In this document: piece by piece, positions 1 through 63,699 of the stretch | How the letters are laid out: every line of letters starts with the position of its first letter | How positions within the stretch are numbered: position 1 is the stretch's first letter | IMG/VR virus record: IMGVR_UViG_3300024988_000002 | Coordinates: 1 to 63,699 of that record | Origin: a virus | Taxonomy: Duplodnaviria > Caudoviricetes | Reading direction: 5' to 3' (one strand) | Length of the DNA: 63,699 nt | Translations under genes and position numbers: made by a program | The notes under the pieces: generated by a model | Told to the model about the DNA's origin: nothing | Databases searched by the model: none | What the model saw: only the letters and a program-made list of their open reading frames with translations

Positions 1-964
<964 letters not shown>

Positions 965-1675
965 TTAACCGCCCCAGTCATTGCCATTGCCGTAAGTCGG
1001 CACGCCGCCCTTCTGCGAGACCGAACGGAACGATTGTGGGAAGCGCCATGCGCTGGCGCCCCTGGTGTTCGCCCGCAGCGCCGCCGAGCGGGCATTCGCG
1101 ACAAACTGGCGGAATTTGGCGAGGTTGTATTTCGCCCCAACCAAATCGCTAAAGCTCTTGTTCTTCTGGTTCTGCAGCATGCCGAGGATGCCGGCCTTGA
1201 TCGCGAGATGCCATTTCTGCAGCACCCAAGCCGGCGCGATGGGGAGGTTGTCGCGCGTCAGCGGCAGCGAGACCGTCTTCGTGACATAGACGGTGTACTG
1301 TTGCGCCTGGTTAGGCGTGTCCTGCAGCAGCACGACAGCGTCGCTGTTCCCCATTTGCGTCGGCGCGGTGCCGCTCATGGGAAGTAGCGCACGAACCGGG
1401 CTTCCGTTTGCGTTGCAGACGCCGTCGAGGGCGATGATCTGGCCTTCGGTGGCCGCGATCGGATAGGACAGCGCCTGCTCCCAACCTTGCGGCGTGGTGG
1501 GCTGCGACGCCGGCGGTGTTACGTTAATTGTCAGTTCTTCCTTCCAGCACGATGTGTCGCGAAAGAACTCGTCCAGCGTCTCGAACAGCGCCGACTTCAA
1601 CAGCGCTTCCGATACGCCGGTGAGCTCGACCCGGCACTGGTTGAACACCGTGTTCACGTCATTGGGGTTGAGCAT
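965..1675 (-). CDS. Putative head-tail adaptor / tail tubular protein
   Basis: 236 aa; position downstream of the capsid gene; EFFRDTSCW and AIKAGILGML segments resemble podophage adaptors. Confidence 0.55.
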   Translation of the reverse strand: MLNPNDVNTVFNQCRVELTGVSEALLKSALFETLDEFFRDTSCWKEELTINVTPPASQPTTPQGWEQALSYPIAATEGQIIALDGVCNANGSPVRALLPMSGTAPTQMGNSDAVVLLQDTPNQAQQYTVYVTKTVSLPLTRDNLPIAPAWVLQKWHLAIKAGILGMLQNQKNKSFSDLVGAKYNLAKFRQFVANARSAALRANTRGASAWRFPQSFRSVSQKGGVPTYGNGNDWGG

Positions 1676-1677
1676 CT

Positions 1678-2085
1678 TTAGGCCCCCTGCCGCGGCGGCG
1701 TGATCATGTTCTTGCCGGTGAGGATGTTGGACATGATGTTGAGGAACGCGACCGCGCGTTCGTCCTGCACATCTTCCTGGTCGCGCTCGATCGCGTGCGC
1801 CACCATGCCGTGGAGGAACGCTAGACGAAACTGCTGCTCAATCGGCACAACGGTGCCATCGTTGACGTGGTAGGCCGCCACCGCGCCGCCGCAGCGGTCG
1901 TTGAACACGAATAGGTCCGCACGCAGCCGGCGCCCTTCCAGGAGGGCGACGTTCAACGCCGTGAGCAAACTCGTGTCGTCGTAGCGATACGGCGCAATCT
2001 GGTCCTGCAGCAACACGCGCGCGTCCGTGATGTAGTCGCTCACGGTGTCGAGCGTGGTGTTCGGTGCGGGGGTGATGAAGGCCAT
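1678..2085 (-). CDS. Putative head completion/adaptor protein
   Basis: 135 aa; N-terminal TVSDYITDARVLLQD...RYDDTSLLTALN pattern typical of phage adaptor proteins; synteny. Confidence 0.55.
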   Translation of the reverse strand: MAFITPAPNTTLDTVSDYITDARVLLQDQIAPYRYDDTSLLTALNVALLEGRRLRADLFVFNDRCGGAVAAYHVNDGTVVPIEQQFRLAFLHGMVAHAIERDQEDVQDERAVAFLNIMSNILTGKNMITPPRQGA

Positions 2086-2183
2086 TAGCGGTCCAGTCCA
2101 AGCGCGAGGTAGGTGGCGAACAAAACAACTACGATCCCCAGGACGAACCCGGTGCCGAGGGAGGTAATAGCGACTGCGAACAT
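2085..2183 (-). CDS. Small hydrophobic 32-aa membrane peptide (not in ORF track)
   Basis: MFAVAITSLGTGFVLGIVVVLFATYLALGLDR; GGGAG RBS; TAATG overlap with the next gene. Confidence 0.55.
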   Translation of the reverse strand: MFAVAITSLGTGFVLGIVVVLFATYLALGLDR

Positions 2184-2196
2184 CGGCGTTGCTCCC

Positions 2197-2233
2197 AAAG
2201 AAAAACCCCCGGCACCGTGGATGCCGGGGGCTT
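2197..2233 (-). terminator. Rho-independent terminator after major capsid gene
   Basis: Minus strand reads CCCCCGGCA-TCCACGG-TGCCGGGGG-TTTTTCTTT. Confidence 0.85.
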
Positions 2234-2253
2234 ACGACTTTGTATATTCAGAC

Positions 2254-3276
2254 CTAGCTGTTCGGCGTCACGACGCACTGCACGAGTGCTTTCCCATCAA
2301 CAACTTGGTAGCCATACACTTGGAGACCGCGAAGGATCTGACCGAATGTCAGTTCCGACCTTAAGGTCTCCACTTTACTGATTTGTGACGCGAAAGTCAA
2401 GCCGTGGGCGTGGCCCGCGAAGATCGGCCACTCGCCGGCAGCGAAGTTGGTGCTGTCGGTCGAGTTGTTCGGCAGCAGGTTCGAGATGTAGATCGTAAAC
2501 CGATCCACCATGCCGAGCCGGCCGTTGCGCAGCATCGAGACGGAGTCACCCGACAAGTAAGCCTGCCGCAGTTCGGACTGCTTGATCATGCGCCCGGCCC
2601 ACGCCGGCATGACCACCCAGCGGCCGACCTCCGGGATATTCTGCTCGTCGAGCACCTGGCCCATACGCATCAGAACATCGAGTAGCTCGATGTCGCCGGC
2701 ACCGGGGTTCTTGGACACCACCGAGAGCGGTGACGCCTTCGTGCCCAGGTTGATGTTGCCGGTGATGGCGCCGGCCGTCGCGCCCTGGTTTACGGCGGCC
2801 ATCTGGCCGACGATACCGTCGAGCACATCGCTGTCGACCGCGATCTTGAGCTGCTGCGCAGCGTCGTCGGACCACATCGACAGGACGTTCAGGTCGCTCT
2901 GAACCTCCATCACATCGTCAAGGACAAGCGAGAAATACTTGCCGTTGCCGATGTAGAGCTCGACCGTGCCACCAGTCGGGCGATCGAGCCCGAGCAGGCC
3001 GTCCGACTTGTAGTCGTGGATCGAGATCGTCGGCTTGGTGCGGATCTTGACGCGGTCGCCCGTGTTCTTGATCTCGCCCTCGTAGTCCGTGTTGCTGATG
3101 GCAGCGAGCACGGTCGAGGCATAGAACTTCTCGACGAGTTTGCCCGACCAGATCTCCGGGATGAAACCGGTGGCCTGGAGGTTGTTACCCGAGCTACCGG
3201 TGGGGTAGATCGCGGGCGAGGACGCGGACGTTGCGCCGGGAAAACCAGAAGAAGGAATGGACATTGAAGCCCCCAT
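2254..3276 (-). CDS. Major capsid protein (P22-coat-like family)
   Basis: FIPEIWSGKLVEKFY..TVLAAISNTDYEGEIKNTGDRVKIR and RGLQVYG motifs; follows the scaffold gene and is followed by a terminator. The start may be 3264. Confidence 0.9.
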   Translation of the reverse strand: MGASMSIPSSGFPGATSASSPAIYPTGSSGNNLQATGFIPEIWSGKLVEKFYASTVLAAISNTDYEGEIKNTGDRVKIRTKPTISIHDYKSDGLLGLDRPTGGTVELYIGNGKYFSLVLDDVMEVQSDLNVLSMWSDDAAQQLKIAVDSDVLDGIVGQMAAVNQGATAGAITGNINLGTKASPLSVVSKNPGAGDIELLDVLMRMGQVLDEQNIPEVGRWVVMPAWAGRMIKQSELRQAYLSGDSVSMLRNGRLGMVDRFTIYISNLLPNNSTDSTNFAAGEWPIFAGHAHGLTFASQISKVETLRSELTFGQILRGLQVYGYQVVDGKALVQCVVTPNS

Positions 3277-3322
3277 GTGTCGGGGGCTTCGCGGGTTTTA
3301 TGCTGTGCGGAAGAGCCCCCGG

Positions 3323-4360
3323 TTAAGACCGGACGCGCCCCTCGTTGCCTGCGGCGATCATGTCCGCTTCGAGCCGTGCCCAGTCGTTGTCACGACCAGC
3401 CCAGAGCCCGCGTCGGCGATCCGCGTAGTTCTTCGAGATTTGCGCGCGTGTGTAGATCGGCTTTTCCGCGGGCACATCGGATTGACCCGGTGCCGGCCTT
3501 GCCCTGCCAGGAGATGCGAGCGACCCCAGATCCATCGCAGGCTGTCGTGGAGCTGCCGGGGCCGGTGACGGTGCCGACAAATCCTGCTGACGCTGCGAAG
3601 TCGGGATCGTGCTACCCGTGGCCTTCGCTTCCGTGAGGAAGTCTTTGAACATCTGCACCACCACAGCGGCGTTCGCGGCTTGGTAGGCTTCGTTCAACAT
3701 CTGACGCCTAACCTGGCCAGTGTAGATGTTTCGTATAGACAGCCAGTGCGCAAACTCGGGGCTCCGATTGACGGCAACCCAGTTCGGAATTTTCTCCGCG
3801 AGCGCGGTCTGAATTTCGCGCTGAGCCGTTGTAACGACTCGCTTTTTCAGTTCGCTGTTCTCGTTACGCAGCGCGTCCAATTCAGGCTGAATAGCCTCTC
3901 GCGCGGCGCGTTGCGTCAGGTCGATCAGCTCGTGGCCGTAGGTGTCTTCGTCTTCCGGCGTGATCAACTTTGTGTGAGGTTGAGGATTATTCCGCGAGTC
4001 AGTCCGCGGCTGCGACGCATTTCGTGCGAGCAGCGCCTGCGTCTCCTGCAGCTCGCGTGCAAGCTGCGCGTTGATCTCGGACAGCTCGCCGTTCTGCTGC
4101 TGCGACGCTTTCCAACGCCCCTGCATCGACAGGAATTTCTGTTTGTACGAGTCGGAGTTCTCGTCTTCGGCGGGAGCCGCGTGGTGCGGCGCCGGTTCGG
4201 GCGCGGGCGCGGGCGCGGGTTCTGGCGCAGGTTCGGGCGCCGGCTCGGCGTAGACCTGCTTGTGGAGCGCGTCGGCGTTGTCGCCCTGTTCTCGGATATG
4301 CTTGGGGAGGACGACGCTCGGGTCGACCGAGCCGTCTGCGAGATGCTGTAGTTCTGCCAT
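3323..4360 (-). CDS. Capsid scaffolding/assembly protein
   Basis: Pro/Ala-rich N-terminus, coiled coil, PNWVAVN..PEFAHWL and C-terminal EGRV; immediately upstream of the capsid gene. Confidence 0.75.
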   Translation of the reverse strand: MAELQHLADGSVDPSVVLPKHIREQGDNADALHKQVYAEPAPEPAPEPAPAPAPEPAPHHAAPAEDENSDSYKQKFLSMQGRWKASQQQNGELSEINAQLARELQETQALLARNASQPRTDSRNNPQPHTKLITPEDEDTYGHELIDLTQRAAREAIQPELDALRNENSELKKRVVTTAQREIQTALAEKIPNWVAVNRSPEFAHWLSIRNIYTGQVRRQMLNEAYQAANAAVVVQMFKDFLTEAKATGSTIPTSQRQQDLSAPSPAPAAPRQPAMDLGSLASPGRARPAPGQSDVPAEKPIYTRAQISKNYADRRRGLWAGRDNDWARLEADMIAAGNEGRVRS

Positions 4361-4383
4361 TGGTTTGGTCTTTCCAGGGGTGG

Positions 4384-4623
4384 TTATGGTTGCTGGGAAG
4401 CAGCGAGCGGCTTCGGATTGCGAAGCACGTCGAACAGGACGAGCGTCTGTTTCGCTCGACCTTGGAGATTGAGGATCGCTTCCGCGGGGGCGTCAGTTAC
4501 CGCCACGGTAATTTCAGTCGCGTAGACCTCGAACGCGGACAAGAACGCCTGATAGCTTTCCGGGTCCGCGTTCCGGAGCACGAAGGCGAAATGCCTAAGA
4601 TGGTCGACGGCATGTGGCGTCAT
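4384..4623 (-). CDS. Hypothetical head-module protein
   Basis: 79 aa with LQGRA motif typical of small proteins upstream of podophage scaffold genes; overlaps the upstream stop. Confidence 0.6.
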   Translation of the reverse strand: MTPHAVDHLRHFAFVLRNADPESYQAFLSAFEVYATEITVAVTDAPAEAILNLQGRAKQTLVLFDVLRNPKPLAASQQP

Positions 4624-4826
4624 TCAGGAAGCCCCGGGAGACCGCTCGGCGGAGGAGCCGGCTGATCCGAGTCCGCCATCGGGGTCGCCTTGGCGTAAGA
4701 CTGGATGTTGGGGACGCCGCCGCCAGCGGAGGGGAGGAAGCGTTGCGACGAGCCCTTGTTCGGCGAGGAGTGCAACGTGCCCTTCTTGTGGACGCCGATC
4801 GGCGTCATATGCTTCTTGAACATCAC
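4620..4826 (-). CDS. Small basic hypothetical protein
   Basis: ATGA-coupled in the operon; K/G/P rich. Confidence 0.55.
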   Translation of the reverse strand: MMFKKHMTPIGVHKKGTLHSSPNKGSSQRFLPSAGGGVPNIQSYAKATPMADSDQPAPPPSGLPGLPE

Positions 4827-5044
4827 ATCCCCCTGAATGTCGGTCCGAACGGACTGGGCTGTCGCGAGCCGGCGGAAGGCTTTGAGCCCTTGCCGTAATC
4901 ACGGCGGCTTCGCATCGGCTTTGGTGCACCGCCGACGTTGGGCATCGCGGATGCGCCTGGCCCGAGCGCAGACGTCTGGTCGGGTTTCGGAGACGCCTTT
5001 GGCGCCCCCGGACCCTGCGATGTTCCTTTGATGCGGAACACCAT
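4823..5044 (-). CDS. Small basic hypothetical protein
   Basis: Coupled to both neighbours; K/R/G/P rich. Confidence 0.55.
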   Translation of the reverse strand: MVFRIKGTSQGPGAPKASPKPDQTSALGPGASAMPNVGGAPKPMRSRRDYGKGSKPSAGSRQPSPFGPTFRGM

Positions 5045-5289
5045 TATCGCGCGCTCGTGATACCGGCCTTCGCTGGCTCGCTCGCAGCGTAGCCGAACAT
5101 CTTGCCGGAACCGCCTTTGGCGAACTTGCCGCCATTGCCGGCCGAGTCATGCTCCGTCACGCCCGGCTTCTGCGAGCCCGCGGCGTCGCTCGGCGCGGTC
5201 GTGGTTCGATCGCCATGGCCGAACATCGGGGTGTTGCCGCCTTCGGCGAACTTGGCGTTCTTCTCGGTCTTCTTGGTGAAGTTGGCCAT
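5044..5289 (-). CDS. Small Gly/Lys-rich protein with two FA(E/K)GG..MFG repeats
   Basis: MANFTKKTEKNAKFAEGGNTPMFG...KFAKGGSGKMFG; GGAGG RBS. Confidence 0.65.
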   Translation of the reverse strand: MANFTKKTEKNAKFAEGGNTPMFGHGDRTTTAPSDAAGSQKPGVTEHDSAGNGGKFAKGGSGKMFGYAASEPAKAGITSAR

Positions 5290-5361
5290 AACGGCCCTCC
5301 GTGAAATAGGGGGATCAAATTGAACCACCCACTCGTGCGTGCAGGGCAGTTGCGACTTCGT

Positions 5362-5988
5362 TTATTGCTGGACTGCAACCATAAGGTCGCCGTCACGCGC
5401 CGGCAGATAGCGCTTCGGTTTGTCGAAGCACGACGCGATCTGGTTGACTGATTGCGTAACGCCAGGAACAACAACGCACGCCCCCGGCTTCGCCTGCAGG
5501 AACGCCTCCACCGCCTCGTTGACGTGGCACCAGGAACGGATCTGATCGCCGGAGCCGAAGATCGTGATCTCGTCCTGCGCTGCGCACTTCTCCATAAAGC
5601 TGTGGCCGCCATCGCCATAGACGTTCGGCAGGCGGACAACGGCGCAGCCGAAATAGCGGGCGTAGTCCTCGCACACGCGCTTGGAGATGGCGTAAGGGTT
5701 GACCGGGTAGTTCACCATGGCGCTGGACGCGAACACCACGCGATCGGTGTACCGCTCGAAGACCCGCAACGACCCTATGATGTTAGTGCTCGCGTCGCTT
5801 CGCGCATCCTTGCAATAGGCGTCGGTTTGCGCCGCGAGGTGATAGACCTGTTTCGCATCCGGAAGATCGCAGTCGCGAATATCCGTTCCACGCTTCAAGT
5901 CGATGCGATGGATGATCTCGCCGCGGCACTCAAGCCGCGCGCACAGATGTTTGCCGATGAACCCGTCGGCGCCGGTGACCACGATCAC
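5362..5988 (-). CDS. NAD-dependent epimerase/dehydratase (extended SDR, nucleotide-sugar)
   Basis: VVTGADGFIG Rossmann motif, HLAA, FASSA, YAISK (YxxxK), RLPNVYG; GTG start overlapping the upstream TGA. Confidence 0.9.
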   Translation of the reverse strand: MIVVTGADGFIGKHLCARLECRGEIIHRIDLKRGTDIRDCDLPDAKQVYHLAAQTDAYCKDARSDASTNIIGSLRVFERYTDRVVFASSAMVNYPVNPYAISKRVCEDYARYFGCAVVRLPNVYGDGGHSFMEKCAAQDEITIFGSGDQIRSWCHVNEAVEAFLQAKPGACVVVPGVTQSVNQIASCFDKPKRYLPARDGDLMVAVQQ

Positions 5989-6563
5989 AGCGGCTTCTCC
6001 AGGATCAGCAGGCGTTCGGCCTTGTGGGTTTGATACTCTGTCACTTGCATCTCCGAGTAGAGCGACAGCAGCACATCGACCATCGGCTTGAGCGTGCCCC
6101 CGGGGCACTTGTATGGGCACGACTCCTCGATCGCATAGACGCCGCCGGGGCGCAGCATCGGCCACAGCAGCCGGCAGAGATGGATCTGGGGGAGGGGGTC
6201 GTGCACCGCGTCGTCGCAGATGAAATCGAACTGTGGCCATCTGAACGCATGGAGCGCGTCGGCAAGGCTGCGTTCATCGTAGGCATCGCACAGCGCGGTA
6301 TGAATGCGCGGCTGATCGTTGAAGATGAACCGCGCATCATTGTCGACGCCATACACTTCCGCCTCGGGGAGATAATCCCGCCACGCGAACAGGCTGGCGC
6401 CGACGACATTGTTGGGGATGTCGCGGAAGCCGCAGATCCCGACTTCCAGCACACTCTTCACGCGGTCGCGATCGAGGTGCTTTTCATAAACGGGGGAGTA
6501 CCCCCACCCCCACGGGCCGCCTTTATCAGTGCCGTATTTTATAAAAAGATCATCCAGCAACAT
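5985..6563 (-). CDS. Class I SAM-dependent methyltransferase (sugar O-methyltransferase-like)
   Basis: KYGTDK, VLEVGI, GASL..WRDY, GVD, FDFICDDAVH, LRPGGVYAIEE motifs, resembling MycE/TylE-type sugar O-methyltransferases. Confidence 0.85.
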   Translation of the reverse strand: MLLDDLFIKYGTDKGGPWGWGYSPVYEKHLDRDRVKSVLEVGICGFRDIPNNVVGASLFAWRDYLPEAEVYGVDNDARFIFNDQPRIHTALCDAYDERSLADALHAFRWPQFDFICDDAVHDPLPQIHLCRLLWPMLRPGGVYAIEESCPYKCPGGTLKPMVDVLLSLYSEMQVTEYQTHKAERLLILEKPL

Positions 6564-6927
6564 TGTGTTTCTCCAGATATCTAATAAGCGCGCCAAGCCT
6601 CGGAATGCTTTCCTTCACATTGCCGAGCGCTTGATTGCAGCCGGCGCAGAGAATGCCGCGCACGACTTTCGTTTTGTGGCAGTGATCAGTGTGGCAGTTT
6701 TTGCCGACGCCCTTGAGCGGGTCGCCGCACGCAGCACACTGATATCCTTGCGCCGCAAGCATGGCATCTCGCTGCTCTAGCGTAACGCCGTACTTACGCT
6801 TGCATCCAGCACGCCTACGGTTGAGCTTTTCTCGCTCATGGTTGGCGTAGTAATTGCGCATGCGAGCGGCCTTCGCCCGCTCAGGGTGATCCTTCCGCCA
6901 TTTTGCGACCCGCTGTGCTGGGGTCAT
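6550..6927 (-). CDS. Endonuclease VII-family HNH endonuclease (free-standing)
   Basis: KYGVT..Q...CAAC...HTDHCHKTKVVRGILCAGCNQALG. Confidence 0.9.
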   Translation of the reverse strand: MTPAQRVAKWRKDHPERAKAARMRNYYANHEREKLNRRRAGCKRKYGVTLEQRDAMLAAQGYQCAACGDPLKGVGKNCHTDHCHKTKVVRGILCAGCNQALGNVKESIPRLGALIRYLEKHNVAG

Positions 6928-7583
6928 ACTGAGGCTCTAAAATTGCTGAACAGGCTGCCGTTGTGGTCAGCCGCGTACCAGTGGAATGGAAGTTTGGTTT
7001 TCTGCTCGACGCGGGCCCAGGTGTTGACTTCCCACTCGACGTTCTTGGTGCGTGCTGTGTGTTGCCTGGCGGCCACCCGACACTCGTAGTCGAGCTGGTC
7101 GACCATTTTGCGCGGCACCACGAGCACTGAGCCGCAGAACCGCCAACAGGGGTACGCGCTCTCGACCGCGAGCGGCCGGGGCCAACAGCCTGGGGCGTAG
7201 ATCGCATTGTCGTCGAGCCTGCTGACGAAGTCGGAAATTACCGTGGCGGTAACGCCGGGGAGGCGAAACACGCCGTAGTCGACCCAACACAGCACGTCCG
7301 CGTCAGCGTCTTCGTCGGCGGCCTGCACCAACCATGTCGTCTTCTGATGGTTGACGCAGTGGTAGGCGAGCGTGTTCTTCGCCGGGTTGTCGCCTTCGGA
7401 GACGCGCGGGATGTAGTCGAGACCGCGGACGTATTTCCACATCCAGGTGTCCTCGACGCGCTGGTAGAACGCCTTCTTGGGCACGGGTACGGCGCCGAGC
7501 AACTCGCCTAGCTTGCCATACTCGCCCGGACCGCGAGGGTGGCCGACGATCGGGATATAACCGGTAACGAGGCGCACCTTCAT
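6924..7583 (-). CDS. Putative glycosyltransferase, HtrL/YibB (WlaTC)-like
   Basis: LVTGY, NT..YHCVNHQK..W, WVDYG, CWRFCGS, WEVNTWA, WYAADHN pattern; translationally coupled to the GT2 gene. Confidence 0.65.
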   Translation of the reverse strand: MKVRLVTGYIPIVGHPRGPGEYGKLGELLGAVPVPKKAFYQRVEDTWMWKYVRGLDYIPRVSEGDNPAKNTLAYHCVNHQKTTWLVQAADEDADADVLCWVDYGVFRLPGVTATVISDFVSRLDDNAIYAPGCWPRPLAVESAYPCWRFCGSVLVVPRKMVDQLDYECRVAARQHTARTKNVEWEVNTWARVEQKTKLPFHWYAADHNGSLFSNFRASV

Positions 7584-9565
7584 CGGTCCAACTCCAGCAT
7601 CGCCGCAACATCGCCGGCGCTGACGGTCGCGAGCCAGGCGCTGCAGTCACGCTCGCCGAACGAAACAACCAGGTCGTCGTTCTGCTGCGCGAGGCCGGCG
7701 GCGAACTCGATCTGGACGTCGTGGAAGACGAACGGCAGCGACAAGCGCGGGTTGATAAGCTCCGCATCGAGCCAGGCGAACCGGTGCTGGTAGACCCGGC
7801 GCCCATGCGCTGGGTGCGCGATCGCTTCGTGGACGACCGTCAGATAGCCGCCCTTGAACGGGATGTAAGGACTGCCGCCGCTGATGTTGTCGACCGCGAA
7901 CCGGCAGGGGGTCTTCTGCTGCAGCGAACCGCGCTGGATCTTGTCCAGGCGATACATAAACGGAAGGCCCTTCGTCGGCCCAAGAACAGGCGCCCAGTTC
8001 TTCTCGCATTGGGTCGCGTCGCTGATTGCGCTCCATGACTCGACAAGGACCGTATTGGCGACCGGGTCGCGGCGGAGAAACCCGTGGACCTGCTGCGGTA
8101 TACCGCTGGGCGTCGTCTCGCGGGCGCAGGCAATGAACTGCCGCTCGCCCTGGTGCCAGAAGATCCGCATATCCTCCAGACCGATCACCATCGGAAACGC
8201 CGCCGGTGGCCGGTCCCACTGCACCTTGATCGGGTTGCGGCTCGACAGGTTGGGGCGGAGCTGCAGCAGCCAGTTCTCAGTCTCGATCGGCGCGTCCCAG
8301 CATCCTTTGGGCCCGATCATGTAGCGGCCATGCTCGTCGATGCGGTAGTTCACCGTGCGGAGGAGCAGCTCAAGGCCGCCGGCCGGCCGGTTCGTCACGC
8401 AGGGGTTCATCGCCGCAAACCCGGTGGGGGGCGTGAAGTCAACGACGCGGTCCCTGTAACTCGGGCAAAATGCTTTCAGCGGGCGCAGATAGAACACCAT
8501 GTTCGACCGTGCGTTGCCCCGGACCGGCTCTGGGACCTGCGGATCGAGCGCTAGGCCATTCGTGATGTGGAACGCGCGCTCGCGCGTCCGGGGGTCATAG
8601 TAGCCAGCGATCGAATACTCCTCGCGGAAACCCCAGTCGTAGACCCAGTTCTCGATAAACAGCCGGTCGTTCGGGCGCGGGATCGTGATGCCTTTCTCAG
8701 CGAACAGCATCGCGCCCGCGTTGTCCCCCTTCATTCGATAGTGTTTGGCAAGCGCATGCAGCGGCTCGGCACGGGTAGGGCGCATCTGATACGCCTTGAG
8801 CGTCGCGCTGAGGTATTCGTCTTCCTTACCCTGCTGCTCCAGGCAGTTGGCGAGATTAACCTGGGCCGTCCAGTCCTCTTCGTCCCAGGTCGGCAGCTCT
8901 AGCTTCCTGCGATAGCAACGCTCCGCTTCGGCGAACTGTCCGGCGTCGCGGTAGGTGTTGCCGAGATAGAACCAGGTGCGGCCGTTGTTCGGGTCGGTCT
9001 TGAGATCTTCCTCGAACAGGCGGATGTCACGTTCGAACTTCTCGCCGCGATTGGCGCCGTCCGCGTGGTCGATGAAGTGGACCCCGGTGAGCACGCCACT
9101 CGACGGCGCGTTCAGGTATTCATGCGTGACCCCGATATAGCGCGCGGTCGAGGACACCGCGAGAACACGGAGGTTGTTGTATGAATACGTGCCGGCGAGC
9201 TGCGGGATCTCGTAGGCTTCACCAGTGAGCCCGAAGAACGCGGCCGGGTCGCCGCGCAATTCCATATCCGCGTCGCACAGCAGAAAGTAATCGAACGGCG
9301 GCGCGTCCGGATGCTTGGACCAGCTTCGGGCGGCATCGAGCGCTTGGTTGCGGGCTTGTGAGAAATTCACGAACGCGCCGCGGGCCACAATGCCTTTGAC
9401 GCCGTTGTCATTACCCCACTTCTCAATGATCTCGACTGTGTCGTCGGTCGATCCGGTATCGAGGATGGCAAAGGACGCAATAGCGTCCTTGACACTGTCG
9501 AGCATACGCACAAGGCGAGCGCTCTCGTTGCGCACAATCGCGCACAAGCAAAGACTTTCTGGCAT
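7580..9565 (-). CDS. Glycosyltransferase family 2 + TPR + C-terminal beta-propeller-like domain
   Basis: LCAIVRNE, LDTGSTDDT, FSQARNQAL, DAD (DxD), GVTHE; TPR segments FYLGNTYRDAG and RPTRAEPL; C-terminal GLEDMR/EKNWAP/IEFAAGL. Confidence 0.9.
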   Translation of the reverse strand: MPESLCLCAIVRNESARLVRMLDSVKDAIASFAILDTGSTDDTVEIIEKWGNDNGVKGIVARGAFVNFSQARNQALDAARSWSKHPDAPPFDYFLLCDADMELRGDPAAFFGLTGEAYEIPQLAGTYSYNNLRVLAVSSTARYIGVTHEYLNAPSSGVLTGVHFIDHADGANRGEKFERDIRLFEEDLKTDPNNGRTWFYLGNTYRDAGQFAEAERCYRRKLELPTWDEEDWTAQVNLANCLEQQGKEDEYLSATLKAYQMRPTRAEPLHALAKHYRMKGDNAGAMLFAEKGITIPRPNDRLFIENWVYDWGFREEYSIAGYYDPRTRERAFHITNGLALDPQVPEPVRGNARSNMVFYLRPLKAFCPSYRDRVVDFTPPTGFAAMNPCVTNRPAGGLELLLRTVNYRIDEHGRYMIGPKGCWDAPIETENWLLQLRPNLSSRNPIKVQWDRPPAAFPMVIGLEDMRIFWHQGERQFIACARETTPSGIPQQVHGFLRRDPVANTVLVESWSAISDATQCEKNWAPVLGPTKGLPFMYRLDKIQRGSLQQKTPCRFAVDNISGGSPYIPFKGGYLTVVHEAIAHPAHGRRVYQHRFAWLDAELINPRLSLPFVFHDVQIEFAAGLAQQNDDLVVSFGERDCSAWLATVSAGDVAAMLELDR

Positions 9566-9606
9566 ATGGCTTCCTGGTTAGTTTGCTGGGGCCGAAGCCC
9601 CAGCGA

Positions 9607-10233
9607 TTAAACCGGCGGGTACGGAACGTCGTTGAGGCCGCCGGACGAGATCTTGAGCGCGCCGACACCAGTCGCCCCGCCCGGGTTCCAGACAGCGCCG
9701 GCGATAAACGGATCGCTCGCCGGCGGCTTCCAAACAGTTGTGACGGCAGGACCAGCGGGGCCGGTCGGACCGGTGCCGATATGCTGGCCATCGGCGAACA
9801 CCGCCGCGGTGGGCCCAGTCGGACCCGTAGCGCTCGCCGGCCCAGTAGGACCGCGGGGGCCGACAGACGAACCTGTCGGACCTTGCTGCCCGGTCGGGCC
9901 TGTGGCTCCGGCGGCGCCAGTGTTACCAGTCGGTCCTTTCGGCCCTACGCGCCCGGTGCTTCCAGTCGGGCCGGTGGTCGCGAGCGGGCCGGCGGGGCCG
10001 GTCGGGCCGAGGCCCTGTGGCCCTGTCGGTCCAGTCGTGCCGGCGGGGCCGGTCGCGCCTGTAGCAGTGCCCGTCGGCCCCGTGGGGCCGATGATGTCCT
10101 TGTCGTTGATCAGGTCGACAACCGCCTTAAGCACAACCGGAATTGCGCCATCGTCGTAGGTGTCCTTCGACGCCAGCGACGGGTCGAGCAGTTGTTTGCT
10201 GTTGAACGGATAACCGAGCGGTGAGTTCGCCAT
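9607..10233 (-). CDS. Collagen-like (GPT/GAT repeat) protein
   Basis: Long interrupted Gly-X-Thr repeat; C-terminal PPASDP..AGAVWN...LKISSG; GGAG RBS. Confidence 0.85.
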
Positions 10234-10245
10234 TCGCTCCTCCTA

Positions 10246-10752
10246 TTAACCGGCGGAGACGGTGAGCACGCCCGCGTTATTCCAGACCTGACCGCTAACA
10301 CGAGGATCAGATGTCGGCGGCACCACAACGATTGCGACGGTACCAGTCGGCCCAGTCGGACCAGCCGGCCCGGTGAACCCCGCGCCTGTCGGACCAGTGA
10401 CGCCCGCGCCCGTGGGTCCGGTCGGACCGGTCGAGCCCGGCGACGGACCAGTCGCGCCGATCGCACCCGCGGGACCAGTCGCTCCGGGACCGGTAGGACC
10501 CGTCGCACCTGTTGCGCCTTGTGCGCCGACAGGGCCAGCAGGACCCTGTGCACCGATGGCTGAACCTGTCGGACCCGTGACGCCGGCGGCGCCGGTCGGT
10601 CCAGTCGCGCCTTGCGACGGGCCGGTCGGGCCAGCAGCGCCGGTCGGGCCGGTGGGGCCGCCGATGTTGCCAGCGTTCACGGCATCGACAACCTGCTTCA
10701 ACACGTTGCCGATCATGTTGCGGTCGTAGTTACGGCTGGACAAAATCGCCAT
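10246..10752 (-). CDS. Collagen-like (GPT/GAT repeat) protein, paralog of 9607-10233
   Basis: Shared N-terminal YD...I..VLK.VVD..N...I.GPTG and C-terminal PP.SDP...G.VWN..G.L..S.G. Confidence 0.85.
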
Positions 10753-10787
10753 CAGCGTGGCTCCCTAAAATGTGCCTCCGTACTGGA

Positions 10788-10812
10788 GGCGAGATAGTTG
10801 CGGTTTTCTTAA
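10788..10812 (-). promoter_or_regulatory. 25-bp repeated element (copy 1), candidate late promoter
   Basis: TTAAGAAAACCGCAACTATCTCGCC (minus strand), identical at 19968-19992; both are intergenic, upstream of a minus-strand gene. Confidence 0.55.
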
Positions 10813-11678
10813 GCCTCGACGTAGCTGGCTTGACGGCCGAAGCCGACGATCTTGATCGCGCGTTTGATCGGATAAACGGTCACGATGGAATAAGTGAGCA
10901 GTGGGTACGCGGAGACGGCCGTCGCATGCAGTGTGCAGTAAAGGATGCCGTTGACGCGGGCGACGAAGTTGTCGTGTCGGTGGCCGCAGATGCAGCCGAT
11001 GACCTTATTTCCGAACGACTCAAGAATGGTGCGGACCGCAGCAGCGTTGCTCAGCCCCCACGAAAACCCGTCCAATGCGTAATAGACGGGGTAATGGCAG
11101 AAGATCACGCAAGGGTACGGTGAAGCCGCGATCGTCGCAGACAGCCATGCGCGTTGCGTCGGCGGGATGTAGGAGACGTAAGGGCTGACACCTTGCTGGT
11201 TTGACGAGATCGAAAGATCGTTAGAGTCGTCGTCGGAAAGATAATTTCCGTCGAGCACGATGAATGTCACGCCGCCGCGCGTGAACGAGTACCACTTGCT
11301 CGGTTGGCCGGTGACCGACATCACCTGCTCCTTGGTGAGCCAAGTCACCTCGTGGTTGCCGATATTGTGATATTTCGGCACGTTGACCGCGAGCAAATTG
11401 TCGATGTCCGCCAGGTCGGTCAACGCCGCGCTGGCGTTCGCGGAGCCGTCAATGAAGTCGCCGTTCTGAAACACGAATGCGAGATCGGTGCGCGCATTGA
11501 AGATCGCCGTAATGTCGGGGATCTTCTTCGCCGCGTCCTGAAAATACTTGCCGCCCTGATTGGGGTCCGTCGCCTTGAGCGGGTCATGATGCGTGTCGGT
11601 CACCCAGCCGAACGACACCGACACGCCCTTCGGCCCGAACAGCTCACCCGTTGCCCTGCTAGGGGAGATCAATGCCAT
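10809..11678 (-). CDS. Calcineurin-like metallophosphoesterase
   Basis: TDTH, GDFIDG, GNHE, HYP, GHRH motifs. Confidence 0.85.
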   Translation of the reverse strand: MALISPSRATGELFGPKGVSVSFGWVTDTHHDPLKATDPNQGGKYFQDAAKKIPDITAIFNARTDLAFVFQNGDFIDGSANASAALTDLADIDNLLAVNVPKYHNIGNHEVTWLTKEQVMSVTGQPSKWYSFTRGGVTFIVLDGNYLSDDDSNDLSISSNQQGVSPYVSYIPPTQRAWLSATIAASPYPCVIFCHYPVYYALDGFSWGLSNAAAVRTILESFGNKVIGCICGHRHDNFVARVNGILYCTLHATAVSAYPLLTYSIVTVYPIKRAIKIVGFGRQASYVEA

Positions 11679-11682
11679 GGCG

Positions 11683-12669
11683 TCACCCGAAATAGTTATG
11701 CAGGTCGGTGGCCTGCTGTGTAGTGAGCGGCGCGGTCACAAGCACGGCTGACACCTTGCCCTGCCACCAGTTCGAAGCGGCAAGTGCGGGGATCGTGCCC
11801 ACCGTGAACAGCGTCGGTGTGCTGGTGTTCGGCACCACGGCAGCGGTCACCGCGCCGGCGCTGTCAACGTCTATCGACGTTTGGGTCGCACCGTGGATGC
11901 TGCGCAAAACATGCACACCGGATAAATCGACATGGGTGTCGGTAGCGTTCGTGGCCGCGGCGCCGGTGCCGGTGTAGGAACGGGCGCGGTTGACGCCGCC
12001 GACAGGAAGACGGGCGACAGAGCGGCCGTTGACAACGCTGGTGGCAGCGTACCCCGCCACATGGCGCGTAGTGGCGTCGGCTGCGGCCACATCCTGCGAA
12101 CACACCACCCAGATTTCGCAAGGGGTAGCGCCGGCCGGCAGCAGTGACATGAACGCGGCATCGGTGCATTTGAGATACTGCTGGGCGCCGTCAAAGGTGA
12201 TGCACGGTGCGCCATTGAGCCCCGTCGGGTCGTACACCGGCTTAAGATTGGGGGTCGACTGCGCCAGGTTGGCCCCAGTCACGAGGCCAAGCCACGACGA
12301 CACCGCGTCGGTGTAAGTCGCATCAGAGAGCGCGGTGATCGTGTCGGAGCGGTTGGCGTCCCAGTATTCGATCAGGCTGCTGCCGAGCGCCGTCACCGGA
12401 TTGTAGTTCGACGACGGCCCGGTATAGCCAGGGATAATCACGGTCTTGGCGTTGCGCGCCGCGAGCCCGGTGAGCCCGGTGAGCGCATAGACGTCTTCCC
12501 ACGTCCCGGTCGGGCCCGCCGCCTGCTGCAGTGCGTCGATCTGCCCCCACACGGGAAACGTGCCAGTCGGCCCGGTGAACGCCGGTAAAATCTGGACGCC
12601 TTTGTACGTGCCGGTCGGGCCGAGCGGGCCGTCGAGAACGCGGACAAGTTTCTGGGTGTTGACGGTCAT
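11683..12669 (-). CDS. Putative virion decoration/fibre protein with GPTG motifs and LamG/ConA-like C-terminal domain
   Basis: Four to five GPTG-like motifs in the N-terminal part, then YWDA..SDTIT...VSSW...LNGAPCITFDG...W.GKVS; coupled to the portal gene. Confidence 0.6.
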   Translation of the reverse strand: MTVNTQKLVRVLDGPLGPTGTYKGVQILPAFTGPTGTFPVWGQIDALQQAAGPTGTWEDVYALTGLTGLAARNAKTVIIPGYTGPSSNYNPVTALGSSLIEYWDANRSDTITALSDATYTDAVSSWLGLVTGANLAQSTPNLKPVYDPTGLNGAPCITFDGAQQYLKCTDAAFMSLLPAGATPCEIWVVCSQDVAAADATTRHVAGYAATSVVNGRSVARLPVGGVNRARSYTGTGAAATNATDTHVDLSGVHVLRSIHGATQTSIDVDSAGAVTAAVVPNTSTPTLFTVGTIPALAASNWWQGKVSAVLVTAPLTTQQATDLHNYFG

Positions 12670-14981
12670 CAGCCGACGCCCCCGGCGACCGAACCCTTAA
12701 CGCCCGTCATGTGCGGCGTCAGATGCGTCTGCGGCCCCATCGCCTGTGACGGCGCCGGCGGCTTCATGCCCGACGATTGCCTGGCCGCCTCCTGCATGCC
12801 GCCGTGTTGGCCAGCGTGCATGCCCGGGTCGCTGGAAGCGCCCTGGCCGCCTCCTGGCGCAGCTTCTGGCGCGATCGCGCCCGGCGTACCGATATGCGCG
12901 GGTGGGCCCTCCGGCATATGCGCCCGAGCGGCCAGCACACCAGAAGTGAGCTCGGTCGAGATACGCTTAACGCCAGCCTCAACGCCTTTGTTAACCGCGG
13001 CCACGATCGCTTGTTCGATGTCTCCACCTTGCGCTGCCTGTTGCTGTTGCTGTTTCTCCATCTTCTCGATCTCGGCGTCGGACGGCACCACCTGGTCGCC
13101 CTGAATGCCGATCGTCGAGGACACCGATCGCAGCACCGCGGCGCGACCGCCGATGCCCATGATCTTCATGTCGGTCGGGTTGTTCGTTGCCGTCAGGAAC
13201 TCGATCTGGCGCTGCCGCAGCGTCTCGCGCTGGATCGCCACGCTCACGCCGGTGACGGAAACTTTTTCCTGACCGGTGAGCATCCCGGTGCGATCGGTCA
13301 GCATCAGCAGGTCGAATAACTGCAGCAGGCTTTCCTCGATCACGTCGCGGTCGATGTTCGCGGACACCGTCTGCAGGATCTTCGAGGCGTTGCCCATCAA
13401 CATCGCCAGGCCCGAAGCCGTACGCCCGGCGCCGCCGCCAGCTTGGCCGCCGACGTATTTCGGGATCGCCGACACGTCGTCCGAGATCGAAGTGAACTCC
13501 TGCAGGCACTGGATCAGGGCCTGAGCGTTGTTCGCCGGCATGAAGAAGGAGATCGGTTGCTTGGCGTTGTTGTTCACGGGGTCGGTGCGGGTGTGCCACC
13601 GCTTCCACGGATACATCTCCTCGCCGTTCTCCTCCGGCGCCAGCATGTCGTCGTTGATGACGACCTGCGGCCCCGACGAGATCGACAGGTTGTTGATCAG
13701 CGCGCGCAGCGTGGCGTTGGCGGCTTCCTGCAGGTCGGCGAGCAGATCGGTCAGACCATTGCCGACAGGCGTACCCGGCACTTTCTCAAAACTCGTGATG
13801 AAATACGGATGTCGCTGACGTGGTGAAGGCGACAGGTGTGCCTTGATGACGTGCGAGCCGATAACCCAGACCTGAACATGATAGTCACGAAGCTCGTCTT
13901 GGACAGCGAGGCCGTAATCTTGAAGTACGCGTCCTTGGACATTGCCGTTGAACTCCATCATGGTGATCATCGCTGATCTGTTCCACGCCGGGTTTTCGCG
14001 GCTCTCCAACACGCTGCGCTCGGCGTCGGTGGTGTCCCAGTTGTCATAGAGACCGCCGCGGCCGTACTCGTCGAGCACCGCGCGAATTTCATCGGAGTTG
14101 TAGCCGGGCAGGTCGAGCAGATCGTTGAGCTCGGCGCGCGTCACGCGCAGCTTCTCGATCACGTTGGCGTTGGCGATGTCGGCGACGCCCGGGGTGAACC
14201 AGATGTCAAATGGGCTGACCCGGTTCCACGTCAGCACCGGCGTCTGCTGCACGGTGGCGCTGCCGCTCGCCCAGTCCACCTTGGGCATGATCTTGACTAC
14301 GGGGCCCTTGATGCAGGCGAACGGGAAGATCGGCAGGTCGACGATGAACTCGGCAAGCGCGTGGTAGAAGCTGCCCTCGCGCAGCATGTCCTGGATCTTG
14401 TCCTGAGCATACCGCGCCTGTTGCGCCGCTTTCTTCTTCGCCGCGGTCTCGGCGCCCTCTAGCAACGCCTCGCGTCGCTGCCATAGCTCCTGCGGCGTCG
14501 GCGGCGGTAGCCCGGTTTGCTGAACCTGCTGGCTCTCGGCCTGGATCAGCTTGTCGATTTCCTGCATGATTTCGGGCGGGATGTCCGGATTGGCCGGCGG
14601 GTCGAGCGCCCACGGGATGTCGTCGCCGAGATAGATGTCGCGAAGCAGCGACGCGGCCGCGCGGCACTTCTGGGCAATCAGCCGTGCGAACACCTGGCTG
14701 CCGCCCCATTTACTGATCTCGGCGAGCTTCGTCGGGTCGTACTGGCCATTGAACGTCCGCAACGCCGACAGCATGCGGTTGGACCAGCCGGCGTTGGTGT
14801 TGCGGTGATTGCGAAAAATTTCAAACTGCGTGCGGACATAACCAGCCAACTCAGGATACTGAGGCTGTTGGGTCGCAGTTTGTGCGGCGGCTGCGTCGCT
14901 GTCCCGTTGCTGGATCTGTCGTTCCAGTTCCGCGGGAGGGATTACCTGTAGGACACCGGCCTGGCCAAGCTGATCTGCCAT
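12669..14981 (-). CDS. Portal protein
   Basis: About 770 aa after TerL; ACIKGP, RVSPFDIW, RTASGLAMLMGNA, IDRDVIE motifs; low-complexity C-terminal tail. Confidence 0.85.
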   Translation of the reverse strand: MADQLGQAGVLQVIPPAELERQIQQRDSDAAAAQTATQQPQYPELAGYVRTQFEIFRNHRNTNAGWSNRMLSALRTFNGQYDPTKLAEISKWGGSQVFARLIAQKCRAAASLLRDIYLGDDIPWALDPPANPDIPPEIMQEIDKLIQAESQQVQQTGLPPPTPQELWQRREALLEGAETAAKKKAAQQARYAQDKIQDMLREGSFYHALAEFIVDLPIFPFACIKGPVVKIMPKVDWASGSATVQQTPVLTWNRVSPFDIWFTPGVADIANANVIEKLRVTRAELNDLLDLPGYNSDEIRAVLDEYGRGGLYDNWDTTDAERSVLESRENPAWNRSAMITMMEFNGNVQGRVLQDYGLAVQDELRDYHVQVWVIGSHVIKAHLSPSPRQRHPYFITSFEKVPGTPVGNGLTDLLADLQEAANATLRALINNLSISSGPQVVINDDMLAPEENGEEMYPWKRWHTRTDPVNNNAKQPISFFMPANNAQALIQCLQEFTSISDDVSAIPKYVGGQAGGGAGRTASGLAMLMGNASKILQTVSANIDRDVIEESLLQLFDLLMLTDRTGMLTGQEKVSVTGVSVAIQRETLRQRQIEFLTATNNPTDMKIMGIGGRAAVLRSVSSTIGIQGDQVVPSDAEIEKMEKQQQQQAAQGGDIEQAIVAAVNKGVEAGVKRISTELTSGVLAARAHMPEGPPAHIGTPGAIAPEAAPGGGQGASSDPGMHAGQHGGMQEAARQSSGMKPPAPSQAMGPQTHLTPHMTGVKGSVAGGVG

Positions 14982-15085
14982 TGAGAAGTTCCAACCAAGA
15001 AATTGGCCGGAACGTCCGACGACCCCCCTAAAGGAAAACTTTATGATCAACCGACGATGGTCGCGCCAATTCGGGGGGCCAAAAA

Positions 15086-15385
15086 ATGGAAATGCGCGAC
15101 CAGTCAGCAGTGCAACTTCTTGGGCACACTTTTAGCCTCGGGACGCTGCTGTCAGTCGTCACCGGCCTTCTTCCGTTCGCGGCGTCGCTGGTCGCATTGA
15201 TCTGGTACATCATCCAGATCTTCGAGAGCGATACCTGGCGCCGCCGCGTCGAGCGCAAGCGCCTCAAGCGCATCGCGAAACTGCGCGCCGAGCTGGTCGG
15301 TCTGGAGACGTTGATGCTTATGTCCAAGCTGCAGCAGAAACAGCCGGACGCTTCCGAGCCCGCGGACGCAGCCGCTGAGCGATAA
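15086..15385 (+). CDS. Small membrane protein (holin-like topology), antisense to the structural operon
   Basis: Hydrophobic N-terminal segment(s) FSLGTLLSVVTGLLPFAASLVALIWYIIQIF followed by a basic stretch; fills the TerL-portal gap. Confidence 0.6.
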   Translation: MEMRDQSAVQLLGHTFSLGTLLSVVTGLLPFAASLVALIWYIIQIFESDTWRRRVERKRLKRIAKLRAELVGLETLMLMSKLQQKQPDASEPADAAAER

Positions 15386-16781
15386 TCGGCACCTGACCGC
15401 CGTGCACCACGAGCGCGACGTATTGCAGGTCGTCGGCGACGTGCGAGAAGCCTTCCTTGTCGGTCTTGTCGGGCACGGTGCGAAGCGCGCCGGTCTTCAA
15501 TTTGGTGAAGCGGTAGCCGCCGCTCATGGCGCGGCATAGCCACGGGCAGCCCGCGGCGCTGATCATTAGGGTCGGGCCACCGTTGGTTTGGCGGCTAAGT
15601 AGCGCTTCCACAGCTCGTAGACGCGGCTCAATATCATTTGTCGGGGCAGGGAAGCACGGGAGTCCCATTCGCTGTAGAGCATCAAAGCAGCTCTCCTCCG
15701 AGATCGTGCCCTTGGCGACACCCGATGGGTCCCCGACAACACAGACCTTGAAGCCAAGATACTTGGCTGAGAATAGCCGAGGCTTGAGCGACTGCTGAAC
15801 GTGCTTTTCGAGGCCGACGTTCGTCGCAGGGACTTCTTCATGGACGATCAGCCTCCCAAGGTGGTCCATCTGACAGATCAACGACCACGGGTTACGGCCG
15901 AAGTCCTGACCGATCAAGAGCGGGTATCCGGGGATCAACTGCGTTTCGGGGACGATGTGGAAGTTGCTCTTGAATGTGTTCTTGAACACCGCGGCGCCGC
16001 TCGGGTCGTCGCCATATTCGGCCTTCACATATCGCCGCACCCAGTCGCTCTCCTCGCCATACATCTCGACGAAGCGCTCGTAATACTTGCGGCCCTGCGC
16101 CAGCCGCTTCGGATGCCCCTGCGGCAGCTTGAGGGTCTCCTCGGTCTGCAGCAGCCAGTCGAGGTTTTCAGCGTCGGGCGCGAGACCGGAGGGCTGCTTG
16201 AAGATCTGCACGTCGCCGGGAGTGGCGATGTGCTCCTCCATGAAATTGTGCCAGGGCGTCATTTCGGTCGGGAAGTTGGTGTCGGCGACCCAGCCATGCC
16301 ACGACGGTACGCCATCCGATCCGGACGGATACCGCCCAAGGCGGCCCGACAGCGGCGCGATGACGTCGAGGTTCATCTCAATGCACTCCGACATCCACGC
16401 GCCTGTGAGCTGCATCGACAGCAGCCGCGCCTGGTCCTCCGCGTTCTCCAGCGGGATGAACACCCATTCGCTACGCACGTCGTCGAAGTCGACATAGAAC
16501 GTGTTGTCGCTCACTTTCCAGTTACCTATGCCCTTGAGCCAGTTCTGGCAATCTTTCAGCACGGTGTCCTTAAGTTGCTTCAACGTCTGCCGCACCACGG
16601 CGTGGCGGGTGTGGCGCAAGCCGTCGGCGCCGGGGCGTTGCGACACGCTACGCCGTAACAGCTCGATCACGCAGCCGGTGGTTTTCCCTGAGCCGACGGG
16701 TCCTGCGATCAGCCGGCCAAACGCGTCTGAGCGCATGAACCGCGCGACGGTCGGGGGCGCCCTGTATTTGAGCCCCGCCAT
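15318..16781 (-). CDS. terL: Terminase large subunit
   Basis: Walker A GPVGSGKTT, GAWMSE (Walker B-like), DTN coupling motif, nuclease GQDFG and HVADDLQY. Confidence 0.92.
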   Translation of the reverse strand: MAGLKYRAPPTVARFMRSDAFGRLIAGPVGSGKTTGCVIELLRRSVSQRPGADGLRHTRHAVVRQTLKQLKDTVLKDCQNWLKGIGNWKVSDNTFYVDFDDVRSEWVFIPLENAEDQARLLSMQLTGAWMSECIEMNLDVIAPLSGRLGRYPSGSDGVPSWHGWVADTNFPTEMTPWHNFMEEHIATPGDVQIFKQPSGLAPDAENLDWLLQTEETLKLPQGHPKRLAQGRKYYERFVEMYGEESDWVRRYVKAEYGDDPSGAAVFKNTFKSNFHIVPETQLIPGYPLLIGQDFGRNPWSLICQMDHLGRLIVHEEVPATNVGLEKHVQQSLKPRLFSAKYLGFKVCVVGDPSGVAKGTISEESCFDALQRMGLPCFPAPTNDIEPRLRAVEALLSRQTNGGPTLMISAAGCPWLCRAMSGGYRFTKLKTGALRTVPDKTDKEGFSHVADDLQYVALVVHGGQVPIIAQRLRPRARKRPAVSAAAWT

Positions 16782-17899
16782 CAGGCCGCTTCCTGGAGCT
16801 GCGGCCAGCTCACCCACTCCGGCTTGGCGGCTTGGGTTTGCTCGCGCCCCTCAAGCAGCACTTCCCAGCGCGCGGTGATGCCGTGCTTGGGGTGATCGAA
16901 CCACAACATCTGCGACGGCCGCGAAAACGGCGCGCGCAACTGCAGCATGGCGTACTCGTCGAAGCCCTTGAGCGAATTGTTGACGATGGCGGTCGGCAGC
17001 CAGAGCGCCTGGTGCCAGTGCCCCATCAGAAGGATGTCGAACTCACGCTCGACCTGGCTCTCGGAGCGGTGCGTCTTGATGGCGCCTCGCATAATGGGCC
17101 CGATGGCGCCGATGATCCCGTCGCCGCCCTTCGTCCCCAGGCTGTCACCGTGGGTGAGCATGTATCGCGTACCATACACCTTGAAGTGTGCGTCGGCGCT
17201 CTCGGGGATATAGAACTGGACGTTGCGGGATTTCTTGAAGTGCCGGGCCAGCGCGCAATACACGTTCCACTCATGCGAGGTGAAGACGCGGTCCTTCATC
17301 TGCATCTTCTTGGTCGAGCGGCCGTGGTTACCAACGACACACGGAACGAAGACACGGCCGAATTGGGTCGCGACCGTTTCAAGCCCCGCGCCAATGAGGT
17401 CAATGAGGTCCTCAATCGCCTGTTGCGTAGTCCGATCGTTCGTCTTCGCGAGCTCCTCATGTATATCTCCGCCAAGCATATCCCCCCCGAGGCAGACGAC
17501 AATACCAGGGTACTTATGCTTCGCGTTTCCCATATGGCTGAATGCAAGATCGCACGTCGTCTCGGTAAGACGGCGAACCCGTGTCTTGGCGATGTTGCGG
17601 TTGAACTCATTGACGCCCCCGACCTGGGATTTGAACACCCGCTCGCCATAGTGCCAGTCGCTCCACATCGTGATCGGGCAGCCGCGCTCAGCGCCGGCAC
17701 GGTAGCGAACGATCCACTCGGGCGGGTCGGGATCGTAGGCTGCGATCTTGTAGATCTGCTCGCGGATCTCGCGGGCGGTGTCGTCGCTCTTGCGGAGCGC
17801 GGCGACTTCTTTGCGGAGCGCGAGCAGCTCGGCGTTGCGCTGGCGAATGATTTCGTTGGCGTCAGCCAGCTTATCGTCAAGTGTTTTCTTCGCGCTCAT
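16781..17899 (-). CDS. Calcineurin-like phosphoesterase/exonuclease with N-terminal coiled coil
   Basis: SDWHYGE, GGDML.GDIH, GNHGR, THGD, GHWH motifs. Confidence 0.8.
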   Translation of the reverse strand: MSAKKTLDDKLADANEIIRQRNAELLALRKEVAALRKSDDTAREIREQIYKIAAYDPDPPEWIVRYRAGAERGCPITMWSDWHYGERVFKSQVGGVNEFNRNIAKTRVRRLTETTCDLAFSHMGNAKHKYPGIVVCLGGDMLGGDIHEELAKTNDRTTQQAIEDLIDLIGAGLETVATQFGRVFVPCVVGNHGRSTKKMQMKDRVFTSHEWNVYCALARHFKKSRNVQFYIPESADAHFKVYGTRYMLTHGDSLGTKGGDGIIGAIGPIMRGAIKTHRSESQVEREFDILLMGHWHQALWLPTAIVNNSLKGFDEYAMLQLRAPFSRPSQMLWFDHPKHGITARWEVLLEGREQTQAAKPEWVSWPQLQEAA

Positions 17900-18109
17900 A
17901 TGTATGGCCCCGCAACAATATCGTGTAACGTTCTCAAAATCTCTTTGCGCTCACGCGCCCGTCGGCGCTGTTGCTGCCGCCGGTCCGGCACACGCAGGCG
18001 CCTGGCGGCTTCTAACTGTTGCCCCTTCTCGGCCCCTTTCGGTGAGTGTTTGTAATTCCACGTCACCAACCGGCCCTTCGGCGACTTGCGGTATCGTGCA
18101 CCAGTTGCC

Positions 18110-18817
18110 TTACCCTTTTCCGTCAGCCCGTAACGCCGGCGTCTGATCCGATCCAGGGCTCGCAGGCGCATTGCCTTTTGCTGCGATGACAAGATCGCTA
18201 CCGGCTCCAAGGTCGATAACAATCTGGTATCTCTCTCCTGTGGGGGCAGGCCCAGAAGGTGGAGTGTCGACACCTGCGATTTTTGCAACGACCTTAAATG
18301 CTTCAACAACGTCGCCAAGTTTTTCGGCTGCATTGCCCATGCGGTTGCCGATGACCGGCATCTGCTGTTCAAGCGCGGCGAGCGCTTGCATCCGGAGCCG
18401 CGCTTCTGTCGAGGCGGCGCCTTGCCAGACTTTGACTTCTTGCTGCAGCGTCGCCTTGAAGAACTTGTTGTGCTTGCAGAGGTACTCATACTGGGCCTGG
18501 GTCAGTTTGTATTTCTGCAGGATCGCCGGCAGCAGCCCGATGTCGTGCGCGATCTCCCGCGCGAGCTGCGCCATGGCGACGGTCGTGATGTCCGGAGGAC
18601 CCACGAGAGCTTTGACGGCCTGGACTTCGTCGTCGGTCAGTTCTTTTGGCGTTTGCTCGCTGAGATTGGTCCCGGTCGGGGGATGTGCGCCCCCTGTTCG
18701 GCCTGCAATATCTGCCCCGCTCGCAGGCTCTGCGTCTTGCACCAGGTCATTTACCGTGGCGGTAACAAACCCCGTCTCGATCGTCTCGTCGAGAAACTCG
18801 GTAGGATCGGCGCTCAC
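18110..18817 (-). CDS. Putative terminase small subunit
   Basis: Helical protein upstream of TerL ending in the YQIVIDLG strand; assignment is mainly by synteny. Confidence 0.55.
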   Translation of the reverse strand: MSADPTEFLDETIETGFVTATVNDLVQDAEPASGADIAGRTGGAHPPTGTNLSEQTPKELTDDEVQAVKALVGPPDITTVAMAQLAREIAHDIGLLPAILQKYKLTQAQYEYLCKHNKFFKATLQQEVKVWQGAASTEARLRMQALAALEQQMPVIGNRMGNAAEKLGDVVEAFKVVAKIAGVDTPPSGPAPTGERYQIVIDLGAGSDLVIAAKGNAPASPGSDQTPALRADGKG

Positions 18818-19401
18818 GCCGCCTCCTGCTGTTCATGTCCTTGAAGGTAGCGGCCCAGCATGCCGAGCACCTTGTCGCGCTCCGCGGCAGCGAGGGTGTA
18901 GCCCTGGCCCCAGATCGTCTTGAGCTCGACCCCGTGGGGTCGAAGTTTTTTGCGGATATGGCAGATGACCACGTCGATCATCTTCGGGTCGGTCTCGTCC
19001 GGCGCCAGCATCCGGGTGGTCTCGATCGCCGCGTGCACCTGCGCCTTGGTGATCTGCGGCCGGCGCAGCAGCGCGATGAACACCGCGACCTGCAACCTTG
19101 TCAGCCTAAAGACGGCAGCGAGCGCGAGCCCCAGCGTGTGGTCGTCGAGATTGAGTGCTGACGACCCCGGCTGTTTGCGCGAGCGGCGGAATGTGCCGGG
19201 GGGCCAGTCGCTCTGCGGCAGCTCGACCAGCCGGCCATCCTCGATGGCGTAGCGGAGCACTTCATAGATCTCGTCGCTCGGGGTGTGCGTCGCCCTGGCG
19301 ATGGCCCTAACTGGCACGCCTTCATCGGCGAGGGAGATCATCGTGTCTTCGAGCGGCACGACTTTGAGTGGCGGCTGCGGGATCATGTCAGTGGTTCGCA
19401 A
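18814..19401 (-). CDS. Transcriptional regulator: N-terminal HTH + OmpR/CtrA-type winged helix (no receiver domain)
   Basis: GVPVRAIARAT HTH; DPKMIDVVICHIRKKL...LKTIWGQGYTL resembles the CtrA C-terminal IIDVFICKLRKKL...IETVWGRGY. Confidence 0.8.
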   Translation of the reverse strand: MRTTDMIPQPPLKVVPLEDTMISLADEGVPVRAIARATHTPSDEIYEVLRYAIEDGRLVELPQSDWPPGTFRRSRKQPGSSALNLDDHTLGLALAAVFRLTRLQVAVFIALLRRPQITKAQVHAAIETTRMLAPDETDPKMIDVVICHIRKKLRPHGVELKTIWGQGYTLAAAERDKVLGMLGRYLQGHEQQEAA

Positions 19402-19699
19402 AGAACATGACCAGTATGGTGGCGCAGACGATCGTCGTGCAAATCACCCAAGCAGTAGGAACGCTCATCTTGAAACCCCAAAGGTTGATACCTTGCGGGA
19501 TCGTTGGGGTTTCGTTTTCGAAGCGTCTAGAAAAACAAATGCCAGTGGCATTTGTTTTTATAGCCACGCCGGCGCACGTGCTTCTTATACCGGTTTAGGC
19601 ACAGCCTGCGAGGTCCACCGTAAGGGGGCCGGCAGATACGCCCAGGGAATAACAACCCTGGGCGTTTTTGTTTTGGCGCTTAAGAGCCCCGGGGTGCGG

Positions 19700-19954
19700 T
19701 CATGCGACCTGTTCCCGGGGCTCTCGCGCGGCACCCGACTTCGGCGGCGGGGAAGTGGAAGCGTGCACGGCGTCGATGGCGCGGCAGAGGCGCGTGCTCT
19801 GCGCCACAAACTCGATGATGCTCTCGCGGTCGCACCGCAGCCGCAGTCGCCGGTATGCGGTGTCGAACTCGTCGGCGACGGCATGCAGGTGCATCACAGC
19901 CGTGGAGGGGGGCTGGGTCCGCACGATCTCGCGGGCTTCGAGCAGCAGGTTCAT
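19700..19954 (-). CDS. Hypothetical protein
   Basis: 84-aa ORF just downstream of the 25-bp element. Confidence 0.5.
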   Translation of the reverse strand: MNLLLEAREIVRTQPPSTAVMHLHAVADEFDTAYRRLRLRCDRESIIEFVAQSTRLCRAIDAVHASTSPPPKSGAAREPREQVA

Positions 19955-19967
19955 GCCGCGATCTCAG

Positions 19968-19992
19968 GGCGAGATAGTTGCGGTTTTCTTAA
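19968..19992 (-). promoter_or_regulatory. 25-bp repeated element (copy 2), candidate late promoter
   Basis: Identical to 10788-10812. Confidence 0.55.
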
Positions 19993-20441
19993 TGCGTTCT
20001 TCGGTACTCGCGGTCGTATTCATTCTTGCATGGCTTGCAATAATTCGGGCCGGGTGGCTTCGCGCCGCCACACTTCGGACATTTCAAAATCGGGCCGAGC
20101 GACCGCGGCCGCGCTCCTGCGCGTCGTCGCCTCTCGCGCTGGTACTCGTTGAAACACTTCGCGCAATATGCTCGGCCGACCTTGTAGTCTTTTTCAGCGC
20201 CGCACTTCGGGCAACGATCTCGAAGTCGATCGTTGTATTTTGGGTTCTGTTCCCGGATCAGCTTCCATTCAAGTCGCTCCGCCGTTGCACGGTCTGCGAT
20301 CTCAGTCGTGTTGACCTTTGCAACTTCTGTGAACCACGCCTTTTGATAGGCGTGCTCTGCAAGTCGGCGCCCCCAATTCTTGGTGCGGCCGACGTAGAGC
20401 AGTTCGCCTGTTTTGCTGAGCAACGCATATACGGTGTACAT
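19989..20441 (-). CDS. GIY-YIG endonuclease with two C-terminal zinc ribbons
   Basis: TVYAL...LLYVGRT...RL.EH, E..LI...NP.YN; two CPKCG...YC..C repeats. Confidence 0.85.
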   Translation of the reverse strand: MYTVYALLSKTGELLYVGRTKNWGRRLAEHAYQKAWFTEVAKVNTTEIADRATAERLEWKLIREQNPKYNDRLRDRCPKCGAEKDYKVGRAYCAKCFNEYQRERRRRAGARPRSLGPILKCPKCGGAKPPGPNYCKPCKNEYDREYRRTH

Positions 20442-20617
20442 GCAATGACGATATAGGTTGGTACCTTACGAGATTATTGTTCGGGGTCTTTTCGAAAAAT
20501 ACCCCCTACAAATTTCAGAAGGGGGTCTCGCGAAGCGAGACAACGGGGCCCCGTCCAAGTACCCCCGGAGGGGCACAAGGGCGAGACCGTCGCAGTCTCT
20601 CACGTCTGCCGCGTCGG

Positions 20618-20650
20618 GGCCTCAAGGTGACACGGTTTCACCTTGAGGCC
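20618..20650. other. Perfect 13-bp stem hairpin downstream of 20658-20837
   Basis: GGCCTCAAGGTGA-CACGGTT-TCACCTTGAGGCC; no U-tract. Confidence 0.5.
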
Positions 20651-20657
20651 GCGGGGA

Positions 20658-20837
20658 TCACTTGTCGATTGTGGCGTTCAACGAGACCTTGACATCGCCA
20701 AAGTTTGAGAAGCCGCTCGTTGATGCCAGAAGGCGCGTCTTGCCGGACTTGGACTCCTTAGCCGCTTCGCGCGCCGCCTTCGAAGTGTCAATCACCAAGG
20801 TGAGAATATCGCCCTTCATTTCGCCTTTGACGTTCAT
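20658..20837 (-). CDS. Small hypothetical protein (59 aa)
   Basis: MNVKGEMKGDILTLVID...SKSGKTRLLAST.G...VSLN; GAGGAG RBS. Confidence 0.7.
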   Translation of the reverse strand: MNVKGEMKGDILTLVIDTSKAAREAAKESKSGKTRLLASTSGFSNFGDVKVSLNATIDK

Positions 20838-21039
20838 GGTAACTCTCCTCAGAGTTGCAACCGCCGGACCATCCGGCCGGTTCGCTTTCGGCGCGTCGGG
20901 GCCGTCTCGCGCACGCGTCGCGCGAGCGTAAGCGAGCGGAATGTGTGCGAAGAACGCGCGCATCACGCGCGAGCGCGCACGTAAGGAGCGCGCAGGATAA
21001 GTCCAGGAAGCCTGTTCCTGAGCCCTCACAAGGTTAAAC

Positions 21040-21660
21040 CTTTTCAAGGATTATATTCATAAAAGGCGTAATGGCAAAATGCCAGTGCCTTAATTTGGTC
21101 ACACTCTCAGGTGGCCGGGCGCGCGGTTTCGTGATCGTGGAACTTTGAAACAAAATTTCGGGGCGCTGGCAATTGTTGTGGCATTTAGCCGGCAGGGGAG
21201 GTGGGGCAAAATATAACCTAACTTCAATGGGTTAGCTTTTTCTATTGTATCATTGTACCTTTTTGGGCGAGATAAACGGCAAAATGGCACTGATTTTTTG
21301 GCCTCGCCCTAGGGTCGGCATTGAGGAAAAAATGGTCAGGGAGACCCCCACTTCTGCTTATTTGGAATTTTTTCAAAATATGACATTATTTCAATGACTT
21401 AGTTTTTTTGTGTCTTTTTCAAGGTGGCACTTTCACAATTTCGCCACACTCTCACCTCCCCGAATTTCGTCCCCTAGGATTATCCCTCTGGCATTTGGGC
21501 ATTTAGGCATTTCGCCATTTTCCAAAAATTACTTCACGACATTATCACGTCTCTGTGAGCTGAAAATGAACATCTGTTAATCTTAGTGGCTTTTTTAAGA
21601 TGCCAAGGTGTTCTGGCATTGTTCCTCAATTCCTGACCATTAAGATACACCCCAGTTCCA
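21040..21660. promoter_or_regulatory. AT-rich divergent intergenic region (candidate origin, promoter region or genome end)
   Basis: Largest non-coding, AT-rich stretch at the strand switch; clustered GGCA(A/T/C) motifs including a 4 x 8-bp array at 21489-21520. Confidence 0.65.
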
Positions 21661-21780
21661 TCTTATTCAGTCCTGTGCCGGCACATGGGGCGCCGCGACG
21701 CGGCGATTTTGCGCCGCGGCTTCTCCTCGACGAGGAGCGGCTGAGCGGCAGCGAAACCCACTCTGAGGAGAGCAAGGAAA

Positions 21781-22167
21781 ATGACCTCATACACGAAGAA
21801 GTTGTACGAAATCGCCCCCTCTGCCACACGCCAGATCCGCCGCAGAGAGCTGCACGATTACCGTTGGGGCGGCAGCACCAGAAACGTCACCTTGGCCAGT
21901 TTCGGAGTGGAAGTTGCAAAGGCTGCGCCCGCCATGGCGGGCGCAGCCTTTGGTCAACGTCTCACGTCACCTGCGCTCACGGCGTTCTACGTCAAGTCGC
22001 AGGGCTATCCGGCGAAGGTCATCCACGCTGCCGACAGTTTCGCTGCGCGGCGTGAATACGCCGACCACTACAAGGTGCCAGTCACGCATGTGACCGCGGT
22101 TATGCGGGGCCAACGCAGCGCAAGCGGAGCCAGCGCAAGTGCGGCTCGCTCGTTACCGTCGCGGTAA
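21781..22167 (+). CDS. Early hypothetical protein
   Basis: First plus-strand ORF with AAGGA RBS; its stop codon is part of a TTACCG palindrome. Confidence 0.6.
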   Translation: MTSYTKKLYEIAPSATRQIRRRELHDYRWGGSTRNVTLASFGVEVAKAAPAMAGAAFGQRLTSPALTAFYVKSQGYPAKVIHAADSFAARREYADHYKVPVTHVTAVMRGQRSASGASASAARSLPSR

Positions 22168-22184
22168 ATCGGGAGGGCACTGAC

Positions 22185-22517
22185 ATGGCACTCTCCGAAA
22201 AAGCCGCAAGGTCGAAAGACCGCAGCTTCAAAATTCCTGACCTGCAACATCGTCACTTCGCGTTCATTGCAGGGTGCATCCGAGAGATACCCACACCGTC
22301 GGCGCGGGTTGAAGCGACGGAAGCGTTCGACGGTTACCTCTGCCGCAGCAACAGCGCGTTCGACAGCTATCGGTTCAGGGATGCCTGTAATTGCGCTGCC
22401 GACAGCATGACGTTGGAAGAGCTCGACCTTGCGATCGCCCACGCCACGTATTGGCTCGACCACTTGCAGCAGGAACGTCTGGCCCGCGGTATTGCCGAAC
22501 AGAAAGCGGAGGGCTGA
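22185..22517 (+). CDS. Early hypothetical protein
   Basis: GGAGG RBS; RHFAFIA...NSAFD..RF..AC motif. Confidence 0.65.
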   Translation: MALSEKAARSKDRSFKIPDLQHRHFAFIAGCIREIPTPSARVEATEAFDGYLCRSNSAFDSYRFRDACNCAADSMTLEELDLAIAHATYWLDHLQQERLARGIAEQKAEG

Positions 22518-22519
22518 GC

Positions 22520-22792
22520 ATGAGCGAAGAGCAAACCACTTTCACCTTTCACAGCGATCCAAGCCATGGCTGGCTTGAGGTTGATTGGACTGACCTCAAG
22601 CGGCTCGGGCTCAACCCGACCGATTTCAGCCGCTACAGCTATCGCAACGGCAACACGTTCTACCTGGAAGAGGATTGCGACGCGCCGAAGTTCATAGCGG
22701 CCTACGAAACCAAGCACGGCCGCAACTCGTTTCGGTTCGAAGAACCATTCGAGGAAAGCCACTTCATTCGCAATCTGCCGAAGATCTACTAG
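22520..22792 (+). CDS. Hypothetical protein (DPxHGWL...YLEEDCD family)
   Basis: GGAGG RBS; HSDPSHGWLEV and YLEEDCDA motifs seen in phage/plasmid early regions. Confidence 0.75.
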   Translation: MSEEQTTFTFHSDPSHGWLEVDWTDLKRLGLNPTDFSRYSYRNGNTFYLEEDCDAPKFIAAYETKHGRNSFRFEEPFEESHFIRNLPKIY

Positions 22793-22843
22793 GGCGAAAC
22801 CGGCGCAAGCCGGTCTGACGGTGGTGCCGTTACTGATGAGCCC
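22792..22843 (+). ncRNA. Hammerhead ribozyme, type II
   Basis: GGGC-GAAA-CCGGC(GCAA)GCCGG-UC-UGACGG(UGGUG)CCGUUA-CUGAUGA-GCCC: all core nucleotides and three stems present; GUC cleavage site at 22813-22815. Confidence 0.88.
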
Positions 22844-22958
22844 ATTCGTTCCGTTAACAAATTTCACAAGCATGTGAGTCTGTACGTTTTCATCGCACCG
22901 ACTCTTAACGCTTCGTTTTCGACCTGCGCTTCGTTGCGCCAATGCTGAGGAGCAACAC

Positions 22959-23339
22959 ATGCCGAGATACATCGTCGAAGAAATTTCACCGCACAGAGTT
23001 GCGTGCCGACGTGTTGTCGATGCCGACAACGAGACCGCTGCCTTGGATGCGTTCCGCCGCGGTGAAGGTGCCAAGGTGGAAGGCTATCCTGTTATCGGCG
23101 AGCGCATCAGCGCCGCCACGCCACGCATCATCGCCGAGACTGACGACACCGTGTTGGTGCAACTCACACAGCGCGAACTCACGTTGCTGCGGGTGGCGTG
23201 TTTGGGCCGGCTCGACCGCATTGTCGCCAAGGCGGACAGCGGCGAGCTGATGGAGAGCTACCAGGAAACCAAGGAACTGCTCGACGGCAAGCTGAAAATA
23301 GCTCGCCGCGATCTGTTCAAGAAAACAGGGGAGGGCTGA
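22959..23339 (+). CDS. Early hypothetical protein
   Basis: GAGGAG RBS; 126 aa. Confidence 0.65.
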   Translation: MPRYIVEEISPHRVACRRVVDADNETAALDAFRRGEGAKVEGYPVIGERISAATPRIIAETDDTVLVQLTQRELTLLRVACLGRLDRIVAKADSGELMESYQETKELLDGKLKIARRDLFKKTGEG

Positions 23340-23567
23340 TGTTTGCAGTAGGGCTGAGGACGGATTTGTTCCTGATCGCGACGGACAACGCCACTTGTTA
23401 CGAGGTTGTGGCGAACCGCTACTGCGACATTCGCTGGCTTTATCGCAAGCACAAGCGCGAGCTGCGCGAGGCCCAGGCGGACCGGCCGGGGATGCTGTTT
23501 GCAGCGTTCGCTGCCGGCATGTCGTGTGGCGTGCTGCTCACGATCGTCGTCACTGGTGGTGTGTACC

Positions 23568-24041
23568 TTGGCTGAGCTGAGCGAAAGCCTACGGCAGCGG
23601 ATCAGAGAGCGCCCTGATTTATGGCGAGAGGTTTGCGTGCTCTCGTTAGAACTATTGGAGGGCACGAACGAGCACGTCGACGCGGTGCTCGCGTTGTACC
23701 GCAACCCGGCATCAACGAAGGCGCAGTTTAGCGCCGCCGCCCACTCCGCCGCCCACTACGCCGCCCACGCCTACGCCACCGCCCACTCCGCCGCCCACTA
23801 CGCCGCCCACGCCGCCTACGCCACCGCCCACTCCGCCGCCCACTACGCCGCCAACGCCGCCGCCCACGCCGCCGCCGCCTACGCCGCCGCCCACGCCGCC
23901 GCCAACGCCGCCGCCAACGCAATCGTAGCCGTCAAAGGTGACAAGGTGGAACGGTTCATTGCTGAACTCGAATTGTTGGTGAGGTTCGCGCCCCAACAAA
24001 CGCACGACCGAGAAGAAGGAGACCAACCAGAGAATGATTAG
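23568..24041 (+). CDS. Ala-rich low-complexity repeat protein
   Basis: Likely TTG start; central AHSAAHYAAHA(A)YAT repeats. Confidence 0.6.
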   Translation: MAELSESLRQRIRERPDLWREVCVLSLELLEGTNEHVDAVLALYRNPASTKAQFSAAAHSAAHYAAHAYATAHSAAHYAAHAAYATAHSAAHYAANAAAHAAAAYAAAHAAANAAANAIVAVKGDKVERFIAELELLVRFAPQQTHDREEGDQPEND

Positions 24042-24414
24042 CGTTATGAAGCCGAAACTATCGACGTGCTGGTATTGCGAGCGCCCGCAGAGCGCCGCTG
24101 CATGGCGCAACTCCCGTGCCGTATGTGCCGCCTGTGACAGGCTGATGGCGCACGGTGTGATTTGCATCGGCGTTAGTTCGCCCGTGGCGGGCGACACGGT
24201 GGTCGACAAGTCTTACCGCGACGGTAATTGGTGCGTGCTGAGCTTCGCCGAGTACGCGCGCCGCATCGGTGCCGAACCGCCGCAGGAACGGCACGCCTAT
24301 ATCGAAGCCGCAAGGTGGCAACGTGCAGGCTTGCCGAAGTTCGGCAAGCACGGCGCGAGCCATCTCAACACGCCCATCGAAGACGACTGGAACGATGCCA
24401 AAGACGTCGCTTGA
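24034..24414 (+). CDS. Hypothetical Cys-containing protein
   Basis: CWYC...CAAC; AAGGAG upstream. Confidence 0.55.
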   Translation: MISVMKPKLSTCWYCERPQSAAAWRNSRAVCAACDRLMAHGVICIGVSSPVAGDTVVDKSYRDGNWCVLSFAEYARRIGAEPPQERHAYIEAARWQRAGLPKFGKHGASHLNTPIEDDWNDAKDVA

Positions 24415-24606
24415 ACGGTTGACCCAGAGTGTGGTGTTCCAGCGCAGATATGCGCAGGCTGCGCTCGCTGGCATTGAGTTCAGATGCACGAGCGGCCCTG
24501 TCGACTCATGGCATTGGACGCACCATGACCTTAAGACCTGGATCGGCCCTTATTTCAAGAAAGGCAGAGCTGTGAATGCGGCGCTGAACTGGTTGGAGAA
24601 AAATTC

Positions 24607-24870
24607 ATGAGCTACGGCCCCAAGAAATACGCTGTGCGCCGCGCCGCCGCCGCACGTCGCATCGTCACCGTCGCCTTGCTCGCCGGCATGGAAGTGGAGA
24701 AGCACCGCACCGTTTCCCGATATTGGAAAGGCGACTCGCATAGCGTCTACTCTACGAACATCGACGGCGTGCAGATTTACCGCTTGTCCAAGGCGTCACT
24801 CGCGAGGGTTTACCTCGAAGCGAAATTCAGCGGGCTCGAAGCGAAAGCGAACGGAGCGGCAGTGCAGTGA
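24607..24870 (+). CDS. Hypothetical protein
   Basis: ATGA-coupled early ORF. Confidence 0.55.
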   Translation: MSYGPKKYAVRRAAAARRIVTVALLAGMEVEKHRTVSRYWKGDSHSVYSTNIDGVQIYRLSKASLARVYLEAKFSGLEAKANGAAVQ

Positions 24871-25193
24871 GCGAGCAAGACAAACTCCAGGCCCAGATCG
24901 CCCTGTTGCTTCCCGTGCAGCAGCAAACGATCGCAATGGCGCAGCTCGCCGGCTGTAGCTTCGAGCCGAAGATGACCGAACGTCATATCGGCTATGTGAG
25001 CGGAAACTATAGTTCCAACTGGGTCATGACAACATTGTACGTAGCGACACTCCCGGACGGCACGGTCTTTGGGCTGTTCGAAGATCTCTACGGTGCTGCC
25101 GTCGCTTGCCTCGACCACCTGAACGGTCACAACGAGCCGATCAAACTCGATCCTGACCTGTTTCGTCTGCTTCCCGAGAACGAACAACCCTAA
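24867..25193 (+). CDS. Hypothetical protein
   Basis: GTGA-coupled early ORF. Confidence 0.55.
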   Translation: MSEQDKLQAQIALLLPVQQQTIAMAQLAGCSFEPKMTERHIGYVSGNYSSNWVMTTLYVATLPDGTVFGLFEDLYGAAVACLDHLNGHNEPIKLDPDLFRLLPENEQP

Positions 25194-25279
25194 CCCCATG
25201 GGGCGCCGCGACGCGCCGCGAATGCCGCCGCGAAATTTCGCGCCCGGTCCGAGATTGCAACGAACTGAGGAGGTTTTTC

Positions 25280-26008
25280 ATGCTCCAAGACGTAGCCACT
25301 GCCGTGGTAGCGCCCATGAACCAGAGCGCACCACAGTCCAACAAACGAAGCCTGAGCCAGATGCTTGCCGATGCGACCACGTTGGGCGAGCAGGCGGGGA
25401 AGGGTAAGGATACCCAAATCAAGTTCCTGCTGTCGTGCCTCGAAGGTGGCTATCACGGCGCTGTCGATCTTGTGCCGAACAAGCACGGCACCGAGGTGGA
25501 CGACGCGACCAAGCTGGCCGAAGCCTACGTGAAGGCGCAAGGTACAGCGACTGTGTTCGACCACAAGTCGGCCAATCAGCGGAAGCTGATCAGCACCTTG
25601 CGCACCAGCATCAAGCTGGGCGCATGGCCGAAGGGGGGTGCCGGCGAGCCGTTGCAGACGGTGGACCAGCTCATTGCGCACCGCCAGAAGCTGCGCAAGG
25701 ACCCCACGATCGACAAGAAGAAGCTCGACGACGCCGCCAACACGTTCCTGCGGTACGCCAGGGCGCAGCTCAAGCGCGACACGCTGATCGAAGGCGACGA
25801 GCTGTATAGCTTCTGCTTCAAGCCCACACGCGACCCGGCGACGGCAGAGGAGCGCGTTGAGCAGTTGCGCAACAGTGTGAAGCAACTAATCGACGGCAAC
25901 AAGCAGGGTGTGCAGGACAACTCGCCGAAGGTGCGGGATGCGATGCAGGCGCTCACTGACCGCTTGGTGGAGATCGCCAAGGCGAAGGGAGCACAGGCAC
26001 AACCATGA
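25280..26008 (+). CDS. Hypothetical protein (242 aa)
   Basis: Strong GAGGAGG RBS, GC3-rich codon usage. Confidence 0.75.
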   Translation: MLQDVATAVVAPMNQSAPQSNKRSLSQMLADATTLGEQAGKGKDTQIKFLLSCLEGGYHGAVDLVPNKHGTEVDDATKLAEAYVKAQGTATVFDHKSANQRKLISTLRTSIKLGAWPKGGAGEPLQTVDQLIAHRQKLRKDPTIDKKKLDDAANTFLRYARAQLKRDTLIEGDELYSFCFKPTRDPATAEERVEQLRNSVKQLIDGNKQGVQDNSPKVRDAMQALTDRLVEIAKAKGAQAQP

Positions 26009-26322
26009 AACGCGAGCTTATTCATATCGACCCGAGTGGTCTCGGCAATCTGCGGTGTGACAACCCCCGCTGCGGTCACGTTCTGAGCGGTCAAACATGG
26101 GGTGCGCATCTGATCGGATATCCATGCCCCAAGTGCGATAGCAATATGCTCACGCGTCGTGATTATGAGGGTGTTGAGCGCGTGCGCGCACGTATTCGTT
26201 GGCTCAACAGATGGTTCGGTTGGCTTGGCAGTAAGAACCTTGCGACGGACCCGAGAGCGAAACGCGTCTCGATCCACCATCACAACGGCGAGATCACCTT
26301 CAAGCAATTACCGCCAAGGTAA
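26005..26322 (+). CDS. Hypothetical zinc-ribbon protein
   Basis: CDNPRC...CPKC; ATGA coupled. Confidence 0.65.
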   Translation: MKRELIHIDPSGLGNLRCDNPRCGHVLSGQTWGAHLIGYPCPKCDSNMLTRRDYEGVERVRARIRWLNRWFGWLGSKNLATDPRAKRVSIHHHNGEITFKQLPPR

Positions 26323-26362
26323 CAAGTTTGCGACGCTCGCGTCCCGTCCCGTGAGCGGCGCA

Positions 26363-26403
26363 GGGCGGCACACTGGCCTCCTCAGCGGTGTGCCGCCCCT
26401 TTT
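26363..26403 (+). terminator. Possible terminator/structured intergenic RNA
   Basis: 13-bp stem GGGCGGCACACTG/CGGTGTGCCGCCC followed by CTTTT. Confidence 0.45.
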
Positions 26404-26501
26404 ACTCTTCGCTGAGACTGACGTTTCGACACTGCGCAGCTAACCCCTGCGCAGCACGAAGCGCCAACGCTTCTGAGCTTCACTGAGAAGAAGGAGACCA
26501 A

Positions 26502-27647
26502 ATGAACATCAACCAAGCATTCGTTCAAACCAAGCGGCTTCACGAGAGTGGCCAAGCCGTGTTGCTCGTGTCCGGCTCCGGCATGGGCAAGAGCCAGGGG
26601 ACTGCATCCTATGCGAAGTCGTGGGTCGAAGAGGGCAAAGCGAGCGGCATCAAGCGCGGCTACTCCATCACCTTTCTCGCCACGCATACGCCGCCTGATG
26701 TTGTCGGGTATAAATTCAAGGGCGAGCGGGACATCATTGTGGACGTCGATGCCGACGGCAAGCCTGTCACAAAGAAAGTTACTGTGGATGACGCTTCTTG
26801 CCCGCTGTGGTATATTTCCACGGAAGGTAAGCCAGCCTTCTGCTACGACGAGTTCATGATCGTGTTCGACGAGTTCGGCCAGGCCGAGCTTGACGTGAAG
26901 CGCAGTGCTGCCGAGATCGCGCTGTCGGGTGGTACACCGCCGTGGTACGCGCCGAACCACCGTTGCATCATGCTCACCAACGAAGGCGCGCGCTACGGCG
27001 TCTCCAAGACGTTCGATTTCATCATCGCACGTCAGTCCCGCATCGAGATCAAGCCGGACATCGAGGCCGCGCTGCTGCACATGGACAAGCCGTATCTGCA
27101 CCGCGGCCGGCAGTGGCAGGTGATGGGCGTGACCAAGGCATGGGCGGCGGCGAACCCGACTGCGCTGTTCGAGAACGAGCCTGAGCAGCAAGGGCCGTGG
27201 TGCAACCCGCGCCAGCTCTATGCCTGCGACCGCTATCTGCAACTCACGTTTGCGGCGACCGGCAAACAGGATGTGGACCCGGAAGCGTTGGAAGTGCTGG
27301 CGGGCACCATCGGCATGCCGGCCACAACGTCGCTGGTTTCGCATCTGCAGTTCAGGCTGCAACTGCCGAGCTATGACTCGGTCGTTGCCGATCCGACCGG
27401 CACCGAGGTTCCGAGCAAGGCGGACCTGCAGATGCTGATGGCCTACGAGCTGTCGAGCTACGTCAAGCCGCAAGACCTGGGCTCTGTCGTCACCTACATG
27501 GAGCGACTGCCCAAGGACATGGCGATCACTTTCGTGTCGTCGCTTCTACGGCGTGATTACGCGCAGATGATCAACGTGCCTGCGATGCAGGCGTGGATTT
27601 CACGCAATGCGGCGCTGGTGAGCGTGATCAGCTCGCTCGCGCACTAA
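26502..27647 (+). CDS. AAA+ ATPase (MoxR-like)
   Basis: Walker A SGSGMGKS, Walker B IVFDEF, sensor TN, NPR motif; AAGGAG RBS. Confidence 0.8.
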   Translation: MNINQAFVQTKRLHESGQAVLLVSGSGMGKSQGTASYAKSWVEEGKASGIKRGYSITFLATHTPPDVVGYKFKGERDIIVDVDADGKPVTKKVTVDDASCPLWYISTEGKPAFCYDEFMIVFDEFGQAELDVKRSAAEIALSGGTPPWYAPNHRCIMLTNEGARYGVSKTFDFIIARQSRIEIKPDIEAALLHMDKPYLHRGRQWQVMGVTKAWAAANPTALFENEPEQQGPWCNPRQLYACDRYLQLTFAATGKQDVDPEALEVLAGTIGMPATTSLVSHLQFRLQLPSYDSVVADPTGTEVPSKADLQMLMAYELSSYVKPQDLGSVVTYMERLPKDMAITFVSSLLRRDYAQMINVPAMQAWISRNAALVSVISSLAH

Positions 27648-27748
27648 GACCTGGGCGTTGCCTCAATGGGACGCCACGACGCTGCCCGGTTGTACGCTTT
27701 GACGCTGGCCGGGCAGCGTTACCGCCACGGTAAAAAGGAGACCCGCCT

Positions 27749-27919
27749 ATGCAGATTAAGTTTCATATTTGCCCGACCTGCGGTGCGGCGGTGGACCAGC
27801 CCTGCCGAACTTCTAGCGGGCGTAAGAAGAAATATTGTGGGCGCGACGTAGTTCATGACACGCGACCGTTTTCTATTATCGCAACGCCTCATAGCCCAAC
27901 TACCGAAGTTCAACGATGA
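27749..27919 (+). CDS. Small zinc-finger protein (56 aa, not in ORF track)
   Basis: MQIKFHICPTCGAAVDQPCRTSSG...VHDTR; AAGGAG RBS; ATGA overlap with the next ORF. Confidence 0.65.
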   Translation: MQIKFHICPTCGAAVDQPCRTSSGRKKKYCGRDVVHDTRPFSIIATPHSPTTEVQR

Positions 27920-28422
27920 CGCTCCCACCAGACAGACTACGCGCAGTGCTGCGGTACCGGTACAGGTTTATTTCCCTCTGGCCGGATGAACTGCGCGCTC
28001 GCCATCCTAAGAAGCACAAAGAGCACGCCGCCGAATGGAACGTCACCGCCGAACCTTCGATCATGGACCACATCATCGACTGGAAACTGCGTTACTCAAA
28101 TGAGGAGGACAAACAATTGATCAGGCAATTTACCATTGAACTGCGCGTGAACTATGCCGACGCTGACAAGAACGAAGTGATGCGCAAGGCGTGCGCAGCA
28201 GCAGCACGCCATGTGTTCGCTACTGCGAACCTGTTGGCGGACGGTGTGAAGCCCGACATTGCGATCTTTTCCGACGACTGGTTCGCCGGCAAGGAAGAGA
28301 TTTCGCTGATGCAGGATGTGATCCAGCAGGGCCTCGACGAAACGAGCAGCACCGCCCAGGACGGCGAGGTAGGCGTCAGCAGCGAGCTGATGCAAGCTGT
28401 GATGGGCGGGGACAGCCAGTAA
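27916..28422 (+). CDS. Hypothetical protein (possible internal TTG start at 28117)
   Basis: GAGGAGG RBS precedes the in-frame TTG at 28117. Confidence 0.55.
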   Translation: MTLPPDRLRAVLRYRYRFISLWPDELRARHPKKHKEHAAEWNVTAEPSIMDHIIDWKLRYSNEEDKQLIRQFTIELRVNYADADKNEVMRKACAAAARHVFATANLLADGVKPDIAIFSDDWFAGKEEISLMQDVIQQGLDETSSTAQDGEVGVSSELMQAVMGGDSQ

Positions 28423-29171
28423 TGGCGTTGCTAGGAAGCGCTCCCGGCCGCCCCGTTTCTCCCGCTGCCGACGTTGAGCAAGCCCCGCCACCCGACAACC
28501 CGCGCTTCCGCAGTTTTGCGGAGCGCTACATCATCGAGCGCTGCCGGGAGTGGAAGGAGGGCGAGATTGATGAAAGCGCCTGGAAGGCAACACTCGAAGC
28601 CAAGTCAATCTACAACAAGATTCGGGAAGTCAGTCGAGGCGTCCGAGAATACATGAGCGCAGAAAGGTGATCAACGCATGCCTGACCAGAGCAATCAACA
28701 GACATGGTCGCCTACTACTCCGCGCCGATATGTCCGGCTCGATGTCTTGGGACAGCCGTGTCCGGCTCCGGAGTTGGTTCGATGCGTGGGAGAACTACCT
28801 CCGCATTTCTCGTGGGCAGATAGCTTCGCGCGTCCCCTCTACAGAGCTGCTCTCCGCGAGATGTTTGATGCGGCGCTCCGACGCGCCAAAGACCGACACA
28901 ACCGCGCGATTACTCGCGCAGAAATCGGCCGAGCGTTGATCCAAACCGATAACTGGTTTTTACGGTGGGAACACATCTTGGAACATGAAGCCAAACAACA
29001 TGACATCTATGAGCCCTGAGCAGCTACGCGAGCGAATGGTTGCGGCGCTCCGACGCGCCGAAGAGCGCCGCTATCAGGTTTGGACGCCGCAGTGCCGTTA
29101 CCGAGTAGCTCACAAAGTATGGAGTTGGCGGCTCGAATACTCAATTCTCTTAAAGAAGGAGGCCAAAAAGC

Positions 29172-30491
29172 ATGGCATTAGCTACTACTGACCCGATCAG
29201 CTTGGTCGAGGAGATCAAGCAAGAAGACATCAATGACGTTGGGCTGACAGCGCAGCAGCAGAACCAGTGGCAGGAGACCATGTCATTGATGGCATGGACC
29301 GCGCCAGGGTTCAGGCACCTGTTCTACAAGCTGTTGGTCAACCACCGAGGCAACCATGCGTGCATCCCGACGCGGGCTATCCCCGTCGCGGCGACAGACG
29401 GGAGAAATATTCTTATCAACCCGGACACGTTCTTCAAATACGACCTGCGCCAGCGCGTGTTCATCATCGGACACGAAGTGATGCACAACGTCTACAAGGA
29501 CGTTGATTTCCTCTATCGCTGCCGCAAGGCCGGCACTGTGCCGATGGATGACGGCACGACGCTGCCTTTTGACGAGAAGTCCATGCAGCACGCGATGGAC
29601 TACCGCATCAACGCACTGTTGCGGGACAGCAAGATCGGCGTCGCGCCGAAGGACTGCCTGTTGAACGACGAGATCGCCAAGGCCAACGAAGGCATCATCG
29701 ACGTCTATAAGAAGGTCTATGAGGACTACGAGAGCAACGGCAATCTGGGAGGGCAGGGCTTCGACCTCGTGCTGAACCCTGGTAGCTCCACTGGCCAGTC
29801 ACCGCAGCAGGCGCAGCAAAACTCCCAGCAGTGGGCGGTCGAGAGCAAGGCGGCGCAGACGCTTGAGGAGATGCGCAGCAAGGGCAAGATGGCCGGCGCG
29901 CTCAAGCGCATGTTCGAGCAAGTGCTCAATCCGCAGATACCGTGGACCGAAAAAATCCGCGGCATCTTCAACCGCAAGGTGGGAAACGGCAGCTACGACT
30001 GGCGCAAGGCCGACCGGCGCTTCATCGTCCGCGACCTGTATATGCCCGGCCGCTCCGGTAACGGCGCAGGGCACGTCGTGGTGTGGGGCGATACGTCGGG
30101 CAGCATATCCACCAAAGAGCTCTGCCACTACATGGCCGAGCTAACCTCCATCGTTGAGGAGTGCCAGCCGGCAAGGTTGACCGTCCTGTGGTGCGATGCC
30201 GACATTCACCGCGTCGACGAGCTGTCCGACCCGGCCGATATGGCGAAGCTGCAGTATGACGCGGCGAAGGACGGCGTTGGCGGCGGTGGCGGCACGTCAT
30301 GTCACCCGGTGTTCGAGTGGATCGGCAAGAACTGCCACACCCGGCCCGATGCGCTGGTGTGCTTCACCGACGGCTATGTGGACTTCCCCGATGCGCCGCC
30401 GCCCGTTGAAGTGGTGATCTGGGCCAGCACCGCCCGCAAGCCGGAGGATTACCCTTATGGCGATGCGGTGGAGATCAACACGCGTGGTTGA
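29172..30491 (+). CDS. Metallopeptidase-like + vWA domain protein (DUF2201-type), partner of the MoxR ATPase
   Basis: AATDG, HEVMH (HExxH), MIDAS DTSGS, GGGGT, FTDG. Confidence 0.88.
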   Translation: MALATTDPISLVEEIKQEDINDVGLTAQQQNQWQETMSLMAWTAPGFRHLFYKLLVNHRGNHACIPTRAIPVAATDGRNILINPDTFFKYDLRQRVFIIGHEVMHNVYKDVDFLYRCRKAGTVPMDDGTTLPFDEKSMQHAMDYRINALLRDSKIGVAPKDCLLNDEIAKANEGIIDVYKKVYEDYESNGNLGGQGFDLVLNPGSSTGQSPQQAQQNSQQWAVESKAAQTLEEMRSKGKMAGALKRMFEQVLNPQIPWTEKIRGIFNRKVGNGSYDWRKADRRFIVRDLYMPGRSGNGAGHVVVWGDTSGSISTKELCHYMAELTSIVEECQPARLTVLWCDADIHRVDELSDPADMAKLQYDAAKDGVGGGGGTSCHPVFEWIGKNCHTRPDALVCFTDGYVDFPDAPPPVEVVIWASTARKPEDYPYGDAVEINTRG

Positions 30492-30728
30492 GCGCACCGA
30501 CGATGAATGGATAGCGCTGGCGGCGCTCGCCGGCGCGGAAATTACATACTACGACTACGGGCACCCCGAGCGCGCTGGCGCGCGAATGTATTGGACCGCG
30601 GTGTGTCCGCAAGCGCCCTGGGGCCGCGTCTACAGTTACACGCGCGCCGGCTGTGCAAGGGAATGGTTGAAGTACGCCGACTTGCCGCCCGGTCCGTTTC
30701 CTTACCGCGACGGTAAAAATCCCACCGC

Positions 30729-30780
30729 TTAAAACCAAAGCGTCAAAACTCTTTTTAAAACCAAAGCGTCAAAACTCTTT
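30729..30780. repeat. Perfect 26-bp tandem duplication
   Basis: TTAAAACCAAAGCGTCAAAACTCTTT x2, intergenic upstream of 30808. Confidence 0.9.
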
Positions 30781-30807
30781 CACCACCAACGAGAGGAGGC
30801 TCAACTC

Positions 30808-31494
30808 ATGGGCAGACGACGGCAACGCGCAAGCATTGGCGATACCTATGTCGCGCAGGCGTGCGCTAAATTAAACGGAGCGTGTTTGAAAGAGGCTAAC
30901 TTGTTTCTGCCGCGCTTCACTGCGGAGCAGATCACCCCCATGCTGTTCCGCGACGAAGATGTTGCGAAGTTGAAGGCGGTGCGCGGCCTCACTGCATATG
31001 CGACAAATGCGGCCTCTTATAACAGCGGCGAAGGGATGTCGCTGTTATTGAACTTCGGCAATGCAATGCCAGCCCCCAATTTACACCGCCTGCATTGGCA
31101 GGAAGATCGCGCAGGCGAGTTGCGTAGCGCGCTCAAAGCGGCAGAAGCGCTGGTCACGAAGTGGGGCGCGGTGAAGTGGATGCTGCGCTGGTTCAACCGC
31201 AACGCCACGATCGGGGCGGTGCGCGCCAACTGGCCATGCGTGATGCAGCTCTGTCCGGATAGCCCTGCGGTGCGCGATGCCGCCGGTGTGCCAACTCGAT
31301 ATACGAACCCGCAAGGTTTAGGCCCTTTGCTGCCGGTCGTTCGCGCCACGGCTTCAACGGTGGCGACCATGGCGATGCTCCCCGAGAGCGCGGAGGAGCG
31401 CCCCTACAACACAGTACGGCTCGCGTTCGCTGCACGTAAGGTTGAAGTCGAAGGCGTTAAACTACAGCGCGAAGAGCTATCCCTGCATCTTTGA
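30808..31494 (+). CDS. Hypothetical protein
   Basis: GAGGAGG RBS; 228 aa upstream of the polymerase. Confidence 0.7.
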   Translation: MGRRRQRASIGDTYVAQACAKLNGACLKEANLFLPRFTAEQITPMLFRDEDVAKLKAVRGLTAYATNAASYNSGEGMSLLLNFGNAMPAPNLHRLHWQEDRAGELRSALKAAEALVTKWGAVKWMLRWFNRNATIGAVRANWPCVMQLCPDSPAVRDAAGVPTRYTNPQGLGPLLPVVRATASTVATMAMLPESAEERPYNTVRLAFAARKVEVEGVKLQREELSLHL

Positions 31495-31500
31495 GGCCCC

Positions 31501-33510
31501 ATGCCGCATCATCTTCTGTTCCTCGATAACGAAGCCTATTACGACGACGACTTCTCACTGCGGAAGATGACGCCGGCTGAATACATCCTGAGCCCTCAAT
31601 TCGAGGAGCATATGTGGGCCGTTAAAGCCGACAACGGCCCACACGAGATCATCGACGGACCTGACTTCCCCAAGTGGCTGTCGCAGTTCGACCCGCGCGA
31701 GACCACAACGGTCACCTACAACGCGCTGTATGACAACTCCATCCTTGCGTGGCGGCACGGGTTCGTGCCGGCCACCATGATCGACGCGATGGCGATGGTG
31801 CGAGCGCTGGACGGGCACCTGCTCACCTATTTCAGTCTCGCCGCTGTGTCTGAGCACCTGGGGCTGGACGCCAAGGGCGACTGCATTCACAAGGTGAAAG
31901 GCTTGAGACGTTCTCAGATATTGGCTGACCCCGCGCTTTGGCGCGAGTTCAGCCAATATGCGTTGCGCGACAACATCAACTGCGAACAGATTTTCCTGCA
32001 CTATTACCCCAGATTGCCGCGCTCGGAGCGCCGTCTGATGGACATGGTGCTGCGTTGCTGCGTCGAGCCACGGTTTGTCTGCGACACAGTGATGCTCAAT
32101 CAGCATATTCAGGACGTGCAGGCTGAGAAAGCCGCGCTGGTTGCCGCCGTGGGCAACGTGGACAAGAAAGACATCATGTCCACGGTCAAGTTCAAGGCGG
32201 CTCTGGAGGCGCTGGGCGTCGACGTCGAGTACAAGGATAGCCCGACCGCCAAAGACGAGTTCGGACTGCCGAAGAAGATCCCCGCATTCTCCAAGACCGA
32301 CGAGTTCATGGAGAAACTTTGTAATGACCCCGATCCTGCTGTGGCCGCATTGGCCACAGCCCGTATCGGGTTGAAGAGTACGCTGGAAGAAACGCGTTCA
32401 CAACGCCTATGGCAGGTAGGGCAGTTGCCCTGGGATACACTGCCAGACGGCACCCCGCGCCTATATTCGGGCGGCACGATGCCAGTCCCTCTCCGCTTTG
32501 GAGGTGCCCATACGCACCGACTAAGCGGAGATTGGAAAATGAACATGCAGAACATGCCGACAGTGCGCGGCAGCAAAGGTAAGAGCAAGCTCAGGCTGTC
32601 GCTCAAAGCCCCGCCCGGCCATACGGTGGTCACCTGCGACCTGGGGCAGATCGAGGCGCGACTGGTTGCGTGGATATGCGGCGCAATCGGTTTGACCGAG
32701 GAGTTCGCGCGCTACGACGCCGGCGATAAGAGCTATGACCCCTATAACCGGCTCGGCAGCGCGATCTTCGGACGGCCGGTCAACCGCAAGCTAGTCGGCA
32801 CGCCCGACGAGATTATGGGCTTCATCGGCAAGACCGGCATTCTCGGGCTCGGCTACGGCTGCGGCAAAGAAAATTTCGACCGGATGATCATCCGCTCGGC
32901 ACGCTCCATGAAGATGGATATTTCCTCGATCTACAACCGCGCCATCGGCGACAAGGGCGTCGACACCTATCGCTCGCGCTACCCGCAAATCCCCGCGGCG
33001 TGGCGCAAGCTGAGTTCGTACATCGAGAGCTATTGGTTCACGAAGGCCGGCAACAACTACTTCGTCGAGTTCGGCCCGGTGACGATCTCATACGGCAAGG
33101 TGCTAGGCCCGAACGGTCTGGCGATGGAGTACGCCGACCCGGATCGCAAATGGGTACCGGACGCGAACGGCGCCGGCGGGCGCTACGAGTATTCTTACCG
33201 CTACGGTAAAATGCGCCACCGCATCTACGGCGCAAAGCTGCTCGAAAACATCGTGCAGTTCTTAGCTCGCATCATCGTGATGAACGCAGCTCTTCGCATA
33301 CGAGATCGCGGCAAATACACACAACACCCATACGCGTTCCGCTTTGTGCTGCAGGCGCATGACGAGCTTGTTTTCATCATCCCCGACGAAATACTGGACG
33401 AAGCGAAAACCGTCATTCATTCGGAAATGATCAGACGCCCGTCGTGGGCACCGGACTTGCCGCTTGTTGCTGAGATCGGCACCGGGGCGTCCTATGGAGA
33501 AGCAAAGTGA
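31501..33510 (+). CDS. DNA polymerase family A with 3'-5' exonuclease domain
   Basis: ExoI FLDNE, ExoII YNALYD, ExoIII YALRD; HTHRLSG, NMQN, motif A DLGQIEAR, motif B KTGILGLGYG, motif C HDEL. Confidence 0.93.
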   Translation: MPHHLLFLDNEAYYDDDFSLRKMTPAEYILSPQFEEHMWAVKADNGPHEIIDGPDFPKWLSQFDPRETTTVTYNALYDNSILAWRHGFVPATMIDAMAMVRALDGHLLTYFSLAAVSEHLGLDAKGDCIHKVKGLRRSQILADPALWREFSQYALRDNINCEQIFLHYYPRLPRSERRLMDMVLRCCVEPRFVCDTVMLNQHIQDVQAEKAALVAAVGNVDKKDIMSTVKFKAALEALGVDVEYKDSPTAKDEFGLPKKIPAFSKTDEFMEKLCNDPDPAVAALATARIGLKSTLEETRSQRLWQVGQLPWDTLPDGTPRLYSGGTMPVPLRFGGAHTHRLSGDWKMNMQNMPTVRGSKGKSKLRLSLKAPPGHTVVTCDLGQIEARLVAWICGAIGLTEEFARYDAGDKSYDPYNRLGSAIFGRPVNRKLVGTPDEIMGFIGKTGILGLGYGCGKENFDRMIIRSARSMKMDISSIYNRAIGDKGVDTYRSRYPQIPAAWRKLSSYIESYWFTKAGNNYFVEFGPVTISYGKVLGPNGLAMEYADPDRKWVPDANGAGGRYEYSYRYGKMRHRIYGAKLLENIVQFLARIIVMNAALRIRDRGKYTQHPYAFRFVLQAHDELVFIIPDEILDEAKTVIHSEMIRRPSWAPDLPLVAEIGTGASYGEAK

Positions 33511-33851
33511 TTTCTGAAATGGAGTACGCTGAGTTCGTGGACTCGCTGTTCGCGAAGAACCACATCGGTGTCGAAGGTAGCGTACATGCGGCGCTCGGCA
33601 TCGGAGGTGAAGCCGGTGAAGTTGTCGACATGATCAAGAAGCACTGGACCTACAACAAGCCGCTGGACCGCGCTGGCCTGGTCGAGGAGATCGGGGACCT
33701 GATGTTCTACGTGCAGGCGCTTTGCAACCTACATGGGCTGACACTGGGCGACGCCATGGAAGCGAACGTGGAAAAACTGACTAGGCGATATCCGAAAGGC
33801 TATTCGGACGCTGCTGCTTTGGCTCGTGCAGACAAGAACGGAAGCAAATAA
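33507..33851 (+). CDS. MazG-like nucleotide pyrophosphohydrolase
   Basis: GEAGEVVD..KK...EEIGDLMFY...N.EKL.RRYP. Confidence 0.88.
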   Translation: MISEMEYAEFVDSLFAKNHIGVEGSVHAALGIGGEAGEVVDMIKKHWTYNKPLDRAGLVEEIGDLMFYVQALCNLHGLTLGDAMEANVEKLTRRYPKGYSDAAALARADKNGSK

Positions 33852-34291
33852 TGATTGAGACTCTTGGAGTGACGAAGCGTATTTACCTCGCCGGCCCGAT
33901 GCAGGGCATCCCGCATTTCAATTTCCCTCGTTTCAATGCAGTCGCTGCTGCGCTCCGCGCTAATGGGCACACGGTGTTCAACCCGGCCGAGAAGGACAAT
34001 GAGCGGCACGGCAAGGATATCAGCGCGGACAACGCCAGCGGATCGGTTGCTGACGCCAAGTCCAACCACGGTTTTTGCCTCCGCACCGCTCTCTCCGCCG
34101 ACCTCAAGTTCATCTGCGAGGTAGCGAACGTGGTCGTGCTGCTGCCGGGCTGGGAGAAGAGCCAGGGCGCGCAGGCTGAATGGCGCACCGCGCTCGCGCT
34201 TAAGAGCGAGGGCATGGAAGTTATCTACCTCACCGAGGAGTTGACGCAGCTCATGGAGCGGGCTGCGCAGATCATCGCGGAGGCTGCGTGA
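33851..34291 (+). CDS. DUF4406-type protein (nucleoside deoxyribosyltransferase-like fold)
   Basis: RIYLAGPM.G...FN.P.F, VFNPAE, LPGWEKSQGA.AE. Confidence 0.8.
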   Translation: MIETLGVTKRIYLAGPMQGIPHFNFPRFNAVAAALRANGHTVFNPAEKDNERHGKDISADNASGSVADAKSNHGFCLRTALSADLKFICEVANVVVLLPGWEKSQGAQAEWRTALALKSEGMEVIYLTEELTQLMERAAQIIAEAA

Positions 34292-34833
34292 TGCCCGCGA
34301 TAGTAGCGCCTGCCTACGCTGATCCTGACTTCAAATATAACGATAAGACAGCGTCTTATGAACGCGTGCATGCGCCCGCGCAAAAAGAAGCCGCGCCGCC
34401 GTCGCCGCCCGCCACCAAGCCATCGAACCCCAAGGACGCGCTCGGCATCAAGAAGGCATCGCTCTCATGCGTGCCGGCTCCTGTGCTGTTCGAGGTTGGC
34501 ATCGGCATGCAGGAAGGCGCCTGCAAGTACGGCAGGCACAACTATCGGGCGATCGGTGTGCGCGGCTCGGTCTATTACGACGCCGCAATGCGCCACCTTA
34601 TGAGCTGGTGGGAAGGTGAAGACGTCGACCCCGATAGCGGGCTCAACCACATCACCAAGGCGATCACGTCGCTTATCGTTCTGCGCGACGCCATGATCCA
34701 AAACAAGTTCAACGACGACAGGCCGCCGAAGAGCAACCCTCTATGGCTCACTTCGCTGAACGCCAAGGCTGAGGCGTTGAACGAGAAGTACCCCGACCCC
34801 GTCGGGCCGTACACGAACTTCAACACGCCGTAG
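34288..34833 (+). CDS. dATP/dGTP diphosphohydrolase-like protein (DUF5664)
   Basis: NPKD..G..K, GA.KYGRHNYR, YYDAAMRHL..WWEGED.DPDSGL.H. Confidence 0.8.
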   Translation: MMPAIVAPAYADPDFKYNDKTASYERVHAPAQKEAAPPSPPATKPSNPKDALGIKKASLSCVPAPVLFEVGIGMQEGACKYGRHNYRAIGVRGSVYYDAAMRHLMSWWEGEDVDPDSGLNHITKAITSLIVLRDAMIQNKFNDDRPPKSNPLWLTSLNAKAEALNEKYPDPVGPYTNFNTP

Positions 34834-34848
34834 AGCGGGGGCGTTACT

Positions 34849-35298
34849 GTGGCGGTAACAAACATAACACAAATGATGCAGGATTTCGACCAGCACGCGT
34901 TTGCGCGGCAGTTAGCCCCGACCACCGTCGAGCTTTCGGTGTCGGAAATGATCGAACTGGCGAAGGCTGGTGTCGCGATCGAGTTGGCCGGCAAGGTTCA
35001 AGTCGATCGCGCTTATAGATCGCCGATTCCCCTTCCAACCGCTCGCGACCGCGACATCAGCGAGGGCATTCGCGAGCGATATTTACAATCGCAGCGGTCG
35101 AAGAAGGTTGATGATTTTATATATGGTTCGTCCCCAATTCAGGTGCCGGACCTGTGCGCGTTCCAGCACGGCGACAAGGTGTACGTGTTTGCTTATAGCG
35201 GCAACTCCCCACCGGAAGTGATCGAAGACGACGCGGCGATCTACCCCAGCGACGCATTGCTCGCGCGCATACATTTGATGATGCAGCATGGGAAATAA
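34849..35298 (+). CDS. Hypothetical protein
   Basis: IEDDAAIYPSDAL motif; start uncertain. Confidence 0.55.
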   Translation: MAVTNITQMMQDFDQHAFARQLAPTTVELSVSEMIELAKAGVAIELAGKVQVDRAYRSPIPLPTARDRDISEGIRERYLQSQRSKKVDDFIYGSSPIQVPDLCAFQHGDKVYVFAYSGNSPPEVIEDDAAIYPSDALLARIHLMMQHGK

Positions 35299-35492
35299 GG
35301 AAGAAGATTACGCGCGGCTCGCCCGTGAACAGGCCGCAGGGCAGCAGGCCCTAGCCCGCCTCGCGTTGGCTCGTGAGTTCGACCCGAACTACGTGCCCGC
35401 GTTCGATGAATATGCCGGACCTCGGGTTTCCCCCGAAGAACGCCGGCGGCGCGACGAGTATCGCAAACGTCAAAACCAGTGGAAGAAACTCT

Positions 35493-36191
35493 ATGAAGGT
35501 TGAAGGTATCGCAGCGCCACCGAAAGAGTGGTCGTGGAGCTACTCCAAGCTCAAGAACTACAAGACGTGCCCGAAGCGGCACTACGAAGTTGATGTCCTC
35601 AAAAACTTCAACGATGGCGACGGCAACGAGCAACTGCTGCTTGGCAACGAAGCGCACGACGCGCTGGCGAAAGCGTGTGCCGGCAAGCAAGGGCTGCCCG
35701 AGAAGTTCACGCACTATCAGGTGTGGGTAGACCGCGTCCGCGCCGGCCCCGGCAAACTGTTGGTGGAGCAGAAATATGCAATTACTCGTGATTTCAGACC
35801 TACGACTTATTTTGCTCGCGATGTGTGGTATCGGGGCATTGGGGATATTGTTCGGCTTGATGGCCCTGTGGCTCTTGTTCTGGACTGGAAGACGGGGAAA
35901 ATTTTAGAGGACAGCGTTCAGCTCATGCTGATGGCGCAGTGCCTGTTCTCGCACTTCCCCGAGTTGAAGCGCGTGCGCAGCGAGTTCGTCTGGCTCAAGG
36001 AAGGGTGCACCAGCCCCGAAGTGTTCACGCGGGAGGAAGTGGCCGAGCAGTGGCGCGATCTGCTGCCGCAGGTGAACGAGTTGGAAACCGCCAGCAAAAC
36101 GCTGACGTATCCACCGAAGCCAGGCGGGCTGTGCAAGAAATACTGCCCGGTGCAGAGCTGTCCGTTTCATGGAAAAGGGGGCAGAGGATGA
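35493..36191 (+). CDS. PD-(D/E)XK (Cas4/RecB-like) exonuclease
   Basis: WSYSKL..Y..CP, G...H, RGIGD, LDWKTGK, QL, C-terminal C..YCPV..C. Confidence 0.85.
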   Translation: MKVEGIAAPPKEWSWSYSKLKNYKTCPKRHYEVDVLKNFNDGDGNEQLLLGNEAHDALAKACAGKQGLPEKFTHYQVWVDRVRAGPGKLLVEQKYAITRDFRPTTYFARDVWYRGIGDIVRLDGPVALVLDWKTGKILEDSVQLMLMAQCLFSHFPELKRVRSEFVWLKEGCTSPEVFTREEVAEQWRDLLPQVNELETASKTLTYPPKPGGLCKKYCPVQSCPFHGKGGRG

Positions 36192-36391
36192 AGTGCAACT
36201 GCCCTTTCTGCGCGGAGCATGGGTCGTGGGAGCCCACCCCATCGTGGCATCCGCGGCGTTGGCTTGGCTACGACATGCGCCGACGGGTCCTACATTATGA
36301 GGGCGATTATGATTGGCGGCACTCTTGGGGGTACGGAAAATCCCAGAAGGTAGCGCGCGACGAGCTTCGCAGGTTGTACGCGGAAGGGTAA
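36188..36391 (+). CDS. Trp/Arg-rich hypothetical protein (paralog of 36396-36644)
   Basis: W.P.P.WHPRRW..Y.MRRRV...YG....AR.EL.RLY shared. Confidence 0.6.
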   Translation: MKCNCPFCAEHGSWEPTPSWHPRRWLGYDMRRRVLHYEGDYDWRHSWGYGKSQKVARDELRRLYAEG

Positions 36392-36395
36392 GGGG

Positions 36396-36644
36396 ATGAA
36401 GTTCGATCAAGAGATCGTTTTTGAATGGGACTGCGATCAGCCAGCAGCAGTTCGCGGCTATGGGGCGTGGGCTCCTATCCCGCGCTGGCACCCACGGCGC
36501 TGGTGGTCGAAGTACGAGATGCGGCGTCGGGTGCGGGATTATATTCGTGGCGGCTGCGACTGGTATCAATACGGCCGCGCCCAAGACATCGCCCGCTATG
36601 AACTACACCGGCTCTATGGGGGGCCGCCCCGACGCGGCGAGTGA
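36396..36644 (+). CDS. Trp/Arg-rich hypothetical protein (paralog of 36188-36391)
   Basis: Same motif set as the upstream ORF. Confidence 0.6.
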   Translation: MKFDQEIVFEWDCDQPAAVRGYGAWAPIPRWHPRRWWSKYEMRRRVRDYIRGGCDWYQYGRAQDIARYELHRLYGGPPRRGE

Positions 36645-36673
36645 GACGGGGAGCATTTACATAGGAGAGATAT

Positions 36674-36988
36674 GTGACCCTCGAAGAAAAATTGCGCGCA
36701 CTGGCCGCAAAAGGTGAGTTGGTGCATTTATCTATTGCTTTTATCGGTAACGAATTTCGCGCTGCATTTTGTTCAGCATCGGCCAAAGGCAGTTACGGTT
36801 TCGGCGCTGCGAACGACCCCGTCACTGCCGTCGAGATGGTGCTTAAGGCGAACCCAATTCGGCTCAGGTGCACGCCGCCAGGATCTCAGCGCGCGCCCGA
36901 ACCCGAAAACGAAATTACCGCTGCGGTAAACGACGAAGCAAAACCCGAGCGCGACGGCGCGCTCAACAGTGAGTGGACCACACCATGA
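36674..36988 (+). CDS. Hypothetical protein
   Basis: AGGAGA RBS, GTG start. Confidence 0.6.
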   Translation: MTLEEKLRALAAKGELVHLSIAFIGNEFRAAFCSASAKGSYGFGAANDPVTAVEMVLKANPIRLRCTPPGSQRAPEPENEITAAVNDEAKPERDGALNSEWTTP

Positions 36989-37318
36989 GCACGCCACTAC
37001 CCCATTTTGAAATATCACGAGAACTATTCGGCGCGCTCGATTTTAAGGAAGTCATGGCTACAATCGAGGCGCTCCAAGAATGCGGCCAGCTCCACCTGCC
37101 GTACCCGCTGCAAACTGTCCGATTCAATATGGAGGACTATGCGGTGGCCCCTGGGTGGGGGCAAGACACCGATCGCAAAGCAGCGTGGTGGAAGCGGAAC
37201 GGCGCCAGCGACGGCGAGGTCACGGAGTTGATCGGGGACAAAAGCGAGCGGATGGGCCGGCACTATACCCGGCACGTCGAAAGCGAGGTCTCCATTGCCA
37301 GGGCGTTTGAGAGGGTCA

Positions 37319-37561
37319 ATGGGAAACGAGCGACGAAGATTTAAGAGGATGGTCGAGGGGCGCGGCGGCTGGTGCGAGTGGGTGCATCCGAAGCCTGACG
37401 GATACCTGATGAAATGCTGCGACTGCGGTCTCGTTCACGAACTGCAATTTAAGACGTTCGTGGAGACGAAGCAGAAGCGCGGGGGTTTTCAGGCTGTGGA
37501 ATTGCCGTGGCCTATCAGGGCAATGTTCCGCGCGAGGCGGCAGCGAAGGACGAAAGCGTGA
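37319..37561 (+). CDS. Small CCDCGLVH-motif protein
   Basis: EWVHP...CCDCGLVH...F; paralog at 46139-46375. Confidence 0.65.
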   Translation: MGNERRRFKRMVEGRGGWCEWVHPKPDGYLMKCCDCGLVHELQFKTFVETKQKRGGFQAVELPWPIRAMFRARRQRRTKA

Positions 37562-37579
37562 ACGGAAACCGCACAGATT

Positions 37580-37803
37580 TGTCTAACACAACGGTTCAAG
37601 TGTCTAACGTTTGCAAGTCGAGGGGAGAAATGGTAGCGAAATCAACAAGGGGCCACGTGGCGGAGTGGTTACGCAACGGTCTGCAAAACCCTAGCGATAA
37701 AACCTACACCGTTGAAAATACAGATAAATTTGCGCTACTAGCGGCCTCCGGGTTGTCTAACGACCCGCCCGAAAAACCCCTAAACCCACCTCGTTTGTCT
37801 AAC
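37580..37803 (+). other. attP-like site: 5' half of tRNA-Cys(GCA) flanked by four TGTCTAAC direct repeats
   Basis: TGTCTAAC at 37580, 37601, 37754 and 37796; tRNA fragment at 37651-37690. Confidence 0.7.
37651..37690 (+). pseudogene. tRNA-Cys(GCA) 5' fragment (acceptor 5' strand, D-arm, anticodon loop; no T-arm)
   Basis: GGCCACG-TG-GCGGAGTGGTTACGC-A-ACGGT-CTGCAAA-ACC, then the sequence diverges; no GTTCGA. Confidence 0.85.
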
Positions 37804-38316
37804 GTCTTTGGCGTCAAGCAATACCGCCGTCGGGGGCGCGGCTACGCATATATCCGCGGCACTAGCATCGCGCTCGTTCGCGGCTTTGTCGGGGACGATG
37901 ATGCGTTTACTGCCGCGGTAAAGCGCGCGGCAATGGAGCATGAGTATAGAACAAAGGCGTCTCTCGACGGCTGGCGCGAGGACGCTGCAGTTGCGCTTCA
38001 CAAAGGTACATCGCGGCGCGCTGCTTCCCGTGGTCGTTCTTACACACTGTCCGTTGAGTGGATAAAATCACTCTTCATAGCGGCAGGGGACCGATGCCAG
38101 ATCACCGGAATGTTGTTCGATTACACCCCGGCGAAAAACGAGCTGTGGCGTCGTCGCCCCTACGCCCCCTCATTAGACCGCAAAGACAACACCGTTGGCT
38201 ATGACCCAACCAACGTTCGTGCGGTCTGCGTTTGCGTAAACATCGCCATCAACGAGTGGGGGTTAGATAATTTCGCCAAGATGTGCCGCGCCTTTGTTGA
38301 AAGGAACGCGACATGA
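37795..38316 (+). CDS. HNH-like endonuclease (start uncertain)
   Basis: RCQITG, PSLDRKDN..GY...NVR.VC..VN.A.N motifs. Confidence 0.75.
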   Translation: MSNVFGVKQYRRRGRGYAYIRGTSIALVRGFVGDDDAFTAAVKRAAMEHEYRTKASLDGWREDAAVALHKGTSRRAASRGRSYTLSVEWIKSLFIAAGDRCQITGMLFDYTPAKNELWRRRPYAPSLDRKDNTVGYDPTNVRAVCVCVNIAINEWGLDNFAKMCRAFVERNAT

Positions 38317-38400
38317 TCCCCCACTACCCACGCAAGTTGGCCCGAGAGGTAAAGCGACACGCAAGAAAAGCGCAACTAAGTTCGCTGCTCTCTGCGCCCT

Positions 38401-38778
38401 ATGGCGACCCCCGAAGGCAAAATCAAAGCAAAGGTCAAATCGCGCTTACAACGCGAGTTCGGCGACGCGCACTGGCGGTTCATGCCGGTGCAGCATGGCT
38501 TTGGCTCGGTAGCGCTCGACTTTCTCATTTGTATTTCAGGACGGTTCGTAGCGATCGAGACCAAGGCCGATCCGTCAAAGAAACTTTCGCCATTACAGCA
38601 GACGACGGCAGCGGCTATCAGCTCAGCGGGCGGTTGGGTGTTCGTTGTTTCCGATGACGCAAGCCTCGACGAGGCGATTGCAAAAATAAAACTAGCGTTG
38701 GAGTTTGATAATGACTGGCACCAGCGTGCCCAAAGTTACCGCGGCGGTAACGCGCCGCCCGACCAAGACGAGGCGTAA
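38401..38778 (+). CDS. VRR-NUC family nuclease / Holliday junction resolvase
   Basis: MATPEGKIK..VK, DFL.C..GRFVAIETK, LQ......I..AGG..FVV. Confidence 0.85.
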   Translation: MATPEGKIKAKVKSRLQREFGDAHWRFMPVQHGFGSVALDFLICISGRFVAIETKADPSKKLSPLQQTTAAAISSAGGWVFVVSDDASLDEAIAKIKLALEFDNDWHQRAQSYRGGNAPPDQDEA

Positions 38779-38920
38779 CAACACCTGCGCGCCGTCTTCA
38801 AAGACCAAGCGCCTGTCGCGCCAGCTCGCCGGCATCATGGCGCACCTGCAACAGCACCCCAACGACCAGCTCTCTCAGGCGCGCGTGGCGAAGATCACCG
38901 CGATGTTGAAGGAGTGATGG

Positions 38921-39166
38921 ATGATCGTCGAAGACTATAACTGGTGGGCCGACGAGCCGCGCGAGAAGTGGACGCACTGCAGACGCGGCCACCCCTACAA
39001 CGAGAGAAACACCCAATACAAAAACTCTAAGAAGGCTGACGGCGTCGTCTATCGAGTTCGCGCCTGCCGCCGCTGCAAAGCCCTTGCTGATGCGCGTTAT
39101 CGAGCGCGCCAGCGCCGAGGTCATGTGCAGAGCAGCGTTCAGAACACACTGGAGGCGCGGGTCTGA
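38921..39166 (+). CDS. Small zinc-binding protein (HC..GH...R.C..C module, as found appended to HNH proteins)
   Basis: THCRRGHPY...NT...RACRRC. Confidence 0.6.
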   Translation: MIVEDYNWWADEPREKWTHCRRGHPYNERNTQYKNSKKADGVVYRVRACRRCKALADARYRARQRRGHVQSSVQNTLEARV

Positions 39167-40704
39167 TGCGCTGTGTCATATCACGTGCCAACAAGGCTCT
39201 GCTCGTGCCGAACGACGGCCGCGCTGCGAACCTGTTTCCCGCCGCGCCGGTTCTCGACAAGTACCGCGTGGTCCCGCACGACATCCACAGCGTCGTGCTC
39301 CTGCGCTCGCTCAGCTACGAAGTGCCGAACCCGGCGCTCTGCTACTACGACTGGAAAGGTGGCAAGCCGTTCGCCGTGCAGCGCGCCACGGTCGATCTGC
39401 TGACGACCAATCCGCGCGCCTACGTGCTCAACTCGATGGGCACCGGCAAGACGAAGGCGGCGCTCTGGGCGTGGGATTACATGCTCGCGCAGAAGCTGGC
39501 GGGCAAGGCGCTGGTGCTCACTACACTGTCGAACCTGCACACCACCTGGGCCGCGGAGGCGTTCGCTACGGTGCCGGGTCGCAAAGCTGTTGTTTTGTAC
39601 GGCACCAAGCAAAAGCGGCTCCAGTTACTCAACGAAGACGCCGATCTCTACATCATCAATCACGATGGCTTGAAAACCATCCAAGCGGCATTGTCGCTTC
39701 GCACCGACATCGACACGCTGATCCTCGACGAGCTCGCCGTCTACCGCAACAACTCAGAGCGATCCAAGGCGATGCGCAAATTCTCGCAACGCTTCAAGAT
39801 CGTGTGGGGGCTGACCGGCGCTCCGATGCCGCAGGCCCCGACCGACGTGTGGGCGCAAGCCCAGATCGTCACCCCACACACCGTGCCGAAGTATTTCCGG
39901 CAGGCCCAAGAACTGCTGATGAACAAGGTGAACAATTTCAAATGGACGCCGAAGCAAGACGCGATCCAGACCGCGTTCCGGATGCTGCAGCCGAGCGTGC
40001 GCTACTCCATCGACGCCGTGGTGGAGCTGCCCGAGGTTGTCCACCGCACGCTGGATACGCCGCTGACCAAAGAACAGAAGGTCGCCTATGACGCGCTCTC
40101 GAAAGCATTCCAAGCGGATGTCCAAGGCGAGAAGATTACGGCGGTCAACGCTGCGGTTGCGATGGGGAAGCTACTACAAGTCTCCGGAGGTTGGGTCTAC
40201 GCGGGTAGTAAGAGCGTCGCGCTCGATAATAGCCCCCGGGTTGATACTCTCGTGGACCTTGTGAACGCGAACGAACGAAAGGCGCTGATCTTTGTCCCGT
40301 ACCTGCACGCGATCGAAGGGCTCTCGCCGCTACTGGAGAAAGCGGGCATTGAGCATGCAGTTGTCCATGGCGGTGTCTCTTCGTCGGCACGATCCGACAT
40401 CTTACGAGCGTTTCAACACACTGACAAATACAAGGCACTTCTCGCTCACCCTGCGTGCCTTGCGCATGGGCTTACGCTTACGGCAGCCGATCTGATCGTC
40501 TGGTACATGCCGATCACGAGCCTGGATATTTACGACCAGGCCAACGCGCGCATCTCTCGCATCGGCCAGAAACATCGGCAGCAAGTGATCCATCTTTGCT
40601 CCACTCCCGTAGAGAAAAAAATCTATTCGCTCCTGCGCAGCAAGGCCAACGTGCAGGCGCAACTTCTAGCAATGTTGGCCAACGCAACCCAGGAGGCAGC
40701 ATGA
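39166..40704 (+). CDS. SNF2-like superfamily 2 helicase
   Basis: MGTGKT, IINHDG, ILDE, LTGAP, HGLTLT, QANARISRIGQ. Confidence 0.9.
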   Translation: MRCVISRANKALLVPNDGRAANLFPAAPVLDKYRVVPHDIHSVVLLRSLSYEVPNPALCYYDWKGGKPFAVQRATVDLLTTNPRAYVLNSMGTGKTKAALWAWDYMLAQKLAGKALVLTTLSNLHTTWAAEAFATVPGRKAVVLYGTKQKRLQLLNEDADLYIINHDGLKTIQAALSLRTDIDTLILDELAVYRNNSERSKAMRKFSQRFKIVWGLTGAPMPQAPTDVWAQAQIVTPHTVPKYFRQAQELLMNKVNNFKWTPKQDAIQTAFRMLQPSVRYSIDAVVELPEVVHRTLDTPLTKEQKVAYDALSKAFQADVQGEKITAVNAAVAMGKLLQVSGGWVYAGSKSVALDNSPRVDTLVDLVNANERKALIFVPYLHAIEGLSPLLEKAGIEHAVVHGGVSSSARSDILRAFQHTDKYKALLAHPACLAHGLTLTAADLIVWYMPITSLDIYDQANARISRIGQKHRQQVIHLCSTPVEKKIYSLLRSKANVQAQLLAMLANATQEAA

Positions 40705-40977
40705 AAACCGCCGCCAAGAAAGCGATCCCCCAGGCGCCCCGACGCGCCGCGAAGGTCAAGAACGTTCGTAACGAAAGGACCACACCGATGAAGAAGTTTC
40801 CGTTGAAGGCCCGCGTCCCGTTGAAGATCGGCGACAAGGTACGCACCGACATCAACGGCGGCGTGCATGTTGTCGAACATGACCGCAATGGTCTGTTCAT
40901 CCGCTGCGCCTATGGCCGGCACTACTTGCTCGACCACGGCTACCGTGACGGTAACGCGGTCGTCGGGGTGTCAGCCG

Positions 40978-41400
40978 ATGCTTGACACCACCGACGCTTC
41001 CAAAGAAGCCACCAAGAAGTTCGAGAAGCGTACAGCACAGTACGTGGCTGTGCGCGACAAGATCAAAGAGATCAGCGAACGGCACGCCGAAGAGCTCAAG
41101 CCGCTCGTCGATCTGCAGAACGATCTCACCGCGTGGTTCACGGAAGAGTTATCGCGGGTCGGCGCACAGAGCGTGAAGACCGGAGAAGGAACTGTTTACC
41201 AGTCCACTCGCTACAGTGCGTCCCTTTCGGACCCCAAGGCTTTCATGGACTACGTCATCGGCAACAGCGCGTTCGACCTGCTCGACCGCAAGGCGAACTC
41301 GACCGCGGTGCGCGACTTCGTTGAGCAGCACAAGTCTGAACCGCCCGGCTGCCGGCTGAGCGCTGTTCGCACCATCGGCGTGCGCCGCGCCGCGAAGTAA
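40978..41400 (+). CDS. Hypothetical replication-region protein
   Basis: Coiled-coil N-terminus, SVKT..GTVY, PPG; typical neighbour of phage SSB/helicase genes. Confidence 0.65.
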   Translation: MLDTTDASKEATKKFEKRTAQYVAVRDKIKEISERHAEELKPLVDLQNDLTAWFTEELSRVGAQSVKTGEGTVYQSTRYSASLSDPKAFMDYVIGNSAFDLLDRKANSTAVRDFVEQHKSEPPGCRLSAVRTIGVRRAAK

Positions 41401-41730
41401 TTACCGCGACGGTAAATCAACAGGAAAACCGATGAACACACTCGACACGGAAGAAGGCCAGAAGAAGTTCACCGAACGAATGCTCGACCTCGTCAAGGAG
41501 TTTGGCGGCGACTGCGCGGCGTGGATTGTCTCGGATAGGGACGCGCAACCGATGGCTTTCGGTGCCGCCGGCACAGACACGACGGGGACACGCGAGCTGC
41601 TCTGCCGCGCCATCAGCATCAGCTACGCCTATGACCGTGGGGTGGTTGGCGGCGCCGAGATCATCAGTGACGCCCGCAAGGTGAACTAAACCCCAACAAC
41701 CACAAAGTTTAAGAACGTAACGGAGTAATT

Positions 41731-42903
41731 ATGACCAGCACTTCCCTCATGAACGTCGACGCGTTCAACAACCAGCTCCCCGACGCAGCCTTCGCGTCGC
41801 TCAACCCCGAGAGCGAAAGCCTTGCCGACGGCATCGGCCAGAGCTACGGCATCATCGGCTACAAAGGCAAAGTGTGGACGCTGCGCTACCGCGGAGAGAA
41901 CTACACCTTCACCCGCCCTGACGACGGTTCGCCGTCTGCGTTCCTCGATTGCATCGTGCTGCGCTCGGCCTCGTACCGCTCGAAGTCGTTCTACAAGGAC
42001 GGCTACCAGGAAGGCGTCAGCGGATTGCGGCCGACCTGCGCCTCGCTCAACGGCGTGACGCCCGATGCCGACGCTCCGGAGCCGCAGGCATCGGCTTGCT
42101 CGCTGTGCCCGCGCAACGAGTTCAAACAGAACGCCAACGGCCGCAAGGGCAAGGACTGCAGCGACTACAAGCGTCTTGCTGTTCTCATTCTGCCGTCGCA
42201 GTCGGCGCCGCTGTTTGGGGGCTCGGCCCTCATGGAGCCGGTGTTCCTGCGCGTCCCTGCAGCGTCCCTCAACGATCTGGCGACGCTGGGCGAAGCCATG
42301 AGCAAGAAGGGCTTCCACTACGCCACCTACATCACCCGCATCGGGTTCGATGTGGAGAAGCCGCATCCGCAGATGACGTTCCGTGCGGTGCAGAAGCTGT
42401 CGGCACAGGAAGCGCCGCTCGTGATCGAGATGCGGGAGGACCCGCAAGCGTATCGCATCACGGGCGAGAACGAAGTGGGAAAGTCGCAGCCTGCGAGCGC
42501 GAATACACAGCTCAGTGCGCCGCAGACGCAGCAAGCCTCCTCGCAGGTGAGTTCAACCCCGTCAAACGCTTCTTCGACGACGACTACGACTACCTCGGCC
42601 CCATCGACTACGACCTCGACGACTTCCTCGCCCGATACTTCCAGCGGAGCGGCCGATGAAGTAGCGAAGCTCAAGGCTATGCTCGCCGCTGCGGAAGCCA
42701 AGAACAAAGCGGCTGCTACGGCCCATGAGCCGGCGAACGAGCCGATCAACACTGGCTTTGGCGGGGTGGTCGGGCTCGGCACGAGCCAGCCTGCGATCGA
42801 AGTATCTGCGGGCTCGATCTCCGACAATGCCGCCGACACCGGCCCGGCTGACGAAAGCGATGTTGACCTCGACGCCAGAGTAGCGGGGTTGCTTCAACGC
42901 TGA
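41731..42903 (+). CDS. Putative ssDNA-binding/annealing protein
   Basis: PTC.S.NGVTPD...C..CP.N...GK.C...RLAV, LRVPAASL; S/T-rich linker and acidic tail. Confidence 0.6.
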   Translation: MTSTSLMNVDAFNNQLPDAAFASLNPESESLADGIGQSYGIIGYKGKVWTLRYRGENYTFTRPDDGSPSAFLDCIVLRSASYRSKSFYKDGYQEGVSGLRPTCASLNGVTPDADAPEPQASACSLCPRNEFKQNANGRKGKDCSDYKRLAVLILPSQSAPLFGGSALMEPVFLRVPAASLNDLATLGEAMSKKGFHYATYITRIGFDVEKPHPQMTFRAVQKLSAQEAPLVIEMREDPQAYRITGENEVGKSQPASANTQLSAPQTQQASSQVSSTPSNASSTTTTTTSAPSTTTSTTSSPDTSSGAADEVAKLKAMLAAAEAKNKAAATAHEPANEPINTGFGGVVGLGTSQPAIEVSAGSISDNAADTGPADESDVDLDARVAGLLQR

Positions 42904-42937
42904 ACCGAAGCGATAGCGCAGGGGAAGTGTTGGGTAC

Positions 42938-45900
42938 TTGAATGTGAGCGACGCACGGAAGTTTTTGGGGGGCGTATTGGCCTGGCCGGAGGACGAGCAG
43001 TCCCCCGGCTGGGTCAACGTGCACGTCAACTCCAAGAACGATGACCCGAGCGACACTAGCAATAAGAACAACGGCGGCAAGCCGTGGGTTGTCGGCTGGC
43101 CGTTTAAGGCCATTGACGATGCGCTGAGCCGCATCAACTGGTGCGAGAGCACCGGCAAGTTTTACAACGCCTGGGTCTGCATGTCGCAACAGAGCGCGTG
43201 CACCAAGAGCCAGAAGACCGGCAAGCCCAAGGCGGTGCGTAGCGCGCAGACCGCCACCTATCTCAAGGCGATCTGGGTCGACGTCGACGTCAAGGCGGGA
43301 AGCCCGAAGCACTACGCAACCCAGGTCGACGCGTGGGCGGCGATCATGGCGTTCCACAAGAAGGTCGGTCTGCCGGACCCCTCCATGGTCGTGGACTCCG
43401 GGGGCGGTCTGCACATCTACTGGACCAGCAAAGATCATTTGTCGCTCGACGAGTGGAAGCCCTACGCTGTCGGCCTCAAGGCGCTGCTCATTCAAGAAGG
43501 TGTGAAGTGCGATGCCGGGCTGACCACCGACGCGGTGCGTATCCTGCGGGTCCCTGACACGCTGAACCACAAGTACACGCCAGCGCGCCCGGTGAAGCTG
43601 CTCCATGCCGGCGACGAGTACGACTTCCCTAAAGATCTAGCCGTGCTGCTTACGGTTACCGCCGCGGTAACGCCGGCTGAGAAACCGGCGATCGTAATCG
43701 AGCCTGGGCACGAGCACTTGATCGGTGACCATCCTGACCCGGCTTTCGCCGCGCTCAAGCCCGACAACGCGCTGCAGGCGGGCTGCGGGCCATCAGGCCC
43801 GTTGCTGATCGACCCGACGCCGATCTTCGCAGAGAAAGGTTGCAAGTGGTTGCGCGAGGCGCTGCGCACCGGCGGGGCCGGCTTCGACCAGCCGCAGTGG
43901 AATTTGTCAGTGCTGTGCACCGTCTTCATGGAGAAGGGCAATGCGTTCGCGCATGAAATCTCAAAGGGTCACGCGGAATACGGCTCGGGGGACGACACGC
44001 AGGCGCTCTACGATCGCAAGGTGGCGGACCGAGCAGACCGCGGAGTTGGGTACCCAAGCTGCGCCACTATTGCTGGCGCTGGCAGCGCGCATTGCGCGAC
44101 GTGCGACCATTTCAAGAAAGGGAAGTCACCGCTCAACATACGCGCTCTAAAGCCAGCGCCCACGAACGCGGTTACTGCGGCGGTAAACGGCAAGACGCTG
44201 CTGCTTCCCAACAGGTACTTCGTCGGCGACGACAACAAGATCTACTTCATGGACCACCGCCTGGTGAAAGGCGAATACGTCGACGATCCGAAACAGCTCT
44301 TTCACAACATCATCGACGACGCGTATTCCACCAAGAACCCCGAGGCGCTGCACCTGCATATCTCAACCGACAAGGGGAATTGGGACTGGATCACAATCGA
44401 GAAAGTGGACTTCGCCGGTCCCGGCTACGAGAAGAAGCTCGCTCAAGCGGGGTTGGACTATTGCGGCGAGAACAAGACAAAGTTGGAGGCGTTTTTTATG
44501 AGTTTCCTTGCACGTATGAAAGAAGCTGCTGAGCAGCAGGCCACCGTCAAATTCGGCTGGTACCGGCCGAAGGGACCGATCGAGGGGTTCGCCTATGCCG
44601 GCCACATCTTCAAGACCGACGGATCGAGCACGCCGGCGAGCTACCCCGATGCAAACCTGCGCAGAAACTACCAGCCTCGTGGCAGCGTAGAGAACTGGCA
44701 TACGACCGCTTCGTACATCTTCCGCCAGCGTCGGTCCGACTTCGATACCATCATCGCAACCGCATTCGCCGCGCCGCTGATGGAGCTGACCGGACAGTCT
44801 GGTGTGATCGTCGCCTCGATGGGCGACCCGGGCTCGGGGAAGAGCTACGCGATGGAGGTCGCCGCGGCGGTGTGGGGTAACCACAAACAGACCGTCGAGC
44901 GCGAGGGCACGACCGACAAGTCGTTGATCCACAAGCTGGGCTCGCTCGGGCATCTGCCGGCGTATTGGGACGAAATCAGCGACCCTGTCCCGCAGGCGAG
45001 GTTTTTCGGCGTCGCGCAGCAAATCTCGGGGGGTGGCGAGGGCGGCAGGTTGACCCAGAACATCAAGCAACAGAACCGCGGCGAGTGGAGCACCGTCCTC
45101 AACATCAACGGCAACAAGAGCTGGCGCGATTATGTGGTTTCAAAGCAGAAAGAGCACGGTGCCGGCTTGCGCCGCGTGCTCGAATACTGGGTGCCGAAGG
45201 ATGTGCCGAACCCGCAAGGTCAGGTCCCGCCCAGCGAAGCCGATACCGCCCGCGCGCTGCTGCTTCACAATTATGGCGTCGTCGGCGAGCAGTACGCGCG
45301 GTACCTCGCGACGCACATGAGCCAAGTCTACCAGATGCTCAAGGCCAACACCGAATACTTCGAGGCCAAGCTGCAGCCCGACAAGCGAGAGAGCATGTGG
45401 CTGGCCGGGTGCGCAGTGCTGCTCACCGGCGCCGAGATCGCCACCAAGCTGGACACGCCGGTGGAGTTCAACATCGGGCGGCTGGCCGACTTCTTGATCA
45501 ACGTGTTCTTGAGCAACCGGCGCTACAGCAGCACCGCGCACACGAGCCCAACGGATAATGCGGAAGACTACCTCGCGCAGTACCTCAAGGACCGCTCAGA
45601 TGAAACGATCTGGACAATGGGCACATTCAAGGGCAGGGGGCGGCCGGGGCAGCAAGGGCAAGTAGAGTGGCGTCGCTTGCAGCCGAATGCCAGTGTGCGC
45701 AACGGCATTTCAGTGCGGTGGGATGGTCAGTCGATGACATTGAGTTTCTCGAAGACCAACTTCGTGGATTGGTGCGCCGGCAAGCCGGATAAGCGCGACC
45801 CCAACGTCATCGTTCGGGCGCTGGAAGGGATCTACAAGCTGCGCGGCGACCGCCGCATGCTCTGCGCCGGCACACCGTTCAAGATGCCGAGGGAGTGGGT

Positions 45901-46030
45901 GTACGTTATCGACGTCTCGCCGTACCCCACGCTGCGCGAGATCATGGACGCGTTCGTGGAGCAAACTCAGCTAAACGCGGATCTTGGCACTCCGACAGGG
46001 GTTGCGGGAGTGACGGGGACGGGGCCGTAG
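42938..46030 (+). CDS. Primase-helicase (RepB-type primase N-terminus, DUF927-like ATPase)
   Basis: WVDVD, SGGGLHIYW, RILRVP.TLNHK; Cys cluster; GDPGSGKS, WDEI, NYGVVG. Confidence 0.85.
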   Translation: MNVSDARKFLGGVLAWPEDEQSPGWVNVHVNSKNDDPSDTSNKNNGGKPWVVGWPFKAIDDALSRINWCESTGKFYNAWVCMSQQSACTKSQKTGKPKAVRSAQTATYLKAIWVDVDVKAGSPKHYATQVDAWAAIMAFHKKVGLPDPSMVVDSGGGLHIYWTSKDHLSLDEWKPYAVGLKALLIQEGVKCDAGLTTDAVRILRVPDTLNHKYTPARPVKLLHAGDEYDFPKDLAVLLTVTAAVTPAEKPAIVIEPGHEHLIGDHPDPAFAALKPDNALQAGCGPSGPLLIDPTPIFAEKGCKWLREALRTGGAGFDQPQWNLSVLCTVFMEKGNAFAHEISKGHAEYGSGDDTQALYDRKVADRADRGVGYPSCATIAGAGSAHCATCDHFKKGKSPLNIRALKPAPTNAVTAAVNGKTLLLPNRYFVGDDNKIYFMDHRLVKGEYVDDPKQLFHNIIDDAYSTKNPEALHLHISTDKGNWDWITIEKVDFAGPGYEKKLAQAGLDYCGENKTKLEAFFMSFLARMKEAAEQQATVKFGWYRPKGPIEGFAYAGHIFKTDGSSTPASYPDANLRRNYQPRGSVENWHTTASYIFRQRRSDFDTIIATAFAAPLMELTGQSGVIVASMGDPGSGKSYAMEVAAAVWGNHKQTVEREGTTDKSLIHKLGSLGHLPAYWDEISDPVPQARFFGVAQQISGGGEGGRLTQNIKQQNRGEWSTVLNINGNKSWRDYVVSKQKEHGAGLRRVLEYWVPKDVPNPQGQVPPSEADTARALLLHNYGVVGEQYARYLATHMSQVYQMLKANTEYFEAKLQPDKRESMWLAGCAVLLTGAEIATKLDTPVEFNIGRLADFLINVFLSNRRYSSTAHTSPTDNAEDYLAQYLKDRSDETIWTMGTFKGRGRPGQQGQVEWRRLQPNASVRNGISVRWDGQSMTLSFSKTNFVDWCAGKPDKRDPNVIVRALEGIYKLRGDRRMLCAGTPFKMPREWVYVIDVSPYPTLREIMDAFVEQTQLNADLGTPTGVAGVTGTGP

Positions 46031-46138
46031 TCACGGCCTCCGCGGGCGCTGCTAAGTGGGCGGTGCGCAGCGTGTCAATCGACACGCTGGCCAGGGCGTA
46101 AATCAACAGAAGGGGGGCGATGAATTTCATGGCGTCCC

Positions 46139-46375
46139 TCAATCGTCGCTATCTTTTGTGAACTTGAATTTGCGCCGGGAGGCTGACGTCTTCCGGCGGT
46201 CGACTTTGAGTCGGAATTGAATGGTCGTGTTGGGGAGCTTTTCCCGTGTGCGGCGGTCGCGAACAACAAAATCGAACACATGCACAAGGCCGCAAGAACA
46301 GCACTGGTTTGTGAACCCGCGCTTCGTCGGCTCGATCCATTCACCTTCGTAGATTTGCTCGTAGCCATCAGACAT
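46139..46375 (-). CDS. Small CCSCGLVH-motif protein
   Basis: EWIEP...CCSCGLVH.FDF; last gene of the late operon. Confidence 0.65.
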   Translation of the reverse strand: MSDGYEQIYEGEWIEPTKRGFTNQCCSCGLVHVFDFVVRDRRTREKLPNTTIQFRLKVDRRKTSASRRKFKFTKDSDD

Positions 46376-46400
46376 CGCCGCCCCCTTACCGCCACGGTAA

Positions 46401-46664
46401 TTACGAGCGCGGCTTGATCGCCGGCAGCGACTTGCCGCGGGCCTTGGGGGCCGCCATGCAGCCGGTGCCCTGACCTGGGCCACTCTTGCCGTATTTCTGG
46501 TCTTCGTCCGCGGTGTCGCCTACGACATCGGCGCTCTGGCGCTTGCCTTCGTCAGGATCGCGAAACTCGACAGGCTCCTTAAGAAAGTCACGGGTTCTAC
46601 CGAGAGCGGGGCCGCCCTTGGCGCTGTCTGAAATGTCTTGGGGCTTGCTTCCCTTGGCGTACAT
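46401..46664 (-). CDS. Small basic Gly/Lys-rich protein
   Basis: MYAKGS...SAKGG...TRDFLK; GGAG RBS. Confidence 0.6.
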   Translation of the reverse strand: MYAKGSKPQDISDSAKGGPALGRTRDFLKEPVEFRDPDEGKRQSADVVGDTADEDQKYGKSGPGQGTGCMAAPKARGKSLPAIKPRS

Positions 46665-46794
46665 TGGGCTTCTCCGCTTGCTTCTGTCCTGGAAACTTCC
46701 CGCCGTTCGCGTGCCACAACTCGACTTGCGCCTTGTTGAAGTGGCGTCCGGACGGGCTCACATAATCGTTGGTTCCGACCTTCTGAAATGGCAT
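46597..46794 (-). CDS. Small basic protein
   Basis: MPFQKVG..DYVSPSGR.F..AQV; GAGGG RBS. Confidence 0.55.
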   Translation of the reverse strand: MPFQKVGTNDYVSPSGRHFNKAQVELWHANGGKFPGQKQAEKPNVRQGKQAPRHFRQRQGRPRSR

Positions 46795-46820
46795 GTTTCC
46801 CTCGACTGGTTGTGGTTTTC

Positions 46821-49800
46821 CTATCGGGTCGCCTTGGTGTAAAGGCCCTCCAGTGGGCCGCGGCCGGACCTATTGCGCTGCCGCAGCGACTGCATGTTGT
46901 ATCGCGACGTCTTCGCCGAGTAGGCGACCGACCGCCGGCTCGGGTTCTTGATGTCGAGCATCTGATCGCGGAGGCCGCCAGCGACGCTGTGCCCGCTGTC
47001 CACGGTGTTGGCGTAGGTGTTGTACGGCGAGAATAGGTTGCGCGCAGCAAACTCGCCGGCCTCGACCGCCGCCTGCCCGCCAGCACGCACGTTGCCTTTT
47101 GCCGCTTGGGCTACGAGCCCACGTTCAACGATCGGCTTGCCGCGATAGTCCCGATTGTCCTTTGCCTGCAGCACTGCGGTGAGCAGCGGCGAGGGCGTGA
47201 CCAGGCTCTTGAGCGGCGCCGTGATGTCTTCCTTGCCCCGCAGCGCATCGACGATATGCGCCGGCACCGAGATCGGGCCGCGGCGCTGCTGTGAGGCGCC
47301 CTTGTTGCCGGTGATGTATTTCGCCGCGGCGTCCAGCGCCGGGTAAATGACCAGCCCGAGCAGCCCCATTGCGAAGAGGTGCCCGAGCGCGTCGATCTTG
47401 GCCGCGCCGTTCCCCTTGACCAAGTCGCGGATGGTGTTGCCGTAGGAGTTCATGATGCCCCAGTGGTAGCGGCCGAACACCGTGGCAGCGGGCTCAAGAA
47501 GGAGCTGAGCGACGACCCGGGCGCCTGCTCCGGTGCCGAGCACCGTGGACGGCACGCGGTAATTCGGGATGTGGCGCTCGGCGTGGATGATGGCCTGGTC
47601 GATGTCCATGCCTTCGTTCATGCGCTCCATGATGGCCTGGGTCAGGAACATATCGTTGCCCGCCCACATGACGCGGCTGGATGCCTTGTAAACCGCCCGC
47701 ACGAGGTCGCTGGGGCCGACGCCAAACTTCCGGGCGATTGGGTCCCACCTTGCCGGCTGCTTCCTCACGGCCTCGCCAAAGCCGCGGGCGAGGTTGTTCA
47801 CGGCGTCCTGCGTGAGCACGCCGCTGTAGATCGTGCTGCCGCCGTTCTGCCGGATGGCTTTCTGGAAGTCGTCCTGCGTGACGACTGACTTGATCGCCTT
47901 GAGGCTGGTGTCGGCGAGCGACAGGTACGACTTCGGGACCGCCCAACGCTGGCCGCGGCCAACGAACCAGTGGCCACCGACGTTGGCAAGGTGCGCCACC
48001 GGCAGCCAGAAGATGGTCTTGGTGATCGCCTGGCTGATGCGGCGAATATACGCCACCGCGCCTTCGTTGATGCCGGGCTGCGCCATGTCATCGAGCGCGT
48101 AGGCGAGCTGCGGGTCGAAATGCCAGGCGCCATTCTTCCCGCTAAAATTGGCAAGTTTGGTCGGCAAGTAACCGTCGGGGATTTTGGCGCCCGGCGGTGC
48201 AGCGTACTTCAAGAACTCGGGGTCCTCTTTGAAGCCCTCGACGAATTTGTTGTAGCGCAGGATGCGACCCAGGTCGTAGTTCGCCATCGCCGCCGACAGC
48301 GCCGCGTTGTGGTAATACTTCGCCTTCTCGCCGGGGCCGAACAGCGCGTGGTCCTCGATCTCCGAGGTCAGCGCCTTCTTCATGGTGAAGGTCTTGCCCC
48401 CCACCGTGTACTGCTTGCCCGGCGCGTACTCGAAGTTCTCGTCCGTCACCTTGATCGGCTTGCGGTTGTGCCACACGGTGAAACCGTCGTCGTTCGCCGC
48501 GATCAGGAAGCGGTTACCCTTGGGGTCCTCCATCGCATAGAACTTCCGCTCCAGCATGGTGTTGACCGGGCGGACAGGCAGACCCTGACGGCCGGACACG
48601 ATTGGGTCGTCGCGCTCGTCATCCACAAACATATTGCGGTCGGCCTTCTCGCCGGCCGGGATACGCATCGCGTGGTCGCCCTCGACCTTCTCGCCGAGCA
48701 TTGCGACAAGGTGCTTTGGCAGCACGGTCTTGGCGGCTTCGTACAGCGCGTCGTTCTCGTTGAAGAGCGGCTCCAGGTATTTGTTGTAGAGCGCCTGCTC
48801 CTTCGGATCGAGGTTGCCGATGGTGCCGGCCTCGCGCGCATCGTAGAGCCGGCGCAGCGTCGCCGGGTTGTTCAACTCCTTCGGCAGCGACTTCGACCAG
48901 TGCTGCAGGTCGATCAGTTGCTGCTCATTGCCCTTGATGACCTTCACCGCCTCGGTGGACAGCGAGCGAGCGTATTGCTCCGCCGCGGATTTGGCGGGGC
49001 GGGCGATATGGCTCTCCAGCTTGGCGTGCTTGAAGTAGTCGCCGGCTTTGACCTTGGCTTTGAACTTCTGGATGTCGGCGATGATCTTGTCGAGATTGAG
49101 CGCACCGGCTTCATCATCCATGAACAGCCGTCCCAAGCTCTTCGTCGTCGGGTCGCGCGCCTCTTTCGTCATCTTGACGATGTCGGCGCTGTCCAGGCGC
49201 GAGCCAGGGCGCGGCGCCGACGCCCCTTCAAGGAGCCGCTTGATGTATTCCGGATCGAGCGTCTTCGGGTCGATCTTGCGCACCGCGGAGGCTTTGGGGT
49301 TCTCCGGCGTGGAGCCTTCTCCGAGCGCCACCCCGGTCTTGCTGCTGCCGACCATGCCGCCCTTGTTGGTGCTGCGCTTCTGCACCAGGGCTGCGGCGAG
49401 CGCGGCCCGGTCGCTCGGGTTGTTCGTGTCCAGGTGTTTGGTCGCCGCGCGCTCCTCCGCGATGCTTTCGGGCGTGGCGGGCTCTGGGCGCACCATGCTC
49501 TCGGCTTCTTCGTGCGGCACGTCGAACTCGCCTTTGGAGGCGTTCGCGCGGTCGATCGCGTCGATGATGTCGTCTTCAACGCTGTTATGCGTGGCGCGCT
49601 CGGCCTCGGCCCCCGCGATTGCCTCGTCGCCTGAACGCTTGGACAAACCAATATCGCTCTCGATGCGGCCGGTGGCGCGCGCCTCTGCGACACCTTCGCC
49701 GCCGCTGCGCAACAGCTTCTCCTGCGCGCGGAAGGCTTCGACCGCCTTGTCGCTGGGGTTCTTCGCGCGTAGCAGCTTGCGCGCCTCGCGCTCCATCACG

Positions 49801-52004
49801 GTGGGGGCGTGGTTATCGGCAGAAGGGCGATAGGGCTTGGCGGCGCCCTTCATGGTGAAGTCCGCCGCCTTCGCGCGCTCAAGGAAGTCCTTGGCGCGTG
49901 CGACCGTGGCGGCTTTGTCTTCACCCTCCGCCGGGCTGGTCGCCTCGAAGGCGTCGTCGAGCGCCTTGATGTTCTTGCTCTTACCCGCGGCGCTGGCCTT
50001 GTCCTTGGCGCTGACGGTAAGACCTTCGACCTTCGGCGCCTCCGTGCGGATGCGGTCCGGGCGGGCGGGTACAGCGGCGGTGCCGTTGATGTATTTGCTG
50101 GCCTCACCCAGGCGCTTGGACGGCTCCATCGCCATGAAGTGCTCGATCGCCTCGTCAGGTATGCCGTTCGCCTTCATCTTGTTTACCGCGGCGGTAACGA
50201 CCTTCGGCAACGGCTTCTCGCCTTCGGTCGGGCCGGCGCTCTCGGTCGCTGCCTCGTCGAATGGCTTGGTCTTCTTGCCGGGCTTGGCGAGCCAGTCTTT
50301 CAGCTCGTCGGCGGTGGCCTCCTTTATGGAGAGCACGCGGTCCGGGCCCGAGCCGTCGTTGAAGGCGCGGTGATAATGCTCCAGCGCGTCCACCGGGTCC
50401 TTGGCGTAGGCCATGACCTTGTGCTCGTCGAACTTGCCAGTTGCCGGGTCCTTCTGGTCGATGACGAAATGCCGGTCGCCGGTGCCCAGCACACCCACGT
50501 CGACGCGGTCGCCGTCGGCGCCTTTGGTGCCTAGGAACTCGCCGTAATCGTAGGGGAAGTTCTCCACGCGCCACTTCGGCGGCGTGCTCTTGGTGTCTTC
50601 GCGGACGCCACCTTTGGGGGTTTCGATGCTGACATCGCGGCCGAACAGCCGGCCCGGATGGCCCTTGGCGTAGTTGCCGGCTTCGGCCTGCGCGGGCGTC
50701 GGCTGCGCGACATGCTCGCGGGCGTCGGCTACCTTCTGTGCGTCGGGGTGAACCGCCTCGGGCTGCGCAGGGGCGAGCCCAACGTCGGCATCAGACAGCG
50801 TCGGTGCCTCGGGGGAGGGCGGCGTTTCAGGGGCTGCTTCGGGCGCAGGCTTTTTGAGCCCGAGTGTCGGCTTTGCCGCGTTCGGGTTTGGCGGCGTAGG
50901 CGGCGCAGTGTCCGAAATTTGTACAGGATTTTCTGACACAGGCGCGGCTTCGGAAGGCGCCTGCTGCGGAAACCCCGTCTGGATCGGCGCCTCTTTCAAC
51001 GATGCGTCGATGTCCACTTTCGGATTGCCGAGATCCTGGTTGCCGGCGTTCCGGAACGCGTTGAGCGCAGCAGCAACATCGGGCGAGTAATCGCCCTGCG
51101 TCAGCATGTCGGTCGCCTCGGACGCGGGCTTGGCACCCTTCGCGAGATTTCTTCCGGCGTCGCCGACCGTGGGCCGCGACTGCGGGTTGCCGATGGTATC
51201 GCCCTTGACGTCGGGTGCGGGTTTCTCGGATGCAACGCCGCGGGCGACGTTGGGCGGCGGGCTGCTCGCCGCCTCGTCCTGCGCCGCTTCGGCATCGGGG
51301 CTGGCGCTGGCGTTGGGGCGCCCGGGGATGCGCTTGGCGAGCTTCGCCCCCATGCGCTGGCCTGGGCCCGTGAACTTTTCGCCGAGCCTGTTGGTACCGG
51401 GGAGCACCGCGCCGGCTGCGGCGGCAGTGAGGACCTTGCTCGGGCTCACCTTGCCTTCGGTCGCGTATTCTTGGCCTGCTTCAAGTCCGCCTTGCAGCGC
51501 CGCGCTGGCGCCGCGCACCAGTTTGCCCGCGCCCGCGGCGGGCCCCATACCCGCCATGTTGGTGGCGAGCTCAGTGGCGAACGTCTCATAGGGGTGGGCG
51601 TTGCGGTTGGCGGCAACCTGCTCGCTGTCGTCGATACCGATCGCATCAAGCCCGGCCTGCTGCGCCTTCGAAGTCGCGTAACTGGAAACAAGCGCTCCGG
51701 CTAAACCGCCGGCAATCGTACCGATCGGGCCGAATGCCGACCCGAGCTCGGCGCCGGTCGCAGCACCAAAATAACCAGCAGCCGCCGGGGCGGCCGTGTG
51801 CGCCACGGTGCGCGCGGTGCGCGCGGGGAAACCCTCGGGGGCAGGACGTGACCCAACGCCTACCTCGTCGTCCGAGAGTAGCCCCACGTCTTCGTCGGAC
51901 ATGAAGGATTGTTCACCTTGCGGGGGCGCGGCGCCGTTACCGTCAATGCCGACCTGGCTATCGTCGAGCAGACCGACATCCGAGTCGGAGAGCATATCTT
52001 CCAT
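46821..52004 (-). CDS. Large internal virion (ejection) protein containing an inorganic-pyrophosphatase-like (InPase) domain
   Basis: 1727 aa at the end of the tail module; AGNYAKGH...IETPKG..R...YG...GTKGADGDRVDV...IDQ...FDEHKVM matches the InPase domain of polyvalent proteins. Confidence 0.75.
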   Translation of the reverse strand: MEDMLSDSDVGLLDDSQVGIDGNGAAPPQGEQSFMSDEDVGLLSDDEVGVGSRPAPEGFPARTARTVAHTAAPAAAGYFGAATGAELGSAFGPIGTIAGGLAGALVSSYATSKAQQAGLDAIGIDDSEQVAANRNAHPYETFATELATNMAGMGPAAGAGKLVRGASAALQGGLEAGQEYATEGKVSPSKVLTAAAAGAVLPGTNRLGEKFTGPGQRMGAKLAKRIPGRPNASASPDAEAAQDEAASSPPPNVARGVASEKPAPDVKGDTIGNPQSRPTVGDAGRNLAKGAKPASEATDMLTQGDYSPDVAAALNAFRNAGNQDLGNPKVDIDASLKEAPIQTGFPQQAPSEAAPVSENPVQISDTAPPTPPNPNAAKPTLGLKKPAPEAAPETPPSPEAPTLSDADVGLAPAQPEAVHPDAQKVADAREHVAQPTPAQAEAGNYAKGHPGRLFGRDVSIETPKGGVREDTKSTPPKWRVENFPYDYGEFLGTKGADGDRVDVGVLGTGDRHFVIDQKDPATGKFDEHKVMAYAKDPVDALEHYHRAFNDGSGPDRVLSIKEATADELKDWLAKPGKKTKPFDEAATESAGPTEGEKPLPKVVTAAVNKMKANGIPDEAIEHFMAMEPSKRLGEASKYINGTAAVPARPDRIRTEAPKVEGLTVSAKDKASAAGKSKNIKALDDAFEATSPAEGEDKAATVARAKDFLERAKAADFTMKGAAKPYRPSADNHAPTVMEREARKLLRAKNPSDKAVEAFRAQEKLLRSGGEGVAEARATGRIESDIGLSKRSGDEAIAGAEAERATHNSVEDDIIDAIDRANASKGEFDVPHEEAESMVRPEPATPESIAEERAATKHLDTNNPSDRAALAAALVQKRSTNKGGMVGSSKTGVALGEGSTPENPKASAVRKIDPKTLDPEYIKRLLEGASAPRPGSRLDSADIVKMTKEARDPTTKSLGRLFMDDEAGALNLDKIIADIQKFKAKVKAGDYFKHAKLESHIARPAKSAAEQYARSLSTEAVKVIKGNEQQLIDLQHWSKSLPKELNNPATLRRLYDAREAGTIGNLDPKEQALYNKYLEPLFNENDALYEAAKTVLPKHLVAMLGEKVEGDHAMRIPAGEKADRNMFVDDERDDPIVSGRQGLPVRPVNTMLERKFYAMEDPKGNRFLIAANDDGFTVWHNRKPIKVTDENFEYAPGKQYTVGGKTFTMKKALTSEIEDHALFGPGEKAKYYHNAALSAAMANYDLGRILRYNKFVEGFKEDPEFLKYAAPPGAKIPDGYLPTKLANFSGKNGAWHFDPQLAYALDDMAQPGINEGAVAYIRRISQAITKTIFWLPVAHLANVGGHWFVGRGQRWAVPKSYLSLADTSLKAIKSVVTQDDFQKAIRQNGGSTIYSGVLTQDAVNNLARGFGEAVRKQPARWDPIARKFGVGPSDLVRAVYKASSRVMWAGNDMFLTQAIMERMNEGMDIDQAIIHAERHIPNYRVPSTVLGTGAGARVVAQLLLEPAATVFGRYHWGIMNSYGNTIRDLVKGNGAAKIDALGHLFAMGLLGLVIYPALDAAAKYITGNKGASQQRRGPISVPAHIVDALRGKEDITAPLKSLVTPSPLLTAVLQAKDNRDYRGKPIVERGLVAQAAKGNVRAGGQAAVEAGEFAARNLFSPYNTYANTVDSGHSVAGGLRDQMLDIKNPSRRSVAYSAKTSRYNMQSLRQRNRSGRGPLEGLYTKATR

Positions 52005-52009
52005 CGCGG

Positions 52010-53569
52010 CTACTCCGCCCGCTGCCAGCCATTACCCATCCATTTGAACGGGCCTTTCGGCGTCTGATAGACCTGACCAACTACACGTTCGTTGGCCGGC
52101 GGGACCTGATGTCCTCCCTGTGCCGGTGCGTTCTGCGTCGGTTGCGCGCCCGTGCCGCCGGGCTGCGGGATTTGGCCCCCCGGGCCAGCTATCCCTGTGG
52201 TGAACTTGTCTACCTGCCCGACGATCGCGTCCTGCTGCTCGCTCGGCAGATTGGCGAAGTTGGGGTCGAGCAATTTGGCGCGCAGCATGCGCCCCATCTC
52301 GCGCATGCGACCGTCCCGGGTCTGCTGCATCATCTTGGTCAGGGCGAGGTTCGTTTGCCCCTGCAGGCGCTTGGTCTCCGCCTCCGACCGGATTTGCGCG
52401 GACTTAACTCGGGCGCCGGCACTGGTCTCTGCGCTCTTAACCCTCGCCCCGGCCGCTTCCCTTGCGACGCCCAGGCGCGCGCGCTCCTGTCCCTCGGCGA
52501 TCTGGCGCTTGTTATCCAGCTCGTCGCCGCGGGTGGTTTCGCTGGCCAGATATTGGTTGCGCGCAGCGTTCTGCGACACGGACGGAAAGAGCGACATCGC
52601 GCGCCCTCTCACGTCGGCATCATCGACCCCGCGCGTCGATGACGAAACTCCGCGCCCCACCAGCGTGAAGCCATCCGGGTTCTTGCCGTTGAGGCGGTTA
52701 TTCCAATCGGTGTAGTCGTTGTCGCCGCCCGACAGATCCACAAAGTCGCGCTTCATGTTCTGCTTGGTGATCTCGTCCGGCTCAAACTTGGTCGTGTCGC
52801 CGACAGGCGCCGACAGATCCACCAGCGAGCTGCTCGGCTTGCCTTCCTTCGTGGTGCCCACGATCTTCTGCAACGTGCCGCTGATGCCGCCGTTCGACAT
52901 GACGTGGTCCCACTGGCCGGCGCCGCCGATGTCGAGGTATTTGTCGAACTGCTCGGGCGTGAGGGTGTAATTCTCCGTCTGGTTCGAGCCCGGGGCTTTT
53001 ACCGTCGCGGTAACGCCGTTGCCCCCCGGGTCGGCAGTAAACGTCGCTTGCGAGCCGTCGAGGATGTTCTGCGAAGCCTGGCTCGCCGCGTTCGCCGCGG
53101 CCTGGAGGTCGCCGGCCTTGCCGTCGACGCCGTTCAGCGCCGCCTTCGCGAACGCCTGTTTGCGGTCGTATGCGGAGCGGTTGTACTGGATCATCGCCCA
53201 GCCGGCCGCGGGGCCACCCATCTCGGTGGCCTGATGCACGGCAAGGACGTTGGCCTCGTCGTCGCTGATGTTCGGATGCTGCGCCTTGACGTTCTGCGCG
53301 GCGCGCTCGGCCTCGGCCGGGTCGGCGCTGTCCGCCCCCATCAGATAATGCAGGATGCGCTTCGCGCCGCCGGCGACAGCACTGGCCCCGCTACGCGCCG
53401 CGTTGATCGGCAGCATGCCATTATCTTGCGCATACCACGGACGGTCGCCGCCTAGCGTCGCAGGCTGCTCTTGCTCTGGCTCCGGAATAGCGGGCTGCCC
53501 ACTCTCCGGCGCGGCGCTCTGTTCCTGCTCCTGGTCGTCGGGGATCGCGCCCTCAAAATCGTCGGCCAT
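52010..53569 (-). CDS. Putative internal virion protein
   Basis: 519 aa, helical/low complexity; C-terminal GQVYQTPKGPFKWMGNGW; synteny. Confidence 0.6.
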   Translation of the reverse strand: MADDFEGAIPDDQEQEQSAAPESGQPAIPEPEQEQPATLGGDRPWYAQDNGMLPINAARSGASAVAGGAKRILHYLMGADSADPAEAERAAQNVKAQHPNISDDEANVLAVHQATEMGGPAAGWAMIQYNRSAYDRKQAFAKAALNGVDGKAGDLQAAANAASQASQNILDGSQATFTADPGGNGVTATVKAPGSNQTENYTLTPEQFDKYLDIGGAGQWDHVMSNGGISGTLQKIVGTTKEGKPSSSLVDLSAPVGDTTKFEPDEITKQNMKRDFVDLSGGDNDYTDWNNRLNGKNPDGFTLVGRGVSSSTRGVDDADVRGRAMSLFPSVSQNAARNQYLASETTRGDELDNKRQIAEGQERARLGVAREAAGARVKSAETSAGARVKSAQIRSEAETKRLQGQTNLALTKMMQQTRDGRMREMGRMLRAKLLDPNFANLPSEQQDAIVGQVDKFTTGIAGPGGQIPQPGGTGAQPTQNAPAQGGHQVPPANERVVGQVYQTPKGPFKWMGNGWQRAE

Positions 53570-54015
53570 TACGGCGCCTCCTCTTGCTCGTCAGGGATCG
53601 CGCCCTTCGTAGCGACGTCGCCAATGCCCAAGCTCTGGCTCATTGGGTTGTAGCCGTTGACAAACTCTCGGACGCGGTCGACCACGTCGTCGAACTTGGT
53701 CCTGCTTGTGTCGCCCGTGGTCGGTGCGCCCGTGTCGCCGCGGCGGTCTTCGATGTTGTCGGACTGCCGCATGCCTTCGTACGGCGTGAACTTCGCCGTC
53801 TCTTCATCTTGGCCCTTACCCTGCGTGAGCCCGTATTTCTGCCGGCCATAGTCCAGCGCGCTTTTCACTGTGTTGAGCGCGGCGTTCACTGCGTCGGCAT
53901 GAGGGGGCGCGGCCGGCGCGGTGTTCTCACCGCCGTCAGGGATCGCGCCGGCGCCTGCGTCGGTGATGGCCCCGCCGTCGTTTGCGCTGCTCAGATCAAT
54001 GAGACTTCCCGCCAT
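53569..54015 (-). CDS. Putative internal virion protein
   Basis: RQSDNIEDRRG motif; GAIPD repeats. Confidence 0.55.
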   Translation of the reverse strand: MAGSLIDLSSANDGGAITDAGAGAIPDGGENTAPAAPPHADAVNAALNTVKSALDYGRQKYGLTQGKGQDEETAKFTPYEGMRQSDNIEDRRGDTGAPTTGDTSRTKFDDVVDRVREFVNGYNPMSQSLGIGDVATKGAIPDEQEEAP

Positions 54016-54018
54016 ACG

Positions 54019-55194
54019 CTATACCTCCGGTATTGCTTGCTGCGTGGGAGCAGCTTGCTGCATGGGAGCGGCTTGCAGGCCCACTGGGGATTGCGCCTGA
54101 CTTTGGTTGCGCACCGCGCGCGACTTGGCGATCAGGTTGTGGAAGAACTCCATGCCCTTCCAGCTCGCCACGTCCTGGGGGATGACGAACTCGCCGGCGT
54201 TCAAATGCGCGGGGACGTCGTCGGTCGCGGCGCCGCCGGATGGTGAGGTTTCGGGGTCCACATAGCCGCCTTCCGCAAAATAGCCGGAGTAATCGCCCAT
54301 GCTCCCGTTGGCGTAGTCGTTGACGTGGTCCATGCCCCAGGCCGTACCGCCGCCGGAGTTCAAGTCGCCGCCACCACCGCCACCGCCACCGCCGCGGTAA
54401 CCGCCACCTCCGCCACCGCCCCCGCCGTCGCTTTCCGACGAGTTCATGGACGAGCCGTAGCTTTGGGTTTGGTTCGAGACCGGCGACAGTTTCAAACTCA
54501 TTGCGGTCTGCAGGTATTTGTTCGGCAACTGCTGCAAGTTCGCGCCGGTGTTCGCGTTCGCCAGGATCGCATTGCTGGCGCCGGCGTTCGCCTGGGTCGC
54601 AGTGTTCTCTGCGTTCGAGATCGCGGCCGGCAGGAGCGAGCCCGCCTGTACGGCCTCGGCGCGCAACTGCTGCCCGGTGTTGATGTCGGCCATGCGCTGC
54701 TGGTTCATGGCCCCGGCAACGTTCGCTGCGTTCTGTACGGCAGCGGCTTTGTCCAACGCCGCGTAGCGGCCGGACGACGGGTCGATCCCATAGCCGAGCA
54801 AATTCTGTTCGCTGTTCTTGATTGCCTGGTCGCCCGCCTGCGCCTGCGTCGCGCCGGCCATAGCCATGTCAGCCTTCATTCTCGATGGAGATGCATAACT
54901 GTTCGCATCGGCGATCAGTTGTGCGTTCTCCGGAGCAAAAAGGTTGTTGTATTGGTCGGCCATACCGCCGGCGAAGCCGGTCATCTTCTGGCTCGTGGCG
55001 AGGAAATTGTTGACTGCGTCGTTCGTGATCGCAGACGTCTGCGAGTACGTGCTGCTCGCCCAGTCGTGCATCTGGGAGGCGAGCGACTGCGCGTACTGCG
55101 CCACCTGGTCGAGAATGTCGTTTTCCGGAGTGCGGACGACGGTAGGCGTCGACGACGAACTGCTCGAACTAAAACCGGAACTGGATGAAGCCAT
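54019..55194 (-). CDS. Putative internal virion/DNA transfer protein
   Basis: Ala/Gln-rich, GIDPSSGRY, C-terminal FAEGG.V...DDVPA.L..GEFVIP. Confidence 0.65.
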   Translation of the reverse strand: MASSSSGFSSSSSSSTPTVVRTPENDILDQVAQYAQSLASQMHDWASSTYSQTSAITNDAVNNFLATSQKMTGFAGGMADQYNNLFAPENAQLIADANSYASPSRMKADMAMAGATQAQAGDQAIKNSEQNLLGYGIDPSSGRYAALDKAAAVQNAANVAGAMNQQRMADINTGQQLRAEAVQAGSLLPAAISNAENTATQANAGASNAILANANTGANLQQLPNKYLQTAMSLKLSPVSNQTQSYGSSMNSSESDGGGGGGGGGYRGGGGGGGGGDLNSGGGTAWGMDHVNDYANGSMGDYSGYFAEGGYVDPETSPSGGAATDDVPAHLNAGEFVIPQDVASWKGMEFFHNLIAKSRAVRNQSQAQSPVGLQAAPMQQAAPTQQAIPEV

Positions 55195-55262
55195 TAGGGT
55201 GTTCCCCGAGTAAGTCCTTCCGGGCCTACGGGGCGACCCCTAAAGCGGGCGTTAATCGCAAA

Positions 55263-55904
55263 TCAGACCACAGAGACCGACTTGTTCTGCGGGTCGACGA
55301 GGAACGTCACCGTCGTGCCGTAGCTCGCCTGAAACGCAAAATCGGCGAGAAGATTTATCCCTGCCGGAGCGATAGACGGCACCGAAAAGCCAGGGGAAAA
55401 TGTTTGGCCCCCGGCGGTCTTGCCGGGGCTGACGCCGGATGCGAGCGCCAGACGTACCGGTTGGATGGGGAGGCCCGCGAACGGGCCGAGCGTGATTTTC
55501 GCCTGGAATTTGCTCGCGAACTCGCCGCCCAGTCGCAACACAACCCCAGCGACCAGGGAAGGTGCAGGAAAACTACTTAGCGTTTTTGTCGTGTATGCGC
55601 CATACCCGGAGAAATTCAAGCCGGCGCCGGTTGTGACACCGGTCGACATGATCCTATCGGTGATCGAAAAGGGGGCGGAGCGCAGGTTTCCGGACGGCGC
55701 GAACCCCTCATTCAGGGTGAACCCTGGAGTGCCGCCAGCCACACCCGGAAACTCGATCGACATACGCGCCGGCGCTGCTCCCGGGTCTCCATTGCCGCTG
55801 CCACCGCCCTCGAAAATCAATGCGAGCGATGCCCAGCTCACGCCGACGATCGTCTCGAAAAAGTCTTCGCTGTACGCCGTCATCTCTTCCGCCGCCAATT
55901 CCAC
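55263..55904 (-). CDS. Hypothetical virion protein
   Basis: In the tail operon; the start may be 55883. Confidence 0.5.
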   Translation of the reverse strand: MELAAEEMTAYSEDFFETIVGVSWASLALIFEGGGSGNGDPGAAPARMSIEFPGVAGGTPGFTLNEGFAPSGNLRSAPFSITDRIMSTGVTTGAGLNFSGYGAYTTKTLSSFPAPSLVAGVVLRLGGEFASKFQAKITLGPFAGLPIQPVRLALASGVSPGKTAGGQTFSPGFSVPSIAPAGINLLADFAFQASYGTTVTFLVDPQNKSVSVV

Positions 55905-56260
55905 TTCTGGCCCGTGGCGCGGTGCTGCATCGTCAGGCTATTGATCCGCTCCACATCGACATACTGCGATTTATCGGTTGGGTTTGTGACCCGTACCTTC
56001 TCCACAACGCGGTTGACCTCGACCCAATCTGATCTTTTGTCTTCTTGCGTGATGAAGTTATTCGTGACGCCGGTATCGGTGTTGTTCTGTTTGGTCTTAT
56101 CCAATAGCTGCATGAGCGCGAGCCGCATCGCATTAACTAACGCGATGGCGGAAGTCAGATCGCTGGCCGGCCCTGGTATGCCGGGTGTGTTGAACGGCTG
56201 CGGGGTGCCGGGCGTAGATGGGGGCGGGATGTGGCAGACAGGACCGACAACATTAGACAT
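55880..56260 (-). CDS. Hypothetical virion protein
   Basis: W.E..R..EKVRVTNP.D..QYVDVERI motif; coupled to the tail gene. Confidence 0.6.
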   Translation of the reverse strand: MSNVVGPVCHIPPPSTPGTPQPFNTPGIPGPASDLTSAIALVNAMRLALMQLLDKTKQNNTDTGVTNNFITQEDKRSDWVEVNRVVEKVRVTNPTDKSQYVDVERINSLTMQHRATGQKWNWRRKR

Positions 56261-58985
56261 TAGCCATCCCCTTCACTGTCGTGCCGACTTCAAAACTTGA
56301 GATGTGCAGCCGCGTGATTATGCGGAACTGCCAGGTCTCGTGCTTGAAGCCGCTGGTGATGCGCAGCAGCTCCTTCGTCTTGCGCAGCTCGCGCGCCGTA
56401 ACCAGTTGGCCCCCGGAGTAGACCAGGATGAACCCCCAACGGTCGTTGGGTAGCCCATTGATCCAGAACGGATCAGTGATCGGGTTCTCCGCACGCGTTG
56501 CGTTCAACGCTGGCGTGTTCGGCGGTACCTCAAATGTGAAGCGCATAACCTCGAAGTTCTTTCGAGTGCGTTGTTTGTATTTCTTCGACGTCCAGTCGAC
56601 GACGGACAGCGCCGGCGCTGCGTCAGTGAAATCCAGATAGTAGAGCCCGTTTCGCGCGATGAAGGTGGCGACAGCACTCCACGGGTCAACCGCAACCATC
56701 GCAAGCGGGGCTGACAACGGGTTGCTCAAAAGCTGAAAGCCGAGTCGATGCCGGCCGGGTTGCGGCCAAATGGTGAAACTCTCGGCATCGGATGCGTTCA
56801 TTTCAACGGTGAAGCCGCGGACGCCTTGGCCGCCTTCGTTCCCGTTGGGCCCGACTTGGTAAGCGAAGTAGCACGAGTTCAAGAGTACAGCGACGAGTGA
56901 GCTCTGTGGCGTGAGCTGCTGCCACTTCTCCCGCGTGATCCACGTCTCGGTGACGTTCTTGACCTGGCCGTACTGCGTGACCAAGATCAGGCCATTCTTC
57001 GAGGCGTAATAGACGCCATCATTGTTGCCGACGATGCTCTTGCGCGAATGGCATGGCTCGCTGTTCTGGATTTTCATTGCGGTCATCGCGCCCGGGAAAA
57101 CGCCAGTCGTGACGTATGGCGCGCCGGACGTCGCGGCGACCAAGGAGTTGCCGGTGACGCCAAGACCGACGATCGGATATTCCGTCGTCTGCACGTAGGA
57201 CGGGGGCCACGCGTGCGGGCGGTACGGCTCGCAGAACCAGATCTCGTTGGCGCGCCAGCCGGCGAGAACGCCATTCGGCATCACAACAAGCCCCTGCAGA
57301 TCCTCCGGCGGCGGCGTCCACAACTGGCTCTGCAACTGATTATTGTTCACAACCACGTCGTCGCTGATGACGTCGAGATATTCCGCAGTCGTAACCGGCA
57401 AGTCGTCGCCGTCTGTACCGGTGACCTGGTAGTAAGTCGTGCCGCCGCTCAGCGCCGTGATCGTGCGATAAAGCCGCAGCTTGGTGATGTTGCGGGTGAC
57501 GCCGATCTGATCCGCCGGCGGTTGGAATAGACTGATCGTCCATGTGGCGTTAGACCAGCCAGTCGCCGTCGTAGGCGGTGAGGGGGCGCTCTCCTCACCG
57601 TACTCAGTGATGTAGGTGTAAACGTATGTCCGTGCTTCGAGCACGCTCGATGTCGTTAGATCGCCCCACATCTGCAGGCTGGCGACACCAACGCTGAGGT
57701 TGGTGAGAACGTTCGGCGGTCCGTTCGCGTAAGTATTGTTTGATGTCACGCCCGCGGTACCGCTGTCGGCGGTGTGAATATCGAACGCCGTATCGCATGC
57801 GAAGCCGATCCAATACTGCACGTTCATCAAGAGCCCGGTCGGGTTCACGAACTCGCTCGTGATCGCTTGGCCGGAGGTTGTCGTAAACTGAACTGCCGCC
57901 CCGACATTCAGTAGATCGCGCGGCGTCCCGTTGTCGTCGCTGTAAAGCACAGCGACCAGATTGCCGGTCTGGCCAGACACAGCAGCCATAACGGAGATGT
58001 CATTGAGCATCATGGCGCCGTCGGGCGTGACCGGCATGAGGTATATCTTATTCGCCCCCGGGGCTACCGTCGTTGGCGCGTTCGACGTCGGTACACCGAG
58101 CTGTGCGGAGCTGCCGCCCCCGCTGACTTCGACCCCGGGGGTGCACCCGGGGGGCGGCACGCCGAGCAGCCAGGCCGGCTCCCCCGCCTGAATGCGGGTA
58201 CGCGTGTTGTACGTCGGCGCGGCCGAGGCACTGGCGATATAGAACCGCGCGTATTGGTCGTCGACCAGCGGCGACCGCACCACGTCGGTGTTCGGCTCGA
58301 CGAACTCCATGAAGGTGCTCGCCCCGGTGATGTCGGTCGCGATCTCGACGTTCTCGCCGCCCAGCAGGGTGGTCGTAGCTGCGCCGTTGAAGCCCCAGCT
58401 CAGACGCCCGCCGGCGTTCGCGCCCACCGCCGTGTTGTTGTAAGCGGCGCCGACATCCGGCGCGTACACCGTGATTGCCGGCGGCGTGGTGTCGATCTGC
58501 AGGATATTCTTGGTCTGCGGCGACGTCTGGTCGATCGCCGGGTTGGCGGTCGTGCCGACGCCGTACAGGGTGCCCTTGTTGGCGCCGGTGCCGTTGTCGT
58601 AAGTCAGCGCGGCGAAAAGATTGGTGGCCGTAGCGGCAGCGGAGCCACCAATCTTTACCTGATAAGCTGCGGTTACCGTGGCGGTAAACGTATAGGTCTC
58701 CTCGCCGACGGTAACCGTATCGCCTTCATTCGGGCTCGCGTCGAAACGCAGAAAGGCGTTCGCCGCCGCGCTGCTTTCGTCCGGCACCCGGTAGATGTAG
58801 CCGGGGTTGCTGAGCGTAGTGTTGCGCAGCAACTTCGGGATACGCCAGCCTTCGAGGCCGCCCGAGAATAGATAGCCGTTAGTGGAAGTCGCAGCCTGCC
58901 CGTCGGGCAGCAAGTAGGGGTCCCAGGCGGGCAGGGCCCCCCCGAATTTGTCTACCCGAAAGCTATCGTCTCTCTGCTCGGCCAT
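56253..58985 (-). CDS. Tail protein (stabilisation/nozzle, tail tubular B-like)
   Basis: 910 aa; YVYTY.TEYGEESAPSP, MPNG...G...NEIWFCEPYRPHAWP, YASKNGL motifs. Confidence 0.75.
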   Translation of the reverse strand: MAEQRDDSFRVDKFGGALPAWDPYLLPDGQAATSTNGYLFSGGLEGWRIPKLLRNTTLSNPGYIYRVPDESSAAANAFLRFDASPNEGDTVTVGEETYTFTATVTAAYQVKIGGSAAATATNLFAALTYDNGTGANKGTLYGVGTTANPAIDQTSPQTKNILQIDTTPPAITVYAPDVGAAYNNTAVGANAGGRLSWGFNGAATTTLLGGENVEIATDITGASTFMEFVEPNTDVVRSPLVDDQYARFYIASASAAPTYNTRTRIQAGEPAWLLGVPPPGCTPGVEVSGGGSSAQLGVPTSNAPTTVAPGANKIYLMPVTPDGAMMLNDISVMAAVSGQTGNLVAVLYSDDNGTPRDLLNVGAAVQFTTTSGQAITSEFVNPTGLLMNVQYWIGFACDTAFDIHTADSGTAGVTSNNTYANGPPNVLTNLSVGVASLQMWGDLTTSSVLEARTYVYTYITEYGEESAPSPPTTATGWSNATWTISLFQPPADQIGVTRNITKLRLYRTITALSGGTTYYQVTGTDGDDLPVTTAEYLDVISDDVVVNNNQLQSQLWTPPPEDLQGLVVMPNGVLAGWRANEIWFCEPYRPHAWPPSYVQTTEYPIVGLGVTGNSLVAATSGAPYVTTGVFPGAMTAMKIQNSEPCHSRKSIVGNNDGVYYASKNGLILVTQYGQVKNVTETWITREKWQQLTPQSSLVAVLLNSCYFAYQVGPNGNEGGQGVRGFTVEMNASDAESFTIWPQPGRHRLGFQLLSNPLSAPLAMVAVDPWSAVATFIARNGLYYLDFTDAAPALSVVDWTSKKYKQRTRKNFEVMRFTFEVPPNTPALNATRAENPITDPFWINGLPNDRWGFILVYSGGQLVTARELRKTKELLRITSGFKHETWQFRIITRLHISSFEVGTTVKGMANV

Positions 58986-59005
58986 TTATCGCTCGCTTCG
59001 CAACT

Positions 59006-59509
59006 CTACTGAGGCATAACCACTTTGTGTTTGCCTTCGGTATCGAGCCGTCCGGAGCCGGCGACGAAGCCTGTCGGAGACAGCGACGTCGGGTCTGGCA
59101 CTGCTGCCCCAGGACGGTGGACAGGCGTATTGCTGCCATCCCACGGCTCCCTCGCGGGCGGGGGCGGCCGGCTGGCGAGCTCGGCCTCATGGCGCTCGCG
59201 CGCCCTCTTGCCGGCGTTCTGCTCGGCTTCAAGCGCTGCGCGCTGACGATCTGTCATCGGCGGCGGCTTGTAGGCGTTCTTCTTTGCTTCGGCTTGCGCG
59301 GCGTGGTCGCGCATCCGCTGCATGAGATGCTCGCGGCCTTGCGCCATGACCGAGACGAGGCTCTCGTCTTCCCGAGACTCTTCGCGCGCTGCTTCCGCTG
59401 GCGCCGCGTTCGCCGGGGGTTCGAGTCGGTCCAGCACTTTGCTAAACCGCTCGTCGATGTCAGCCGCGCTCTGCGGGCTCGCTTCCGCTTGGTTGTCGTT
59501 CGGTTGCAT
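59006..59509 (-). CDS. Hypothetical protein
   Basis: AGGAG RBS before the ATG at 59509. Confidence 0.55.
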   Translation of the reverse strand: MQPNDNQAEASPQSAADIDERFSKVLDRLEPPANAAPAEAAREESREDESLVSVMAQGREHLMQRMRDHAAQAEAKKNAYKPPPMTDRQRAALEAEQNAGKRARERHEAELASRPPPPAREPWDGSNTPVHRPGAAVPDPTSLSPTGFVAGSGRLDTEGKHKVVMPQ

Positions 59510-59620
59510 TGACTTCTCCTGAGTACGCTTTCTGTTGGCCACCTGAACCTCCGCGTATGGCACCGTGGTCGGCCCGTTCGGACCGTCCTTGTGTGAATGG
59601 TAGGGATGAAGGGCGGCGGC

Positions 59621-59794
59621 TCACTTCTTGGGCCCGTGGTAGTTCTTCTGGCCTGGGGCCGCGCCTTTGGAACGCGCGATTTCGCCGATCACAGCTTTCG
59701 GCACACCTTGCGACGCAAGCTGCGCGGCGCGGCCGCCGTGCCCTAGCTTGTTGCTCTTGCCGTGAAAACTTCCCGACTTCTTCGTGTTACCCAT
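59621..59794 (-). CDS. Small basic Gly/Lys-rich protein (57 aa, not in ORF track)
   Basis: MGNTKKSGSFHGKSNKLGHGGRAAQL...HGPKK; AAGGA RBS. Confidence 0.6.
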   Translation of the reverse strand: MGNTKKSGSFHGKSNKLGHGGRAAQLASQGVPKAVIGEIARSKGAAPGQKNYHGPKK

Positions 59795-59798
59795 ACGA

Positions 59799-60218
59799 TC
59801 AGTCCTTTCGGTTGATGATGGCGTGGGCGATGCCGACGCCGCCCGACGTAATGAATATCCCGCCGATAATCAGGCCGCCCCAATCGGTGAGCAGCGCATA
59901 TTTCAACGGCGGTGTCGTGCCCCACCCCAGACACAGGTCCCAGACGATCACCTTGTTGAGGTAGAAGATGAATGGGAATGCAAAGCCAACCACGACGAAC
60001 GACAGCACCCATGACGACGCAACAGCCTGCATCCAGCCTACTTTGGCCTGGTTGCTTGCCACCTCCGCTTGGACTGCGGCGACTGCAACGTCGCGGGTCG
60101 TGCCCCAGCGCGCCTGGTACATCGACACCTTGCTATCGTACACCTTGCCGACCACGAACTGCGCGAGCGCAGTGAAGCCAGGGATCAGATGCAGGAGCGA
60201 GAGAAGGGCCGCGATCAT
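59799..60218 (-). CDS. Putative holin (multi-TM membrane protein)
   Basis: Three hydrophobic segments, KVIVWD..LG.G.T motif; in the lysis cassette. Confidence 0.6.
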   Translation of the reverse strand: MIAALLSLLHLIPGFTALAQFVVGKVYDSKVSMYQARWGTTRDVAVAAVQAEVASNQAKVGWMQAVASSWVLSFVVVGFAFPFIFYLNKVIVWDLCLGWGTTPPLKYALLTDWGGLIIGGIFITSGGVGIAHAIINRKD

Positions 60219-60454
60219 TTAGGCCCTCGTTGCCAGTCTTCACGCCGGCGCCGCAAGAGCTCGGCGACGAACCCGTTCACGAGGATGTAGCACTGCAGCA
60301 GACGGTGGTCGCTGATGAATGCGGTCATGTCGACCTGTTGCGCGGCGGTGTAGAACGCGAAGAACACAAACTGCATGCGCGCCCACAGGATCGTTTCGCT
60401 CGAACGAAACGACGCGTGAAACCTCGCCCACCAACCTCGAACTGTCTGTTTCAT
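60215..60454 (-). CDS. Small membrane protein of the lysis cassette
   Basis: SETILWAR...two hydrophobic stretches...LRRRR; ATGA-coupled to the endolysin. Confidence 0.55.
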   Translation of the reverse strand: MKQTVRGWWARFHASFRSSETILWARMQFVFFAFYTAAQQVDMTAFISDHRLLQCYILVNGFVAELLRRRREDWQRGPK

Positions 60455-61245
60455 ATGTGCACCACTTTGTTCGCCGCAGCGGCGGCGCGCTCGTGGAGCA
60501 GCTCGTAAACCACTCCAGCAGCAACGACAGCGCCGCACGCGGCGGCGATGCCCCACCACGGAGCGCCGGCGGCGTAGCCCGCAGTGCCGACAGCGACAAC
60601 GCCGCCCACTGCCGGGGCGCTGGCGGACTTCGCTGCGTGCGTAGCTTTCGGCAGTCCGGGAATAACATTGGGCGGCGGCGGCACAGCAGTCGGCTTCCGC
60701 GTACCTCCGGCGGCAAGCTGTTTGCTGTAACTACGAAGATCTTCCACACGCTTTTGCCAGCCGCGGCCGAACTCCTTCCACGCCTCGCCATTCCGGATCG
60801 ACCGCATGAACTTGAGCCGCTCGGCGCAGGTTTCGTCGATCAGCCACCAGGGGTCGACCTTCCCGACCGCCTTGACGAGCGCTGCGTCCATCTTGTTACC
60901 GCCTGGCGTGTTAAGCAGGCGGCGCCACACCAGGACGGGGCGCGCAACCCCGGAGTTGACCCCGTAATCGAGCCCGACCACATCGACCCCAGACGGCAAA
61001 TCGTCGAAGTAGAGCGGCAACGCGTACTTGAGACGGTAGATCTGCTCGGCTTCGTCCAGCGTCATAGCCCGCACGATCGGCGCCCACGCCGCCATCGACG
61101 TCATCTTCTCATGGCGAAACTCGGCGAGGTCGTAGCAAGTGATGCCGTACTTCGTCGGTCCGCCGGTGTCCTTCTTGTTCCACCCATAACCGCCTTCGTA
61201 GTCGTGGATCAGGCGGTCAATGAAAGCCGTGTAGTTGGCGTACAT
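60451..61245 (-). CDS. Endolysin, glycoside hydrolase family 108, with C-terminal hydrophobic segments
   Basis: EGGY....D.GGPTKYGIT, LPSGVD....D.GVNSG, FGRGW.KRV. Confidence 0.9.
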   Translation of the reverse strand: MYANYTAFIDRLIHDYEGGYGWNKKDTGGPTKYGITCYDLAEFRHEKMTSMAAWAPIVRAMTLDEAEQIYRLKYALPLYFDDLPSGVDVVGLDYGVNSGVARPVLVWRRLLNTPGGNKMDAALVKAVGKVDPWWLIDETCAERLKFMRSIRNGEAWKEFGRGWQKRVEDLRSYSKQLAAGGTRKPTAVPPPPNVIPGLPKATHAAKSASAPAVGGVVAVGTAGYAAGAPWWGIAAACGAVVAAGVVYELLHERAAAAANKVVHI

Positions 61246-61255
61246 TGGCGCCTCC

Positions 61256-61588
61256 TTAAGCGTGCGGCGCCTCCGGCGCGGGTGCGGCCGGCGCGGGCAC
61301 TGGCGTTACCGTGGCGGTAACGGACGGGACCTGGACCTGAGCGGGCGGCGCTGGGGTTGGAGCGGGCGGAGGAACGGGAACGATCTTCGAGAAGACATCC
61401 GCCACCGCGGCTTTAACGTCGGCCTTGGCCTTGGCCTCGACGTTCGCCATCGCCGACCGAAATTCGGCTGAGGTACCGGAAACCCAGTCCTTGATCTTCT
61501 GGCTGAACAGAACTCCGGCGACGAGAGACGCCGTACAAAGAACAGCGGTGCTGGTAGCGTAGCTGATAGCGGTGGTGAGGAACGGCAT
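61256..61588 (-). CDS. Hypothetical protein with N-terminal TM and Pro-rich tail
   Basis: Upstream of the endolysin. Confidence 0.55.
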   Translation of the reverse strand: MPFLTTAISYATSTAVLCTASLVAGVLFSQKIKDWVSGTSAEFRSAMANVEAKAKADVKAAVADVFSKIVPVPPPAPTPAPPAQVQVPSVTATVTPVPAPAAPAPEAPHA

Positions 61589-61603
61589 GGCGCGACATCC
61601 AGG

Positions 61604-61903
61604 TTATGGCGGAATAACGGTGAAGTTGATCGTGTCGATCACGATTTCACCGAGCGTGTCCGTTACCTGAACCTGTACGCTAAAGGCTTCGTTTATCGAG
61701 CCGCCGCTCACCCAGAAGAAAAGGTCGTCTGCAGTGACGGAGGCTTGATCGACAGTCACATCTGCGGGAGCGGGCGCGACCACGGTTGCGCTAAAGCCGG
61801 TCGACTGGTTGAGCGTGCGGCCGTCGTCAAGCCAGTCGCGGTACTCGACTTTGTACCGCGTCTTGTTGCCAGCCGTGTGTTGTTTGCGCGCAAGCAGCAT
61901 CAT
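61604..61903 (-). CDS. Putative fibre adaptor protein
   Basis: RY.V.Y.DWL...FWVSGG...Y/F.V.V.VT..G pattern. Confidence 0.55.
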   Translation of the reverse strand: MMLLARKQHTAGNKTRYKVEYRDWLDDGRTLNQSTGFSATVVAPAPADVTVDQASVTADDLFFWVSGGSINEAFSVQVQVTDTLGEIVIDTINFTVIPP

Positions 61904-61998
61904 TTCCTCGCTGGACGTATAATGGCGTTGTTCACCGGCGGCCGAACGATGGTGCGATCAACTGCTGGGCGATGAATGGTGTTGTTCATGGGCCGCTC

Positions 61999-62733
61999 TC
62001 AATTCATCACTGCGGTCACAGTAGTCGCGCTCGACGGGGCTAACGCGATCACCGCCGCGTCTACAATGAGGCCGGCGTTGGCGACGACGGCACCAGAATA
62101 ATCCAACGCAACAGCCTGGGAGCTAAGAGCAGATCCGTATGCGTTCGCCGAAACGATCTCGAACGCCACGGACACTCCGCCTATGTTTGCGATAGCGAGG
62201 AGCGAAGTAAACCCGGTCGGAGTACGCCCTGATGTCATCGTGTTTTGCCGGGCGCCACCGAACGCCAAAGCTAGTGGTATCTGCTGCGTACTTATCGTTG
62301 CCGACGGCGCCGCGTTCCCTGACACGGCTTGGGACCCAGGAAGGGATGCGTCCGTATCCCAAGGTGAGGCTGGGTTATACAAACTCTTGAGCGCCACCAC
62401 GCCCAAGCACGCGTCGTCAATGGTGACGTTCGCTGTAACCGTAATGGTGGTCGCCCCGGCGGTCGGCTTCAACGCCCACCATACTTCAAGAGCGTTACGC
62501 CGTGAGTCGTTTCCCTGCCACGGGAGCGCCTTTCGCTTGGCCCACGTCAGCCCCGCCGTGTCCGAAACACTCGACACCGAGATGCCGCTTGGCGCGCCCG
62601 CGTTCGATTGTTCGGCATAGAAACAGACAACGAGCACCTCGTTTGCGCCAGCCGTGGTTATCGACACCGCTCCATTGGTCGCCGTGCTAAACTTGCCGCT
62701 CGCTTGCGTGTCGATATAGTCCAAAGTCGCCAT
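61999..62733 (-). CDS. Putative tail fibre/receptor-binding domain protein
   Basis: Beta-rich A/S/T protein (VSSVSDTAGLTW.KR, EVWWA) downstream of the collagen fibre gene. Confidence 0.55.
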   Translation of the reverse strand: MATLDYIDTQASGKFSTATNGAVSITTAGANEVLVVCFYAEQSNAGAPSGISVSSVSDTAGLTWAKRKALPWQGNDSRRNALEVWWALKPTAGATTITVTANVTIDDACLGVVALKSLYNPASPWDTDASLPGSQAVSGNAAPSATISTQQIPLALAFGGARQNTMTSGRTPTGFTSLLAIANIGGVSVAFEIVSANAYGSALSSQAVALDYSGAVVANAGLIVDAAVIALAPSSATTVTAVMN

Positions 62734-62742
62734 CGACGATCC

Positions 62743-63699
<957 letters not shown>

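Follow-up and report, generated by a model that had tools for sequence, protein, structure and literature searches.

A probable type II hammerhead ribozyme of compact form beginning in the stop codon of a small phage gene

Is the sequence that begins inside the stop codon of a small phage gene a self-cleaving ribozyme, and if so, what could it do between two genes of the same strand? The window, i.e., the whole stretch of DNA analyzed here, has a length of 63,699 bp and corresponds to a complete virus record in IMG/VR, that of a phage with direct terminal repeats (DTR phage), which occurs in wastewater and bioreactor communities. Its minus strand carries the structural and packaging genes, including those for terminase, portal and adaptor proteins and an internal virion protein. 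A plus-strand block from ~21.6 to 46 kb starts with small ORFs without assigned function, followed later by replication genes (DNA polymerase, helicase, a primase-like protein, and nucleases); judged solely by its position and strand, this block is probably early. An AT-rich divergent region (~21050–21600) precedes the plus-strand ORFs 21600–22055, 22185–22517, and 22520–22792, and the site lies 3' of the third of these, counted from the divergent region. Plus-strand ORFs are present on both sides of the site, which places it between same-strand genes as in the phage hammerhead arrangement. The site and its surroundings comprise the following features, some of which were assigned with the help of model R1, a model of related ribozymes introduced below.

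22520–22792, plus strand: upstream ORF of 90 aa with a TAG stop at 22790–22792, from the ORF list; its family, small hypothetical proteins of phages, is widespread
22791, plus strand: the A next to stem II on its 5' side, which is also the second stop codon base; 37 of the 39 compact examples (see below) among the matches listed have A here
22792–22843, plus strand: whole predicted type II hammerhead; its core is full, loops cap stems III and I, and the 4-bp stem II is open
22792–22795, plus strand: 5' strand of stem II (positions 11.4–11.1), from sequence, fold, and model alignment
22796–22798, plus strand: core G12 A13 A14 (GAA), from the sequence and aligned to the core by Rfam and R1
22799–22814, plus strand: stem III hairpin, from A15.1 to U16.1, 6 bp with a GCAA tetraloop at 22805–22808
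22815, plus strand: C17, in keeping with the H17 (not G) rule of the cleavage site
22815/22816, plus strand: bond predicted to be cut, 3' of C17, as placed by the hammerhead consensus (GUC, then stem I) in the Rfam and R1 alignments
22816–22832, plus strand: stem I hairpin, 6 bp including one G-U, with the loop UGGUG at 22822–22826
22833–22839, plus strand: core C3 U4 G5 A6 U7 G8 A9 (CUGAUGA), from the sequence and the Rfam and R1 alignments
22840–22843, plus strand: 3' strand of stem II (10.1–10.4), from sequence and fold
22844, plus strand: the A next to stem II on its 3' side; 26 of the 39 compact examples among the matches listed have A here
22844–22958, plus strand: spacer of 115 nt, unusually long, before the next gene
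22959–23339, plus strand: downstream ORF of 126 aa, from the ORF list

The 90-aa ORF upstream of the site is validated as an ORF by 49 relatives in viral contigs. It had no Pfam or PHROG match, and the nearest clusters in the ESM Atlas were phage hypothetical proteins that did not reveal its function. Searches with the downstream ORF likewise gave no Pfam or PHROG match and nothing usable in the ESM Atlas, and the antisense ORF 22367–23074 had no family match. All 11 neighboring ORFs searched in Pfam were blank, as were nine of the ten searched in PHROGs, the exception being an ATPase ORF (26502–27644). The credible start of the next gene is the ATG at 22959, with a ribosome-binding site (GAGGAG) at 22947–22952. 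A second copy of the hexamer forming the 3' strand of stem I was seen at 22851–22856, inside the spacer. No tRNAs were found in the window, the primase-like protein had no relative among viral contigs, and blastn of 22100–23400 against GenBank phages returned a single weak match, confined to the ORF. None of 20 listed sequencing runs was an RNA run containing the region. Contigs from four of the runs (X16, X17, X19, and X20) were identical in the ribozyme where they covered it, with neither variants nor joints.

Along the RNA, the elements follow one another as the stem II 5' strand, GAA, the stem III hairpin, C17, the stem I hairpin, CUGAUGA, and the stem II 3' strand. Stems III, II, and I comprise 6, 4, and 6 bp without a single mismatch, and the core is closed by the pairs A22799-U22814 (A15.1-U16.1), G22840-C22795 (G10.1-C11.1), and U22816-A22832. 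G22792 is common to the stop codon and stem II, giving an overlap of one base. As loops cap both stem I and stem III and stem II is open, the motif is of the type II permutation. The coordinates, core, stems, and start at the stop codon that had been given in a preliminary description of this locus could all be read directly from the sequence, and the cleavage it predicted after C22815 falls at the position indicated by the hammerhead consensus alignment. The minimum free energy fold of 22785–22850 was exactly the hammerhead three-way junction (−24.8 kcal/mol), to which belong a stem III hairpin of −10.8, a stem I hairpin of −6.3, and a 4-bp stem II duplex of −5.9 kcal/mol. The fold energy by itself was unremarkable (z = −1.7), with 12 of 200 shuffles being equally stable.

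The motif is unlikely to have arisen by chance in a sequence of this composition. A descriptor consisting of GAAA, stem III, U-H, stem I, CUGANGA, and a closing stem II had exactly one match when both strands of the window were scanned, and 1000 dinucleotide-preserving shuffles of the whole window yielded three loose matches, none as good as the real motif. Descriptors for types I, II, and III, Rfam, and R1 detected no second hammerhead in the window. The Rfam model RF02276 (Hammerhead_II) aligned end to end at 22792–22847 with 30.6 bits, corresponding to E-values of 0.033 for the whole window, 1.3e-4 for a 251-nt slice, and 7.8e-6 in a per-genome profile search. The gathering score of this model is 37 bits, and Rfam at gathering thresholds listed nothing in the whole window; at E ≤ 1 it listed only the hammerhead and a weak sRNA match. 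A search with the Rfam type II model, which the preliminary description had proposed as a check, was thus formally negative (30.6 versus the 37 bits needed). The low score is explained by the composition of RF02276, which is dominated by a pseudoknotted form and represents a compact form poorly in its seed. The shortfall reflects this seed make-up and not a defect of the motif.

The compact form became apparent in a pattern of core letters only that was searched against viral contigs and matched at least 131 stretches, of which we examined 80 loci containing 86 pattern matches. Of these listed matches, 77 folded as type II hammerheads (in 71 of the 80 loci), compared with 11 of 1720 in which the variable inserts had been shuffled; among the nine that did not fold, four resembled hammerheads with one mismatch and five resembled chance occurrences. 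Two architectures were distinguished among the matches listed. In the Rfam-like one, stem II has 2–3 bp, stem I is long, and its loop can be paired to the 3' tail; the other is compact, with a 4-bp stem II and a stem I hairpin of 17–18 nt. There were 39 distinct compact examples among the matches listed, including the window and a second locus (L007) described below. Leaving out the window and L007, we used the remaining 37, which come from other viral contigs, to build model R1. In the 37-sequence alignment, 99.5% of the cells were paired, a figure that is partly circular because the sequences had been pre-selected for pairing; double changes were present in 13 of 16 pairs, and the covariation score was reached by none of 500 shuffles. 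The less circular evidence for the fold is the comparison of 77/86 with 11/1720. With R1, the site scored 61.0 bits (E = 3.5e-15), and the next best of the 25 listed matches scored 11.9 bits. By its sequence, the window ribozyme is a clear member of the compact sub-form as predicted here.

In general, these ribozymes occupy a narrow place between genes. We surveyed 85 type II hammerheads, i.e., 83 from the pattern loci plus those of the window and L007. Among the matches listed, a same-strand ORF ended within 150 nt upstream in 73 of the 85, and its stop codon ended between −2 and +6 nt from the first base of stem II in 58 of these 73. A same-strand start followed within 250 nt downstream in 78 of the 85 (again among the matches listed), with 64 of the 78 having this start no more than 37 nt from the ribozyme. 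Several contigs bear two to four copies of type II hammerheads in tandem. By these counts, the class is an intercistronic element of the coding strand and typically occupies the stretch from a stop codon to a ribosome-binding site. Relative to this class, the window is typical on its upstream side, where the stop codon overlaps stem II, and atypical on its downstream side, where 115 nt separate the ribozyme from the next start.

Comparison with RF02276 (clan CL00010) showed the same core, the same A15.1-U16.1 and G10.1-C11.1 pairs, and the same GUC triplet, and likewise capped stems I and III, a short open stem II, and a location on the coding strand between phage genes. The window ribozyme differs in that its stem II has 4 bp (2–3 bp in the consensus), its stem I is short (6 bp with a 5-nt loop), and it lacks the pseudoknot of at least 4 bp between loop I and the 3' tail that is present in most members. 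According to the available excerpts of PMC3088659, most type II hammerheads have such a loop I-tail pseudoknot of at least 4 bp, which was critical for fast cleavage in the constructs tested there, and many hammerheads are without it. In the window, only UGG (22822–22824) could pair with CCA (22842–22844), over 3 bp, which would compete with the two outermost pairs of stem II; in L007, loop I can pair with the tail over 5 bp. For the compact class, loop-tail complementarity was not elevated, averaging 3.87 versus 3.71 with swapped tails, in a crude test whose loop window included stem bases. The lack of the usual pseudoknot makes the speed of cleavage at physiological Mg2+ uncertain. The first base of loop I is U in 37 of the 39 compact examples among the matches listed, and the window has all three of the conserved positions (U22822, A22791, and A22844). 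It is a reasonable guess from this conservation that a tertiary contact of the U-A type may replace the pseudoknot.

We then asked how often the ribozyme recurs behind the same gene. RF02276 was run over 47 of the 49 records with a homologue of the upstream ORF, and a hammerhead was found in one, a DTR phage of 64,094 bp (G006), whose ribozyme corresponds to L007 3278–3331. It is of the compact form and scored 36.1 bits with Rfam, also under the 37-bit gathering score, and 64.3 bits with R1; R1 found none besides it over the 49 loci with ORF relatives, and type III descriptor matches in these loci were loose and probably due to chance. The ORF homologue in G006 shares 53% identity over 70 residues with that of the window, and the ribozyme starts 1 nt past its TAA stop. 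In each of stems I, II, and III, every variable pair differs between the two ribozymes with pairing kept, i.e., the changes are compensatory. The terminases of the two phages are only 37% identical, and the primase-like protein of the window had no match in G006. Like the window, G006 has one hammerhead in its genome, and the gene directly after it encodes ArdC (anti-restriction), with a start 45 nt downstream and its own ribosome-binding site. Such a syntenic copy with compensatory changes at 37% terminase identity implies that the fold has probably been under selection, and the presence of this ribozyme form behind one and the same gene in two phages that are otherwise dissimilar argues for a function; with a hammerhead in one of 47 records, comparative support at this exact locus comes from one relative. 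Gene and ribozyme may have moved together or met twice, the data being compatible with either.

The relatives without a ribozyme often have another RNA structure in its place. A contiguous stem of at least 7 bp was present within 45 nt after the ORF stop in 19 of 41 distinct relatives, and RNAfold revealed bulged hairpins in further ones, some of them followed by U-runs like those of intrinsic terminators (L003, L027, L034, L036, and L042). In the remaining relatives without a hairpin, the next ORF abuts the 90-aa ORF homologue. Hairpins in the same slot fit a ribozyme that acts as a 3'-end-forming or boundary element, an observation that is only suggestive given a hairpin count without a background rate. 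None of ten neighboring ORFs of the window was matched in the 49 loci with ORF relatives.

That the motif is a type II hammerhead, as the preliminary description had proposed, has strong support from its core and stems, from the 61 bits with R1, and from the syntenic copy with compensatory changes, and we consider 22792–22843 very probably a true hammerhead. An inactive relic or a chance look-alike, which would have the right letters and neither a useful rate of cleavage nor a role, would agree with the sub-threshold Rfam score, the lack of a pseudoknot, and the single copy in the genome, and also with the statement in the available excerpts of PMC3088659 that some candidates were uncleaved in vitro. 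However, no shuffle out of 1000 equalled the motif, the independent model R1 gave 61 bits, and a compensatory copy is retained in the syntenic position of G006 at 37% terminase identity. In addition, the core is without deviation and no mispair lies beside it, which are the features on which candidates were accepted in the same excerpts (PMC3088659). A relic is in our opinion highly improbable.

Given a genuine ribozyme, we propose that it acts as an intercistronic processing site and stabilizer. Transcription of the rightward gene block would yield an RNA that adopts the three-way junction and undergoes self-cleavage 3' of C22815, splitting the message of the three upstream small ORFs from the downstream message. 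For this class, cleavage leaves a 2',3'-cyclic phosphate and a 5'-OH, as stated in the available part of PMC8782182. The upstream product would keep its stop codon plus 23 nt (3 nt, GAA, the stem III hairpin, and C22815) and end in the stem III hairpin with its GCAA loop and a 2',3'-cyclic phosphate, and the downstream product would begin with 5'-OH-U22816, whose very first base is already paired in the stem I hairpin. As the open helix is the weak stem II, the products should separate. Hairpins at RNA ends and non-standard end chemistry slow bacterial exonucleases and the 5'-end-dependent RNase E. The two halves of the operon could thereby decay, be translated, and be expressed at independent levels, with the polymerase not being stopped. 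From the sequence and the known behavior of the class, we infer transcription of the plus strand, cleavage, dissociation of the products, protection of their ends, and the effect on expression, and we assign this full account of processing and end-capping a probability of about 65%.

The account has precedents. The excerpts of PMC3088659 describe type II hammerheads in 2011 as abundant in bacteria and as flanking genes in prophages, and propose that they cut long phage transcripts into mRNAs of gene or operon length. A 2019 review (PMC6765202), in the part available, repeats the proposal of transcript cutting and calls the purpose still undefined. The self-processing of an early mRNA that uncouples the first three genes from those downstream, as suggested in the preliminary description, is this standard published hypothesis (PMC3088659, PMC6765202); it fits the ORF map. 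In Desulfovibrio vulgaris, three predicted type II hammerheads near phage-like genes were found to be cleaved in vivo by cyPhyRNA-seq, according to the accessible text of PMC8782182. These are of the same type as the window ribozyme and also lie near phage-like and hypothetical genes. They demonstrate cleavage inside cells for predicted bacterial type II hammerheads, although in another organism and at other loci. The trio of hammerheads around ardA in Agrobacterium tumefaciens, as far as the excerpts of PMC3088659 describe it, is likewise intercistronic and has the same proposed role in cutting polycistronic RNA, and the ArdC gene after the G006 ribozyme echoes this ardA association. In contrast to that array, the window and G006 each have one ribozyme per genome, so that multiple ribozymes flanking genes, another feature considered in PMC3088659 (as excerpted), are seen in neither; in the window, moreover, the downstream gene is hypothetical and 115 nt away. 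The only hammerhead mentioned in PMC10651486 is an engineered one, and a literature search that reached few subscription journals and no supplements returned nothing on placement flush with a stop codon or on a functional test in phages.

Two further elements resemble the ribozyme in their working. Terminators and stabilizer hairpins in other phages take the same slot after the stop of the 90-aa ORF, and there too the upstream mRNA would be hairpin-ended, whereas with a ribozyme the 3' end would be formed by cleavage and the downstream RNA would still be made; this is a resemblance in working between separate families. RiboJ is a synthetic, satellite-derived type III insulator used in 5' UTRs, where it cuts the transcript, leaves a 5' hairpin, and decouples downstream expression from the upstream sequence. 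The window ribozyme may be likened to it in the predicted cut and the 5' hairpin, and is a natural phage element, unlike RiboJ.

The long spacer is where the locus departs from the tight layout of stop codon, ribozyme, and ribosome-binding site, and an unseen promoter or another element could fit into the gap. The ribozyme could then be a boundary or insulator that ends the transcript of a moron-like gene, with a downstream 5'-OH RNA that is unstable or poorly translated, the next gene being transcribed mainly from a promoter in the spacer and read-through being damped. This explanation, which we regard as unlikely, draws on the unrelated contexts in which the 90-aa ORF family occurs (no match for any of the ten neighbors in 49 loci), on the hairpins of at least 7 bp within 45 nt of the stop in 19 of 41 non-hammerhead relatives, some with U-runs, and on the gap itself, as the distance is at most 37 nt in 64 of 78 others among the matches listed. 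We also count in its favor that, in Bacillus, RNase J1 degrades the glmS ribozyme product bearing a 5'-OH. However, no sigma-70-like promoter was detected on the plus strand between 19800 and 24200, and a consensus search of the plus strand of the spacer (22844–22958) found no promoter-like or terminator-like site. Spacer motifs were not repeated elsewhere in the genome, as those of a phage-specific promoter would be, and the spacer had no significant fold (z = −0.5). The hairpin count has no control from other small phage ORFs, and in G006 the ArdC start with its own ribosome-binding site 45 nt after the ribozyme leaves no room for a promoter.

The upstream side of the locus raises a different question, i.e., whether translation could gate cleavage. 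A terminating ribosome would mask part of stem III together with the 5' strand of stem II and prevent folding, so that the RNA would be cut only when the upstream ORF is untranslated, and the fate of the mRNA would be tied to its translation. We consider this quite unlikely. The sharing of G22792 by stop codon and stem II, the stops located −2 to +6 nt from stem II in 58 of 73 cases and the A before stem II in 37 of 39 compact examples (both among the matches listed) speak for such gating, and the excerpts of PMC3088659 raise regulated cleavage as a possibility for phage hammerheads. Yet compaction of the genome explains the flush placement equally well, the conserved flanking A fits UAA, UGA, or UA-G anyway, and hammerheads can cleave co-transcriptionally, ahead of the first ribosome. 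As to the classical role of hammerheads in viroids and satellites, the motif might belong to a circular RNA, a satellite, or a retroelement that excises unit-length RNA, but this would need two cleavage sites and the 63.7-kb genome has one hammerhead of any topology. Neither repeats nor a reverse transcriptase were found nearby (Pfam for 11 ORFs, PHROGs for 10 ORFs), and in the available excerpts of PMC3088659, circular or spliced products were considered for prophage arrays and none was detected. Excision is therefore extremely improbable, and intercistronic processing with end-capping is the reading that we prefer.

Beyond this locus, a broader idea may be put forward tentatively, and it could well be wrong. 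Type II hammerheads might be favored between phage genes as the sole topology in which both new ends fall into intramolecular hairpins, with the products held by a weak stem II of 2–4 bp. A ribozyme flush with the stop codon would then be interchangeable with the terminators and hairpins that follow the same moron-like gene elsewhere, giving a defined and protected 3' end while the polymerase continues, possibly with control by the terminating ribosome, and the compact, pseudoknot-free form would be a distinct and abundant punctuation mark of phages.

The window ribozyme is an ordinary case of a known phage arrangement and leaves the current understanding unchanged. With it, a complete phage genome of 63.7 kb provides one more natural type II hammerhead with good support, and the ribozyme's position fits the long-standing idea that phages punctuate polycistronic mRNAs with ribozymes. 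Being missed by the Rfam threshold (30.6 and 36.1 bits), the compact pseudoknot-free form will be overlooked by annotation pipelines, whereas a dedicated model separates it cleanly from the background (>60 bits versus <14 bits). As a single-copy ribozyme in a slot otherwise taken by hairpins or terminators, it offers a simple natural test case of whether such elements stabilize, insulate, or down-tune their neighbors.

The surroundings of the predicted hammerhead were characterized on both sides, and the features concerned are as follows.

21050–21600, AT-rich region separating the leftward from the rightward gene block
22520–22789, + strand, 90-aa ORF of a widespread phage family with no assigned function
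22792–22843, + strand, predicted compact type II hammerhead
22844–22958, spacer (115 nt) from the ribozyme to the next ribosome-binding site

Across 20–22 kb the GC content is about 0.54, versus about 0.61 for the window overall. Two sigma-70-like sites were detected in the AT-rich region, both on the − strand (21077–21050 and 21394–21367); a scan of its + strand revealed none, and the promoter of the rightward, ribozyme-bearing block was not located.

The 90-aa ORF has 49 relatives in viral contigs, and its Atlas clusters have up to 501 members, with DUF7007 on 21% of the members in one cluster. The gene neighborhoods of the family are unrelated between loci and a hairpin or terminator often comes next after its members, a setting like that of a moron.

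Downstream of the ribozyme, the window spacer is much longer than in most other cases, given that 64 of 78 among the matches listed have ≤37 nt. No fold, promoter, terminator or repeat was detected when 22844–22958 was examined. At 22851–22856, 7 nt beyond stem II, lies a second copy of the hexamer forming the 3′ strand of stem I. The identical hexamer is also found in the 3′ tail of the compact hammerhead of G006, a distantly related phage (positions 3334–3339 of its locus, L007), where it can form a 5-bp pairing with loop I. The window copy could compete with stem I, and the minimum free energy fold of the cleaved 3′ product (RNAfold) pairs this copy. The recurrence of the hexamer could reflect chance, common ancestry, or an alternative post-cleavage fold.

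Among the matches listed from the core pattern search, six other compact type II hammerheads (L061, L077, L086, L119, L120 and L125) have a hexamer abutting the 3′ side of stem II that is the complement of the first six core bases, CUGAYG. Such a hexamer could form a hairpin sequestering the catalytic core, possibly as an off-switch or as a post-cleavage refolding step. Several viral contigs among these matches have type II hammerheads in groups of two to four, with a few hundred to 1500 nt between neighbors (L082, L106–L108, L126/L127, L129/L130, L074/L075, L077/L078 and L120/L121), including four at a spacing of about 300 nt in L082; these contigs represent the already known clustered hammerhead arrangement.

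In G006, an ArdC-type anti-restriction protein with ArdcN (PF08401) and zincin-like peptidase (PF18818) domains is encoded 45 nt 3′ of the hammerhead (L007 3377–4267, + strand). In Legionella and Agrobacterium, Perreault et al. (2011, PMC3088659) noted hammerheads immediately followed by ardA. Anti-restriction genes and hammerheads may be associated.
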